NCBI GenBank assembly: GCA_951406725.2
Contig: OX597823.1
Coordinates: 92,628,001-92,692,000 of the forward strand
Origin: Octopus vulgaris
Taxonomy: Eukaryota
Direction: 5' to 3'
DNA: 64,000 nt
Positions 1-64,000 of the stretch are shown here, piece after piece. Below the pieces are notes generated by a model, which made no database searches, was not told where the DNA came from, and was given only the letters and a program-made list of their open reading frames with translations. Both the position numbers and the translations under genes were made by a program. Numbering within the stretch: position 1 is the stretch's first letter; the number at the start of each line of letters is the position of its first letter.

Positions 1-515
1 TATATATTTATATATATAAAACTCTAGTTGTGTGAGTGTCTGTCCCCTTCGATTTAGATTCCTAACTCCTCCCACATTTTGCGGTGCAGTTTAACCAAAT
101 TCGGGTATCTTATAGTCGTGATTCATATCGAGCCCGTCCTAGTATTAGCGCGCGTCAACGATGAGTCTACGATTTTAAAAATAATTTAACATCATTTTTT
201 ATTCCATTTTAATGCATAATTTTTCGTGTGTCGATGGCGGCGGAGTTGGCGTCCACGCTCACAGCTGCAGCTGTTTGCTTCTCCCCTTCCCTCCCTCGTG
301 AAGCTGTGGGGAAGGGAGTGTAAGGAAATCAACGTCGTAATGCGTTGTCAAGGAGACCAGCGTTCTTTTAGAACAACGACTTCATGGCTTGAAGACACCA
401 AAACAGAAATGGCTAAGAAAGCCCGAATTGGCATCTATAAGGGAAGTAACTCTCTAAAAATGCTTATATAGTTATTTCCCTTACAAACCCAAGCAACGCC
501 GGGCGATACTGCTAG
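1..515 (+). mobile_element. Non-autonomous Helitron-like element
   Basis: Starts TATATATAAAA...GTGTGAGTGTCTGTC. Ends with GC-rich CCCAAGCAACGCCGGG followed by CTAG|T (512-516), the typical Helitron 3' terminus. Confidence 0.7.
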
Positions 516-816
516 TAACCTTATAAAAGTGTAGAAGAAAATTTAAATTTATAGAATCAAGAGCTATGCGCAGTAGTCCTCTAATTGTGACTCTGTGTGC
601 ACGGAATGAGAGTCAATGGAAACGGCACGGATCGGAGTAAGGAAGAAGAGTAATCTCTCATTACAAAACTATGTTTTGTTCGTTTATGAAGGAAGAATAG
701 TTATTGGAGTTTTAATGTCCCCATACCTCCAATAACCATCATTTACTGCTCTTTAGGACATACATTGAGCAGCCAGTAATGGTGGGGTTGTTTTAACCGC
801 ACGTGGAGAAATGATT

Positions 817-1363
817 GGAGGGGAAAAATTATAATTAGACAGAATGCTAAATTGAAAGTAAATTTTAATAAAAATGGTTGTATGAAAAATTAAAAAAGAA
901 AATAAATTCAAACCAGCTTTCATGGCAAGGAAAATTTCCAACATTTGGAAAGGGAATTTTATTTTAATTGAGGAAGGGAAAAAAAGAAATTCACAATGTT
1001 TTTTGAAAAAAATAATAATACATATATACAAAAATTAATAAATGTAGACACATTGTAGTGTCTTATGCTTTAAAAATTCAATATTAGTCCTTGGAAAAAC
1101 TCCTTTGGGGGATTAGGATGCATATACTATAATGTAGTGTTTAGTTTGAAAGAGTTGGGTGATTGTGTGACAAACAATCACCCAACTCTTATTTTGACAC
1201 ACAATCACCCAACAATTTTTTTTCCTTCCAAATCTTGAAAATTTGCCTTGCAATGAAAGGTGGTTTGATTTATTATTTTTTGTTTTTTAATTTTTCATAC
1301 ACACATTTTTATTAAAATTTACTTTCAATTTAGCATTCTGCTTTATTATAATTTTTCCTCTCC
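817..1363. mobile_element. Foldback/Mutator-like MITE with ~135-bp terminal inverted repeats
   Basis: 817-952 (GGAGGGGAAAAATTATAAT...CAGAATGCTAAATTGAAAGTAAATTTTAATAAAAATG) is an imperfect reverse complement of ~1220-1363. An internal hairpin AGAGTTGGGTGATTGT/ACAATCACCCAACTCT lies at 1151-1189. Confidence 0.7.
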
Positions 1364-1394
<31 letters not shown>

Positions 1395-1396
1395 CT

Positions 1397-1465
<69 letters not shown>

Positions 1466-1770
1466 TGTATGTATATACACATATACATATAGAAACAATG
1501 AGGATATTTAAAGCTCGTATAGGGATATTTTGAAGAGCTATTTCTTCAATGAATTTTCTTATATTAAATATCATAAAATATAAAATATCAATTGTTTTAT
1601 TTCACAAATAAAATTAAAATTATAAACATAGATAAATATATCATATAAGTTTATATATGATTTATAATATTTATTTTGTGTTTGAAATGAAACAATTGCA
1701 GGTGAATACGTTAATTAATGTATTAATATTTTATCCATCAGATCTCTCTGTTTTCTACCTCAATAATTAT

Positions 1771-2161
1771 AGTAGTGACTGTGTGGTATGTAGCTTGCTA
1801 ACCAACCACATAGTTCCGGGTTCAATCCTACTATCTGACATCTTAGGTTAGTGTCTCGTACTATAGCCTCAGGCCGACAAGGACCTTGTCAGTTGATTTG
1901 GTAGAAGGAAATTGAAAGAAGTCAGTCGTGTATATATATATGCGTGTGTGTGTGTGTATGTATGTCTGTATATTTGTGTTTGACTGTGTGTGAGTTTGTC
2001 CCCCCACCATCACTTGGCAAGGTATGTTGGTGTGTTTACGTCCCCGTAACCTAGTGGTTCGGCAAAAGAGACCGATAAAATTAGTACTAGGTTTCCAAAG
2101 AATAAGTCCTGGGGTGCTCCAGCAAGGCTGCTGAAACAATGAAAATTAGAAGAGTAAAAGA

Positions 2162-2164
<3 letters not shown>
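1771..2164 (+). mobile_element. tRNA-derived CORE-type SINE (family A, octopus OR-like)
   Basis: A/B-box head (GTGTGGTA...GGGTTCAATCC), CORE-like CTTAGGTTAGTGTCT, internal TA/TG microsatellite and AGAGTAAAAGAATA tail. Homologous to copies at 10279 and 23868. Confidence 0.85.
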
Positions 2165-2239
<75 letters not shown>

Positions 2240-2975
2240 ATGGAAAATAAGACAAGTTAGAAAATAGTAACATAATTTTATCATGAAGTACCTTTTATCA
2301 CCTAATTTCGTCTGTTTGACTTTTTCAACTAAGAGTAAAATAAGAAAAAGAATTAAATTGGAGAAAAAATTAAGTGAAATGTTTTGTAGATATTTCCATA
2401 CTCTTTAAATAGGTAAATATTTTCCATAGCCTTCAGGTAGTCTGTTTCTCTGTCTGTCTCTTTCTATTCGTTTGTGAATGCCTAGTAAGTGGTTAGTAAT
2501 AGTTTGGGTAGAGAATTGAAGGTTTAAGCAGGAGCAGCCGAGTGAGGAGGGGGAGAAGAAGGTGAAGAAGTAGAAGTAGAAGAAGAAGGAGGAGGAGGAG
2601 GAGGTGGTAGAGAAGTAGAAACATGGAAAGGAGAAGGAGATAAAAGAAAATGAAATCTAGAGGGGTGCGGTGACACAGTAATTTATTCGTTGCATTGTCC
2701 CTGAATTTAAAGAGGAGAAAAATTCTAAATTTGGATTGTTCATTAGTAGCGATGTGCTCGAAAGGAATATGGTGCCATATTCTCTTCCATATCGGCTACC
2801 TCTGATGAGCGTAAGGTTATATAATCGGATTGTTACCTAATACTCCATTACTAACCCGATTAGTAAGATCAGCTGTGATGCCTTTATAATACTATATATT
2901 TTGAGCAATATACCCACTCTATTGACAGATATATATATAATTGCATCGTTCCCCTGATTTATGGTCTCTTAGACG

Positions 2976-3014
<39 letters not shown>

Positions 3015-3739
3015 CATCAAATACCATTTCGAATAATAGCGTAGCACAGGCAACGGTGGTGTCCCAGTACGACCGCAGCTTTGAAGCTGAAACAATTTAG
3101 TAAAGAATGTGTGTTTGTGTGTGTAGGTATGTGTATGTATGCATGTATATTCATGTATATATAAATTTACTTATATACAGCATTCGACGATACATTACAT
3201 CGACACAAGTTTGTATATTTCGCTGTTTCCATAAAACTGCATGGAACGAATTTTGTCTTCCTTATAGGCATTCGTGTGACATTGAGCTTGAGTGTATATA
3301 CTCAAACACCTTTGTCTCACTCGATAATTTCAATCAGTATTTGCTTTTGCTGACGTCAGCAAAGACCAGAGATCCTTTGCTGACGTTGATACGGAAACTA
3401 TAGTGAGAGTCACAAATATACAGAAAGATATGAGAAAGAGGAGCGAGAGATAGATAAATAGAAAGAGAGTGAGAGGGAGGGAGAGAGTGGTGTAGACATC
3501 TTATGTAAATAGAATTTAATAATGAAGCACAGATATAATCGATGTAAATATTAAGAGGAAAAGAGGAATGTATTCAGAGCGAGAGAGAGAGGGACAGACA
3601 GAGACAGAGAGACGAATGACATGTAAAGAAAAAAACAGGAATGCACAAAGAAAGTACACACAATTAGGTGTACATGTGTGCGTGTACATGGGTATGTAAG
3701 CGTGTATAGATAATTGTTATGTATGTAGAAGCTGTATGT

Positions 3740-3844
3740 GAATGTCTGCATATACATACATACATACATATATATATATATATGTATATATATATACAAA
3801 TATACATACATGTGTATACATATATATATGTATTTATATATGTA

Positions 3845-3887
<43 letters not shown>

Positions 3888-3950
3888 ATATACGTACATG
3901 TTTATGCATATATATATATATGTATATATGTGTGTGTATATATGTATATA

Positions 3951-4006
<56 letters not shown>
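3740..4006. repeat. (TA)n/(TACA)n compound microsatellite
   Basis: Seen directly; source of spurious YI-repeat ORFs. Confidence 0.95.
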
Positions 4007-4008
<2 letters not shown>

Positions 4009-4885
4009 TTCTCCTGGGAGTGCGTGTGTGTACAAAGAAAATGTACGCAGATTCAGAGTCTGAAAGAAAATAATATATCAGACTGACGCAAATGGAAAAC
4101 AACGAAACAGAGAAATATCGAAGAAGAGTTAAATAAAATCGGGGGAAAAAATGATGAAATAAAATGAAAAAAAAAACCCAACCAGAAACAGCGAGTACAG
4201 AAAAGAGAAACTAGCAAATAATATTGAAGAGTAAAAAATGCGGATGAGTAACGTATAACAAAATAAAACGAAAGAATTGCAGATTTAATGTAAGAAACTA
4301 CAGTTAGAACAGTTGAGAATAGAACAAATAATTTTTTTAAAAATTGGAATAATTCCATCTTGAAAAACATGGAAAAACTATATTACAATAAAGTAAAGAG
4401 AAGTACAAAAAAATAAATGTTTTTCATGTAAGAAAAAAATAATAAAATGAATTTTTAGTATGGAACATGTAAACAAGACCAACAAAATTTATAATAAAAA
4501 GAAATAGTATTTTAACGAACAATATAGTAAACAATAGAAAAAATAAACAATTATATAAGACGAAAACATATAAATCAAATCTCTAAACTGAAATAAAATG
4601 AAATGTTTTTATGGAAAAAAAATTAAAATTAAAATTTGTAAAAAATAATTTAAATGTGTTTTAGAGAAAGGAAAATAACAAAAATGTGACAAACATTGAG
4701 TAAGAAGAGGAGAAAAATTATGAAAGTTGCAAAAAGATAAAAATGAAAGAAATTTTTTTTTAAATGCAGAGAATATATTTCTGTTTAAATTATTTGTATT
4801 CTTTTAGCAGATTATTGTTTACAATTGCTGTAACGTAGAGAAGTGATGGCATACTCTAGCACACATACATGTCATGCATGTACGT

Positions 4886-4886
4886 A

Positions 4887-4952
<66 letters not shown>

Positions 4953-4979
4953 GTATTTATCTATCTATCTATCTATCTT

Positions 4980-5040
<61 letters not shown>

Positions 5041-5142
5041 CTATCTGTCTATCTATCTATCATTCTATCTATCTTTTTATCTATTTATCTATTTATCTAC
5101 TTATCTATCCATCTATCAATCTATTTATATATCTGTCTATCT
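4886..5142. repeat. (ATCT)n microsatellite
   Basis: Seen directly. Confidence 0.95.
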
Positions 5143-5166
5143 CCCACATACACACGCACACATATA

Positions 5167-5497
5167 GGCGCAGGCTCGGCTGTGTAGTGAGAAGTTTTCT
5201 TCGCAAACATATGGTTTCAAGTTCAATCGTACCTCGTGCCACCTTGTGCAAAATACTTTTTCCTAAAGACCTGGGGCGCCTAAAGCCTTGTGAGAGGATT
5301 TGGCAGAGAGAATCCGATTGTTTATGGGTATGTATGAGCCTATCACCCACCACTGCGTGATAATCATTGTTGGTTTGTTTACGTCCCCCTAAATTAGCTC
5401 TTCGACAAAAGAAACCAAACTTTAAAAAGTAGTACTGTGGTCGATTCGTTCGACAAGATGTTCAAGGCAACAATCGAATGACTGGAGCAAGTAAAGG
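5167..5497 (+). mobile_element. SINE family A (CORE-type), diverged
   Basis: GGCGCAGG...GGCTGTGTAGTGAGAAG head, CACCTTGTGCAAA core, GTTTACGTCCCC and GTCGATTCGTTCGAC motifs. Confidence 0.8.
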
Positions 5498-5498
5498 G

Positions 5499-5555
<57 letters not shown>

Positions 5556-5573
5556 CATATGTGTATATATCTA

Positions 5574-5609
<36 letters not shown>

Positions 5610-5661
5610 TACATATGTATATATATATAGATACATATACACATATTTACATATATATGAT

Positions 5662-5701
<40 letters not shown>

Positions 5702-5942
5702 ACGAGAGAGAGAAAGAGAGGTTATGAGAGTTATTGGTGTCAATAAGACCCAAAGGTGTCAAGTAATGCTGTGTAATTGCTGTCAACAGACTATAGTTAG
5801 GGTCCAGGTTCGGTAATTATGCGAATAAGGAGTCCAACGTAGGTGATATATCAGCATGTGTATATACAAAAAAAAAATTGGATAAAATTCAAAGATAAAT
5901 ATCAAAGGCTGTGAAAGATTTTAGAACATTTATAAATAGAAG

Positions 5943-5990
5943 GTCTTAGAACTGTTTCCGGGATATCTTATATATCACTTCATTAGAGAC
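5943..5990 (-). ncRNA. Degenerate minimal type I hammerhead motif (Penelope-like repeat remnant)
   Basis: Minus strand reads GTCT-CTAATGA-AGTGATAT..ATATCCC-G-GAAA-CAGTTC-TA-AGAC. Core G5 is mutated and the stem III palindrome is decayed. Confidence 0.45.
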
Positions 5991-6169
5991 GGTGTGAGAA
6001 AATGTTGAAGCAATAGTTATTCTAGATAAGATATGAAATCGAGAGTGAAGTGGAGGAAGGGAAGTAGACGCGAGTTATGCAGGGATATTGCATCTGTAGA
6101 TACATTATTTAGGCAGAATGGTATACATATAAAATTCCAATACCTTGTGAGTAAGTTCCAATAGTATTT

Positions 6170-6432
6170 AAATAACGTGAAATCAACGTGCAAGTAGCTG
6201 AGCACTCCAGAGACTATACCTTTAACGTAGTTCTTAGGGAGATTCAACATGACACAGAGTGTTACAAGGCTGGCCCTTTGAAATACAGGCACTGCTCCTT
6301 TTCCCCAGCTGAGTGGACAGGAGCAACATGAAATAAAGGGTCTTGCTCAAGAACATAACGCGTCGCCAGGAATTGAACTCCCGACCTTACGATCGTGAAC
6401 CGAATGCCCTAATCACTAAGCCACGTGCCTTC
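6170..6432 (-). mobile_element. tRNA-derived SINE family C (OR1-like)
   Basis: Reverse complement shows a GGCACGTGGCTTAGTGATTAGGGCA...GAGTTCAATTCC head and a body shared with 57658-58043. Confidence 0.8.
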
Positions 6433-6551
6433 AGACACACACACACGCATATATATAGATAGCTAGATAAAGAATGGATAGTGTACATTTATACATGCTT
6501 ACACATGCATGGATGTCTGTACGTGTGTATGAATGTATGTATGCCTCTTTT

Positions 6552-6595
<44 letters not shown>

Positions 6596-7339
6596 CGCGT
6601 GCGTGTGTGTGTATGTCTATATCCACTTTATTAGTCCGATATTAACATCACTCCGATAGTAAGGCTCATTTGCTTATTTCCTTCTTGGGATCGGAGAAAA
6701 GGTATTCAAAGTCCGCCGTGAGTGTTTCTGTGTCAGCAATCCTTATAAAAACTCTATTCTTAGCGTGGAACTGTCCGTTGGAAAAGCCTTCTTACTACTC
6801 TGAGTATGAACCAGTAAAATAGATGAAGTCTAATATTCTGAGTTTGGTGTGCGATCACTTTACCATTTCCGTGTGGCATGCTTTGAACCTTTATAGGCAA
6901 CGTCGAATTGATGGATCGAGCGACCTAATTTACAGCAGAAACATTTGATCACTATAAGGAAATCATCGGTACAGTTTGTTCAGCAAAATGCTGCCTCAAT
7001 ACGATCTTGCTTACCAATTATACCGTGTTTGTTGTTTTCGATAGGGCCGCTTGCCCTGATATGATTGAATTTTAAAATGCAACATTATTGTAATACTGTA
7101 ATATGTAGAGATTATATAATACGTTTCTGTAGTGGCTTTGTTGTATTGGGATTCGTCTGTCTTTCGTTCGAAGGATGGCAATTTCGTGTTGCTTTGTGAA
7201 ATTGCTCATAGCATTTCTCTGTAGGAAATCAGAAGATAATCATTAGTGTGTTTTATTTCAGTAGCAAGCAACTTTTGCGCTTAAGATGCACAGAAATGGA
7301 AGAAACACTACGAGGCGTCTCGAACGAAGCTCTGACTCT

Positions 7340-7905
7340 CGAATAAGGCGTTGAAGAAGGAATACTTCTACTCAGGGCATATAGTGAATATGCGCCGAGA
7401 TACGGATGCTAAACGCTTAAAGAGAATAAAGGCAGATTAGAAGGTATTTAATTCAATCGAAGATGTGCTCAAAACAAAGACAGGCAATACCATATGTGTC
7501 AGACTCTTCAATAATACCGTTCTGCTTACGCTCTTATACACTGTCGAAACGTGGCCTACGCCAAAGATGATAGAATATCGATCGGCTGCGATGCAAAGGG
7601 CTGTTGAAAGATCCATGCTAGGAATATCGTTACGAGGGCATAATTGGAGAACGGTGTAGAGTGGACGATCTAATCGTAGAATGCGGAAAGCACAAGCTGG
7701 GCTGAATATATTGCTGGGTTCACAGAGCCCGAGATCGGAAAAGTCCGCCTGGAAGATGACCTCCACAACGAGGGTAATATGATACAGTCAAGCAATTTGG
7801 GTGGAGATGAAACAGAATAATTCAACCAAGACACCATTAGAAGTGCATTGTGAACAGCGGTGTATAACAGCATCTAGTGATTTTATCGATACAGTGATAC
7901 AGTGA
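7340..7905 (+). mobile_element. RTE-clade LINE 3' fragment (RT C-terminal region), pseudogenised
   Basis: Translation LFNNTVLLTLLYTVETW...QRAVERSMLGISLR resembles the RTE LFxxxVLPxLLYGxETW...QRxMERxMLGI motif. Ends in the short tandem tail GATACAGTGATACAGTG. Confidence 0.75.
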
Positions 7906-8401
7906 ATTTGACTAAAACTTGAGATAAGTAGACTCTATCTGTGCTTCATGTTTGCTTTGAAACCAAGAGATAAAAGCTTTAAATCTCTTTTCTAAACCAG
8001 CAACGTCAGTTGACTCTTTCCTTTGAAGAGAGAACGTTGATATTATTTCAACAAGCTTCGTCAGTTAATATTCAGAAATTTTAGACACTTCGTGTACACG
8101 TCTTGACATATAGTCTTTAGAAATTGCAACACTATTAATATAGTATTTACTATTCATTCCTACAAGTATTTTGTGCTAAAGTTTTAAAGTCTTCTGCAAC
8201 TGTATAAAGTTTTGCCTATATTTGCTGTTCAATAGCCAATACGAAATCAAATACGTAAAACATTTTTGTTTATAGATATAAACGTCGAAAATATAGATTT
8301 CCTTTCATTCAATTCAAAAGATTTTCCTTTAAAACAGATTCAATTCCAAACATTTCTTTTTTAAAATAGATTCAATTCTAAAGACTTTCTCTTAAAATAT
8401 T

Positions 8402-8536
8402 CTTCTCTTGGAATTTTGAAATTCGAGTCTTTTGCCTCTCAATATCATTTCAGTTTAGGCGCATTAAAACTCCTATTACTTAGAATATCTATTCATTTAC
8501 AACGCATTCCGATTAATTCAGTCTTATCACCAGTAC
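8402..8536 (+). repeat. ~135-bp direct repeat, copy 1 (copy 2 at 9632-9766)
   Basis: TTGAAATTCGAGTCTTTTGCCTCTCAATATCATTTCAGTTTAGGCGCATTAA is shared exactly between the two copies. Confidence 0.9.
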
Positions 8537-8916
8537 TGGTAAAACCATTAGCATTAAGAATTGCACCATATTTTACGATGTTCAATTTGTGATGCTGCTT
8601 ATAAACACAAACATGCTGCAGCTAGACAAGACCTCCTTAATGTACGGTGGTTCACTACTGACTTTTCAATGTTGATTGTTTTTTTTTTTACACATTTATG
8701 AATTGCGGGTTACATTTTATTGCGTAAGTAAAAGACATGGCTGTACGTTTAAGAAATTTGCGTCGTAAAAGGCTGACCTTTCCTCCTATTATATTGTAAA
8801 ACATGTCGGACAGGTTTATTGAGGCTCAACATAACCATGATTTTGTGAGGGAACTTCATATTGTCTGGAAGCTATGAATGTATGTATGCATGTATGTATT
8901 CATGTATGTATGTGAC

Positions 8917-9000
<84 letters not shown>

Positions 9001-9068
9001 ACTCTCTATCAATCTACCTACCTCTTTCTCTCTTTCTCTCTCTCTATATATATTATATATATATATAC

Positions 9069-9106
<38 letters not shown>

Positions 9107-9326
9107 CAAGCACATTGAAAACGCGAGTTTACACTTGTTCTGTTTCCTGTGACTTATCGGACGATAAAAAGGAACCGATAGAATAAGTATCTGATCTAAA
9201 ATAATTACTGACATAGATTTATTCAATTAAACTCTTCAAGAAGGTGCTACAACATAGCTACATTCCAGTGATAGGAACATTTAAAAGAACACACAATAAA
9301 AGTTATAGTTCCCTATCTTACTTCAA

Positions 9327-9535
9327 AGGCGAGCTGGCAGAATCGTTAGCACGCCGGTCGAAATGCATAGCGGCATTTTGTCCGTCTTTACGTTTTCAGA
9401 TCAAATTAGGTTCCCACTTCAAAATCGACTTTGTCTTACATCATTCTGGTATCGATAAAATAAATACCAGTTGAAGTACTGGGGTCGATGTGACCGCCTT
9501 AACCAAAAGTATTACCTATGTTCCAAAATTTGAAA
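9327..9535 (+). mobile_element. tRNA-derived SINE family B, diverged
   Basis: GGCGAGCTGGCAGAATCGTTAGCACGCCGG head and GATAAAATAAATACCAG...GGGGTCGATG body. Confidence 0.8.
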
Positions 9536-9631
9536 TTCTGAAGTAAAATCATTAGTTGACAACATTCTGAATAACAGAAAATAATGTTGTATTCGCCATT
9601 CTTCACTGAAATCTCATAAAGATATTTAAGA

Positions 9632-9766
9632 CTTCTCTTGGATATTTGAAATTCGAGTCTTTTGCCTCTCAATATCATTTCAGTTTAGGCGCATTAATAC
9701 TGCTTTTACTTAGAATATGTATTCATTTAAAACGCATTCCAATTAATTCAGGCTTATCGGCAGTAC
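9632..9766 (+). repeat. ~135-bp direct repeat, copy 2
   Basis: Matches 8402-8536. Confidence 0.9.
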
Positions 9767-9869
9767 ATAAAATTTACGTAGAGAAATATGGACCAAATAG
9801 GAATTTAGTAGCATGGTTAGGATTTCAGCATGATGCAAGAATGCCACCAAATGAAAAACATGAATCATA

Positions 9870-10178
9870 ACTGGCATTCCATTTGTTACGATGACGAGGG
9901 TTCCAGTTGATCCGACAAACTAATAAGCTTGTGCACGTGTCTGAGTACTCCACAGACAGATCTATCTTTAACGTAGTTTTCAGGGAGACTCAACGTGACG
10001 AGGCTTCTGACAAGATTGGCCTTTTGAAATACACGTACAGCTCATTTTTGTCAGCTGAGTAAACTGGAGCAATCTGGAATGAAATGTCTAGCTCAAAGAC
10101 ATAATGCGCCGGTGAGGAACGAACGTACGACCTTACGACCGTGGACCAAATACTATAAACACTAAGTCACGTGCTTTC
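9870..10178 (-). mobile_element. SINE family C, diverged
   Basis: GTTACGATGACGAGGGTTCCAGTTGATCCGA is the reverse complement of the 3' end of 57658-58043. Confidence 0.8.
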
Positions 10179-10278
10179 AAAACAGCTGAATTACCAAGAC
10201 AAGAGGAATTATTATCGTCAGCTTCGAAATAGGAATCCTCATAGATATGCCTCACCCAAGTACAGTACAAGCATTAAC

Positions 10279-10438
10279 TCAGGAGTGGCTGTGTGGTGAA
10301 TAGCTTGCTTACCAACCTCATGGTTCCGGGTTCAGTCACACTGCGTGGCATCTTGGGCAAGTGTCTTCTACTATAGCCTCGAGCCTACCAATGCCTTGTG
10401 AGTGGATTTAGCAGGTAGAAACTGAATGAAGCCCGTCG

Positions 10439-10504
<66 letters not shown>

Positions 10505-10712
10505 CATGTGTGTCTTTGTTCCTCCATCATCGCTTGACAACCGATGTTGATGTGTTTACGTCGCCGTAACCTGGCGGTTCGGTAAAAGAGACCGATAGGA
10601 TTAGTACTAGACTGACAAAAAATAAGACCCGGGGTCGATTTACTCGACTAAAGTCGGTACTCCAGCATGAGCCCAGTCAAATGACTGAAACAAATAAAAG
10701 AGTTAAAGAGAT
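10279..10712 (+). mobile_element. SINE family A (CORE-type), near full length
   Basis: CAGGAGTGGCTGTGTGGT...GGTTCCGGGTTCAGTC head and CTTGGGCAAGTGTCTT CORE motif, with an internal (TA)(TG) array. Confidence 0.9.
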
Positions 10713-10786
10713 TAAACAAACACATGCATCAAGATTCAGCTAATGCTTCCCTCTAGTTTCTCATCAAATGATTCAGGTCTGACTCA

Positions 10787-11215
<429 letters not shown>

Positions 11216-13239
11216 ATTATTATTATTACTACACTTATATTTCCTTGCACAATAAGGCAATACACGGCTTTTTTGTCGTATTCTCATTTTTCTTGTTAAC
11301 TGTCAAAGCTTATACAGTATATAGCATTTTCAGTGCTTCAGCTGTTCCAAGAAAGGTAAATATTTCGAACACGTTGAAAACTGTTAACACGTAAATTAGA
11401 TGTTAAAATTTCAAATGTTGAAGTCACGGTAAATTTACCACCAGGTAAACGACTAGATCTTCTGAATCTTTTTATGTTATTCAACACCTGTCAGAGTCAC
11501 ATTAGATAGATGTTATTTCATGAAAAATGAATTTTCACTCTTTGCAATCCAAAAACACCTTTTTTATTTTTATAAAATGTCGCTGTGAATGTGATTAGTT
11601 AGTTCACTTGTAAGACAAATAGAACAGTATGTCAAACCCAGGTGTAAGCATGAATAGTAGTATACATACTGTGAAAATGTTTGCATTTATGTATGTGCAT
11701 CAGTTCACATAATCTTATATATGTAAGTCTATGTATATGTATATATATATATGGTTCAAAATGGTACAAAAACAAAAGACAGACAGATGTGAGGAAGCAA
11801 CAAAGAAGCTGTATCTGTAGGACGCTCAGGAAATATGAAAAGTCTTGACATTTCGAGCCTACGCACTTTTACAGAAAAGAATAGGGAAAGGGAGAGGAAA
11901 AGCGAAGAGAAACTAAAAGAACAGTGTTTGGATTAACAGGTGCACACACTGAATATAAAAGTAAACTACAACAAACAAATAATAACTATGGAAGACTGGT
12001 GGGATTATTATTTGTATGGACTTAAAGATTCGTTGCTATTTAGTATTTAGTTTAGTCATTGTAGGTTTACTACTAGTACCGATACGGATGTATATATAGA
12101 CTTATGTGTTTCTTTGTTGCAGTTCAATTTTAAAGTTAGTGTTTTATCCTGCCTATATTTAGATTGAATGGATGTGGTTATTAAGCTTTCACTTTTATAT
12201 TATAGTATGGAAGACTGTAGGGAATAAAATGTGTGACTTTCCCTGTAAGTTAAGATTAATATTCCCTCAAATAATAATTATATATAGATATGAAACTGTT
12301 TCTTATGACAATTATGCAAGGATTTAGGATACTGGGGCAATATTGTGGGTATAGCTAATGGAAAAACAATGTAGGTACTAGCACAGATTTTGACAGATTT
12401 GTACAGCAGAGTCACAGCATTTTTGCAGAAGGTGAAAGACGAATATGTTCTACTGATAACTCCCTGTTCAGAGGGAAAACAAATAAACAAGGCTGTTATT
12501 TTAAGATACAATGACATATTTTCAATTTTTAGATGTATACAAATATTCTTTTATTACTTTACTTGTCATTTCACTGAATTAGCTGAAGGGCGACTGTTCG
12601 AGAAAACATCGCGATATAAGGTAAAATACTGTGGGGTATTATTAAGTATTATTGCTTTAAACCTAAACTATAGAGAGCTCCGACGGAGGCAGCTGTGTGA
12701 CAGATCATCTGTCTTGTTAAGGGATACGGCTTGCTGTCATTGAGACATACAAGGTCGTCATAGAATGTTCAGAGATGAAGCATTTTTGACTATGTGTCTA
12801 CACGGACAGGCCTAACCTCAAGCAACCACAGATCATAAAAGTTAATTATGCCCATTGCGAGAAAAACTCGAATCGTGCATTCCAATGGAATCCATGGAAC
12901 AAATATTATGAAAGAGCTGAACATTAAGATATTTTATGAAATTTATATTGTATCTGAACATAAAAAAATAATAAATAACTAAGAAAAATAATAGCAAATA
13001 TACAAAGGCTGCAGTAATTGCAGATGGATTACTATAGATATAAATATCCCAAGAGACGAGTTGATTAAAAATTTAAAAAAGAAATGTAAATGTGAAAAAA
13101 TTTCACAAAATGTAATAAACATAAAGAAAAGTGAATAGAGAAAAGGAGATCTCTTGATCTAATCACTGATCAAAAGGAAACGCAAGTGCAGATTAAATTA
13201 AATTTTTCCAGGGACATCATAGAGATGAAGCAGACGAGA

Positions 13240-13562
13240 TGAAGATGATCATGGCAATCAGCTTCGTCATTGCTGTCATCGTCAACAACATGAACATTAG
13301 TAATTCCATCACAATTGTGACTTAAATCATTAGCATCAACGTCATCGTCGTCGTCATCATCACATTCAACATCATCATCATCATCATCATGATTGTCGTC
13401 ATTATTCACCGTTATTATCATTTTAAACAAAATCCACCAAAATTTATCATTATCAACATCACTGTTCATCTATGAACGCCCTTTAACCTCATCACCACCA
13501 CCATCATCGACATGATCATCGTCGTGGTTGTCGTAGTCATCATCATCATCATCATCATCATT
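13240..13562. repeat. Degenerate (CAT/CGT)n trinucleotide array
   Basis: Seen directly; explains the Asp-rich ORF 13170-13469. Confidence 0.8.
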
Positions 13563-13879
13563 CAGTTACTACTGATTCAATTCCGAAACAGCTTGCTCTG
13601 CCACTTCACTTCGCAAACTCTTCATATTTATTCAACCAAGTTTCCATTCCGTCCTCACCATGTTTCTTAAGCTCTTCTGAAATACTTTCCTCGCAGTTCC
13701 ACCGTATAATTGTTATTTCCCTCTTTTAGAAGAATTGGAAATCATCACATAATGGAGAAGAAAACAGGCTGATTTCGGAATGGATACGAAACGGATTGTG
13801 GCCGTGCTTGGGCACTGCTTTTAAGAGCTTTAGCCAAACAAATCAACTCAGTACCTTCTTTAATTCTTGTACTTGTTGT

Positions 13880-14115
13880 CATGCTAATGGTGTTGGGCTC
13901 CACCACATATACAGATACACAGACGCACACACACGCGCACACAAACACATTTTCGATTGACCTCTACACAGTTTCCGTGTGCCAAACCCACTTAAAAAGC
14001 AGCGGTGAAGGGCTCGTATCTACATTTGAAAACTTTTGCGCAAGGTGCCGCCCCGTGAGACTGAACTCATAATTTCGTAGTTGCAAAGTTAGATTAGCAA
14101 CACAGCTACACCTGC
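13880..14115 (-). mobile_element. SINE family A, old and degraded
   Basis: CAAGGTGCCGCCCCGTGAGACTGAACTC and CACAGCTACACCTGC match the reverse complement of the family A head. Confidence 0.6.
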
Positions 14116-14687
14116 TGAATACATTAACAGAAAGATGTAGGATATGATGCCAATGACTTTGCTCATAAAAATAAAGGGGCGTGTTAAGATGGAGACGATG
14201 ACTATGAGAAAAAAATAAAAAGACGATGCAATGAAGAGGAGAGAACCAAGCGGAGGAGATAAAGGGGAGGAGTAAACAAAGAACTTCACGTATACGGCAG
14301 AAATGAAATTAGGTGAAAGAATAATTGACAAACACAGAAGAAAAAATAATGAAAAGAATGTGGGTTTTGTATGAATGAATATAAAGTCGTACTAAATGGA
14401 TTTTACAGCGAATTTAATGGTATACCTTAAGATAATGAATAACGAAAATCTACTGTCTTTTTATTGAGAAACAATAAGCACGATTTTAAAACAAAATATG
14501 TTTGAGTATTATTTTTTTTTGTATATTACTAAATTGGATTTTAATGTGGAGTTTCGTCTAAATAGGTTTCATAAAACAAGCAATTTACCTTATATTTATT
14601 CCATGAAAGAGAGGAAAGAGAAAACTTTCAGACGCACTCGCATGCAAACATATTCATGTATATACTTGCATATATTTTGATACGTCC

Positions 14688-14689
14688 TT

Positions 14690-14756
<67 letters not shown>

Positions 14757-14791
14757 TATATGTATAGCTTTATATATACTTACATGCATAA

Positions 14792-14847
<56 letters not shown>

Positions 14848-14877
14848 TATGCATATATATATATATATATATAGCTT

Positions 14878-14911
<34 letters not shown>

Positions 14912-15001
14912 ATACATATATATATATATATATTATGCATATATATATATATATAGCTTTATATATATATATATATATATATATACTTACATGCATAAGC
15001 A

Positions 15002-15038
<37 letters not shown>
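14688..15038. repeat. (TA)n array with higher-order TATGCATA/TAGCTTTA interruptions
   Basis: Seen directly. Confidence 0.9.
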
Positions 15039-15041
<3 letters not shown>

Positions 15042-15844
15042 ATCTAATTTAAGATATTCTCCTCACCTTTTGTGCAATATCTTAAATATTTCTTCTCGTT
15101 ACATTTATTTATAATCTTTTAAACCAAAAATGTACAATTTTTCTTGTTTATTGTTGTTGCTGTTGATGATGATGATGTTATTGTTGCTGTTCTCTAATTC
15201 TTGGCTGGTTCTCACCAGGCATGTGTCGTCAGTAATTACTCTGGTTAGGCGGTTGGCGATCTTTATGTAGTAAACCACACAAAAATATAATCGAAACACG
15301 GGTATGCGACTGAGATGTAGGCAGATCTATTTCTGCCTTTATAGCGCGTAAAGAAAACTTTGTTGAATAGTGCTCAGCACGTTTTCTACAGCAGCTCTAT
15401 GCGTAGGTCAAATACTGAGATTGAAAAGCAGGGTCGAATTACGCCTACCCGATCTACAAAAACTAAAACATTTTGCATTTTATGCATAGTAATCAGAGTA
15501 ATCTTCATAATGTTATTGAATTAGGTGCATATTTTGCTATGAGAAGAAAATGTTGCTATCGATCTATTTTATTCAAGGTAGGCACCTACCTACGTTGCAT
15601 ATCCCGGCGGCTCCACTCTGGTTCTGACCGTAGTCTTGCAACTAAAAACTTTCCAACTGAGACTGTCATCTCAATCATTTTAGACTACACAACACACTTT
15701 CAAACTGTCTCCCCACTTCTCTCACTCACTAACTCACTCTCTCTCTCTCTCTCTCTTCTACAATACTATTCCATGTACGTTCGAGTGAATGGAACTGTTA
15801 TTTTTTGTACATTGCCAGAAATCAGAATTCTTCTGATATATAAA

Positions 15845-16008
15845 TACAGGTTGGCTTTGTGGCAAGAAGTTTGTCTCCCAACCACATGGTTACTGTTTGA
15901 GTCCTAGTGCGTGACATCTTGGGCAATTGTCTTCTACTATAATCTCTTCTCGACCAAAACCGAGTGAATGGATTTGGTTGGTGAAACCTAAAGAAATCCG
16001 TCTTATAA

Positions 16009-16048
<40 letters not shown>

Positions 16049-16250
16049 TTATACATTTATATGTGTCTATTTGTTTCCACCACCATCGCTCGAGAACCGA
16101 TTCTCGTGTGTTTACGTTCCTGTAACTTAGCAGTTCGGCAAAAGAGACCGATAGAATAAGTACTGGGCTTACAAGCATCAAGTCCCGGGGTCGATTTGTT
16201 CGTCTAAATGCTGTACTTCTAAATGGCCGCAGTCGAATGACTGAAACGTG
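15845..16250 (+). mobile_element. SINE family A
   Basis: CAGGTTGGCTTTGTGGCAAGAAG head, CTTGGGCAATTGTCTT core and AGTTCGGCAAAAGAGACCGATAGAATAAGTACT motif. Confidence 0.85.
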
Positions 16251-16280
16251 TGAATATATACATATATGTATGTATGTATG

Positions 16281-16340
<60 letters not shown>

Positions 16341-17019
16341 CATATGTACGTATATACGTGAGGTGAGTGTGTGTGTGTGTGTGTTTGTGTCTACACGTGT
16401 GTGTCCCCTTCCACAGCTCGACCACCAGTGTTGGCGTGATTTTTGTCCACTTAACCTGTCGGTTAGAATAGGCATCAGGTTTAAGATAACTGATTCGTCT
16501 AAAATTCTTCAACGCTCTGCTCAAGCAAGGCCTATAGTCTGAGCACTGAAACAAGGAATGTATAAAATTAGCAAATTACGTAACGAAATTTTCATTTTCT
16601 TTAACAGAAAGTGTAAATGATTAATTATGGAGCTTGAATATTTACTAACGTAAGCAAGAGCACTAACAATTATGAAATCTAATGGGAAATCTTATGTCCT
16701 AGGTAAATAAAAATGATATAGTCAATCCCTAACAAAGTTGGTTTCAGTTTAGGATTAATAGGTCCTGATTCTCTGTTCCTCTGCCATAAAAGTAACTGAG
16801 TTCACATCATTGACCCTGACCGAAATCCTTGTTCGTCGTATGTTTGCATATTTTCGGCTAAGTGAGCTCGGGTAATATAAAATGCAGTGGTTTACTAAAG
16901 GAAAGCACCGGCTGCTCCGGCAATCGAAATCAAGCTCTAATTACAAGGTTACTCGCCTTCAAATGTTCTATAAAGGGAGGCTGTAATATATGAAATGATC
17001 AAGTGATAGACGAGAATAT

Positions 17020-17275
17020 CACAGATTATGTTACGCTGGTCATAACGTGCTTTAGGTTTCGAATGATGCTACGACGTTGGCTAGGCAAACAGGCCAACAT
17101 TACCCCTGGTCGAAAGGTTAGTTTCTGACAGGGGTGCCAATTTAAAACTCAGTGAAATGGAGCAATGTGAAATGAAGTGTTTTGCTCAAGAACACAACGC
17201 ATAGACCGTTGTGGGAATAGAAAATGTCACAATTAGGAAAGCAAAACCCATAACCACAAGGCAGCACCCCTTCAC
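17020..17275 (-). mobile_element. SINE family C-related, degraded
   Basis: AGTGAAATGGAGCAATGTGAAATGAAGTGTTTTGCTCAAGAACACAACGC matches the 6310-6362 segment. Confidence 0.6.
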
Positions 17276-17927
17276 AATTTATGAAGTGGCTCTTAATTAT
17301 TCTTTTTCATGGTTGCTGAAGAATTCTCCATATACACATGGCCTTTCTGTTCCCCCAAATAATTTCTCGTCTCTAATTTCTGCATTTGGCAAATATGCTG
17401 ATGCTGAAAAGTTTCCACCAATAGTTCCTGTGTTTGAACTTTTCCTTTTTATTTTGAAGTACATAATTGTTTTCTTTACGTATCACATGAGATACTTTCT
17501 CAATTATAGCATTGTATACAGTTTTAGTCACATCATGGCGCATTGTGAAATAGCAAATTAACTGACAGTTTTATGTAGATAATACCACATGTGCATTATA
17601 ATCCTTTCAACAGAAATGTGATTTAATCAACATTTTCATTGCATTTTCGTGGTTTTAAGGAAACTAATTTCGTTCATTAAATATGCAGCAGCTCGAATCT
17701 ATTTGTATTGTAAAAAGGCATATGCATATACACACACAGACGTATACACGCACGCACACATACATGCAAGATCTTCAATGCTTTATTTTTAGCTGATGAA
17801 GGGAAAAAGAAGCCAGACGAAAAATACACGATGTTATATAAGAACTATAAATCGCAGCACATTGTGACATGTTCCAAACTGGGAAGCATATCTAAACAAA
17901 TACAAAACCCAGCATTTAAAATACAAC

Positions 17928-17972
<45 letters not shown>

Positions 17973-18387
17973 TGGATGAATGCGAGTTCGTCCTTTAATT
18001 GTAATTTCTGAAGATTTCTAACGTTGTTTCTTCATAATCTACTACTGAGTGTACGAATGTAAATTTGTGTAGGCATGAACACTTATACAGGAATAATCAG
18101 TAAATGATTTAACTTCTTAAGCAGAGTTCAACAAATTCGTTCATATTTATGTAAATGGAAGAGATTAAATATTTAAATGGATTACAGTTTTTATTATTCA
18201 TGTTGTTATATAATTTGCTTCATACAAAAAGACTCAGATATTCATAATAGAAAATCGGAATTGTTGAATTGTACTCATCGGTAGCTTGAAAACTAAAAAG
18301 GACGTTAGAAGTACATAGATTTTCTATCAGTAATCATATTCTTATAAAGTGTTCGTTCTTGGAGTCATGTCTATTTTAAACAAGACT

Positions 18388-18530
18388 ATGCATGTATGTA
18401 TGTATGTATGTATGTATGTATGTATGTATGTATGTATGTATGTATGTATGTATGTATGTATGTATGTATGTATGTATGTACGTACGTACGTACGTATGTA
18501 TGTATGTATGTATGTATGTATATATATATA
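18388..18530. repeat. (TATG)n microsatellite
   Basis: Seen directly. Confidence 0.95.
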
Positions 18531-19130
18531 AATCATTGGATATTATATGGTGAATTGCATTGCATATGTGTTATGGTATGTTGTGTGCTATATATAATAC
18601 TATCCTATGATAACCCCTGCCTAGTTAGTTTGATTTCATCCTATTTTGGTGATTACACTATTTTTCTTTCTATGATATTCTACCCTACAGATCACATCAT
18701 GTATATTTGTAGCGACTTTATGTAAGTAAATCTCCTTTCGACTAAATCATATACCCCTAGAAACTATAAAATAATACATGCATTACTACTTAAAAAATCT
18801 GTTCAGTCAGAATATCTTTAACTGCCCTCACCACTTCCATATCTATTACCCCCTCTTTTCGGGTCACTTTTATCTCTTCCCTGCCTTTGATTTTAATTCC
18901 CTGTCTCTTTTTTTATCTATGTTATATGCATTTCTTAGTATTTTCTATAAATTCTTATTATTTTGTCTTCTTATTTTGATATCCTTACTTATTAACAAAT
19001 TATCCCTTATAAATTGTTATTTATCTTATTCTTAAATAGATATTTTGGTGTTACATAAGTCTATGCGAGAATTTTATACTATATCCATATAAACGTATAA
19101 ATATTTGTGTATGTGTATATAGGCATATGT

Positions 19131-19418
19131 GGAGGCGCAATGGCCCAGTGGTTAGGGCAGCGGACTCGCGGTCGTAGGATCGTGGTTTCGATTCCCAGAC
19201 CGGGCGTTGTGAGTGTTTATTGAGCAAAAACACCTAAAAGCTCCACGAGGCTCCGGCAGGGGGTGGTGATCCCTGATGTACTCTTTCACCACTCTTTCTT
19301 CAGTTGGCCTGCTCGCTTAGCCAGCGGGGTGGCGTCATTCGAAGGCTAAAACAATGCGAACGCATTGTGACCAGCGATGTGTAACTACATCTGATGGACT
19401 GGTCGGTCACGTCACGTG
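19131..19418 (+). mobile_element. SINE family C (tRNA-Arg-like head)
   Basis: GGAGGCGCAATGGCCCAGTGGTTAGGGCAGCGGACTCGCGGTCGTAGGATCGTGGTTTCGATTCCC head. Its 3' tail differs from that of the 57658 copy. Confidence 0.9.
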
Positions 19419-20351
19419 ATATATGCATACATGCACATATATAAATGTGTGTGTATCTGTATGCATCTGTACATTTTTTCCAATTCATGGCTTAAAATTA
19501 ATAGACAGTATGTATATCTTTCCAGTTATTCCATAAGTAAATGTTCTGAGTAGTCTGTATAGAAATCACTTAATAAGTAATTAACTAAGTACATGAATAA
19601 ATATTAAACTGATTCTATATAATTGTCCTTTTTAATGTTTATACTTGATATATACACACCTTTTACCTATTTTACCTAATCACCCATAATGCCACTAAAT
19701 AACATTTCCTCTCTATTAACATCTTAGGTTTCCTAGCGTCTTGCCCTTTTAACTGGTAGTTAACATCATGATTTAAAGCCTACGCCTAACCTACCCCTTG
19801 TTATAGACAGTTACTTATATACAGCTTACTACTCCTAATGTCTTATTTCCTCCCAGGGGAAAACGTATACATATGATAATATTTATGACAAGCCTAGCCA
19901 TGAGCTGTCAACTCACTCTTGTCCTTTATTCAAAATAGACACAGTCTTTCAGTCTTAGATTTAGAAGTTGTTAAAGAGATAAATGAATTAGAAATGAATT
20001 ACAATCGCTTACAACCCTATGACCCCAGAAAGTTCCATGCACTTCTTAGAAGCGTAGTCTATTCTTAGCCACAATAGCGACAGCATGAATTATTTCCATC
20101 TTCTTGCTCTTTTAAAATATTTGAGAAAAATTATATTAATGTGTCCTACAGCTTAAAATCCCATTTATTTATTTGTGCAACTGTCATGAGAATTTACAAT
20201 ATTCGCGAATATGAAACAATTCTGTTTGGGAACAGTGAATCTCGAAGCAAATGAATTTATAACAGTCCAAAAGGTTTTTAAACCAATATTTTTCATGAAA
20301 ACTTTTATTTGTCTTGAGATTCGCTGTTTCAATATATATATATATATATAT

Positions 20352-20867
20352 AGCAATAATAATTCTCTAAAAGGGATATAGACAGTAACTGCTCGATAAC
20401 ATAAGGGACTAAAGCCATCTGAATATGGCTAGGGACAGGGCAGGGTGGTGGGGGTGTTACTGTTGCATTTAGCCCCAGGCGAACATCGACGTCACCAGAA
20501 AGGCTCGACATCGAGCAGTTACTGTCTATATCCCTTTTAGAGAATTATTATTGCTTTCGAACAGATTTTCGAAATCAGCAAATGTATTTTGCTTGAAAAT
20601 CTATATAAGAAAATCCTGCAGAGTGAAAATTCGTCGAGGAAGCGGAGGCCTACCACACGCCGATGATAGGCAATACACCTTGAAACCATGGTCCGTGTGT
20701 GGTTTCCGCTTCATCGGGGAATTACCTCCCTTTGCAGGTTTAGGGCACCGTGACGGTGTCGAGCCTTTCTGGTGACGTCGATGTTCGCCTGGGGCTAAAT
20801 GCAACAGTAACACCCCCACCACCCTGCCCTGTCCCTAGCCATATTCAGATGGCTTTAGTCCCTTATG

Positions 20868-20869
<2 letters not shown>
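20352..20869. mobile_element. Hammerhead-bearing 360-nt retroelement unit (20510-20869) with an inverted partial copy (20352-20510), inserted in (TA)n
   Basis: Nested inverted repeats: 20352-20397 matches 20510-20555, and 20398-20510 matches 20757-20869. Flanked by (TA)n on both sides. Confidence 0.8.
20652..20703 (+). ncRNA. Type I hammerhead ribozyme motif (U4C variant core)
   Basis: CACACG-CCGATGA-TAGGCAATACACCTT-GAAA-CCATGG-TC-CGTGTG. Stem I is 6 bp, extended by GAAGCGGA/TCCGCTTC. Palindromic stem III and a GUC site. Confidence 0.75.
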
Positions 20870-20902
<33 letters not shown>

Positions 20903-20970
20903 CATACATACATACATACACACATACACACACACACATATATATATATATATGTGTGTGTGTATGTGTG

Positions 20971-21024
<54 letters not shown>

Positions 21025-21073
21025 TATATGTATAGGGACGAAGTTTTGTGTATATTTGTGTTTTCTACGAAAT

Positions 21074-21136
21074 GCGGTAGTATATAATATTTCAGTCCAT
21101 TGTATTTACTAATAACCGACTCATCTTCAGACCTGC
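21074..21136 (-). ncRNA. Degenerate hammerhead-like motif
   Basis: Minus strand reads GCAGGT-CTGAAGA-TGAGTC...GACT-GAAA-TATTATA-TA..ACCGC. Stem I is imperfect. Confidence 0.35.
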
Positions 21137-23261
21137 CTATATCATTTGACAAGTCTCGGGGTAACTATTAGCTAACCCTTTTATATATATAGCGAATCTA
21201 GCAGATTCAGAAAACCGTAGCTACTATTTTGCACGGTACAAGTGCTTACACTTTATTTGATATCAGCCGTCTGTCAACGGGATTCCATTTCACACAATAT
21301 CAATGTATGAGACAATATGTGTAAAACTACGCAATAAGCATACAAATATGTGAAATATATCTCTTTAATTTGAAAAATGAGATCAACAGCCTTAGTATTT
21401 TTTTATTTTATTTCGGCCGTTATTGGTGTTTCCTCAAACTTTTCTACATTTCACTAATTCCAGAGGTACATGTAGACAATCCTTTAAAATGTATGTCAAA
21501 TCTAGTAACTTCAAAGAAAGGAAAAAATCAATTTGCGTTTCACTATCAGATACCGCTTTATTTAATATCACATAAACGTCAACAGGAAACCCAGTCTACA
21601 TAATATCACATATTAAACTCTTGCGTAAGTTTACTTATGAAAACCAATACAGAAGAGATACAAATATGTGACATTTACCTCTTTCTACGTAGATTTAAGA
21701 AAATGGTTAACAGCCCTATTTGTTTTTGGTTCATTTACTATATTTTCATAGTTATTTGTATTTTATCTACAAAGACACACAAAACGTTCTTTTTTTAGTA
21801 ATACTGAGCGTGTTATATACATTGATCAGATGCTCAGCAATGCTCATGTAAACTGCACGTCAATTATATGCCGAAGATATACCGGTAATTTTAACAATGG
21901 TGAGTATCCCTGTGATAAAATCAGAAATCAATAGAGTTATCACATAAAATCGATTGTCTTTGTTAATCCTTATCTTTCATAATAATATTATGTTAATCCT
22001 TATTCTTTGTACGTCTGAAAAACATTGAAATTTATCTAAATTTCAAAATGCTAAACAAAATTTTGTATAGGAAGATTGAAGCTACAAAAAACCCCATAAA
22101 ATACAACGATAAAAGTATTTTTCATGTGGATAAAAATAACAAAAGAATTCATCAGACAAACTCAGTATAAAAAACTTTTATGTTAGACCACGTCAAGTAC
22201 ATTATCAGTTATAGGCTTTAAAACACTTACTCTGAAGCCGCAATTCAGACATACATATGGACACTCTAATTTCCAGACATTAAACTATACAGCTTTTTTG
22301 CGACTCCTAATAAACATTCTCACTGACTGCGTTGGGAAATCACACAAATATATTTAATACACACGGACAAACACCGACAAATTAACAAAATATCACATTA
22401 ATTCCAAAATAATTAACTACAGCAGGCCCTTACGCAAGTGCATAGGACACATAAAAAACACAAAACTGACATAAATAAACGTTCAGAAATAAGCATTCAT
22501 ATATATTCAAACGCAATGGTAGACGTATGATTGTTATATTTTGTTACACAGAGGTTCACCTGTATAAAAACAAGAAGAAATTGAAATAAATCAATAGATA
22601 TATACACACGCTTTCACAGATAATAGTTGTGAAAAAATGAAAAAGAGATGGTTTTATCATTAGGAATCTGCAAGAGAGACGGACACGTATATGTGGTGTT
22701 CAGAGACAGCCAGTTAGACTTAGATTGAACTTGAGGCTAACAGATAACATCATATACTATTTTAATTGTATGTATACCAATACACAGACACACATATTCT
22801 CCCGCTCTCTACCTTCCTATCTCGGTACATTTATGTACGCATATACTAATACATCTCTTTGTTGTCTACACCACCTGTCTTCGTGAATACTCCCCACCCC
22901 CGATATATATATATGTTTCTTAGATAATTATTTTTAAGAGAACTTGAGATATGTTGTCACCTATTAAAAACTGTTCTCACATTGAACGCTTAAGTCGCAA
23001 AATACGTCTCAGATTTTTCATCTTTTTTCAAGGGTTTTTCTCACTTCGCTGTAAGTTATTATGAGAAAATCTGTTTATTGGTGCAATCACTGTTTCTCAA
23101 CACATACACTAACCATCTCTCTTGCTCCGTCTGTCTATCTGTCTGTGTGTCTGTCTGTATGTCTCTGATTCTTTCTGTCTCTTTCTGTCTTTAGCTCTCT
23201 CGCTCGCTCTCTCTCTCCCTCTCTCTCTCTCTCTCACACACACACATACACACAGACACGC

Positions 23262-23528
23262 AGACTAGGCCGATCAAAGATGTACGGGTGGAGTTGGAAG
23301 ACGGAAACTGAAAAGAAGCCCGTCGTATGTGTGTGTATGTTTGTGTGTGTTTGTCTCCCACGTCCGCTTGAAAACCGGTGTTGTTATGTTTACGTCCCCG
23401 TGACATACAGTGAATAGACCGCTAGAATAAGTAACTGGGGGAAAAATAAGTTCTGGAGTTAATTCATTCGACAATGAATTCTTTAATTCGGTGCCCCAAC
23501 ATGGACGCAGGCTAATAAATGAAGCAAG

Positions 23529-23530
<2 letters not shown>
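23262..23530 (+). mobile_element. SINE family A, 5'-truncated
   Basis: GACGGAAACTGAAAAGAAGCCCGTCG and GTTTACGTCCCCG motifs. Confidence 0.75.
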
Positions 23531-23575
<45 letters not shown>

Positions 23576-23680
23576 TACATACATTCTTATGTGTGTGTAT
23601 GTGTGTAATGCATAAATAAATATTATATATGTATTATGTATATATGTACATGATATATATATATATATATATATATATAT

Positions 23681-23850
23681 CTTTTCTACTCTAGGTACAA
23701 TGCTTAAAATTTTGGAGGAGGAGGCCAGTCGATTAGATTGACCTCAGTACGTAACTGGTACTTAATTTATCGACCTCGAAAGGATAAAAGGCAATGTCGA
23801 CCTCGGTGGAATTTGAACCTTGAACGTAACGACAGACGAAATACGTCTAA
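23681..23850 (-). mobile_element. SINE family B fragment
   Basis: CTGGTACTTAATTTATCGACCTCGAAAGGATAAAAGGCAATGTCGACCTCGG. Confidence 0.8.
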
Positions 23851-23867
23851 GCCTTTTTTCTAAGGCT

Positions 23868-24250
23868 TAGGAATGGCTGGGTGGTAAGTAGTTGCTTACC
23901 AGCCACATGGTTCCGGGTTCAATCCGACTTAATGGCACTTTGGCATGTGCCTTCTACTATAACCTCGGGCCGACCAAAGCCTTGTGAGTAGATGTGGCTG
24001 ATGGAAAGTGAAAGGAGCTTGTCGTATATAGGCGTGTGTTTGTGTTTGTCCCGCACCATCGCTTGACAACCGATGTTGGTGTGCTTACGTCCCCGTAACT
24101 AAGCAGTTCGGCAAAAGGGACCGACAGAATAAGTACTAGGCTTACAAAGAATACGACCTGTGGTCGACTTGTTCGACTAAAAAGGCGGTGCTCTAGCATG
24201 GCCGCAGTCAAACGCCTGAAACAAGTAAAAGAATAAAATGATAAAAGAAT
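23868..24250 (+). mobile_element. SINE family A, near full length
   Basis: Head, CORE, body and AAAAGAATA tail all present. Confidence 0.9.
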
Positions 24251-24667
24251 ATATATCAAGAGAGAGAGAGAGAGAAAGAGTGGGGAGTGAAAGAAAAATG
24301 AATGGCTGCGTATTTAAGAAGCCCGCTCTGCAACCCTGTATTTAGGAGTTGAGGCCATTTTCAAGGCATGTTGGGCGAGTATGCCCTTGCATAGTCACGT
24401 GCAAATTAATGCACAGTAAGTTGATTCGGAAGACAGAAATTGTTGAAATATACGTTGCGCTTCAAATTATTAACGACGAAACTTTGTTTTTTTATTTAAA
24501 AACTATTCGTTGGAATTTCCAGAGAATGATAACAACAGCTGTATGCACGTGCTGTGTGAAAAACGTGAGGTCTTGCGCAAGTGTAGACAAACCGCAGACA
24601 TCTGCATGATCTCCACCAACTTACAGTGTTCTAAATTATTAACGAGTGCTCTCATAATCGTGTAATT

Positions 24668-25220
24668 ATGGGCCGTAAATGTAACTGAACTGCTTCAGAG
24701 AATACTGTTATTACTTCTAAACCTGAAAATGTAAATCAACTTTGGAAATAATAGGAAGATATCGCAAATCTGTGAAAAAATTTATTACAGCTCCTACGAA
24801 GAAACGTAACAGAGCCGACAAGGATTATTCGAGGACTGTTTCTCAACGATCTCTGTCACGAATTAAGCGTGAAGCTGTAAAAAATCCAATCCTACAAGTG
24901 GAGTACATTGGCGAAACCACTGTGTCCAGAACTACCCGATCTCATCTCCTGGAAAAGGTCAGTAAACCAGTGACATCATTTACAAGACCTCCACTACACA
25001 AAACACACACAAAATCATCTGAAATGAGCAGAAAATAACATTAGGTTCGACTTTTCAAAAAATTTTGTTTACGTACGAAACTCGTGCTACCCTTAGCGGA
25101 TCTGATTGTTGGAGTAAGGGAAGGGTTGTAAATGGGCTAGATTGTCATCAACGCTTGAGACGCCAACGCAGGGTACAGGCATTATACATACTTTGGACAG
25201 GTTTTATTGCAGGTACAATC
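24668..25220 (+). mobile_element. Tc1-type (IS630-Tc1-mariner) transposase pseudogene, N-terminal two-thirds
   Basis: Frameshifted translation MGRK...IGRYRKSVKKFI...RADK...SLSRIKREAVKNP...RPPL...LFTYETRATLSGSDCWSKG...RLRRQ resembles the Tc1 motif VLFTDExRATLDGPDGW. Confidence 0.8.
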
Positions 25221-25419
25221 TCAATTTTTGTTTTCATTGCTGTAGTTAGTACTCTGTAAGATTCCGAGATATTTATAGCTCTCTTCTTTCAATAATTTTA
25301 ATGTCTGGCCCCATGGTAATTGGATAACTTCGCTATTGACTACCTGTCCCCTTGTCATGAGTAATATTGCACACTTATCTATGCCAAAAAACTATTATTA
25401 TTGTTTTCCGATTGATTTG

Positions 25420-25650
25420 CATTTTATTTCATCTTCCGATCGAGTCTGAACCAGAGACCTGAAGGCACGTATGGTATATATTGGATGGAGAGAAACCTCC
25501 TCAGAATGTGGGCCGGCTAATGTCAACGCAGTCATTTGAGTCTCTTATATCGTTGATTTCCCAGGGATCTGGTCACAAAAAGTTGTTACCACCTTCCTTG
25601 ATCATTCCCAGGGAACCTACAACAGCAGGGTTGGTTTAATTGCCAGGTTA
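25420..25650 (-). mobile_element. R4/Dong-like non-LTR retrotransposon 3' fragment (RLE C-terminus)
   Basis: Minus translation PAVVGSLGMIKEG...IPG...HILRRFLS resembles the PVVVGALG...ILRKVL RLE motif. Abuts (TTA)n. Confidence 0.7.
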
Positions 25651-25665
25651 TTAATGTTATTAATG

Positions 25666-25760
<95 letters not shown>

Positions 25761-25762
25761 AT
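25650..25762. repeat. (TTA)n(TTG)n microsatellite
   Basis: Seen directly. Confidence 0.95.
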
Positions 25763-27312
25763 TTGTTTCCTACTCTCCATGTGCCATTTCCCAGATATCA
25801 GCAAAAGTTAAATAAATATAGGTGTCTTAGTGAAATCTAGATATATTTTGATATGCTATGGTGTAAAAAGAAAAACAGGAAAAAACAAACAACCTAAATA
25901 CAAAATTCGAAACTTAAAACACAATAACAACAACAACAACAACAACCACAACAACAATAACAGACAGAAATGAATGCCAAAAATGAAGTACAAAAACATT
26001 GAAAAATATACATGGAAATCCAGCTGAAGGTTTTGGCGGAGATTCTCATTTTTTAAATTTTATTTTCGAAACTTCAATTATTAAAATATATTCTTTGATT
26101 TCAAGTTTAAAATAGATTTGTTTTAAATCCAAATTTTCCTGTTGATTGAATTACTTTCTTTCTTTTTACTGAATATTTACACTCCGAATATTATATTTGT
26201 CTCATTTGTTTTTATCTATAGAATCGGTGTTTGTGATGTTGGTCTGCAGTTAGTATGTGTGTAATAGAATATTCTGATGTGGTGTTTGCTGCTATATGCG
26301 AATGTGAAGCGTCTGTAAGGAGCAATGTGTGTGAGTTGTACAATTATATTGTTTTTGATCTTGTACGTAATATAATTCAGTCAAACACACAAACGCACAA
26401 ATACACCCACACGCATACAAATACAATAATACACACACATACACAAACACACACACACAAACTATCAAATACGCAGCCGCAGACGCAAACACCTAAATTT
26501 TAACGTATACTTAAGAGGAGATTCAGAGGTAGTGTGTGTGAAAGAGAGAGAGAGAGAGAGTATGGGAATGATAGAGAGTATGTAAGAGAGAGACAAAGAG
26601 ATAGAAAGAGAGTGAGAGAGTGAGAAGAGATAAAGTTTAATAGGAATCTCATGATGTTTGCGTAGAGAAAGATAGCTATATATGGAAATATATTTAGTTG
26701 TATATTAGAGGCAATGTACCTATATAAGGTGCATATACATGTATGTATGTGGGTGGGTGTTCCTGAATGTATATATCTATCTATGTATCTGTTTATCTAT
26801 CTATCCATATATACATTCATGTATATATGTATATATATGTATATATATATATATATATATATGTTTGATTGATTTAAGTTTGTTTCTCCATTTTCTAATT
26901 TTGTCATATATATATATACGTATGCATATATATGTGTTTCTATAGGCATATATATATATAAATAAATAAATATTTGCGTGTGTGTATTCGTATACATGTA
27001 CACACAAACACACACTTATACGAGGAGTGCGAAAAAGCTTTTGGCTCTAAGGATTTCATGAAAGGCCTGATCGAGAGTCCAAACTTCCGAGTCCTTTGAC
27101 AGGACTTAGAATAACTGAGGGGCTACCGCAATAGGTTTGTGAATCCGAGTGAGGAATTAGTTAAATAAAATCATTATAATTGAATAATTACTCTGAAGCA
27201 TTGTGTAGTATATTGTATAAAAGATCGTGGGTACGGCCAAAAGAATTCGAAGTAAATGCAAGATAAATCACAAGAAAACAAATATATGAATTAATGTAGA
27301 CGCACCTTGTAA

Positions 27313-27681
27313 TCAATATTTCGGGATTATAACCCCATCATCGAGAATTTGACGAATGTTGCCGATGTGCGTGTGAGCGTGTGTGGGTGGACATGAGCAG
27401 AAGGGTTGCCATAGCAACCAGCTACCTTCCTGTAGTTCCTTTTTATGGTTGATCTTGGGTTTCTTTTGATGTATGAGGATAGCTTCAGAGATTTTAATGT
27501 TGCTCCTGTTCCACTGTGTTGTGTTGATGTGCACTCTGAACTGCCGAGTTTGGCATTTTCGTAGATGTTTCTTCACAGAAGTGTCTGCTTGTATGTGTTC
27601 CTTAGTGCGTACGTGCAGTTTTCTTATCGTGCTTCCGATGTAGGATGCGACACATTGGCCACAGATGATCTCATATACGAC
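27313..27681 (-). mobile_element. Penelope-like element GIY-YIG endonuclease fragment
   Basis: The frame of ORF 27313-27576, extended upstream, reads VVYEIICGQCVASYIGSTIRKLHVRTKEH...HL...ISEAILIHQKKPKIN. This carries the PLE GIY-YIG signature (VVY-x-I-x-C-x2-C-x3-YIG-x-T-x-R-x-L-x2-R-x2-EH). Confidence 0.9.
27315..27347 (-). ncRNA. Degenerate hammerhead at the 3' end of the Penelope fragment
   Basis: Minus strand reads CTCGATGA-TGGGGTTATAATCCC-GAAA-TATTG, directly downstream of the GIY-YIG frame as expected for a PLE pLTR. Confidence 0.4.
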
Positions 27682-28112
27682 ATATGTCCTCTGGCCTGAT
27701 CGTCCTGTATTTTCTCTTACCCAAAGCCAGGAATTTCACCCCCTCGTGTGTGTGTGTGTGTGTAGATATGTATGTAAGTATGTAATGATAGGTAGGTAGG
27801 TATATATAAGCATGTGTGTTTATGTCTATGTATATCTGTGTATGTCTATTTTCATATAAAGATGGCATCGAAAGCCAGAGACGTTAACACGTTGGGTACT
27901 TGGTCTAATGTTCCGCAGTGTGATTTCAAATCATGCCCAGGTTACCTTTGCTTGTCGATAAATAAGGAACAGAGCAATTTCTGTTCAGAAATGAACTCCT
28001 AGAAATAGAAAGAGACTCGTTGCCGCATCATTTTCTCGGTGCTTTCAATTAAAATCCACCTTCATCTCAATAAAAAAAATCTGTGTTATATGTACGGAAG
28101 AATAATGTGCTG

Positions 28113-28316
28113 CAGTAGTTCTGAAATTTCTTAATACGCGAGGAAGAACTGAAACCTGGAAATTTTGGGGACTGCTCCTACCCCAAAAAAAAATAGTAAT
28201 AAAATAGAATAAAATAAAAGAAGTAAACCACAAGTCAATTAAAACAATGAGAATTATATTTATAGCTGAAATCGAGTGTTGTATGCGGCTGTGGGGTCCG
28301 TGATTGGGAACCGCTG
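28113..28316. mobile_element. hAT (Charlie-like) MITE
   Basis: TIRs CAGTAGTTCTGAAA and TTGGGAACCGCTG (CAGTGGTTCCCAA type). Confidence 0.55.
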
Positions 28317-28669
28317 ATGTAGAGGTACAGTGCAAAACGTTTCACAATTTTTACTCATATTTTTATATTTTCATTAAGATAAATCAGCCGCTGTTTTAAG
28401 CTGTCATAATATAATGTAGCAGCGTCTTGGATAGTAGCACTTGGATATCTGTGTTTTATGCAGCTCATCATTAATTTAACGACATCTGTTTTATGCGCAA
28501 CTTTGCATGAATAATAAAAGCTGAAATAAATAATAATAATACAGAGTGTTCTTATATACCATTTTTCTCCAACAAGAGACGTTTGAAAGTCATCGAAGAA
28601 GACGATGAATTGTGACAACATATACAATATACTATTTTATGTGTTTGAGATTAGGAATTATGAACATTA

Positions 28670-29045
28670 TATACAATGGACGGATAGGTGTTATCATCTT
28701 GTTTGTTGTTATCACAACGTTTCGGCTGATGTACCCTCCAGTCTTCATCAGGTGTTCTGGTAGAATTTCTAACGCAATTAATTTGACAAACGGGGCACTC
28801 TCTTCTCATTTCCAAGGTATTCTTTTAATGCGGGTGTTATTTTTGTAGATATTATTTCCCGACAAAAAATAACATCATCAAAAAAAAAAAAACCCCAGCT
28901 TATGAATGAGAATACAATACACCGATAGTCAAATAAAGGGTTGGGTTCGAAATTCCCCCAGAACACTCGAGGAAGGCTGGAAAGAACATCAGTCGAAAAT
29001 TGGTAACAACAAACAAGGTATGGACACTTATTCATCTAGTGTAGA
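28670..29045. repeat. Diverged inverted pair of HHR-bearing Penelope-type repeats
   Basis: The reverse complement of 28670-28772 (GAAATTCTACCAGAACACCTGATGAAGACTGG...AACAACAAACAAG) aligns with 28946-29043 (GAAATTCCCCCAGAACACTCGAGGAAGGCTGG...AACAACAAACAAG). Confidence 0.7.
28713..28754 (-). ncRNA. Minimal type I hammerhead ribozyme motif
   Basis: Minus strand reads CAC-CTGATGA-AGACTGGAGGGTACATCAGCC-GAAA-CG-TT-GTG. Core intact; an AACGTT palindrome replaces stem III. Confidence 0.7.
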
Positions 29046-29159
29046 TAGACAATGGCTGTAGAAATTTCCACATGGCTGAATACAGTGGACTGATACTTCT
29101 TCTGAAACGTGCAACGCTGTACTTTTCTGAAGAGGTGTCACTACTATATAAAATCTACC

Positions 29160-29337
29160 AGCAGGAGTGGCTGCGCGGTTAGGAATCTGTATCTCAGCGA
29201 CATGCTTTCCAGGTTCACTCCCACAGCGTAGAACCTTGGGCAAGTGCCTTCTAATATAGGCCCGAACAGGACCAAGGCTGTGAGTGAATTTAGCAGACGG
29301 AAACTGGAAGAAGCTCGTCATATATATATATATATAC

Positions 29338-29382
<45 letters not shown>

Positions 29383-29830
29383 TGTGTTTTCCATTCTGCC
29401 GGTGTTTGTCCCCTACTACCAATTTCTTTACTACCCACAAGGGACTAAACACAGAGAGGACAAACAAAGACAGACGAACGGATTAAGTCGATTATATCGA
29501 CCCCAGTGCGTAACTGGTACTTATTTAATCGACCCCGAAAGGATGAAAGGCAAAGTCGACCTCGGCGGAATTTGAACTCGGAACGTAGCGGCAGACGAAA
29601 TACTGCTAAGCATTTCGCCCGGCGTGCTAACGTTTCTGCCAGCTCGCCTACTACCGGCTGACAATTGGTGTTGGTGTGTTTACATGCCCGTAGTTTAGCA
29701 GTTCGGCAACAAGGGGTGGGGGTTGATAGAAAAAGTACTGAGGTCAATTCGTTCGTCTAGACCTCTTCAAGGTGCTGCACCAGCATGGCCGCAATCAAGT
29801 GACTGAAACAAGTAACAGACAAAGATAAAT
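29160..29830 (+). mobile_element. SINE family A interrupted by a family B SINE
   Basis: GCAGGAGTGGCTG head and CCTTGGGCAAGTG core. The body resumes after 29655. Confidence 0.8.
29417..29648 (-). mobile_element. SINE family B, full length, young
   Basis: Reverse complement of the GGCGAGCTGGCAGAAACGTTAGC...GTAAAGAAAT element, flanked by the direct repeat CCTACTACC. Confidence 0.92.
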
Positions 29831-29885
29831 GATATGTGCGTGTGTGTATGTATATATTTCACGAACATACCCGCTTTCACACACA

Positions 29886-29928
<43 letters not shown>

Positions 29929-30440
29929 AAGTGTGCTTGTGTATTTATGTGTCTGTGTGTCTGTACGCATGAGTGTGCGTACGCGCGCGTGCATGAAAGA
30001 GCGTGTTATTGCAAAAAAAAAAAGAACATTCTTCGGCAGCATTCGAATATTATCGTTTCAAACTAAAATCATATCAATAGTTTTCCTTTTTTTATATAAT
30101 TTTGTATCATATCTTTAATATATAACAGCCAAACGGTATACATAATGATACGTGTGAATATGTGAGTCATACTAACAGTCTTGTGGCGCGTTTTGCGCTT
30201 TTCTGACTAAAACATTGTATGTCCAAGATTGCAGTCATATCTATATGAAAGCTTAAATGTTCGTGTGCATATTTTTTAGTTATATTATGAATATATTTAT
30301 ATCAATCAAGCCGGACGTATGCACGGATGTATATATTTGAATATGTGTATATTTGTATATGTGTGCGTACATTCATACAAATACATACATGAAGGGAGGT
30401 GTATATATGCATACTAAACCACGCTACCTATATATTTAAG

Positions 30441-30444
<4 letters not shown>

Positions 30445-30512
<68 letters not shown>

Positions 30513-30587
30513 ATATATGTATATTTAGATATGTATACCTATATATATATATGTATATATATATATATACATATATATATACATATA

Positions 30588-30637
<50 letters not shown>

Positions 30638-30735
30638 TATATATACATATATATATATATATACATATACATACGTATATATATATCTGTATATATATAG
30701 ATATATATACATATATATATTTATATATATGTATG

Positions 30736-30798
<63 letters not shown>

Positions 30799-30904
30799 AT
30801 ATGAGAGAGAGACAGAAAGTGGGTGAGAGAGAGGGAAAAACATAATTGGATATGTACATATATACATATATGCATATATAAATATATGTTTGTGTGTGTC
30901 TATA

Positions 30905-30989
<85 letters not shown>

Positions 30990-31000
30990 GTACGTATGTA
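30445..31000. repeat. Compound (TA)n/(TG)n microsatellite block
   Basis: Seen directly. Confidence 0.95.
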
Positions 31001-31584
31001 AAAATGCGCAGGTATGTATTTGTATACACACATGCTCTACAGAAGTATATTGTACATTTTGGGAATGGAAAAATACATTAAGAATATAAAAATCTATAAA
31101 TGGAATGTCTGAAACAGTTCAGTATATATGTATACATAACGGGAGAATGGTAGCACGCAAAATGTTACTATACACCTGCATACTGGCACGCACACACGCC
31201 CAAAGTCATATGACTACAAACAACTGTGAGTGTGTGTGTGTATGTGTGTGAACCTTTTGATTGTATGCGTCTGTGTATATGTATGATTCTAGGCACAATA
31301 AATGTAACTAAAGAGAATCTAAAGAGAAATATAATAATACGACCGACTATAAATATCCATGATATTTTCTAACTGTTCAGAAAGTTTCAACTTTCGTCAC
31401 AATGAAATCTCCGACATATTTAAGATATTTCTGATATGATTGTGAAGCAATGAAAATAATATTGATTTCCATCGGAAGAAAAAAAAATGTGGCACTTAGA
31501 GAATACCTCTTTATGCTATTACGTTCACCTGACCCAAAATGTGACGTTAAATAACATTACTATAGAGAGATTATTTTACGTAAG

Positions 31585-31624
<40 letters not shown>

Positions 31625-31747
31625 ATATATATATATATATTATATATATATATATACATATGCATATATTATATATATATGCATACATATACGTATGTAT
31701 GTGTATAGATGTACGCATTTTTATATGTACATATGTGTATAGATGTA

Positions 31748-31803
<56 letters not shown>

Positions 31804-32153
31804 CGTATATATATATATGTATATATAACTATATATATATATATATATGCATATAGAAATATATACATCCTAATATATATTCATGCGACGACTAACATCT
31901 ATATTCCTTCTATTTGAACACATATAAATGTGCTTGAGTGTATATGTGTTTGTGTGTGCGTATCTGTGTGGTTGTGTGTATGCATATATGTTTGTTGCAA
32001 TTTATTAGACACAGTACCCTCCAATTACTTGCATACAAATGAAACCAGCCAACTAACATAAATGTATATTTCACCTGCTAAACGAGTAGATGCGGGGTTC
32101 ACTTTCGCCAGTTTTGGCTGCTTCATTACTCTTGTGTATTCAAACATCATGCG

Positions 32154-32194
<41 letters not shown>

Positions 32195-32195
32195 C

Positions 32196-32681
32196 CAGTG
32201 GCGGACTAGGTCTAAAAATATTGATTGCTAGGAGCCTAAGGAGGCCACCCACAACTACAAGGGGGCCCACCCACAAATATACAAGGGGTCCACCCGCAAC
32301 TACAAGGGGGCCCACCCACAACTACAAGGAAGCTCAGCCACAAATACAAGGGACCCACCCACAAATACAAGGGGGCCCTCCCACAACTACAAGGGGGCCC
32401 ACCTGCAACTACAAGGAGGCCCACCCACAACTGGAAGGGGGCCCATCCGCAACTACAATGCCATCATTTCACTTTTCTTTGTTAAACGTATTCTTTCCAA
32501 CCGTCTACAAACACAGCCAGGCTGAAATAATTAATGCATTCTTCCAGGAGTGAATTAAAAATTCTCAAACTTGAGGGGATAGGCCCCTTAAATACTAACA
32601 TGGACCTCCATATATGGATTCTAATTGCGCAGGGACCCACTTGCCATTGGGCATGCTGGCAACCTGACCACTCCGCCACTG
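32196..32681. mobile_element. TIR element (probably hAT MITE) with an internal ~23-bp minisatellite
   Basis: TIRs CAGTGGCGGA and TCCGCCACTG. Flanks CACATATC and CACACATT look like a decayed 8-bp TSD. About 10 copies of CAACTACAAGGGGGCCCACCCA at 32240-32458. Confidence 0.8.
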
Positions 32682-32699
32682 CACACATTTATATAGAGG

Positions 32700-32868
32700 A
32701 CGTACATGCTGCGCTCACGAACGCAAGTTCATGTTTTCGAGCCTCTGACGAGATCAGGGTAGAATGTTGACCTGCTCACCTTGCCAGCGAGATGGTTTCA
32801 TTGGAACACTAAAACGATACAAACGCATCGTGACCAACATCTCATAATCCGTTCGGTCATGTGATCAC
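32700..32868 (+). mobile_element. SINE family C 3' part, degraded
   Basis: CCTGCTCACCTTGCCAGC...CTAAAACGATACAAACGCATCGTGACCA matches the 19309-19372 segment. Confidence 0.6.
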
Positions 32869-32911
32869 ATGATATATACATATATGTGTCCGTTTGTTTA
32901 TGTGTATGTAA

Positions 32912-33002
<91 letters not shown>

Positions 33003-33639
33003 TATACATATAAATATATATATATATAGTATTAGCAGAGTTTATATTATATACTCTGCAAATATCGAACAGGGAGAGCGAGTGCTCAACACCGTTGTTT
33101 TTTGTTAACACGGCTACAAACATTTTCATGTAGAGAGAAACCTCTCTAGAATTATGAAGTATGATACATAGGAACGTTGGTATTCGTCTGTCTTGGAAAC
33201 GTGCAGCACATTTCCCATGTTTCAAGGTTGTTAAATGTTGAAAGATGTCTATCCTCATTCAAATGATGGCAGCCGTGTGTTATGTCTCACGTGTTATTTA
33301 CTCAACTCCACTCTACTCGCTACTCAATTCTGACGTCTAGACTTCTCCCTTTATATCTAGATATTGGGTTAGACTTCTTCATCGTCTGGGGGCGACTACA
33401 CAACACCTTGTTTACCCACAAAGTGTGCGTGTGTGTGTATGTGTGTGTTTCTGTATTTGTGGGCAATATTACTAGAAATGTATCCGGTATGAGGCGACCT
33501 ATAACGTTATGTAAATTGCTAATCGATAATGCGAGAAGTGTTCATGGATGTGTACTTTGTATTCCTCTATCTCTTTCATGTTTCGATATTCGGTAACCCG
33601 TAACGTTACTCTATAAATGCAATCGTTAGATTTACCTCG

Positions 33640-34719
33640 TAAGTGCAGCATGTCTAGTCAGGCCGAACGCTTCGTCAGAATCTTTAGAGACATTTTTAGT
33701 AGAGGCAGTTATATAGTGTACTTGGTAATTGTAATTTTAGTCTATCATTTCTAAATGGTTATATAAGGTAGTGTATAAGCTGCCAACATTTTATTTTAGA
33801 TGCAAGGAGACCCTACTAAAACCTGCTTGTCACAGTTGACTTTTTCGATTTTCACCGTGCGATAAAGTTTTGTGTTATAGTAGGGAAACACGCAACAGAA
33901 ACGTAGGAAATGTTACAGATCGCTGATGGATTCACTTGTATAAGGCAGGCATCTGTCTTTCGCCAGGCAAAGAATGTCCACTGGGAAACTCAGGATATTC
34001 TACCTATTTCTTTACTACCCACAAGGGGCTAAACACAGAGGGGGCAAACAAGGACAGACGAACGGATTAAGTCGGTATACCAGTGCGTAGCTGGTACTTA
34101 TTTAATCGACCCCGAAAGGATGAAAGGCAAAGTCGACCTCGGCAGAATTTGAACTCAGAACTTAACCGCAGACGAAATACCGCTGAGCATTTCGCCCGGC
34201 GTGCTAACCATTCTGCCAGATCGACAGCAAGGACTAAATCTATTGGTTCCCATAAGCAGACGGTCAATGAAGACTATTTTGTGTAGGTTTTGAGAGAATT
34301 CAAGAAAAAAATATGTCCCAAAAAGCCAGAGATCGGAGACAGCTGCCCCAGAATAATGCACCAGTACAAAATACGATCCTAGCAACAAAAGGATCGACAA
34401 ATTTGGGCATAAAAACTCTCCCTCATTCTTCTTTCAGTTCCAGCCTTGTACCTAGTGACTTTTGATTGTTCTCCAGCCTGAAAGAGACATCATGAGGCAG
34501 TTGTTTTTAAGACATTGAGAAAATGAAGGTGGCTGTGACAGGAAAGCTGGACATCTTGATTTTCATGGATTTCCATGCGGCTATCACAAAGTGAGTGGTG
34601 CCCCACAACAAGCAAATAGAATTTAGAAGATCCTACCGTGAAGGTTAATTATCTACTTCTTTGGACTGAATTTATTTCTCTACAGAATATTTCTCAGAAC
34701 TTTTGGAATATACTTTGTA
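33640..34719 (+). mobile_element. Mariner transposase pseudogene, internally deleted and interrupted by a SINE
   Basis: N-terminal IKFCVIVGKHATET*EMLQIA...SVF at ~33860-33970. Later QTVNEDYFV*VLREF, QNNAPV and LPHSSFSSSLVPSDF*LFSSLKE (HPPYSPDLAPxDF motif). Ends in a TIR-like GAACTTTTGGAATATACTTTGTA. Confidence 0.75.
34002..34224 (-). mobile_element. SINE family B, near full length
   Basis: ACCTATTTCTTTACTACCCACAAGGGG...GCTAACCATTCTGCCAG. Confidence 0.9.
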
Positions 34720-34969
34720 CACACACACACACAAATGAAATTTAGATTCAGTTGAAGTAGGTACCTAAATTGAGGCACCTTACTAGGACGAGGTAATATG
34801 CACACTCAGACAATATAAGGTGAGAATCAAACCCTACATAAAATCTATTCCACCCAGTATTCATGCAGTGTATGCAGATGGCACGAAACAACTTCGTGAA
34901 TAAATCCGCTCTGGTTTTTTAAGACATGTACTTTATATAAAGATACTTTCCAAATACTAGACCTGAATC

Positions 34970-35170
34970 ATAAAACACAATTTATATATTTAACCATATT
35001 AATATCATCAATCGAGAGCAAATATTTACAATGATTCTGCTGCTAAATCTTTTGGCAGAATTCCGCAATGATTCCGCTGCTAAAACTTTTGTCAAAAGCG
35101 GAATCCTTGTAAATATTTGCTCTGAATTTATGTTATGAATATATTTAAATATCTAACTTAACCTTTGTGC
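34970..35170. repeat. Imperfect hairpin (inverted repeat) upstream of a hammerhead
   Basis: AGAGCAAATATTTACAATGATTC (35014-35036) pairs with GAATCCTTGTAAATATTTGCTCT (35101-35123). The interior has a duplicated CAATGATTCYGCTGCTAAA. Confidence 0.75.
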
Positions 35171-35175
35171 TTGAG

Positions 35176-35274
35176 GTCTATTCGATCATCTGATGAGATC
35201 GGTTCCTTTGTAATGATGTAATGCTTTCATTGGTCAATTAAAAAAGTCGTTCGAAACGGCCGTAATGAATTGAC
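35176..35274 (+). ncRNA. Type I hammerhead ribozyme motif with long stem II
   Basis: TCAT-CTGATGA-GATCGGTT...AGTCGTTC-GAAA-CGGCCG-TA-ATGA. Intact core and palindromic stem III. Confidence 0.75.
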
Positions 35275-35317
35275 ACTTATATAACTTTGTTACTCATTTA
35301 TTTAAATATATATATGG

Positions 35318-35474
35318 CCCGGTGGCGATCCCTGCCGTACTCTTTCGCCACAACTTTCTCTCACTCTTTCTTCTATTAGCCTGCTCGCTTAGCCAGAGGG
35401 GTGGCGTCATTTGAAGGCTAAAACAACGCCAAGCTCATTTTGACCAACAATGTGTAGCCTCGTCAGTCACGGTG

Positions 35475-35478
<4 letters not shown>
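35318..35478 (+). mobile_element. SINE family C fragment
   Basis: GATCCCTGCCGTACTCTTTC...CCTGCTCGCTTAGCCAG...GAAGGCTAAAACAA matches 19268-19353. Confidence 0.8.
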
Positions 35479-35553
<75 letters not shown>

Positions 35554-35991
35554 AAGATGGATAGAGAGAGAGAGGAGATCTTTTCTCCACAGCTAAAATA
35601 TGCCTCTGACGTATTTTCACTATCCTAAAGTTCACTTATGCTTAAATGTTTTTGGGTGCTGATATTACCGTAATTTTCACGACCTCGACGGCTACTACTG
35701 GCATAGGCCAGTCAGTGTTGTTGACTGTACTTTAGTTTAAGTGACGGCTTGAATAGGTCTGTCCAGAGTTGATTCTCTTCAATGATTCCCATTGATAACT
35801 TCCAAACAGTTACAAACATCACCGGACAGATATGGTGTTTTTACATCTTTTTACCATAAGAGAGAATTGCTTTTGCACGGTAACTACAGTGAGATTGCTT
35901 TTAGCAGCTGAAATATGTCACAAGCATATTCTAACTAACCCTAAGTCCGTTTATGCCTAAACATTTTTGGTGTTACAAATAACTGTTATAT

Positions 35992-36046
35992 ATAATCTGT
36001 GCTGATGAAGAGGATCAAACCAGAAATCGCGATACACAGATATTAT
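35992..36046 (+). ncRNA. Minimal type I hammerhead motif (same element type as the 20510-20869 unit)
   Basis: ATCTGTG-CTGATGA-AGAGGATCAAACCA-GAAA-TCGCGA-TA-CACAGAT. 7-bp stem I and palindromic stem III; stem II is weak. Confidence 0.7.
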
Positions 36047-36205
36047 TTTGAGCTGAGTGGGGGTGCTAGATTCTCTTGTTCGAAAATATAAGGACACAGA
36101 TCGTGTCGTATAGCCAACAGGAGACGATGTCTCCTGGGGCTAAATTACAGCAACATTAGTCCTAAACCAAGACTGCCATGTTATCTTGGAAAACAATCTT
36201 TACTA

Positions 36206-36278
<73 letters not shown>

Positions 36279-36426
36279 TTTAAGTAATTGAGATTCAAGT
36301 GAATTCTAATGGATTCACATGAATATGGTCCTTAACTAGGATGCACCGGAAATCTATATGGTGTTAACCATACGACAAGTGGGGTGATTACGAATAGGAA
36401 AAAGGCAACAAGAATGGATTAAAATA

Positions 36427-36510
36427 TCGGTACAATTGTTTCGTACGAGGACATCTTTAATAAGCTACAAAAAATGCAGTAAATATAGATGTCTCGTACT
36501 CGTCAGCCGA
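36427..36510 (-). ncRNA. Type I hammerhead ribozyme motif (left arm)
   Basis: Minus strand reads TCGG-CTGACGA-GTACGAGACATCT...AGATGTCCTCGTAC-GAAA-CAATTG-TA-CCGA. Confidence 0.85.
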
Positions 36511-37547
36511 AGAAACATCAGAGATTCCCAAACATCAAAACGGGTAGATACAAATGAGGGTGTGAGTTTAACTGCATTGAAGAAAGTTCGATTCCTGGAG
36601 ATCCGATGAAAGGTCTTGAACTTAAAGAATTTGTGCATGTCCATATATAGCTTATAGTGAATTGTTAATCAAGTTACGTGAAGAAATTTTGGATACAGTC
36701 ATGCGAGATTTCTGAGAATCCGAGTGAGAAGTAAAGTGACAATCTTATTCTGTAGAGGAACAGATTGTTATTGAAATTTACAAGAATCACAGAGAAGAGG
36801 AAGGAAGTAGAATTTAGTCAGTTTTGCTATTAATTGCTATCAAAGAGAAGGGAACGGGAAGCTAAAGGGAGGGACACAAGTTGATACTATAAGAAAAATC
36901 TAAGCTTATTTGGTGCAAAATTCGAACTGAGGTCAATTAATTTATTTCTTTATTTATTAATGTTACTATTAATAGATTCTCAGGTTACAATGAGAGGTCA
37001 GTAGAAAGGAAAGAAAAAAAGGAGTTGTTTTCTAATGAAACCATACAATTATATTATATTATATTATATTATAATATATTATAATAGGTTTGGGATTAGC
37101 AGAATTAATTATTAGTGTAAAAGAAAATTAAAATATCATTTAAAATATTAAGCTTAGATTTTTCTTATAGTATCAACTTGTGTCCCTCCCTTTAGCTTCC
37201 CGTTCCCTTCTCTTTGATTGCAATTAATAGAAGTAACTGACTAAATTCTACTTCCTTCCTCTTCTCTGTGATTCTTGTAAATTTCAATAACAATCTATTC
37301 CTCTACACGATATGACAGTCACTTTGCTTCTTACTCGGATTCTCAGAAATTTCGCATGACTGTATCCAAAATTTCTTCACATAACTTGATTAACAATTCA
37401 CTATAAGCTATATATGGACATGCACAAATTCTGTAAGTTCAAGACCGTTCATCGGATCTCCAGGAATCGAACTTTCTTCAATGCAGTTAAACTCACACCC
37501 TCATTTGTATCTACCCGTTTTGATGTTTGGGAATCTCTGATGTCTTT

Positions 37548-37631
37548 TCGGCTGACGAGTACGAGCCATCTATATTTACTGCATTTTTTGTAGCTTATTA
37601 AAGATGTCCTCGTACGAAACAATTGTACCGA
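37548..37631 (+). ncRNA. Type I hammerhead ribozyme motif (right arm)
   Basis: TCGG-CTGACGA-GTACGAG...CTCGTAC-GAAA-CAATTG-TA-CCGA. Predicted cleavage after GUA at 37627. Confidence 0.85.
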
Positions 37632-37679
37632 TATTTTAATCCATTCTTGTTGCTTTTTTCCTATATATATATATATATC

Positions 37680-38100
37680 GGATTTCTGACAAATTTTGGA
37701 GTACCCAATTCGCAGGAATTCTTCTACCTGCGGATTACTGTTCCTCTTCATTCGGATTACGTCATTTATGCACCTTGATTGGAAATCCTTACGATTTGTC
37801 CGTGACTCTTACACTTTATCTCGTCCTCCTTCTACCTATCTTATTCTCTACATCCACTCTCCTCCTCTTTTCTCTTTCTCTTCTCTTTTTTGTCGTCATT
37901 AATAGCCCCTACACCGACATCCGCGTGTGTACCGTTGGCGATTTTCTTCCTCCGTCATCCCCTCCGTTTGACTTTTTTCTATTTCTGACGAATAACTTGG
38001 CTCGAAAGATTGAAACGTTTGTCTTTCTTTTCCTGAGCGTCTGATAATACAGTACTTGTACTACATCTTCGCGTTATTGTTTTTTCTCATTTGTTCTTCT
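37680..38100 (+). mobile_element. Probable Penelope-type repeat remnant with a decayed HHR
   Basis: CTGACGA..GCTCGAAA (37985-38007) followed by TTCCTGAGCGTC. The same motif pair occurs on the minus strand at ~11820-11875. Confidence 0.4.
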
Positions 38101-38137
38101 TTCTTTGGATTCACTATATATATATATATATATATAT

Positions 38138-38175
<38 letters not shown>

Positions 38176-38479
38176 TGTAAGTATGTATGTATATGTAGAA
38201 ACATATATGTGTTTCTGTATGTGTGTGTGTGTCTGTGTGTTTGCATGTCTGTGTGCGTACGTGTATGGTTGGACGGATGGATAGATGCATGGGTGGATTA
38301 ATGGATGTGCATGTGAATTATATACGCGTATGTGTTGCTCTTATACATACGGTATACATACTCACGGTATGCCTATCCATTAAGCATTGATTCATGGATA
38401 TGAAACCATCAGGACAATTTTAGTATGTTGCTGCTTTAAATAACGATTTATTTACTCGCCAGGTTTACATGACACGTAT

Positions 38480-38760
38480 TTGCTCCAGTGAAATCTAAGT
38501 GACTGCATAATATATAATGTGCCAGATCATAGGGATTTCGTTACATCCATAATGATGCAATTTCCTGGAAAGAACGGAGAGAGAGGTGCACTTGGTTTTA
38601 TCAATGGACCTAAAGAATTGAGTGTTGTAATGGTTTGAATGATTTGTGATATCCAAAAGCCATATTGATGCATTTAATAACATCGGTAACAGTCATATTT
38701 TTCAGTGCTCTAACATCTGATACAAAATTCTAACTGATCTTTGTGTCAGTCCGGTTTCCG
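38480..38760 (-). mobile_element. Decayed CR1/L2-like LINE RT fragment
   Basis: Minus translation SVLSRKLHHYGCNEIPMIW resembles the xLLxKLxxYGxxGxxLxW motif. Confidence 0.4.
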
Positions 38761-39026
38761 TGTTTCGAACCCCATTCTAAAAAGTAACTCTAAGAATATT
38801 CATTCTTATTGTAACTTATTTATTTTCTTGAAATATTTGAGGTGTATGAATCCGTTGAGCTTTCGTTTCTTATTTCTAACTAACTACATATTTAGGGCCT
38901 TTTAATATCCCCTTTAAAAGGGGTTGTGAATGGTTTCATGTTTTACAATGTATCTATACGTAATTTTCTTTACCACTAGCTGTCTGTCTCTCTCCTTCTC
39001 GCTGCCTCTCTCTTTCTTTCTCTTTA

Positions 39027-39070
<44 letters not shown>

Positions 39071-39083
39071 AATATATATATAT

Positions 39084-39142
<59 letters not shown>

Positions 39143-39746
39143 CATATGCAGATTAGCATACACTAAAACACCCCCACATATATGCATACACATATGTATG
39201 TATATATATATATATATATAAATGTTAAATATATATAGATGCAGTCATATAGAGCTAGACGCACACACAAGCGTGCACACACATATATATTCATATTCAT
39301 AGCCGGTAAGTATACTCATATACAACGGCGTATATCTAAACGTACTAACACACAAGGTATGTTTCCATGCCTATTCAAAATTCGGAGGTGTGTGTGTGTA
39401 CCTTAGTATGTGTGTGTGTGCGTGCGTGCGTGTTTATATACAATTTATGCTTATTCCATTGTACTGGTATGTTTATTCCAGGAAATAAGGATTACGTAAC
39501 TTTAAAATTCTGTAGAATATTTTCACTGCAATACAAATCGATATTACTTCGCGAATGGTAATATTTTCTTTTATTCTTTCTTTGTCCACCACATCTAGAT
39601 TCTTCAGGCAATTCTCTTGTTACATAAACCTCTAAGCACATTTAACAATAATTATATCACATGCATTCAAGAGCTGTAAATTGCGCTTTATTTACCAGAG
39701 GAAGTTCGTGCAACTAAACAGAGAATGCACGTATACACGGGTAAGT

Positions 39747-39782
<36 letters not shown>

Positions 39783-39799
39783 CTTTTTATCAAATTATC

Positions 39800-40030
39800 A
39801 AAGGTACCTCCTGAGCCACAGGCTCATGCGGCTGGTCTTCCCAGTTCTGTGGCGTCTATATGATCTCCCATCTCAATCCCCGCACGAAACTCCAATTTCT
39901 CATTTTTGCTACTTGAATGTACTAGAGCAACCTCAAAATGAAGTGCTTTTCCTCGAGAGCACATGCGTCGCCCGATGCAACACTCAAACCACTTGATCGT
40001 GTGACAGTGCTGGTATTTGTGATCAAGTAG
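39800..40030 (-). mobile_element. SINE family C-related, alternative tail
   Basis: GAGCAACCTCAAAATGAAGTGCTTTCCTCGAGAGCAC body. Related to the plus-strand copies at 59655 and 60865. Confidence 0.5.
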
Positions 40031-41241
40031 TTCTCTATATATTAGACACGTGAGGATGTTTTTTGGCATGTCTCATAAATGAAATGGAGATAACCTCGAT
40101 AAATTTAGGAAATAAAAATTTCCTATATATTTGCTGCCAGTTAGACCTCAAAATTATTATTATAGCAGCTAATCCCTACAAATTTGATTTCTTGTTGATT
40201 CTTACAGATAAATGCCTGCTCTTATAAGCCCTATCATAAACTGAATGAGAAGCGTACATAAATACATAAACAGTCCTGTCACTCTCTATAATTTTAAAAA
40301 CCTTGTGGCCAGGATATCTAATCTCTGTTCTTCAATTGTCCTTTAGATGTAAGCCAACAAAGGTACTTCAAGGGCCTTCAAGACTTTCTAGAAACAGTAG
40401 CTACAGTGGAAAATGTAGCTTTGGGAATACAAATATATGCATGAACATTCATTTCATCGTATTTGTCACGTTCTATTGGAGTCGATCTCAAAAATAACAT
40501 CTCCAAGAACATCGTCTCCTCACATCATTGAACCCGGAACCATATGGTTCGGAAGCAAACTTGTTACTAAACAGCCACGCCTGCTCCCTCCTATACATGC
40601 ATTCATATATGCAAATCTAGTTATCCATCTCTTTGTGTCTGTGTGTACGTGCACACTCGCAGAGACACATACGCATGTACATACATACATACATACAAAC
40701 ATACATACATAAACACATATGCATATATACAGACATATATATATGTGTGTGTACAGACATGCGCGCATGCACCTTCTATACACATATTTATAATTTTTAC
40801 TATATTTTCTCCAAATTACACCTCCTCAATATGTAAATATTTAATGTCATTTTAATTTTAATTTAGGCCGAAATTACATTGCACATCGGTTTATCGACCT
40901 TGCAAATATCCTAAATTATAGAAATGCCCAACAAAAATACACAAAATACCTCTTCCCTATCTGGCGATTTATTAGTATTTCATCTCATTTTGTCCCTGTT
41001 TGTATTTTCTCTGCGTTAAGGATTGAAGTAGTTTGGAGTTTAGAACATCATTAATTTGTGTGTTGTTTTTGTAATTAAATTTAATTAAATTTATTAACAG
41101 ATGCATTTGCAATTTCAAAATATTTGATATTTCATGCCTTCTTGGGATTTGCGAGAGGAAATTAGAAATTTACAAGCAAAGTAAAAGGAAATAATATTCG
41201 AAAATGACTTTTGCGTTTGGGATTACTCCTGCAATAAATGT

Positions 41242-41319
<78 letters not shown>

Positions 41320-41435
41320 GTGATAAATAAAAATATATGCATACATACAAACATATATGTACGTACCTACATCTACACGTATATATACATGCATATATAA
41401 ATAATTATACATATATATATATGTATGTATGCATG

Positions 41436-41466
<31 letters not shown>

Positions 41467-41488
41467 ATATATATATATGTATATATAT

Positions 41489-41526
<38 letters not shown>

Positions 41527-41628
41527 TATATATTAAATACATGTATGCGTTATGCTTTCATACATATGCATATATATATAATATACATGCAGGATTTATA
41601 CATTCATGCATACATACATACATACATA

Positions 41629-41690
<62 letters not shown>

Positions 41691-41869
41691 TATATACATA
41701 CACGCCCAGGTATATATACATAAATATAAAAATATATATATATATATATATGCGTATGTGTTTATTTGTAGTATGAATATATATATATACATTATCTACC
41801 TACAGAAATTAATGAAAATGTAAGCCTAACCTTTTTACTGACTGAGACAGACGGTTCACATTTCATATT

Positions 41870-42300
41870 GGCAGTGCAATTCTACTTTTATATTATGTTC
41901 CTATCAAACTGTCTCTCCTCTAAAAGCGATACGTTTTCACCGTTTTTCCCCAACTCTGATCCTCATTAAAAAAACAAATCTTTTACGTCCAATTTACCTT
42001 GTTCGTGTCGTGAAATTATTGTCCCTAAAGACTGTGCACCATTGAAGCGAACGGGTCCAAAAGTGATGGCATTATGGTAAATGCAGCACTAATCATCACC
42101 CCCAGTCTCCCGATTCGTTGAGAATGATGTGGGTAGTTGTACATGGTCGTGAATGTAGACATGTTGCAGATGCTTGTTCTGTCTCTTCGTAATAAAGCAT
42201 TTCGTTGTTTATGATAGCGCTGCATTCCAGAAGATCGAGAATGAAGCCCTTATCGTCCCCACCACACACACGTCACAAAATAGCAGTTAGCATTACCTTA
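41870..42300 (-). mobile_element. Possible Tc1/mariner-superfamily transposase remnant
   Basis: Minus translation GVMISAAFTIMPSLLDPF resembles the VMVWAA...GPF motif. Confidence 0.35.
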
Positions 42301-42429
42301 TATACCGAAATTTGCTTCATGAATTTCTTAGGCCTCGTAATGGAGGTCATTCCGGGTGCTAAGCCTTCGCTTCTGGGCCATAAAGAGGTTATAACTGGGC
42401 ACTGAAACAACAGTTCAACCATTCAAAAG

Positions 42430-43820
42430 TGGAAGTTTAATATTTCGACTTTTGCCAAGGCCTTCAACAAAGTTCATTCCAGGGTCACCAACTAAGTGAC
42501 ATTCGTGTTGCTGCAAAATTAGGAAAATGGATGCATGGCTTTTTATAAAGCAGCAGTCAATGGTGGTATATCTGCGGAGGGATCAATTTTGAGCAGAGTC
42601 CCAGTTTCTGGTGACTCTCTCAGGTTCTCCCAACTATACAGTCAAGATGGCTCACAATCTATGTCAATGATAGAGAATTATTACAGGCGGTCAGAAAGAT
42701 TTGAGTGCAATATCCAAGTGAACTAATGAAAATAACAAGCAGTTCAATGCTGAGAAGTTTTAATCACTGCACTCTCGACCCACAGACAGACTACAATCGG
42801 AATTCATAGAACCATGGGATTGGGCAATTCCAGGATCAGTGTGTGACCTGGGAATCCATATCAGAAACGATGCAACGTCCCATGTGCTTATTGTCAAGAT
42901 TACCTCTCTACAGGCGAGAAGGTGGATGGATTCTGAGAATATATAAAAGCATAAACAAGGACATACCATGCCGCTTTTATGGAGAAGTTTCGCCCTCAGC
43001 CGTCTGGATTATTGTTCCCAACTGCAGAGCGTCATAATGGTGATGGAATTTGAGGCAATCCGGCACTACTACACAAAAAGACTAACTCGGTGAAACGGAA
43101 GAGCTGCAGGGAGAGGCTTAGGGAACTAAACTTCTGCTCCTTGAAAGGAAGATGCAAAAGCTAAGCAATGATATACATATCGAGGATTGTCGAATGTCTT
43201 GCTCCCAACTTTGAAAACGAAAGATATAACAACCACCGAAACGGACGGCACTGTATAGTAACACAAACCACGTTTTCTCCATCTAGAATAAAGACCCAGT
43301 TATGTAACAGATTTGATTTCAAGGGTCCACAACTATTCACACACTCTGCCAAACAATCTCTAAGATCTGTGAGGGGCAGATGTAGAGATTGTCAAAGAAC
43401 GTCTGGACAAACTTTTATGCGAAATAACACATGAAGCGGTATTGCATCAATAAGGCGGCGAGCTGGCAGAAACGTTAGCACGCCGGGCGAAATGCTTAAC
43501 GGTATTTCACTTGTCGTTACGTTGTGAGTTCAAATTCCGCCGAGGTTGACTTTGCCTTTCATCCTTTCGGGGTCGATAAATTAAGTACCAGTTACGCACT
43601 GGGGTCGATGTAATCGACTTAATACCTATGTCTTTCCTTGTTTGTCCCCTCTATGTTTAGCCCCTTGTGGGTAATAAAGAAATAGGTATTGCATCAATGG
43701 ATACAAAGAGGAGGAACTCCACTCAATTCGCTATTTCACCAGAAACAGCAAAGTAGAAGGACCCGAACACGCTGAATGGCAGCAGTGCTGCAGCATTCAC
43801 TCAGCCTCAGGCCGCAACAT
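42430..43820 (+). mobile_element. CR1/L2-group LINE RT-to-3' fragment, pseudogenised and split by a SINE
   Basis: Frameshifted motifs: YFDF-AKAFNKV, VNGGIS...SRVP, QFNAEKF, DLGIHI, RLDYCSQL, RERLRELNFCSL. Confidence 0.75.
43454..43684 (+). mobile_element. SINE family B, full length, with 14-bp TSD
   Basis: GGCGGCGAGCTGGCAG...AAAGAAATA. TSD GGTATTGCATCAAT at 43438-43451 and 43685-43698. Confidence 0.95.
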
Positions 43821-44084
43821 ATCTGTCTCATCTAAGTTATGTATATGCTTGTGTATGTTTAATATATATTCTTATACGTGATGTATTTATATATTTATAT
43901 ATATACATAGGCTTCTTCGTTTTGAATCCAAAAGACTTTTACATCGATGGGATTAAAAAGCTTGTAAATAGCTGGAAGTCATAGATAATCAGGGAAAGTT
44001 CATTGATTATTAAATTTCAATTAAATACATTTGATCACTTGTTTTCTTTATTCAAAATTCGAACAGAACTGATGGACAGAACAT

Positions 44085-44585
<501 letters not shown>

Positions 44586-45337
44586 ATTATATAAACAAAT
44601 ATCTATATACATTTTGAGGGTACAGATGGATACGTACGGCACACACATACACACACATACCTATCTATTATAACTGCATCACAATTATTCACAATAATTT
44701 TATTCACCTTTTTCAATGCAGATCCTGTCTAAGCTACAAGAGCATAAAACAGTATATTGCGCATGCAGACTACAGCACAAACACCACAGTTCCACTAAAT
44801 CTATATGATTTGCTGTTCTATCTGAATGAGAAATGCACTTCAGGCTAACAATTTTCACTGCTACATGGAATGATAATCGCTAAATAAGAATTGTTTCTTT
44901 GAATTAAATTGCTAATCTCATAATCAAGGGAGCGGCAGAGAAATTCTTACCGAGAGTGGTATATTGTTAAGAGTTATGTTCATTAACCAACATGTTGAGA
45001 CGTCGGAACAGAGCAATTAAGCTTGTGATAAACGTGAACAACTTATTTGTATATGCATAAATTTCCCTGGAAACTATACCGGGAATAATAATGCAAATGT
45101 ATTGTGAAGGTGTACACTTAATCGCAAGGACACAGAGACAAACTTGTCAATTATTTTACGTAATACTGGTGGAAAGTAAATGGAATTAATGCGAGTAGGA
45201 TTTGGAATATAAGCGAGAAGGAAGATTGCTTATATTACGAAATAAATAGTTTTATTCTCTACTTCCATAACTGTTTATTTACAGTTTGACTTCATTTGAC
45301 TAAATCTTGAAAAACCACCATTACGCACGTGCATTTA

Positions 45338-45770
45338 ATCTTTTATTCGTTTATTTGCTTCAGTCCTTTGACTGCAGCCATGCTGGAGCAACGAGTTGAA
45401 GGGTTTTATTCGAATAAATCGACATGAAGAATTATTCTTTAAAGCCTAGTACTTATCTTTTCGGTGTATTTTGCCGAACTCCTATGTTACGGGGATGCAA
45501 ACACACTAGTACCGGTTGTCAAGCAATGATAGAGGACAAACGCAAGCACAAACAAACATGTACATACATACATACACACACATATATGTATATTGCATAT
45601 ACATATACGACGGTATTCTTTCAGTTTCCTCTACCAAATCCTCTCAGAAGGCTTCGGTCCGCCCGAGGCTATGGTAGAAGACACTTGCCTAAGCTATCCG
45701 GAAGTGGGACTGAACTCGCAACCATGTGGCTGGGGAGCAAGCTGCTAACCACAAGGTTACACCTGCACTT
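45338..45770 (-). mobile_element. SINE family A
   Basis: CCCGAGGCTATGGTAGAAGACACTTGCC...GGGACTGAACTC...AACCATGTGG. Confidence 0.85.
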
Positions 45771-46011
45771 ATGTAGATTTATCAGTATATATGCATGCAT
45801 ATATACACATAAATGATAGAAAATAGAATAAGCGACATTCTTCATTTAAAATGGCTACAAATGTTTCGACGAATTTTTGCAACTTTACTACGTTGACAAT
45901 ACGTATCCAAAAATAGGAGCATTCTCAGTGTAGGATGACATCAAGTAACCAATGATTGGGGAAGAAATTCTCAAAGTACTCTACAAAATTTAACCGAATC
46001 TTATTTCAGTA

Positions 46012-46072
<61 letters not shown>

Positions 46073-46469
46073 CCAACAACAATTAAAAGGTTGCAAGATG
46101 CAACGATAATTTTAGAAAAGTAAATATATAAATGAGAGGAAATTATACCGGTGAGTGTGTTAAATTAAATGGCACTAAGAGAGAATGACTCTCCCCAGAC
46201 ATAACAAAATATGCTTCAACACACAAACTCACATAAAGAATCTTCGAAACCAAATCCAAAAACGTTTGTGTGAATGTTTGTATGCGTGCGTGTGTGTGTG
46301 CACATATGTACATACATATACATATATGTATAGAACGGTGACACTGCTCGTGCTCGGATTTGGTTTATCCGTTCCCTTAATGATGCTTAAATCTGACGCG
46401 ACTCGGAAGGCGAAGACGGGAATGGAACAGTCTCGTGCTATAATTGCATGGCAGGGTGGGTCGTATTAT

Positions 46470-47130
46470 TGATGAGAATTGACTTCTTTTTACTTCTTCA
46501 TGTTTTCTCCTCTCCTTGAAATGAATTCCTGTTCGCCAGGTTGGACGGTCAGCGGCATCTGTTTCCCAGGTGTTAGGGCGGCGAGCTGGCAGAATCGTTA
46601 GCACGTCGGGCGAAATGCTTAGCGGTATTTCGGCTGCCGTTACGTTGTGAGTTCAAATTCTGCCGAGGTCGACTTTGCCTTTCATCCTTTCGGGGTCGAT
46701 AAAATTAAGTACCAGTTAAGCAGTGGGGTCGATATAATCGACTTAATACCTATGTCTGTCCATGTTTGTCCCCTCTATGTTTAGCCCATTGTGGGTAATA
46801 AAGAAATAGGTGTTAGGGATGATTCTGGCTTGAAGGCGGGAAGACTTCAGTTACACTTTGAATCTGCGTTTTGGGTTTCCTCGATGCCGTTTGCTGCTCA
46901 CGAGCTTCCTGTTTCAGGATTGTCTGCAGGTGTTGTGGAGTGGTCATTCAGATGTCATGTTCTCCCCAGCCGAGGTGATACTTGAGGAGGGCAGCATCAA
47001 TGCCCAACATCTTAGATCGATTGAGGATTTTGTGGAACGTCGGTTTTTCGTTCGATGGTTTTGCCTTTTGATATGGAGGATGCACCGAAGTTTGGCTTCT
47101 TGGAAATGCTCAAACTTTTTCGATAGAGGA
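46470..47130 (-). mobile_element. RTE (BovB-like) LINE 3' fragment, split by a SINE
   Basis: Minus translation EHFQEAKLRCILHI...RHRGNPKRRFK...IPNTWETDAADRPTWRTGI, which is typical of the RTE C-terminus. Confidence 0.8.
46577..46807 (+). mobile_element. SINE family B, full length, with TSD
   Basis: TSD AGGTGTTAGGG at 46568-46578 and 46808-46818. Confidence 0.95.
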
Positions 47131-47217
47131 TCCATGTCTAGCAAGCGTGTATTCATCAACCATAGGCTCATCTTTCCTACCAAAATCCATGGTGCTCCAT
47201 CCTGTTGTCACTTCCAC

Positions 47218-47267
<50 letters not shown>

Positions 47268-47321
47268 ATATATATATTTATATATCCCCTGACCAGGACT
47301 CTTATTCTACGTTGGCAAATA

Positions 47322-47356
<35 letters not shown>

Positions 47357-47461
47357 TAGAGAGAGAGAGAGAGAGAGAGATAGATAGATATATGTATGTA
47401 TGTATATGTATTTGTATATATATATATGCTTACATACATATTCATATACATACATATTCGT

Positions 47462-48130
47462 ATACAAGTGAGTGTCAAAATTTATATTCACTTGTTTTTT
47501 CAAAGTATTTATACAAAAGCAGGGATTTTCTATATAGTCATTTTTCTATATAGTCTCCTTCCTTTTCGAGGTACTTGGTCCAGCGGTCCACAAGCTTGCG
47601 TATTCCCTCCTAAGAAGAAGGTTTTCGGTTGGTCGTGCAACCATTTATGCACCGCTTCCTTCACATCTTCATCCGTAAGAAATCGACGACGTCGTAAAGC
47701 ATTTTTGAGCGGTCGAAAGATATGATAAACGGGGTGAGATTTGGAGTGAACGCAGGATGTTCCAGCACCTCAAAACCGAATCAGTTATTCGTTTCAACAG
47801 TCTGGGCGGCCGTCTGTGTGTGTGCACTGTCATGCAACAGCAAAGCATTTTTCGACCGCAAACTTCGGCGTTTGGTACGAATTGCTGGCTTCAGTTTATT
47901 GGCCAGAAAAGAATTAATCTTTGCACTGATGATCGTGCATCCCTTTTCGAGATAGTATTCCAATATAAGCCTTTTTGAGTCCCCAAGATGGGCTCGCATT
48001 ACCCTTCCCAGGGAAGGCTGAGCCTTAAATTTCTCCGTCGCTGGCGAGCCAGAATGTTTCCCCTCCATAATCGGTATTTTAGATTCTGCCACATAGTGAT
48101 GAATTCACGTTCCATCTCCTGTGACTGCTG
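47462..48130 (-). mobile_element. Mariner (DD34D-type) transposase pseudogene, catalytic region
   Basis: Minus translation VTGDGT...KFKAQPSLGRVM...LLLHDSAHTQTA...LEHPAFTPNLTP...PLKNALRRRRF...VKEAVHKWL. TIR-like TACAAGTGAGTGTCAAAA at 47463. Confidence 0.9.
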
Positions 48131-48514
48131 TTTTTCTTTTGTTTTTTCTTTGGTGCACACTGCTAGCGGAGCGGCCATGCTTACACTGTAATGCCAGAGA
48201 GAAAATTGGCGCGATCAGGCTCAACCTTCGATCAGTAACAACAATATTAGCAGTAAATGTCGAACGACGAGAATGAGTGCTCAAAACCATATTAGTGCAC
48301 AGAATCTCTTTATTAGTGTGTGAAAGCTACCATTGGTTTCTTGTTAAGAAAAATATTTTAATACCTTAACAAATTTTCACGCTTATCACAAGAAGGACTG
48401 GTGCTTGTCTCCTTTTCGGATGAAAACATGAAGTCTCGAGAATTTGCAGAAAGTCTCGTTAAGAAAACGATAAACCAAGAGTTACTACCCTTGGATATGT
48501 GTATCCGACTATGT

Positions 48515-48850
48515 ATTCTTTTATGATTTCAATTGCTTCCGTCATTAGATTGAAGAATTTTAGTAGAATAAAATGACATCATTACTTCTCTAAATTTTTA
48601 ACCCAATAACTTATTCTGCTGATCTTTTCCGAATCAGTAGGATACGTGGACGTAAACAGTGACACCGGTTGCCAGTAGGTAGCGGATAAACACACACACA
48701 GGTACGAATGCCACCTCTCAGCTGCGGTCTACGATATCTGTCCACAAAGTATTGGTCAGCCTCGGGCTATACTAGAAGACATTTGGTGAAGCTGCCACGC
48801 AATGGTATTGAACTCGGAACCATATGGTCTGGAACCATGCTTCTTACGAT
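48515..48850 (-). mobile_element. SINE family A, degraded
   Basis: GGCTATACTAGAAGACATTTG...TTGAACTCGGAACCATATGG. Confidence 0.65.
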
Positions 48851-49051
48851 GCTGACTCTCGGCTCTTGATTCACTCTGTAGCTTCTATCAAATATTAGTG
48901 ATAATAATACATGTACTTAAGTTCTATATGTATATATGCGTTTGTTTGTGTGTGTATATATATTTATATGTATGTATGCGTTTGTGTGTGTGTGTATGTA
49001 CGCCTATATGTATCTATGTATATATGCATATATAAATAAATATACATATGC

Positions 49052-49082
<31 letters not shown>

Positions 49083-49160
49083 TATTAATATATAAATCTA
49101 CACATATATGTATAATATATGTGGGTACTTATGTAAATATATACATACACACACACACAC

Positions 49161-49213
<53 letters not shown>

Positions 49214-49749
49214 CATACCTATACATACACTCTCACACACACCCATATGTATATATAAAGATATAACGTGTCAAAGTGTTAGTAGCCTGGGGGGATTCAT
49301 TCGTTGAAATTGTGTTAACAAAACCAATGGGAGAAGTTTTTTTGATTTATTTCAGCTGCACAACTTTTTCTTTTGATTCTTTTTGCTAAACTTTAAAATA
49401 AATGTAGTTCTTGAAACTAAACTGAAGTTTCTAGAGCTTTCATGTTATCTGTAGGGAGGCCGACATTCAAAATCATTAAAACAGATATATATCACATAAA
49501 TTACATACGCAAATAGAACATAAATAAATGAAACCACTTTTTTTCCATTTGGCACAAGACCATACGCTGTGGTGGTGGTGGTGGTGGTTAGATACTGTTT
49601 TATAGACAGAAGTGGAGAAGTAGCGCGTATAAATAATACAACTGACCTATCGAAGATTTACTTAAACCAATCAATTGGGATGGCTCCTTACACTAAATGC
49701 TTCGAGGTGTTATCCACGTCTCTCATCTAATCTATTTATCCGCCAGACT

Positions 49750-49788
49750 AATAATAATAACAACAATAATAATAACAACAATAATAAT

Positions 49789-49867
<79 letters not shown>

Positions 49868-49873
49868 ATAATT
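49750..49873. repeat. (AAT)n microsatellite
   Basis: Seen directly. Confidence 0.95.
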
Positions 49874-50000
49874 AAAGGGAGGTTATGCAGTTGTGGTCGA
49901 TACAAAAGGTGTTAGTAGTACTAATAATTGTCGGAGCCCTGGTAACAGTGAGCAAAAATATGGAGATGTACAGGGAACAAATAGGAGCTGCAATGTTATG
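49874..50000 (+). mobile_element. R4/Dong-like RLE fragment
   Basis: Translation KREVMQLWSIQKVLVVLIIVGALVTVSKNME...IG, starting directly after (AAT)n. Confidence 0.7.
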
Positions 50001-50699
50001 TAGAGTATTGTCTTCACAACTCTTTATCCGGAACTTCTGTTACCCTAGACTAACTGCTGGCTGACTGTTTTACGTGGGCACGTCTTTTCTTTTATCTGTA
50101 TCACAGAAATGAGATAAATTGCTCAAAGAAAAATATGAAATTCATTTATTGAAGTAAATATCTCTCAGCGGAAATTATAAATTAAAATATATAATAATGT
50201 CACAAAGTTGAAGGAAAATTTGGGTAAACAATTTTGGTAAAGTATATACTTACCGTTTATAGAAGTTAAAACTATCAAAATCTTCAACATAAACAAGTCA
50301 CAGCATGCTTTTGAAAAATACGTTTAGTAACAACGCCAAAAAAAAAAGATATTCCAAAAGGCAACATCAGAAATGCAAGTCATAATTATACAAGTGAAAA
50401 TGCAATGCTAATAAAATTAAAGATGGCTGCAAGCGCAAACAGCAACACTACAGGAATAAACTACAGAAATATGGAAGGAATTAAATGACATAAAAATCAG
50501 AAAATCGAGTAATCCGAAAACCAGCAGTAAAAGTGTTTATAACATAATTAGCTGCACGAGACTCTAGAATCACCGACAGCAAATAAATGTTGAAATAACA
50601 CGGAAAGGAACACACAGGCAACACACAGGCATTAAACATATTTCCTTTTCTAAAAATAGTCGCAAATGCAAAACAGCAATAGAAGATATAAAGGCGCCG

Positions 50700-51170
50700 A
50701 TAAACGACCCTTTTCAAAATAACCACAATTTCCTCCAAGAAGGTAAGAAAATTAGGGAAATGCAGTCGTTCTTCTCTACCACAATGTTAAACGATCATTA
50801 CGATCATGGCTTGCAAGTATTGACTGAAGCTCCATTGATCTGAGTTACACAGGAAAAATAATCCCGCCTAAAAGATATTTTACTAGTCTCTCTTGATTTT
50901 GCGAAAAGCCAGAAAGACTGAGTAAAACTAAATGGCGTCGTGATCTCACTAAATAATTAAAACTATAAAAGACCAATATAACTTGTTAGTGCTGTTGCAA
51001 ATATCAATATTTGAAACAGTATTAACAGAATACAATAAAAAGGAAAGTAGGCTAAAATATAACAGTTCAATAAAACCAAGAAAAACCATTCATACTAGTA
51101 TTAAACAAAGACACCAGTGTTCTCTGTTCGATATGGTTTATCAACGATATTGCCAGTTCACATATCCATT
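50700..51170 (+). mobile_element. Decayed non-LTR RT fragment (possibly L1/Tx1)
   Basis: ILLVSLDFAK followed by ...IKQRHQCS, a weak match to GIKQGCPLS. Confidence 0.4.
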
Positions 51171-51199
51171 GTAGGACTTGTAATATAGTTCGGACAGCT

Positions 51200-51780
51200 A
51201 CACAGAAATAGTTTGTTTACTGTTCTCAGCTGTGGTTGCCGTAGGGTGTAGAGTGGTGGCTGAATTTGAGGTGATTCTGTGCCACTATGCAGGGAAAATT
51301 GATGCGATGCAAAAGAATAGCAACCGGTAGAAGCTAAAGTAATTGAAGCTCATCTCTCTAGAGAGAAGGTGCAAAAGATATGCAGTGATACACATATTGA
51401 AGATTTTCGGATGTATTTCTCATAATTATCAAATTGAAAGCTATAACAACCACCGACCTGGACGGAACTGCATAGTAACAAAGATCGCGTCCTCTCCATC
51501 TAGAATAAAGATCCTGCATTGTAACAGATTATGTTTCAAGGGATCATATCTATTCAGCACTCTGCCAAACAATCTCAGTGATCAGCAATTTGTAGATGCG
51601 GAGGTTGTCAAAGAACGCCTCGAAAATTTTTATATATGAGATACCAGATGAAAATCCTCGTGGCAGGAGGCACAACCAAGAGCAAATCCGTCCATCTCGC
51701 TATCTCACCAGAGAGAGTAAAAAAGAAGGACCCAACCACACTGAAAGGCGGTGTTGTGGTTAAAACCAGTGACAGATATA
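51200..51780 (+). mobile_element. CR1/L2-group LINE 3' fragment, paralogous to 43000-43820
   Basis: LKLISLERRCKRYAVIHILKI. Shares the DNA segments TATAACAACCACCGA..GGACGG and CTCCATCTAGAATAAAGA with 43225-43295. Confidence 0.8.
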
Positions 51781-52078
51781 ACACAAAAGATTCTCGGTTC
51801 ATATTTCAATTTTGGTTATTATCCAAAATGACCAATATTTTGCTGCCTTAAACAAATTCTCCGTTTAGGGATCTTTTGTTGATAACTGATGTTTCTGCTT
51901 CCATTTCCTAACCTTTAAGTTTTTTCATATTTAATATGTTTTCTATATGCTATTGTTTCCTATAGGCTTCCCTATAATTTAAAATTATTACTTCTAAACA
52001 CACCCACATTGATCTAAAATCGATTATCACCCTTACAATAACTGGCCACCAGGGGACAGCAGTTGCTTGTAGTGAATA

Positions 52079-52580
52079 CTAGCTGAAATACCCTTCGTTG
52101 ACTGGATTTAGAAGGAGTTTTCAAAAATTATACCCTGATTTATAAGAGTTAGTGCTTCGATACTATTGGAATGTCTTGTAGCGGAATATCCGCAAGCTCT
52201 TATTGCCAGGTTTCAGCCCAAAAATGTATAATATTTTATTAATGGGTCTAGTGATCTTCAGTCTCTTCTACTCTTTCTCTTTTCCTACGCTGAGACTGCT
52301 TATCTAATTTTGTGAGGCATTGTAGGGGGACGTATCTCATGTTAGCAAACTTACGGATTTCACCGACGTAAAAATTGGTAAAAGTTATGGTTGAAAACCT
52401 ATTTTTACCGCTATCCTGGGGTGCCACGGGAAAACTAATTTGAAAAAAGCACAGCGATGATCGTGACCAATGTCCTCCTAAAATTGGAGCGACATGCGTG
52501 CTAATTTGTGGATGTGCATAAAGTACATTCACGTACACACACAGACACAGACACAGACACATCCTGCCTTTTATAGCTAT
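52079..52580 (-). mobile_element. Non-autonomous Helitron-like element
   Basis: Minus 5' end TATAAAAGGCAGGATGTGTCTGTG. The 3' end CAACGAAGGGTATTTCAGCTAG|T resembles the terminus of the element at 1-515. Confidence 0.55.
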
Positions 52581-52629
52581 ACATTTAGGTCATAAAATTA
52601 ACATTCATCAAAGTTCTATATTTTACGTT

Positions 52630-53080
52630 TTATCTTTTACTCGCTTCTGTCACTAGACTGCGGCCATACTGGGGCAGAGTCTTGAAGAAATTTGACAGGA
52701 TGAATCGACTCCAGTACTTAACTGTTTTAAACCTGGTACTTATTTTATCTACAGTTTTTACCCGAACTATTTTATGAGGACGTAAAGATATCAACACCGG
52801 TTGTCAGTTCGTGTTGTCAAATAAACTTGGAAGCTATTAAATTAGATGATAAATGAAACGTAAAAGAGAAAACGACACGTATTTATATATGTAAATATTA
52901 TATATATATATACATATATATGTGTGTATGTAGGTATGCATGTATATGTATATGTATAAACATATATAAGTACAGACACAAATACAATGCAATAATAGAA
53001 GGCACGTGTCCAGGCACCACGCTGTGGGACTGAACCTAGAACGATGTAGCTGGGGAGCAAACTTCTTACCACCAAGCCTC
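52630..53080 (-). mobile_element. SINE family A, degraded
   Basis: CCACGCTGTGGGACTGAACC...AGCAAACTTCTTACCAC head and GACTGCGGCCATACTGGGGCA tail. Confidence 0.7.
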
Positions 53081-54294
53081 GACTAGTTATACCTACGAAT
53101 CCTTTTCAGACGACCGCTTTTGGTGGTTTTACTCACCCCAGACACCAAGCCGTTATTTGTATTAGAGATGCGAAATTTATATTGGACCACAGAATGTTTA
53201 CTGGAATCTATTGGACTCTCTATGTATATTTTCAACAAAATGATGGGAAGAATACATGACATCATCTCATTATATTCATGTCAATGACACGCACTACCGG
53301 AATTCAGTAGAAAATATATTTGTGTTGAGTGTTCCTAATACCAAGTTATGAAATTACGTGTGAAATAAAATAAACTAAAACATAAAATTCAACGTTCAAC
53401 ATAGAACAGGAGATGGCTTCATATGCTTGCTTGATATCACGCGTTCTACTCAGAATGAGTTGATTTTTCGGTTCTTCAAGAGAGAAGCAAAACGAGATAT
53501 CATTATACGTCACATTCTTCACGCGGACAGCCACAGAGTAGTATCAACGAAAATTAAAATGGGAAAGAGAGAAAGAATACGAATGCAATACAGAAAGAGA
53601 GAGAGAGGGGGGGAAGAGATAGGGTGGGAAAACGGGAAGGAGAGAGAGAGAGGAAATGCAAAGAGACATACAGAAAGAGAGGAAGGGAAAGAAAAGCGCG
53701 ACGCGAAAAGCAAGAAGCAAATATGACAGAGTGTATCCATTACGATCTGCTATTTTACAAATCCCAAATGGAAGTTGGTTATGTCTACTTGTTACTAGAA
53801 CAGAGAGAGAGAGGCAGCGAGAGAGAGAGAGAGAAGGCATATATGTTTTACGCTTTTAAACCGAATTACACTTTTCCATATATTTCTATAATGTGTTAGC
53901 CTTATATTCTAGTTATCTGCCTGAACCTCTGTTCGTAAGTACAGACTTTCACATATAATTCATATTCACAACACAACACCAAGTCCCACGCAGACACGTG
54001 CACTGATACAAATATTGAGATAAAAAGGTTTATAAAATATATGAAATCTTAATAAACAAATACGTATTTTAAAGGTACAAATACAATATTATTTTATTAT
54101 ATAGCAACCTATTTATCATACTGATCAATACCTTATCGATATATCAATACTAAATAAATAACACTAACTCACAGAACGTATAATACAAAAGAATGCAAGC
54201 CACGCAAAATAGATACCAAAGTAGAAAAAAGGAATATAACTAAAATTATGGAGATATCGATGGTGATGAAACCGATAATAATAATAATAATAAT

Positions 54295-54678
54295 GGTTTC
54301 AAATCTTGGCACAAGGCCAGCCAGTGCGGAAAAGCGATCAAATCGATTACGCCGACCTCCAATGTTATTTTATGTACCCTGATAGGATGAAAGGCAAAGT
54401 TGATCTCGGCGGAATTTGAACTCAGAACGTAAAGACATACGATATACCTATTTCTTTACTACCTACAAGGGGCTAAACACAGAAGGGACAAACAAGGACA
54501 GACAAACGAATTAAGTCGATTACATCGACCCCAGTGCGTAACTGGTACTTATTTAATCGACCCCGAAAGGATGAAACGCAAAGTCAACCTCGGTGGTATG
54601 TGAACTCAGAACGTAGCGACAGACGAAATACTGCTAAGCATTTCGCCCAGCGTGCTTACGTTTCTGCCAGCTCGCCGC
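54295..54678 (-). mobile_element. Nested or dimeric SINE family B
   Basis: A full copy (54446-54678) runs at its 3' GGTAT directly into a second copy's body (54295-54445). Confidence 0.85.
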
Positions 54679-54684
54679 GTTGAA

Positions 54685-54960
54685 GAACATAGATATTACC
54701 ATACACAGGGATACACACGTGCACCACAAAAAAACTGGAGAAGATGGAGAAATACAGAATAATAAAAGACGAAATACCTAGAATGTAGACAATAAGGATT
54801 GTAGCTGTTATCACATTAGTTGTAGGGGCGTTCGGAGCACTAACAACCACCTTTGAGAAATATGTTGGAGGAATTGGAATTGATATGAGGGCGGAGCAGA
54901 CCCCCAAAATACTAACCTCTTAGGGAAAACCATGATTTTGCGAGTGGTCTTTGGGTGTTA
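54685..54960 (+). mobile_element. R4/Dong-like RLE fragment
   Basis: Translation IDITI...KLEKMEKYRIIKDEIPRM*TIRIVAVITLVVGAFGA...LLGKTMILRVVFG. Confidence 0.8.
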
Positions 54961-54994
54961 GATGTCTGCCATGTTACCGTCCAAGTTAACAAAG

Positions 54995-55068
54995 CCCGTG
55001 GGCATAGTCGTTAAGAGCGCGGGCTACTAACCCCAAGATACCGAGTTCGATTCCAGGCAATGACCTGC
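54995..55068 (+). mobile_element. Short tRNA-like SINE head followed by (TAA)n
   Basis: GGCATAGTCGTTAAGAGCGCGGGCTACTAACCCCAAGATACCGAGTTCGATTCC carries A and B boxes but no pairing acceptor stem. Confidence 0.55.
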
Positions 55069-55280
55069 ATAATAATAATAATAATAGTAATAATAATAAT
55101 AATAATAATAATGATAATATATAATTAAATAGAAGGATAAAGTCTATGTAAGAATTTATCAAGTAGTCAGCGTGAAAAAGCAGTTAAGGGATAAATTTAT
55201 ACAAAATATAATTACTTTATTCCCTCTTAGATACCATTATTATATTAAGGACCATACTACACGTAAATGCCTCACGCTAT

Positions 55281-55340
<60 letters not shown>

Positions 55341-56893
55341 AGAGAGAGAGAGATGAGTGCGTCTCTGAGTCTTTATCTCTGTGTTTATACGCTACCACCG
55401 CTTTACAACCGGTGTCGGTATGATTACGTCCCGTAAATTAGCAGTTCAGCAAAAGTAACTACAGGGTAAATACTTTGGTCGATTTATTCTACTAAATTTG
55501 TTCAAGCCGGTGCCCCAGCAAGGCCAGTGTCTAATGACTGAAACAAGTGATAGATAAGAAATTGTAATTCATAAATCAAAAATTCCTACTGATAGAAAGA
55601 AAAAAAATGTACGTCAAATCGTAAGGTAGATTCGAGACACTGACCAACAAATCTGAATTGAGAACATTATGTAAAACGGAATAAAGCTTAATATGAGAAA
55701 ATGAAATGGTCAATCAATGATAATGATGCAATGTCTGAAAAAGACAATAATTTCTAGGTGAAAGTAAGTAGTCAAAAGAAATATACAGACGTTTAGACCA
55801 GAAATTAGTTAGAAATTTAATTTTGAAATATTTGCCAGCATAATGTCGGAGCAAGGGAATAAAATCCACGAATATGTTGTTATATAAAGATGCAGAGAAA
55901 AACAGAATTCGTCCAGACAATGAGTTAGAAATAATCAGAAATAAGCGAACTAATCAGAAAATATTACGTAAATGAGAGAATACACTGCGAAGGAATATTG
56001 TAGACGTATTCGATTAATACTTAAAACGAAGCTAAATGCCCCAAATATATTAATAAGTATAAGTGATTTTGTTGTATTGATTTAGATTTTTAATATTCCT
56101 GGCACGAGAGACTACAGACTTCACACCAGCAGCAAGCAAAGGCTTGTAATGAACCAAATTTAATTACACAATATATGGAGACTGTAAAGAGCCAATTGAT
56201 CATATTATTTCTGTTTGCTAGTGTTAGGCAAAATAATGTATATAAACAGACATTACTTAGAGGTTTTGATCAACTAAAATCTATGACAGCATTATTTGAT
56301 TTCAATACACAGTCACAGACACACACGCGCACATACACAAACCAACACACACACACATACACAAACACACGCACGCGGGCAATCACACATATTTAAACCA
56401 TATGGCAGAAATACAAGGAAAGTGTTTTAAAATATGCTGCAGAAATCCTGGTACGACATGACAGTTCATACAAAGAAATAATTTACGATTTTATAAGAGG
56501 AGAAAAAATAATTTCTATTAAGGTGCCGTAAGCCATGTAGAAACGGGAGAAATTATCCTGAGAAATATCTGGGTCGATTGTGTGTAACAAACTTCACTGC
56601 ACTCACAGCAATTAATAATGAGGGTATAGTGTTGTTAAACGGTAATGATTGAAATCTACCGAATATGAAGATGGGTGATCCCTTCTACGAGCTTTCACAC
56701 ATTTTCGCTAATGCAAACTATTTACTGCTTTAAAGTAAAAAATAACCGGTAATTAAGAACTATACGAGAGTCTTTCATAGTAATAATAACAACAACAACT
56801 CCTACTACAACAGCAACGACAACAAAAACAACAACAACAAAAACAATAATAATAATAATAATAATAATAATGATGATGATGATGATGTTGATG

Positions 56894-57262
56894 ATAAGAG
56901 CACTTAGAGAGCGTAAACTTCCTCCAAAGCAACACCAACTTCCTCTCAACGATTAGCCAGGGATGAGTCTTAAATTGAGAAATTTTGAAATAGACTCGCC
57001 TGCTCTCACAAACGAGAATACTAAAAGTGAACCCGACCACACTCAAAAATTAAGTAAAAGAATAGGAAAAATTATCCAGAATCCTTGACCTGCACCGGAT
57101 CGATCTCAAACTTCGTGTCAGTCACGAGGCCAAACATCCATGAAAGTTTCATCCGAATTCATCCAGCGGTTCTTGTGATATCTTGTCCACGGTCAAGCAA
57201 ACAAACAAAGGAATAAACACGACTGAAAACAATATTTCTGCTTTTGCTAAGACAGAGGTGAT
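56894..57262 (+). mobile_element. Helentron-associated (HINE/DINE-like) non-autonomous element
   Basis: AAGAGCACTTAGAGAGCGTAAACTTCCTCCAAAG start, AAAGTTTCATCCGAATTCATCCAGCGGTTCTTGTGATATC core, (CAAA)n, and a GAAAACAATA...GAGGT end. Confidence 0.55.
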
Positions 57263-57419
57263 AATAATTAGTGACGGTGACAAATAGACAACACTACCGA
57301 CAGCGACAAACGCCGAATTTGTGGTGAGAGGGGTGAAACGGTATGGCCCATCGTTAGCGAATGCCCGAAATTAGCACAACGCGAATGCAAATGACACCAT
57401 TACAATGTAGCAAGAATGA

Positions 57420-57572
57420 TCCATTGGGTGCTCTGATATTTATTTCATCGATCCCGAAAGATGACCTCGAGGTAAAGACGCCCGCGGCAGAATTTGAACT
57501 CACAACATGCAAGAGGACGAAGAGTTGCTAAACATTTTGCCTGGTGTGCTAACGATTCTGCCAGGTGGCCGC
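57420..57572 (-). mobile_element. SINE family B, degraded
   Basis: GCTAACGATTCTGCCAG and GAATTTGAACTC motifs. Confidence 0.65.
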
Positions 57573-57657
57573 CACAACAACCATAATAATTTGCTTAATG
57601 ATCATAAACTCTTCCTAAATAGTATTTTCTAAACACATACGACGTAGTAAAAGACAG

Positions 57658-58043
57658 GGGAGGCGCAATGGACCAGTGGTTAGAGCAGCGGACTCGCGGT
57701 CGTAGGATCGCGGTTTCGATTCCCAGACAGGGCGTTGTGAGTGTTTATTGAGCGAAAACACCTAAAAGCTCCACGAGGCTCCGGCAGGGATGGTGGTGAT
57801 CCCTACTGTACTCTTTCACCACAACTTTCTCTCACTCTTACTTCCTGTTTCTGTTGTACCTGTATTTCAAAGGGCCGGCCTTGTCACTCTCTGTGTCACG
57901 CTGAATATCCCCGAGAACTATGTTAAGGGTACACGTGTCTGTGAAGTGCTCAGCCACTTGTACGTTAACTTCACGAGCAGGCTGTTCCGTTGATCGGATC
58001 AACCGGAACCCTCGTCGTCGTAACCGACGGAGTGCTTCCATCC
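57658..58043 (+). mobile_element. SINE family C, full length, with 12-bp TSD
   Basis: tRNA-Arg-like head. TSD AGTAAAAGACAG at 57646-57657 and 58044-58055. Confidence 0.95.
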
Positions 58044-58164
58044 AGTAAAAGACAGTATATCGCACCCATTATATTCTAAGTTTGAAAATCATACGATATC
58101 ACGCATATACGCGTTAGTCACATCACAAGCATATGTGCGTGAATTGGTAACCTTATATCAAGAG

Positions 58165-58520
58165 AAATAGCACATGACCTTGCAGGTCGGGCACGGTTAG
58201 AATTTTCTTCCGGTCAAGTAGCCCATCCTGATCAAAAGTCCATGAATGAGGTTTGCTTAAGAATGTTGAACGAAACACCCATGTTTCCAGAGGTGAATTA
58301 TCCAAATCCCAAAGAATTCCTCTCAACACATGGCTTTGATGCTCCCCCACTACTTCTGCTCATGATCAGAGATGCATATATTGTCAGCTACTAAGAGACA
58401 TGCTCAATTGGTTACGATCAAACAACTGACGAGCAAATCTGTGGTATTGAGCAGAATATTTGCCGTAGCCCATCTTTTATACCAAGACAAAATAATGGAC
58501 ATAATAACACTTCCAATCAT
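58165..58520. repeat. Unclassified interspersed repeat
   Basis: Higher-complexity segment abutting (TTA)(TAG)n. It resembles a common octopus repeat from recollection only. Confidence 0.3.
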
Positions 58521-58523
58521 CAC

Positions 58524-58561
<38 letters not shown>

Positions 58562-58819
58562 GTAGTAGTAGTAGTAGTAGTAGTAGTATTACTATCATTA
58601 TCCACTCATTTCAATTATGTTTCCATTTCTTGCCGAGTGTCTTCCCGACACCTAGCACAAAGGCGCTCACCGTATACATTAGTAGGCCATTAAAGTAAAC
58701 GGCGGGTTATTCATTTACAATGTCTTGTGATAGAAAAAGAGAGAAGGGGAAGAAAATCTAAAGACATATTTTTTTAAGATAGGAAAAAACGAAAAAAGGA
58801 AACCAAAGAAGTTAATATA

Positions 58820-58856
58820 TCACTACCATCATCATCATCATCCTCATCACCATCAC

Positions 58857-58889
<33 letters not shown>

Positions 58890-58935
58890 TATCATCATCA
58901 TCATCATCATCATCGTCATTATTACTATTATTATT
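58820..58935. repeat. (CAT)n microsatellite
   Basis: Seen directly. Confidence 0.95.
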
Positions 58936-59654
58936 CACATCCCATGAATGTCTTCACTTATTTTCCATCTATAAGAAACATTTTGCTTCGTACAATGTTT
59001 TATTTATACTCCGATTTATTTACTTCGGATTATATCATGCTGACGATTTTTAACAAGAATGAAATGATGCAATACATGATTACATCAGACTAAAAATCAA
59101 TATATCTTCATAATATATAATTCACCCCAGAAAAAAAGAACTAGATACGTATATTTCATACATCTTCATGTTACTCTGTTTTAAATTTCGAATTTACTAA
59201 ACCACCAAATATGTAAAAAATGTTTAACTGCCGTAGAGTAACTGAACATCTGGGAGCGCTACGTACTATACAAACAGTTGTATTCAATTTACATAACGCA
59301 ACATACAGTAATAGCAAGCAATGCTAGCACGCTTCAAATAAAAATAATGTGTCGGTTTGAAGTAAACGCTAATTACAGTAAAAACGAAATTATTTATATG
59401 TTAATCAATAAAACAAACGTGAGAACAATATCCACCAGTAACGTTATTTTGATGAAAGCTACAGAGGTAGCCGAATGTTAGGCCAAAGTGATGTGAGATG
59501 TGACCAAATAACTGTTTAATCGCATATACACTTTTTCTGTACATAAAGCAAACGGACATTATAAAAAGAGTTTGTGTTAGTGAGTGGAATCAACGGACAT
59601 GCATGACTGAAGTTAAACTCCAGCTGCGTAGTGGATGTAGTAAGAGTTTGGTAA

Positions 59655-59900
59655 AAGCTCGTGATCTGGTAGTTAGCGTGTTGAATTCACAATCGTACGA
59701 TCACGGTTTCGACTCTCAGACCAAGCGGTAATTTGAATTGTTAACCAAATCTCTTAATTTCACGATGCAACAGTCCCCTGAGCTGTAAACGGGTAAGCAC
59801 CAACGGACTGAGGAGCTCCTCAGGTGGGAATATTGTGATCTCAGTAGGTTACGTATACACTACGGAGACCCAGTAAAGGGCATTATGAGTGGTAGGACTT
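59655..59900 (+). mobile_element. tRNA-derived SINE, degraded
   Basis: GTAGTTAGCGTGTTGAATTCACAATCGTACGATCACGGTTTCGACTC head. Confidence 0.55.
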
Positions 59901-60864
59901 GAGATACTAATCATATATGAGATTCATGTTACATATTTGGAAGGTCCTGAAAATAAAATGAAATTAATTCCTACATAGAATTAACACCGAAAATGAAATA
60001 TACTAACAGAGGAGAAACAACAAACATCCGATAGCTAAAAAAACAAACCAAAACAAAAAAAATGAAAAAGTTTTGTAATATTTTGATGAAGTCACATACA
60101 GTCGGTGAGACATCAAGAACGATGGAAGTATCAGAACTCGAAAGAAAATGCAAGGAAGTATGATAGCTAAACAAAACAAAAATAAACTACATAAAATATT
60201 CAAAATAATAGAAGGAATTTATTATACAAAGATTTTAAAGAATTTATAAAAAATAACAGCCAGCCAGGCGGCCAATGAAATTGTATAAATGACGTATAAG
60301 TCGTTATACAAAGAACGGATATAATGACAGAGAAATGAGTCTAAGCTACTCTAAGAACTGTTGACTTGATTAAAATTGACAATATTTAATTATAGTCCGG
60401 CACTTAAATCAGAGAATTAGAAGAAAACATCAGTACATACATGTAGACGCAACTGAGAATTTAAAAATACTGAATTGAGAAATAATTAGGAATAATAGAA
60501 AAGATTAATTCAGCAGAGTCGGACGAAATTCTAACATCTTACTGCAATGACAGGAATAATGTTTTTCATAGATATTGAGAAATTAAATTTTTCTCGTCAT
60601 AAAGTAAGACATTGATATAAAAACTTGGAAGAAACTTAATCACTGCATTAACGCTGGTGTAGATAGGATATACAAGCGCCTTAAACAGATGGGCCACGTG
60701 ATGTGACATAAAAGTAACATGACGTCATCCATATTTTAATGGATTAGCTTCGTAAGGGAGCATTAGTATTTAATATGATATATACGCACAGGCATTCATA
60801 ACCACAGAACGATAAATGGTTTGTATTTGCTTGTTATTTTGTTTTTATTTATTGAAAGGGAGAA

Positions 60865-61090
60865 AGTTCGTGGCTTAGTGGCTTGGCTGTTACACTCAGG
60901 ATTGCAAGATTGTAGTTTCGATTCCTGAAGCGGGAGGTGCATTCTGCTATTTAACCAAAAAATTCACTTCACTTTGTTTCAAACCACGCATTTGTTAGTG
61001 TAAGCCTACAACGGATTGGGCCCTGTTTGGGGACAATACTGTGATTTCGGTCACTTACAAGCCATAGAAGCCTTTTGAGTCCTTGGGGTT
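60865..61090 (+). mobile_element. tRNA-derived SINE, degraded
   Basis: GTGGCTTAGTGG...AGTTTCGATTCCTG head. Confidence 0.55.
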
Positions 61091-62174
61091 GAGACATTAG
61101 AAAATTATTTTTTAAAAATTTACCCAGAAGTACTGAGGTGGCATTTAACACTGAAACAAGGTGACTTGTAGTCCACAGGTTTCACTCGGTGTTCACTGTA
61201 TTTTTAATCAGTCGCATTTGGCTGATATCATCTATTTCGACACAACCAGCACGAATCGGGGTTAGTCACAGCCACTCCAAGTGCTAGATCATTCAATAAA
61301 TTAAAATTATCTTATGGTAAAAGCACAACTTTAACACAACTAAATATATATTCAAAAGCCTTAGCATTTCACTTCGGACCGAGAACTTCAGCTCCTCCCC
61401 CGATGATTGTTGATCCAATTCGAAATTCAGATGAGGCATACATTGGAATAATTACGCTGACATTTCGAATGGTGGTGCGGCTGTTGTACACAATGAATTC
61501 CTTAACGGCCGTAAAACTAACGGATATGACTTCGTTGGTGCATGCGGTCCACGCATATATGTTGTTCCTCGAACCTAGCTTGTTACGTGCTCACCTATAA
61601 GCTTTTCCACCACATTTCGGTAGTGAATAACTACAGTAAGTCTAGCACCACCACAACGCCCAGGTTATTAATCTTCGTCGCCGTGCAACGTTTTGAACCA
61701 AAAGGTAAGAGTCATCTCATCAATTCCGTAAAGCGAATGGTGCAGACACTGACTGTAGCCCTAGATGTTGCAAAAAGAGATGCAAGCAAATACAATCTGC
61801 ACTTTCATATTTAATTTGCTTCTACATATTTTAATAACCTATTAAAAATTTGCTTGTTTGGTTGGCTATTTGGTTAGTTGGTTGGTTGATTTCTTCAGTC
61901 ACGCTTTACAACGTTTAGAGAAATAGAGAGAGGATTTAGAATAACTTAACATAAGTGATACAAGAAGAGAGCGTATACTAGGCTCTGTGGCAGGAACACC
62001 AAGCGCACGCGATGACAGGGAATGACTCATAAGGACGAAAGAAGCAAACGACGTTGTAGTCATGGGAGGATTCACATAATTAAGGAATTGAGTCATATTG
62101 TTCGTAAGGGAATACATATTTTCTTTCGGGAATGAGTTCATTGTGTAAGAAATTTGATAAAAGATTAACTGATA

Positions 62175-62275
62175 GGCGTAGGCGTGGCTGTATGGTAAGA
62201 AATTTGCTTCCCAGCCACATGGTTTCGCGTTCAGACCCACCGCATACCACCTTGGGAAAGCGTTTATTGGCCTTT
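62175..62275 (+). mobile_element. SINE family A head
   Basis: GGCGTAGGCGTGGCTGTATGGTAAGAAATTTGCTTCCCAGCCACATGG...CACCTTGGG. Confidence 0.75.
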
Positions 62276-62354
62276 TTCTTTCCTTTAAAAATCGGCACGA
62301 ACTTTCCGGAGAAAGCAATATATAGTTTCATATCTAGACATGCTCATATATGTT

Positions 62355-62750
62355 TAAATGATAAACTTCTGGAAAGTTTTACAGATTTTTACAGTTCCAG
62401 TGATGGTTTTGATGTGTAGTCCTCGAATTAGCTTTCTGCTTCCTGGTTTTGAGAAGCCTAATTTCTCAAAATAGTTATTTAGGCAGCGTGTTACATATCT
62501 CAGGGCCCTAATAATTACAGGTATAAACCTGAACTTGCATTCTGGATAGAGTTGCTGTACATTCCTCAGCAGTTCAGCGTAGGTGTTTTCTTTTTCGCTG
62601 CTCTTCAGCTTTATGTTAACATCTGCTGGGCAGCTGATTTCCTAAACTGTACACAGTTTCTCTTGTATATGTCAAATAACTATGTCAGGTCTACATTTTA
62701 TTGAGGTTTACATTTTATTGAGGTTTCCACTGGAACGTTCCGCCAGAACT
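62355..62750 (-). mobile_element. R4/Dong-like non-LTR retrotransposon RLE domain fragment
   Basis: Minus translation RPDIVI*...EISCPADVNIKLK..KENTYAELL...FIPVIIRAL...GTVK, a PD-(D/E)xK restriction-like endonuclease signature. Confidence 0.8.
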
Positions 62751-62779
62751 CATTATTATTCAGACAACGATCTACCAAA

Positions 62780-62963
62780 GGCGTTAGCACGCCAGGCAAA
62801 GAGCTTAGCTGCATTTCGTCCGATTTTACATTGAGTTCAAATTCCGCCGTGGTCGACTTTGTCTTTCGGGTCGATGAAATAAGTACCAGTTACACGCTAG
62901 GGTCGATATCATCGACCATCACCTACCCTCAAATTTCAGGCCTTGTGCCTTTATCAGAAAGGA
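62780..62963 (+). mobile_element. SINE family B variant
   Basis: GTTAGCACGCCAGG...GAGTTCAAATTCCGCCG...GTCGATGAAATAAGTACCAG. Confidence 0.75.
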
Positions 62964-62964
62964 T

Positions 62965-63110
<146 letters not shown>

Positions 63111-63169
63111 ATTTTCATATACACTCAACAGATTAGCTTTTTGGAAAGGAAAAATCGTAACACAAGGCT

Positions 63170-63433
63170 ACAACATGAAACCTTAGATGCCAAGAACCCA
63201 ACTATCGTGCTACAACTAGTAATCTTGGATGCCAAGAACCCTCGTTGGTAACCTAACTGACCCTAATAACACTGTTTTCTGCGCCTGTACTAAACTGGGT
63301 TTTATTCCTATTTCCTCTATCCATCTGTTCAGATATTTAGGGATAGTTCGCAATGCACTTATAACAACTGGGATACATTTTACTCTCACTTTTCATAGTT
63401 TCTATAATTCGATAGCTTGGTCCTGGTACTTAT
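63170..63433 (-). mobile_element. R4/Dong-like RLE 3' fragment
   Basis: Minus translation KYQDQAIEL*KL*KVRVKCIPVVISALRTIPKYL...QKTVLLGSVRLPTRVLGI, beginning at a CAA/TAA repeat. Confidence 0.8.
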
Positions 63434-64000
63434 TATTGTTGTTGTTGTTGTTACGTATAGCCACCAACTGGCAGAATCGTTAGATGTTTACCTTCTAGCA
63501 ACATCTTTCATTCATTTCGAGTTCGATAAAGCAAAGTACAATTCGAACCCTAGGCCCGATGTAATCGGTTAACATCCCGCCCCCACCCTTTAAATTTAAA
63601 GGCCTTGGATCAAAATTAGAAACAATTCCTATTTTTAGTATTTCATTGATGATGAACGTCAAAACAGAAAATCTTCCATTTGCCAAATAAGGGTCCTACC
63701 TGTGGTATTAAATTGTATTTAATGAGGTTCTTTTGAATAATTTCTTGTCGAAGCTATTGGCAAACATATGGACGTTTGCCGATGTCGAGAAGACTTACGA
63801 ACGATCATAGTAACTCTGCTGTGATCACTATTTCACATTTTCATCGTGAAATGGTGATCATACATTTAACTTCTTTGAAAGCCTGAAGAATGTGGTTTGG
63901 GCATGATTTGACTGATATTTATTTTTGAAATTCGTGTCAGGCATTAGCTTCCAAATTTATCGCTTTATCTAGCGATTGCAACTGGTTGAATATTCAAATA

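What the first reader, a model, noticed from the sequence alone, without database searches (positions are those of the whole stretch)
20352..20869. 360-nt hammerhead RNA unit whose inverted copy spans its own end-to-start junction (retrozyme or circular-RNA-like element)
Seen: the layout is A-B-A'-C-B' inside a (TA)n array. The plus-strand unit A'CB' (20510-20869) is 360 nt. The upstream inverted block (20352-20510), read on the minus strand, is the unit's last ~113 nt (...GTCCCTTATGTT) joined directly to its first 46 nt (ATCGAGCAGTTAC...). The unit carries a type I HHR (20652-20703) at the tip of a long rod: CCTGCA/TGCAGG, AATTC/GAATT, GAAGCGGA/TCCGCTTC, CACACG/CGTGTG. Two more hairpins follow. 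Known: metazoan non-LTR retrozymes are small HHR-bearing units that yield circular RNAs, and Penelope-type insertions often have 5' inversions. Inference: this copy was reverse-transcribed from a circular or multimeric RNA. It may be an undescribed cephalopod retrozyme family.
Basis: partly seen in the sequence, partly recalled or inferred. Interest (0 to 1): 0.8.

Follow-up and report, generated by a model that had tools for sequence, protein, structure and literature searches.

The report
Hammerhead retrozyme with Penelope insertion footprint
This is a fresh copy of a widespread 360-base non-coding repeat that carries a hammerhead-shaped RNA motif and sits in a TA microsatellite with the inverted-copy-plus-tail layout of Penelope-like jumping genes, so it is likely a small RNA parasite (retrozyme) copied by a Penelope enzyme, a known kind of element for which neither self-cutting nor an RNA circle is shown here.

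Summary
A/A' (46 nt) and B/B' (113 nt) are exact inverted copies inside (TA)n, and the inverted block reads unit end joined to unit start. Both are the family's majority form. The unit is a young multi-copy family: 20 of 24 listed runs hold it, and the end-to-start joint appears in 4 of 4 runs laid. The layout needs a template longer than one unit and uncut at the hammerhead, but not a circle. Inverted 5'-truncated copy, short tail, central palindrome and (TA)n target are the described Penelope-like insertion pattern, and two internal start sites for reverse transcription explain the tail. The closed 390-nt contigs could be assembled from copies like this one, so they prove neither tandem arrays nor circles. 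Verdict: a new family of a known kind, a non-LTR retrozyme showing a Penelope insertion footprint. The forward copy stops at exactly one unit, which keeps the circle reading open and testable.

The parts
20332..20351 (.). (AT)10, left part of the microsatellite target
   Evidence: sequence
20352..20397 (-). A: inverted copy of the unit's first 46 nt; the Penelope-type 'tail'; its outer end marks inferred start site 2
   Evidence: 46/46 match; same end followed by (AT)n in one contig of run X2, table 7
20398..20510 (-). B: inverted, 5'-truncated copy of the unit's last 113 nt
   Evidence: exact match to 20757-20869
20503..20516 (.). Palindrome at the inversion centre, 6-bp arms and 2-nt loop; arises because A' and B' share one hexamer (20511, 20759)
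20510..20869 (+). One complete 360-nt unit (A' C B'); differs from the majority form of the runs laid only at 20627
   Evidence: tables 3, 8
20510..20555 (+). A': unit start, equal to the tail; predicted weak stem-loop, no better than shuffles
   Evidence: z -0.76
20615..20738 (+). Predicted long rod carrying the hammerhead at its tip
   Evidence: 20636-20716 alone z -4.52
20654..20699 (+). Type I hammerhead motif: helix I 20654-59/20694-99; core 20660-66 with U4C; helix II 3 bp plus U·U, 7-nt loop; GAAA 20682-85; self-complementary helix III 20685-92; predicted cut after 20693
   Evidence: sequence; no core difference listed in 4 of 4 runs, table 3
20744..20796 (+). Two-hairpin module (20744-60, 20762-96), also present in the old relative at about 36093-36143; B stops 4 nt inside the first hairpin's 3' arm
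20757..20869 (+). B': 3' part of the unit, shared with sister families; holds a hairpin at 20837-54; its end marks inferred start site 1
   Evidence: tables 2, 7
20870..21034 (.). TA-rich array, right part of the microsatellite target

Best explanation
The 518-bp insert is one young copy of a multi-copy 360-nt non-coding unit with a type I hammerhead motif, and it was likely made by a Penelope-like element's enzyme acting in trans on a likely uncut head-to-tail transcript of the unit. Inferred steps: (1) a source locus with at least 1.3 units in tandem is transcribed; (2) the PLE protein binds the B'/A' region and nicks both strands of a (TA)n array; (3) one nick primes reverse transcription at site 1 (after 20869) and copies one whole unit across the intact hammerhead; (4) the other nick primes at site 2 (after 20555, 46 nt further 3' on the RNA), copies A' and then B' of the preceding unit, and stalls in the hairpin at 20744-60; (5) the two cDNA ends join head to head at the shared hexamer, giving A-B-A'-C-B'. 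The hammerhead would cut weakly, best as a dimer through its self-complementary helix III, and may yield monomers or circles as a side product. Shown: layout, motif anatomy, family status, the end-to-start joint. Inferred: transcription, the PLE partner, both start sites, cleavage.
For: Layout exact. The forward copy spans the predicted cut site, so a linear monomer cut at 20693 offers only 176 nt behind site 1 and cannot template it. PLE insertions are described with an adjacent inverted 5'-truncated copy, a 30-40 bp tail and (TA)n targets (PMC8557442), and with palindromes at the inverted junction (PMC3846280). The purified anole PLE nicks and extends both strands, starts at two internal sites with the tail between them, and uses mainly uncut RNA (PMC11167929). 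Family: 20 of 24 listed runs, 8 studies, 5 organism codes, 0.68-0.95 of words. X1 lays 1420 records, 648 at 99% or more; X1 may be the window's own source. Joint 20869>20510 in 4 of 4 runs; A' followed by (AT)n at exactly 20555 in one X2 contig; sister families keep B' and A' and change the middle, two contigs running 150-192 nt on in other sequence (tables 5, 7, 8). No long coding frame: at most 98 open codons even on the closed unit, no parent protein found. Size and helix lengths match non-LTR retrozymes, one of which has a U·U at the base of helix II (PMC7229834).
Against: No autonomous partner was identified by sequence; the PLE remnant at 27316-27735 and the hammerhead-like site at 28751 show no real similarity to the unit. 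The 46-nt tail is longer than the 30-40 bp described. No true tandem locus was seen: the 390-nt closed contigs can be assembled from A-B-A'-C-B' copies alone, because 46 nt exceeds the 31-letter words (my inference). The forward copy stops within 2 nt of one full unit; only 1 of 46 ordered shared-hexamer pairs lies there, which a linear template does not predict. U4C is reported to lower activity considerably in vitro (PMC3088659). The active hammerhead fold lies 7.4 kcal/mol above the predicted minimum in the monomer. 8 of 9 Xenopus retrozyme dimers did not cleave in one study. The PAc mechanism comes from another PLE clade, in vitro.
Confidence: 0.55

Rival explanations
1. Same element and same PLE enzyme, but the template is a 360-nt circular RNA made by hammerhead cutting and ligation. 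Reverse transcription from site 1 goes once round and stops on meeting its own start, which gives exactly one unit permuted relative to the cut site.
For: The forward copy is one unit long to within 2 nt, and its ends are 176 nt from the cut site. About 5 of 360 random stop positions, or 1 of 46 shared-hexamer pairs, would give this (after-the-fact odds). Runs X2 and X7 each hold a 390-nt contig that closes on itself. Mussel, coral and axolotl retrozymes of this size accumulate as circles (PMC7229834), and circles were proposed as PLE templates (PMC4209133).
Against: One locus only. Closed contigs arise equally from tandem DNA or from overlapping partial copies. The centre has a 6-nt shared word that could fix both breakpoints. 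A second enzyme bound at site 1 of the upstream unit of a linear multimer would also stop copying at one unit. PAc needs no cleavage. U4C and U·U weaken the cut that a circle needs.
Confidence: 0.27
2. The unit is the decayed, internally deleted remnant of an autonomous PLE (pLTR plus the first codons of its ORF). It moves passively, the hammerhead is a relic, and 'retrozyme' overstates it; the inversion may come from self-priming rather than twin priming.
For: B' ends in an ATG-led stretch of 7 codons that runs on through the tail to 22 codons, as the pLTR plus tail of rotifer Pen2a covers 22 aa. Sister families differ in the middle. Self-priming was proposed for palindromic junctions. U4C is in the core.
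Against: No protein relative of the 52-residue junction frame (weak negatives). Junction variants are not enriched at third codon positions (hand count: 4, 3 and 4 changed sites at positions 1, 2 and 3). The motif has canonical helix sizes, not the minimal PLE form. The middle is a strong rod (z -4.52), and the majority base at 20627 adds a pair to it. This reading overlaps the best one in origin; it differs on whether the ribozyme matters.
Confidence: 0.13
3. A one-off DNA rearrangement or a misassembly of an ordinary dispersed repeat or satellite at a microsatellite.
For: This locus's own central junction was not listed among the joints in any of the 4 runs, and the site is a long palindrome in (TA)n.
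Against: The end-to-start joint occurs in 4 of 4 runs from 4 studies with several sequence variants, and the tail end at 20555 next to (AT)n recurs in another study. The layout matches a described insertion pattern in four respects.
Confidence: 0.05

Closest known systems
Metazoan non-LTR retrozymes (Cervera and de la Pena 2020, PMC7229834; mussel 350-390 bp, axolotl Rtz_353 with HHR_Amex2)
   Same: 360-nt non-coding unit, GC under 50%, one type I hammerhead with 6-bp helix I and short palindromic helix III, U·U at the base of helix II as in HHR_Amex2, highly self-paired fold, many copies.
   Different: This locus is one unit plus an inverted part, not a tandem array; U4C in the core; no expression, cleavage or circle shown; no sequence comparison with those families was possible (their supplement could not be read).
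Penelope-like element insertion units with inverted pLTR and tail (PMC8557442 fig. 2 legend; rotifer Pen2a_Av, PMC3846280)
   Same: Inverted 5'-truncated copy next to the 5' end, tail on one inverted end, palindrome at the centre, (TA)n target as in Naiad, Hydra and Neptune, hammerhead in the terminal region.
   Different: No RT or endonuclease ORF; tail 46 nt rather than 30-40; the direct upstream pLTR has length 0-1 nt; hammerhead of canonical rather than minimal type.
PAc (Poseidon of Anolis carolinensis), in vitro mechanism (PMC11167929)
   Same: Two ends 46 nt apart downstream of the hammerhead bound a tail, as its two start sites do; AT-rich target; both strands used.
   Different: PAc starts in an AC-rich stem-loop 111-118 nt into its ORF; here the inferred sites lie 176 and 222 nt after the cut site and are not AC-rich; PAc is autonomous.
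Non-autonomous Chlamys elements such as MRC1 (PMC8557442) and PLE-derived vertebrate retrozymes (bioRxiv 10.64898/2026.07.22.740005)
   Same: Non-autonomous units that rely on PLEs; monomer, dimer and multimer copies.
   Different: Chlamys mostly lack hammerheads. The preprint links retrozymes to PLEs by co-occurrence and pLTR homology; in the parts I read it does not describe inverted copies or tails, and it sampled no mollusc.

Membership tests
Metazoan non-LTR retrozyme | Small unit of about 170-400 nt, GC under 50% | tested here: met
   360 nt, 46.7% GC; range from PMC7229834
Metazoan non-LTR retrozyme | Type I hammerhead of canonical helix sizes in the unit | tested here: met
   Helix I 6 bp, II 3 bp plus U·U, III short and palindromic; core has U4C; no Rfam match
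Metazoan non-LTR retrozyme | Non-coding, non-autonomous | tested here: met
   At most 98 open codons on the closed unit; no credible protein relative of the junction frame
Metazoan non-LTR retrozyme | Multi-copy family | tested here: met
   20 of 24 listed runs; 1420 records laid in X1 across four identity bands
Metazoan non-LTR retrozyme | Head-to-tail tandem arrays with two or more complete hammerheads | tested here: inconclusive
   End-to-start joint in 4 of 4 runs; 390-nt closed contigs in X2 and X7; a 407-nt contig in X15 holds 20640-20687 twice, at depth 3.38. All could be assembly mosaics; no genome held
Metazoan non-LTR retrozyme | Self-cleavage as monomer or dimer | not testable with these tools
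   Needs a bench assay; U4C predicts low activity
Metazoan non-LTR retrozyme | Expressed as linear and circular RNA | not testable with these tools
   Only contigs were available, which cannot show strand, ends or circularity
Penelope-like element insertion pattern | Inverted 5'-truncated copy adjacent to the 5' end | tested here: met
   B and A
Penelope-like element insertion pattern | Tail extension past the terminal repeat on one end | tested here: met
   46 nt (described: 30-40); same end next to (AT)n in one X2 contig
Penelope-like element insertion pattern | AT-rich or (TA)n target, target duplication not discernible | tested here: met
Autonomous Penelope-like element | ORF with RT and GIY-YIG endonuclease between pLTRs | tested here: not met
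   No such ORF in 20352-20869
Autonomous Penelope-like element | Sequence homology of the unit to the pLTR of a named PLE family | tested here: inconclusive
   No match to the window's PLE remnants; three 10-nt motifs absent from the one held supplement of PMC8557442, a metadata file; no repeat library on hand
Plant LTR retrozyme | Type III hammerhead in direct LTRs, 4-bp target duplication | tested here: not met
   Type I motif, no direct LTRs

The most novel reading that the evidence does not exclude
This family retrotransposes through a 360-nt ribozyme-made RNA circle that a Penelope-like reverse transcriptase copies exactly once round, from a fixed internal start, while a second start 46 nt away builds the inverted arm. 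The genome would then hold many young fossil records of circle-templated integration, the step of the retrozyme and PLE life cycle that has been proposed but, in the papers I read, not shown, and it would do so with a U4C hammerhead fixed in the family.
Probability: 0.25. Interest if true: 0.7.

Novelty: new member of a known kind. Interest (0 to 1): 0.4.

Why it matters
Animal retrozymes are thought to be moved by Penelope-like elements, on grounds of shared hammerheads, co-occurrence and pLTR homology (PMC7229834; bioRxiv 10.64898/2026.07.22.740005). This copy shows the PLE insertion footprint (inverted arm, tail, central palindrome, TA target) on a retrozyme-type unit, which is structural support for that idea. 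Because the family is young and abundant, the ends of its copies can be counted in any good assembly of the host. That would test directly whether the template is a circle or a linear tandem transcript. The parts themselves are known, so the finding is a useful test case rather than a new system.

Tried and rejected
No RNA holder listed: none of the 20 holders is on record as RNA; X2 and X7 are guesses and may be DNA, so nothing is claimed on expression. Whole-genome analysis was impossible. Metagenome scans: 0 matches for a B' motif; 19 loci for a junction motif, all 19 only 20-21-nt matches with no extension, rejected as chance. Viral contigs: 0. Protein searches for a parent ORF: 52-residue junction frame, 0 of 44 candidates; 2 hits among 1.84 billion, both repetitive proteins with no RT or GIY-YIG domain, rejected; a 42-residue frame at 35715-35840 (-), none. 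The idea that junction variants are codon-shaped failed a hand count (4, 3, 4 sites). Rod support from variants is weak: of 5 listed substitutions 1 adds a pair, 3 keep a pair by wobble (which any such transition does), 1 breaks a pair. The tail hairpin is no more stable than shuffles (z -0.76 and -0.12). Folding the unit as a circle gives the same structure and a less favourable energy (-114.2 against -120.8), so no support for a circle. Summed contig depth is higher over A' and B' than over C in X1, which fits truncated copies and sister families, but it is no copy number and I do not use it. The bacterial promoter scan is irrelevant to an animal element. No covariance model was built: only two divergent copies of the hairpin module were in hand and their alignment was poor. 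Earlier findings: nothing by sequence, place or the first word set.

Full report
Observation. A (20352-20397) matches A' (20510-20555) in 46 of 46 bases and B (20398-20510) matches B' (20757-20869) in 113 of 113, as reverse complements. On the minus strand the inverted block is the unit's end joined to its start. The insert sits between (AT)10 and a TA-rich array, so no target duplication can be read. The unit folds far better than shuffles (z -5.07, 0 of 100), and the four arm pairs named are in place. The window holds no second close copy.

Hammerhead. The sequence shows a type I motif: 6-bp helix I, core at 20660-66, helix II of 3 pairs over a U·U, GAAA, and a perfectly self-complementary 8-nt helix III region (20685-92) that would allow a dimer, with the cut predicted after 20693. 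A structure-aware pattern found it and one loose site in the window, against 0 in 60 window shuffles and 0 of 5000 unit shuffles (pattern written after seeing the motif). Rfam does not recognise it. Core position 4 is C. No difference in the core was listed for any of the 4 runs laid, and the X2 contig matches the whole unit but for 20627, so U4C and U·U are the family form and not decay of this copy. U4C is reported to lower activity in vitro yet to allow viroid infectivity (PMC3088659, passages). A U·U at the base of helix II occurs in axolotl HHR_Amex2, which cuts better as a dimer (PMC7229834). The active fold is 7.4 kcal/mol above the predicted minimum in the monomer. I expect weak, dimer- or protein-assisted cutting; this is inference.

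Family. No genome is held. Of 24 runs listed, 20 hold 0.68-0.95 of the sampled words, in 8 studies and 5 organism codes. I laid 4 of the 20 (X1, X2, X7, X15; 4 studies; X1 may be the window's source). X1 gave 1420 records: 648 at 99% or more, 472 at 95-99, 260 at 90-95, 40 below 90. The joint 20869>20510 is in 4 of 4 runs, with junction variants in X1 and X7. X2 and X7 each have a 390-nt contig covering the unit and closing on itself. X15 has a single 407-nt contig at depth 3.38 that holds 20640-20687 twice; one contig among 37 million records may be trace DNA from another organism. One X2 contig has A' ending at 20555 followed by (AT)n, the same tail end as here, with 1 other letter; it may be this locus in another individual or another copy. 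Loose ends show sister families that keep B' and A' and differ in the middle; 72 loose ends and 1445 pieces were not shown by the tool. Caveat (my inference): the tail is longer than the 31-letter words, so copies built like this locus supply every overlap needed to close the contig. The closed contigs show that B'>A' and A'>C are both family adjacencies, hence a 360-nt repeating unit, but not that arrays or circles exist.

What the layout means. PLE insertions often have an inverted 5'-truncated copy next to the 5' end and a 30-40 bp tail at one end, and several clades target (TA)n (PMC8557442, passages). Rotifer Penelopes show the same, with palindromes at the inverted junction (PMC3846280, passages and Discussion). 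Here the centre is a palindrome with 6-bp arms. The purified anole PLE nicks and extends both strands of AT-rich DNA, starts at two internal RNA sites with the tail between them, and uses mainly RNA not cut by its hammerhead (PMC11167929, parts 1-3 of 4). Mapped on this locus, site 1 is the end of B' and site 2 the end of A'. One cDNA copied a whole unit; the other copied A', crossed the junction and stopped after 113 nt of B', 4 nt into the 3' arm of a 7-bp hairpin. The forward copy crosses the predicted cut site intact, and a cut linear monomer has only 176 nt behind site 1, so the template was an uncut multimer (at least 473 nt if one molecule) or a closed circle.

Circle or linear. The one fact that leans to a circle is that the forward copy ends within 2 nt of one full unit. 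About 5 of 360 positions, or 1 of 46 ordered pairs of shared hexamers, would do so (after-the-fact odds, one locus). Against it: the shared hexamer could fix the breakpoints, an enzyme bound at the upstream site 1 of a multimer would give the same stop, PAc needs no cutting, and the ribozyme looks weak. I put the linear uncut template at 0.55, the circle at 0.27, a passive PLE relic at 0.13 and a one-off event at 0.05.

Parent element. None was found. The 52-residue frame across the junction gave no credible relative. The GIY-YIG remnant at 27316-27735 (Pfam E 0.0012, below the curated cut-off) and the hammerhead-like site at 28751 are unrelated in sequence. An old element at 35552-36204, also between microsatellites, has a decayed hammerhead-like motif at about 35995-36048 and the same two-hairpin module a similar distance downstream (alignment score 63 against a shuffle maximum of 56, 0 of 300). 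This suggests the module is an old shared signal; that is inference.

Comparison. It works like a PLE insertion (three of three layout features met) and is not an autonomous PLE (no ORF). It meets four sequence criteria of non-LTR retrozymes; tandem arrays are inconclusive; cleavage and circles are untested. Retrozymes of 350-390 bp are known in a mussel (PMC7229834, passages and parts 2-4 of 6; supplement unreadable, and it may list further species). A 2026 preprint argues that animal retrozymes derive from PLEs (parts 1-3 of 5; supplements not seen); it sampled no mollusc. PMC4209133 (parts 1-2 of 4) defines canonical and minimal hammerheads and proposes circles as PLE templates. Searches for a description in cephalopods returned only PMC8557442 and unrelated papers; one search returned one plant review (passages); one search found no natural hammerhead with this core spelling (listing only). 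An O. vulgaris repeat annotation lists 31 recently active Penelope-like families and has no mention of ribozymes (PMC13282606, passages); its library may already contain this unit under another label. PMC12602865 (passages) added nothing; PMC5785218 is not held. The host was not tested; that the window's other repeats look octopus-like is my recall and comes from no call.

Verdict. Real, young, multi-copy, and a new member of a known kind. Interest 0.4: the parts are known, but the copy joins a retrozyme-type unit to a PLE insertion footprint, and the family's copy ends make the circle-template question countable.

Noticed in passing
window 35552-36204: Old element between (TA)n and (CA)n(TA)n with a decayed type I hammerhead-like motif (core at 36002, 7-bp helix I, palindromic helix III, helix II only 2 bp) and the unit's two-hairpin module at about 36093-36143 (z -5.62); also a 73% direct repeat 35590-35655 / 35905-35970. 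A short minus-strand frame at 35715-35840 found no relative.
   Followed up: partly
window 27316-27735 (-): 140-residue open frame with a GIY-YIG match (Pfam E 0.0012, below cut-off) ending in a hammerhead-like stretch: likely the 3' end of a truncated PLE, unrelated in sequence to the unit.
   Followed up: partly
window 28700-28760 (-): Minimal-hammerhead-like motif of PLE type (core at 28751), about 1 kb from the GIY-YIG remnant.
   Followed up: no
runs X2, X7, X1 (tables 5c and 7): At least two or three sister families share B' and A' but have other middles; two contigs run 150 and 192 nt on in unlike sequence and could lead to the autonomous partner.
   Followed up: no
run X1, joint 20546/20608: One opposite-strand joint at other positions than this locus's centre: possibly another inverted copy with different breakpoints.
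   Followed up: no
window 32238-32458: GC-rich 22-bp minisatellite, about 10 copies.
   Followed up: no
window 20849-20869 and 20510-20555: An ATG in the last hairpin of B' opens 22 codons through the tail, the same span as pLTR plus tail in rotifer Pen2a; no protein support and no third-position bias, so possibly chance.
   Followed up: yes
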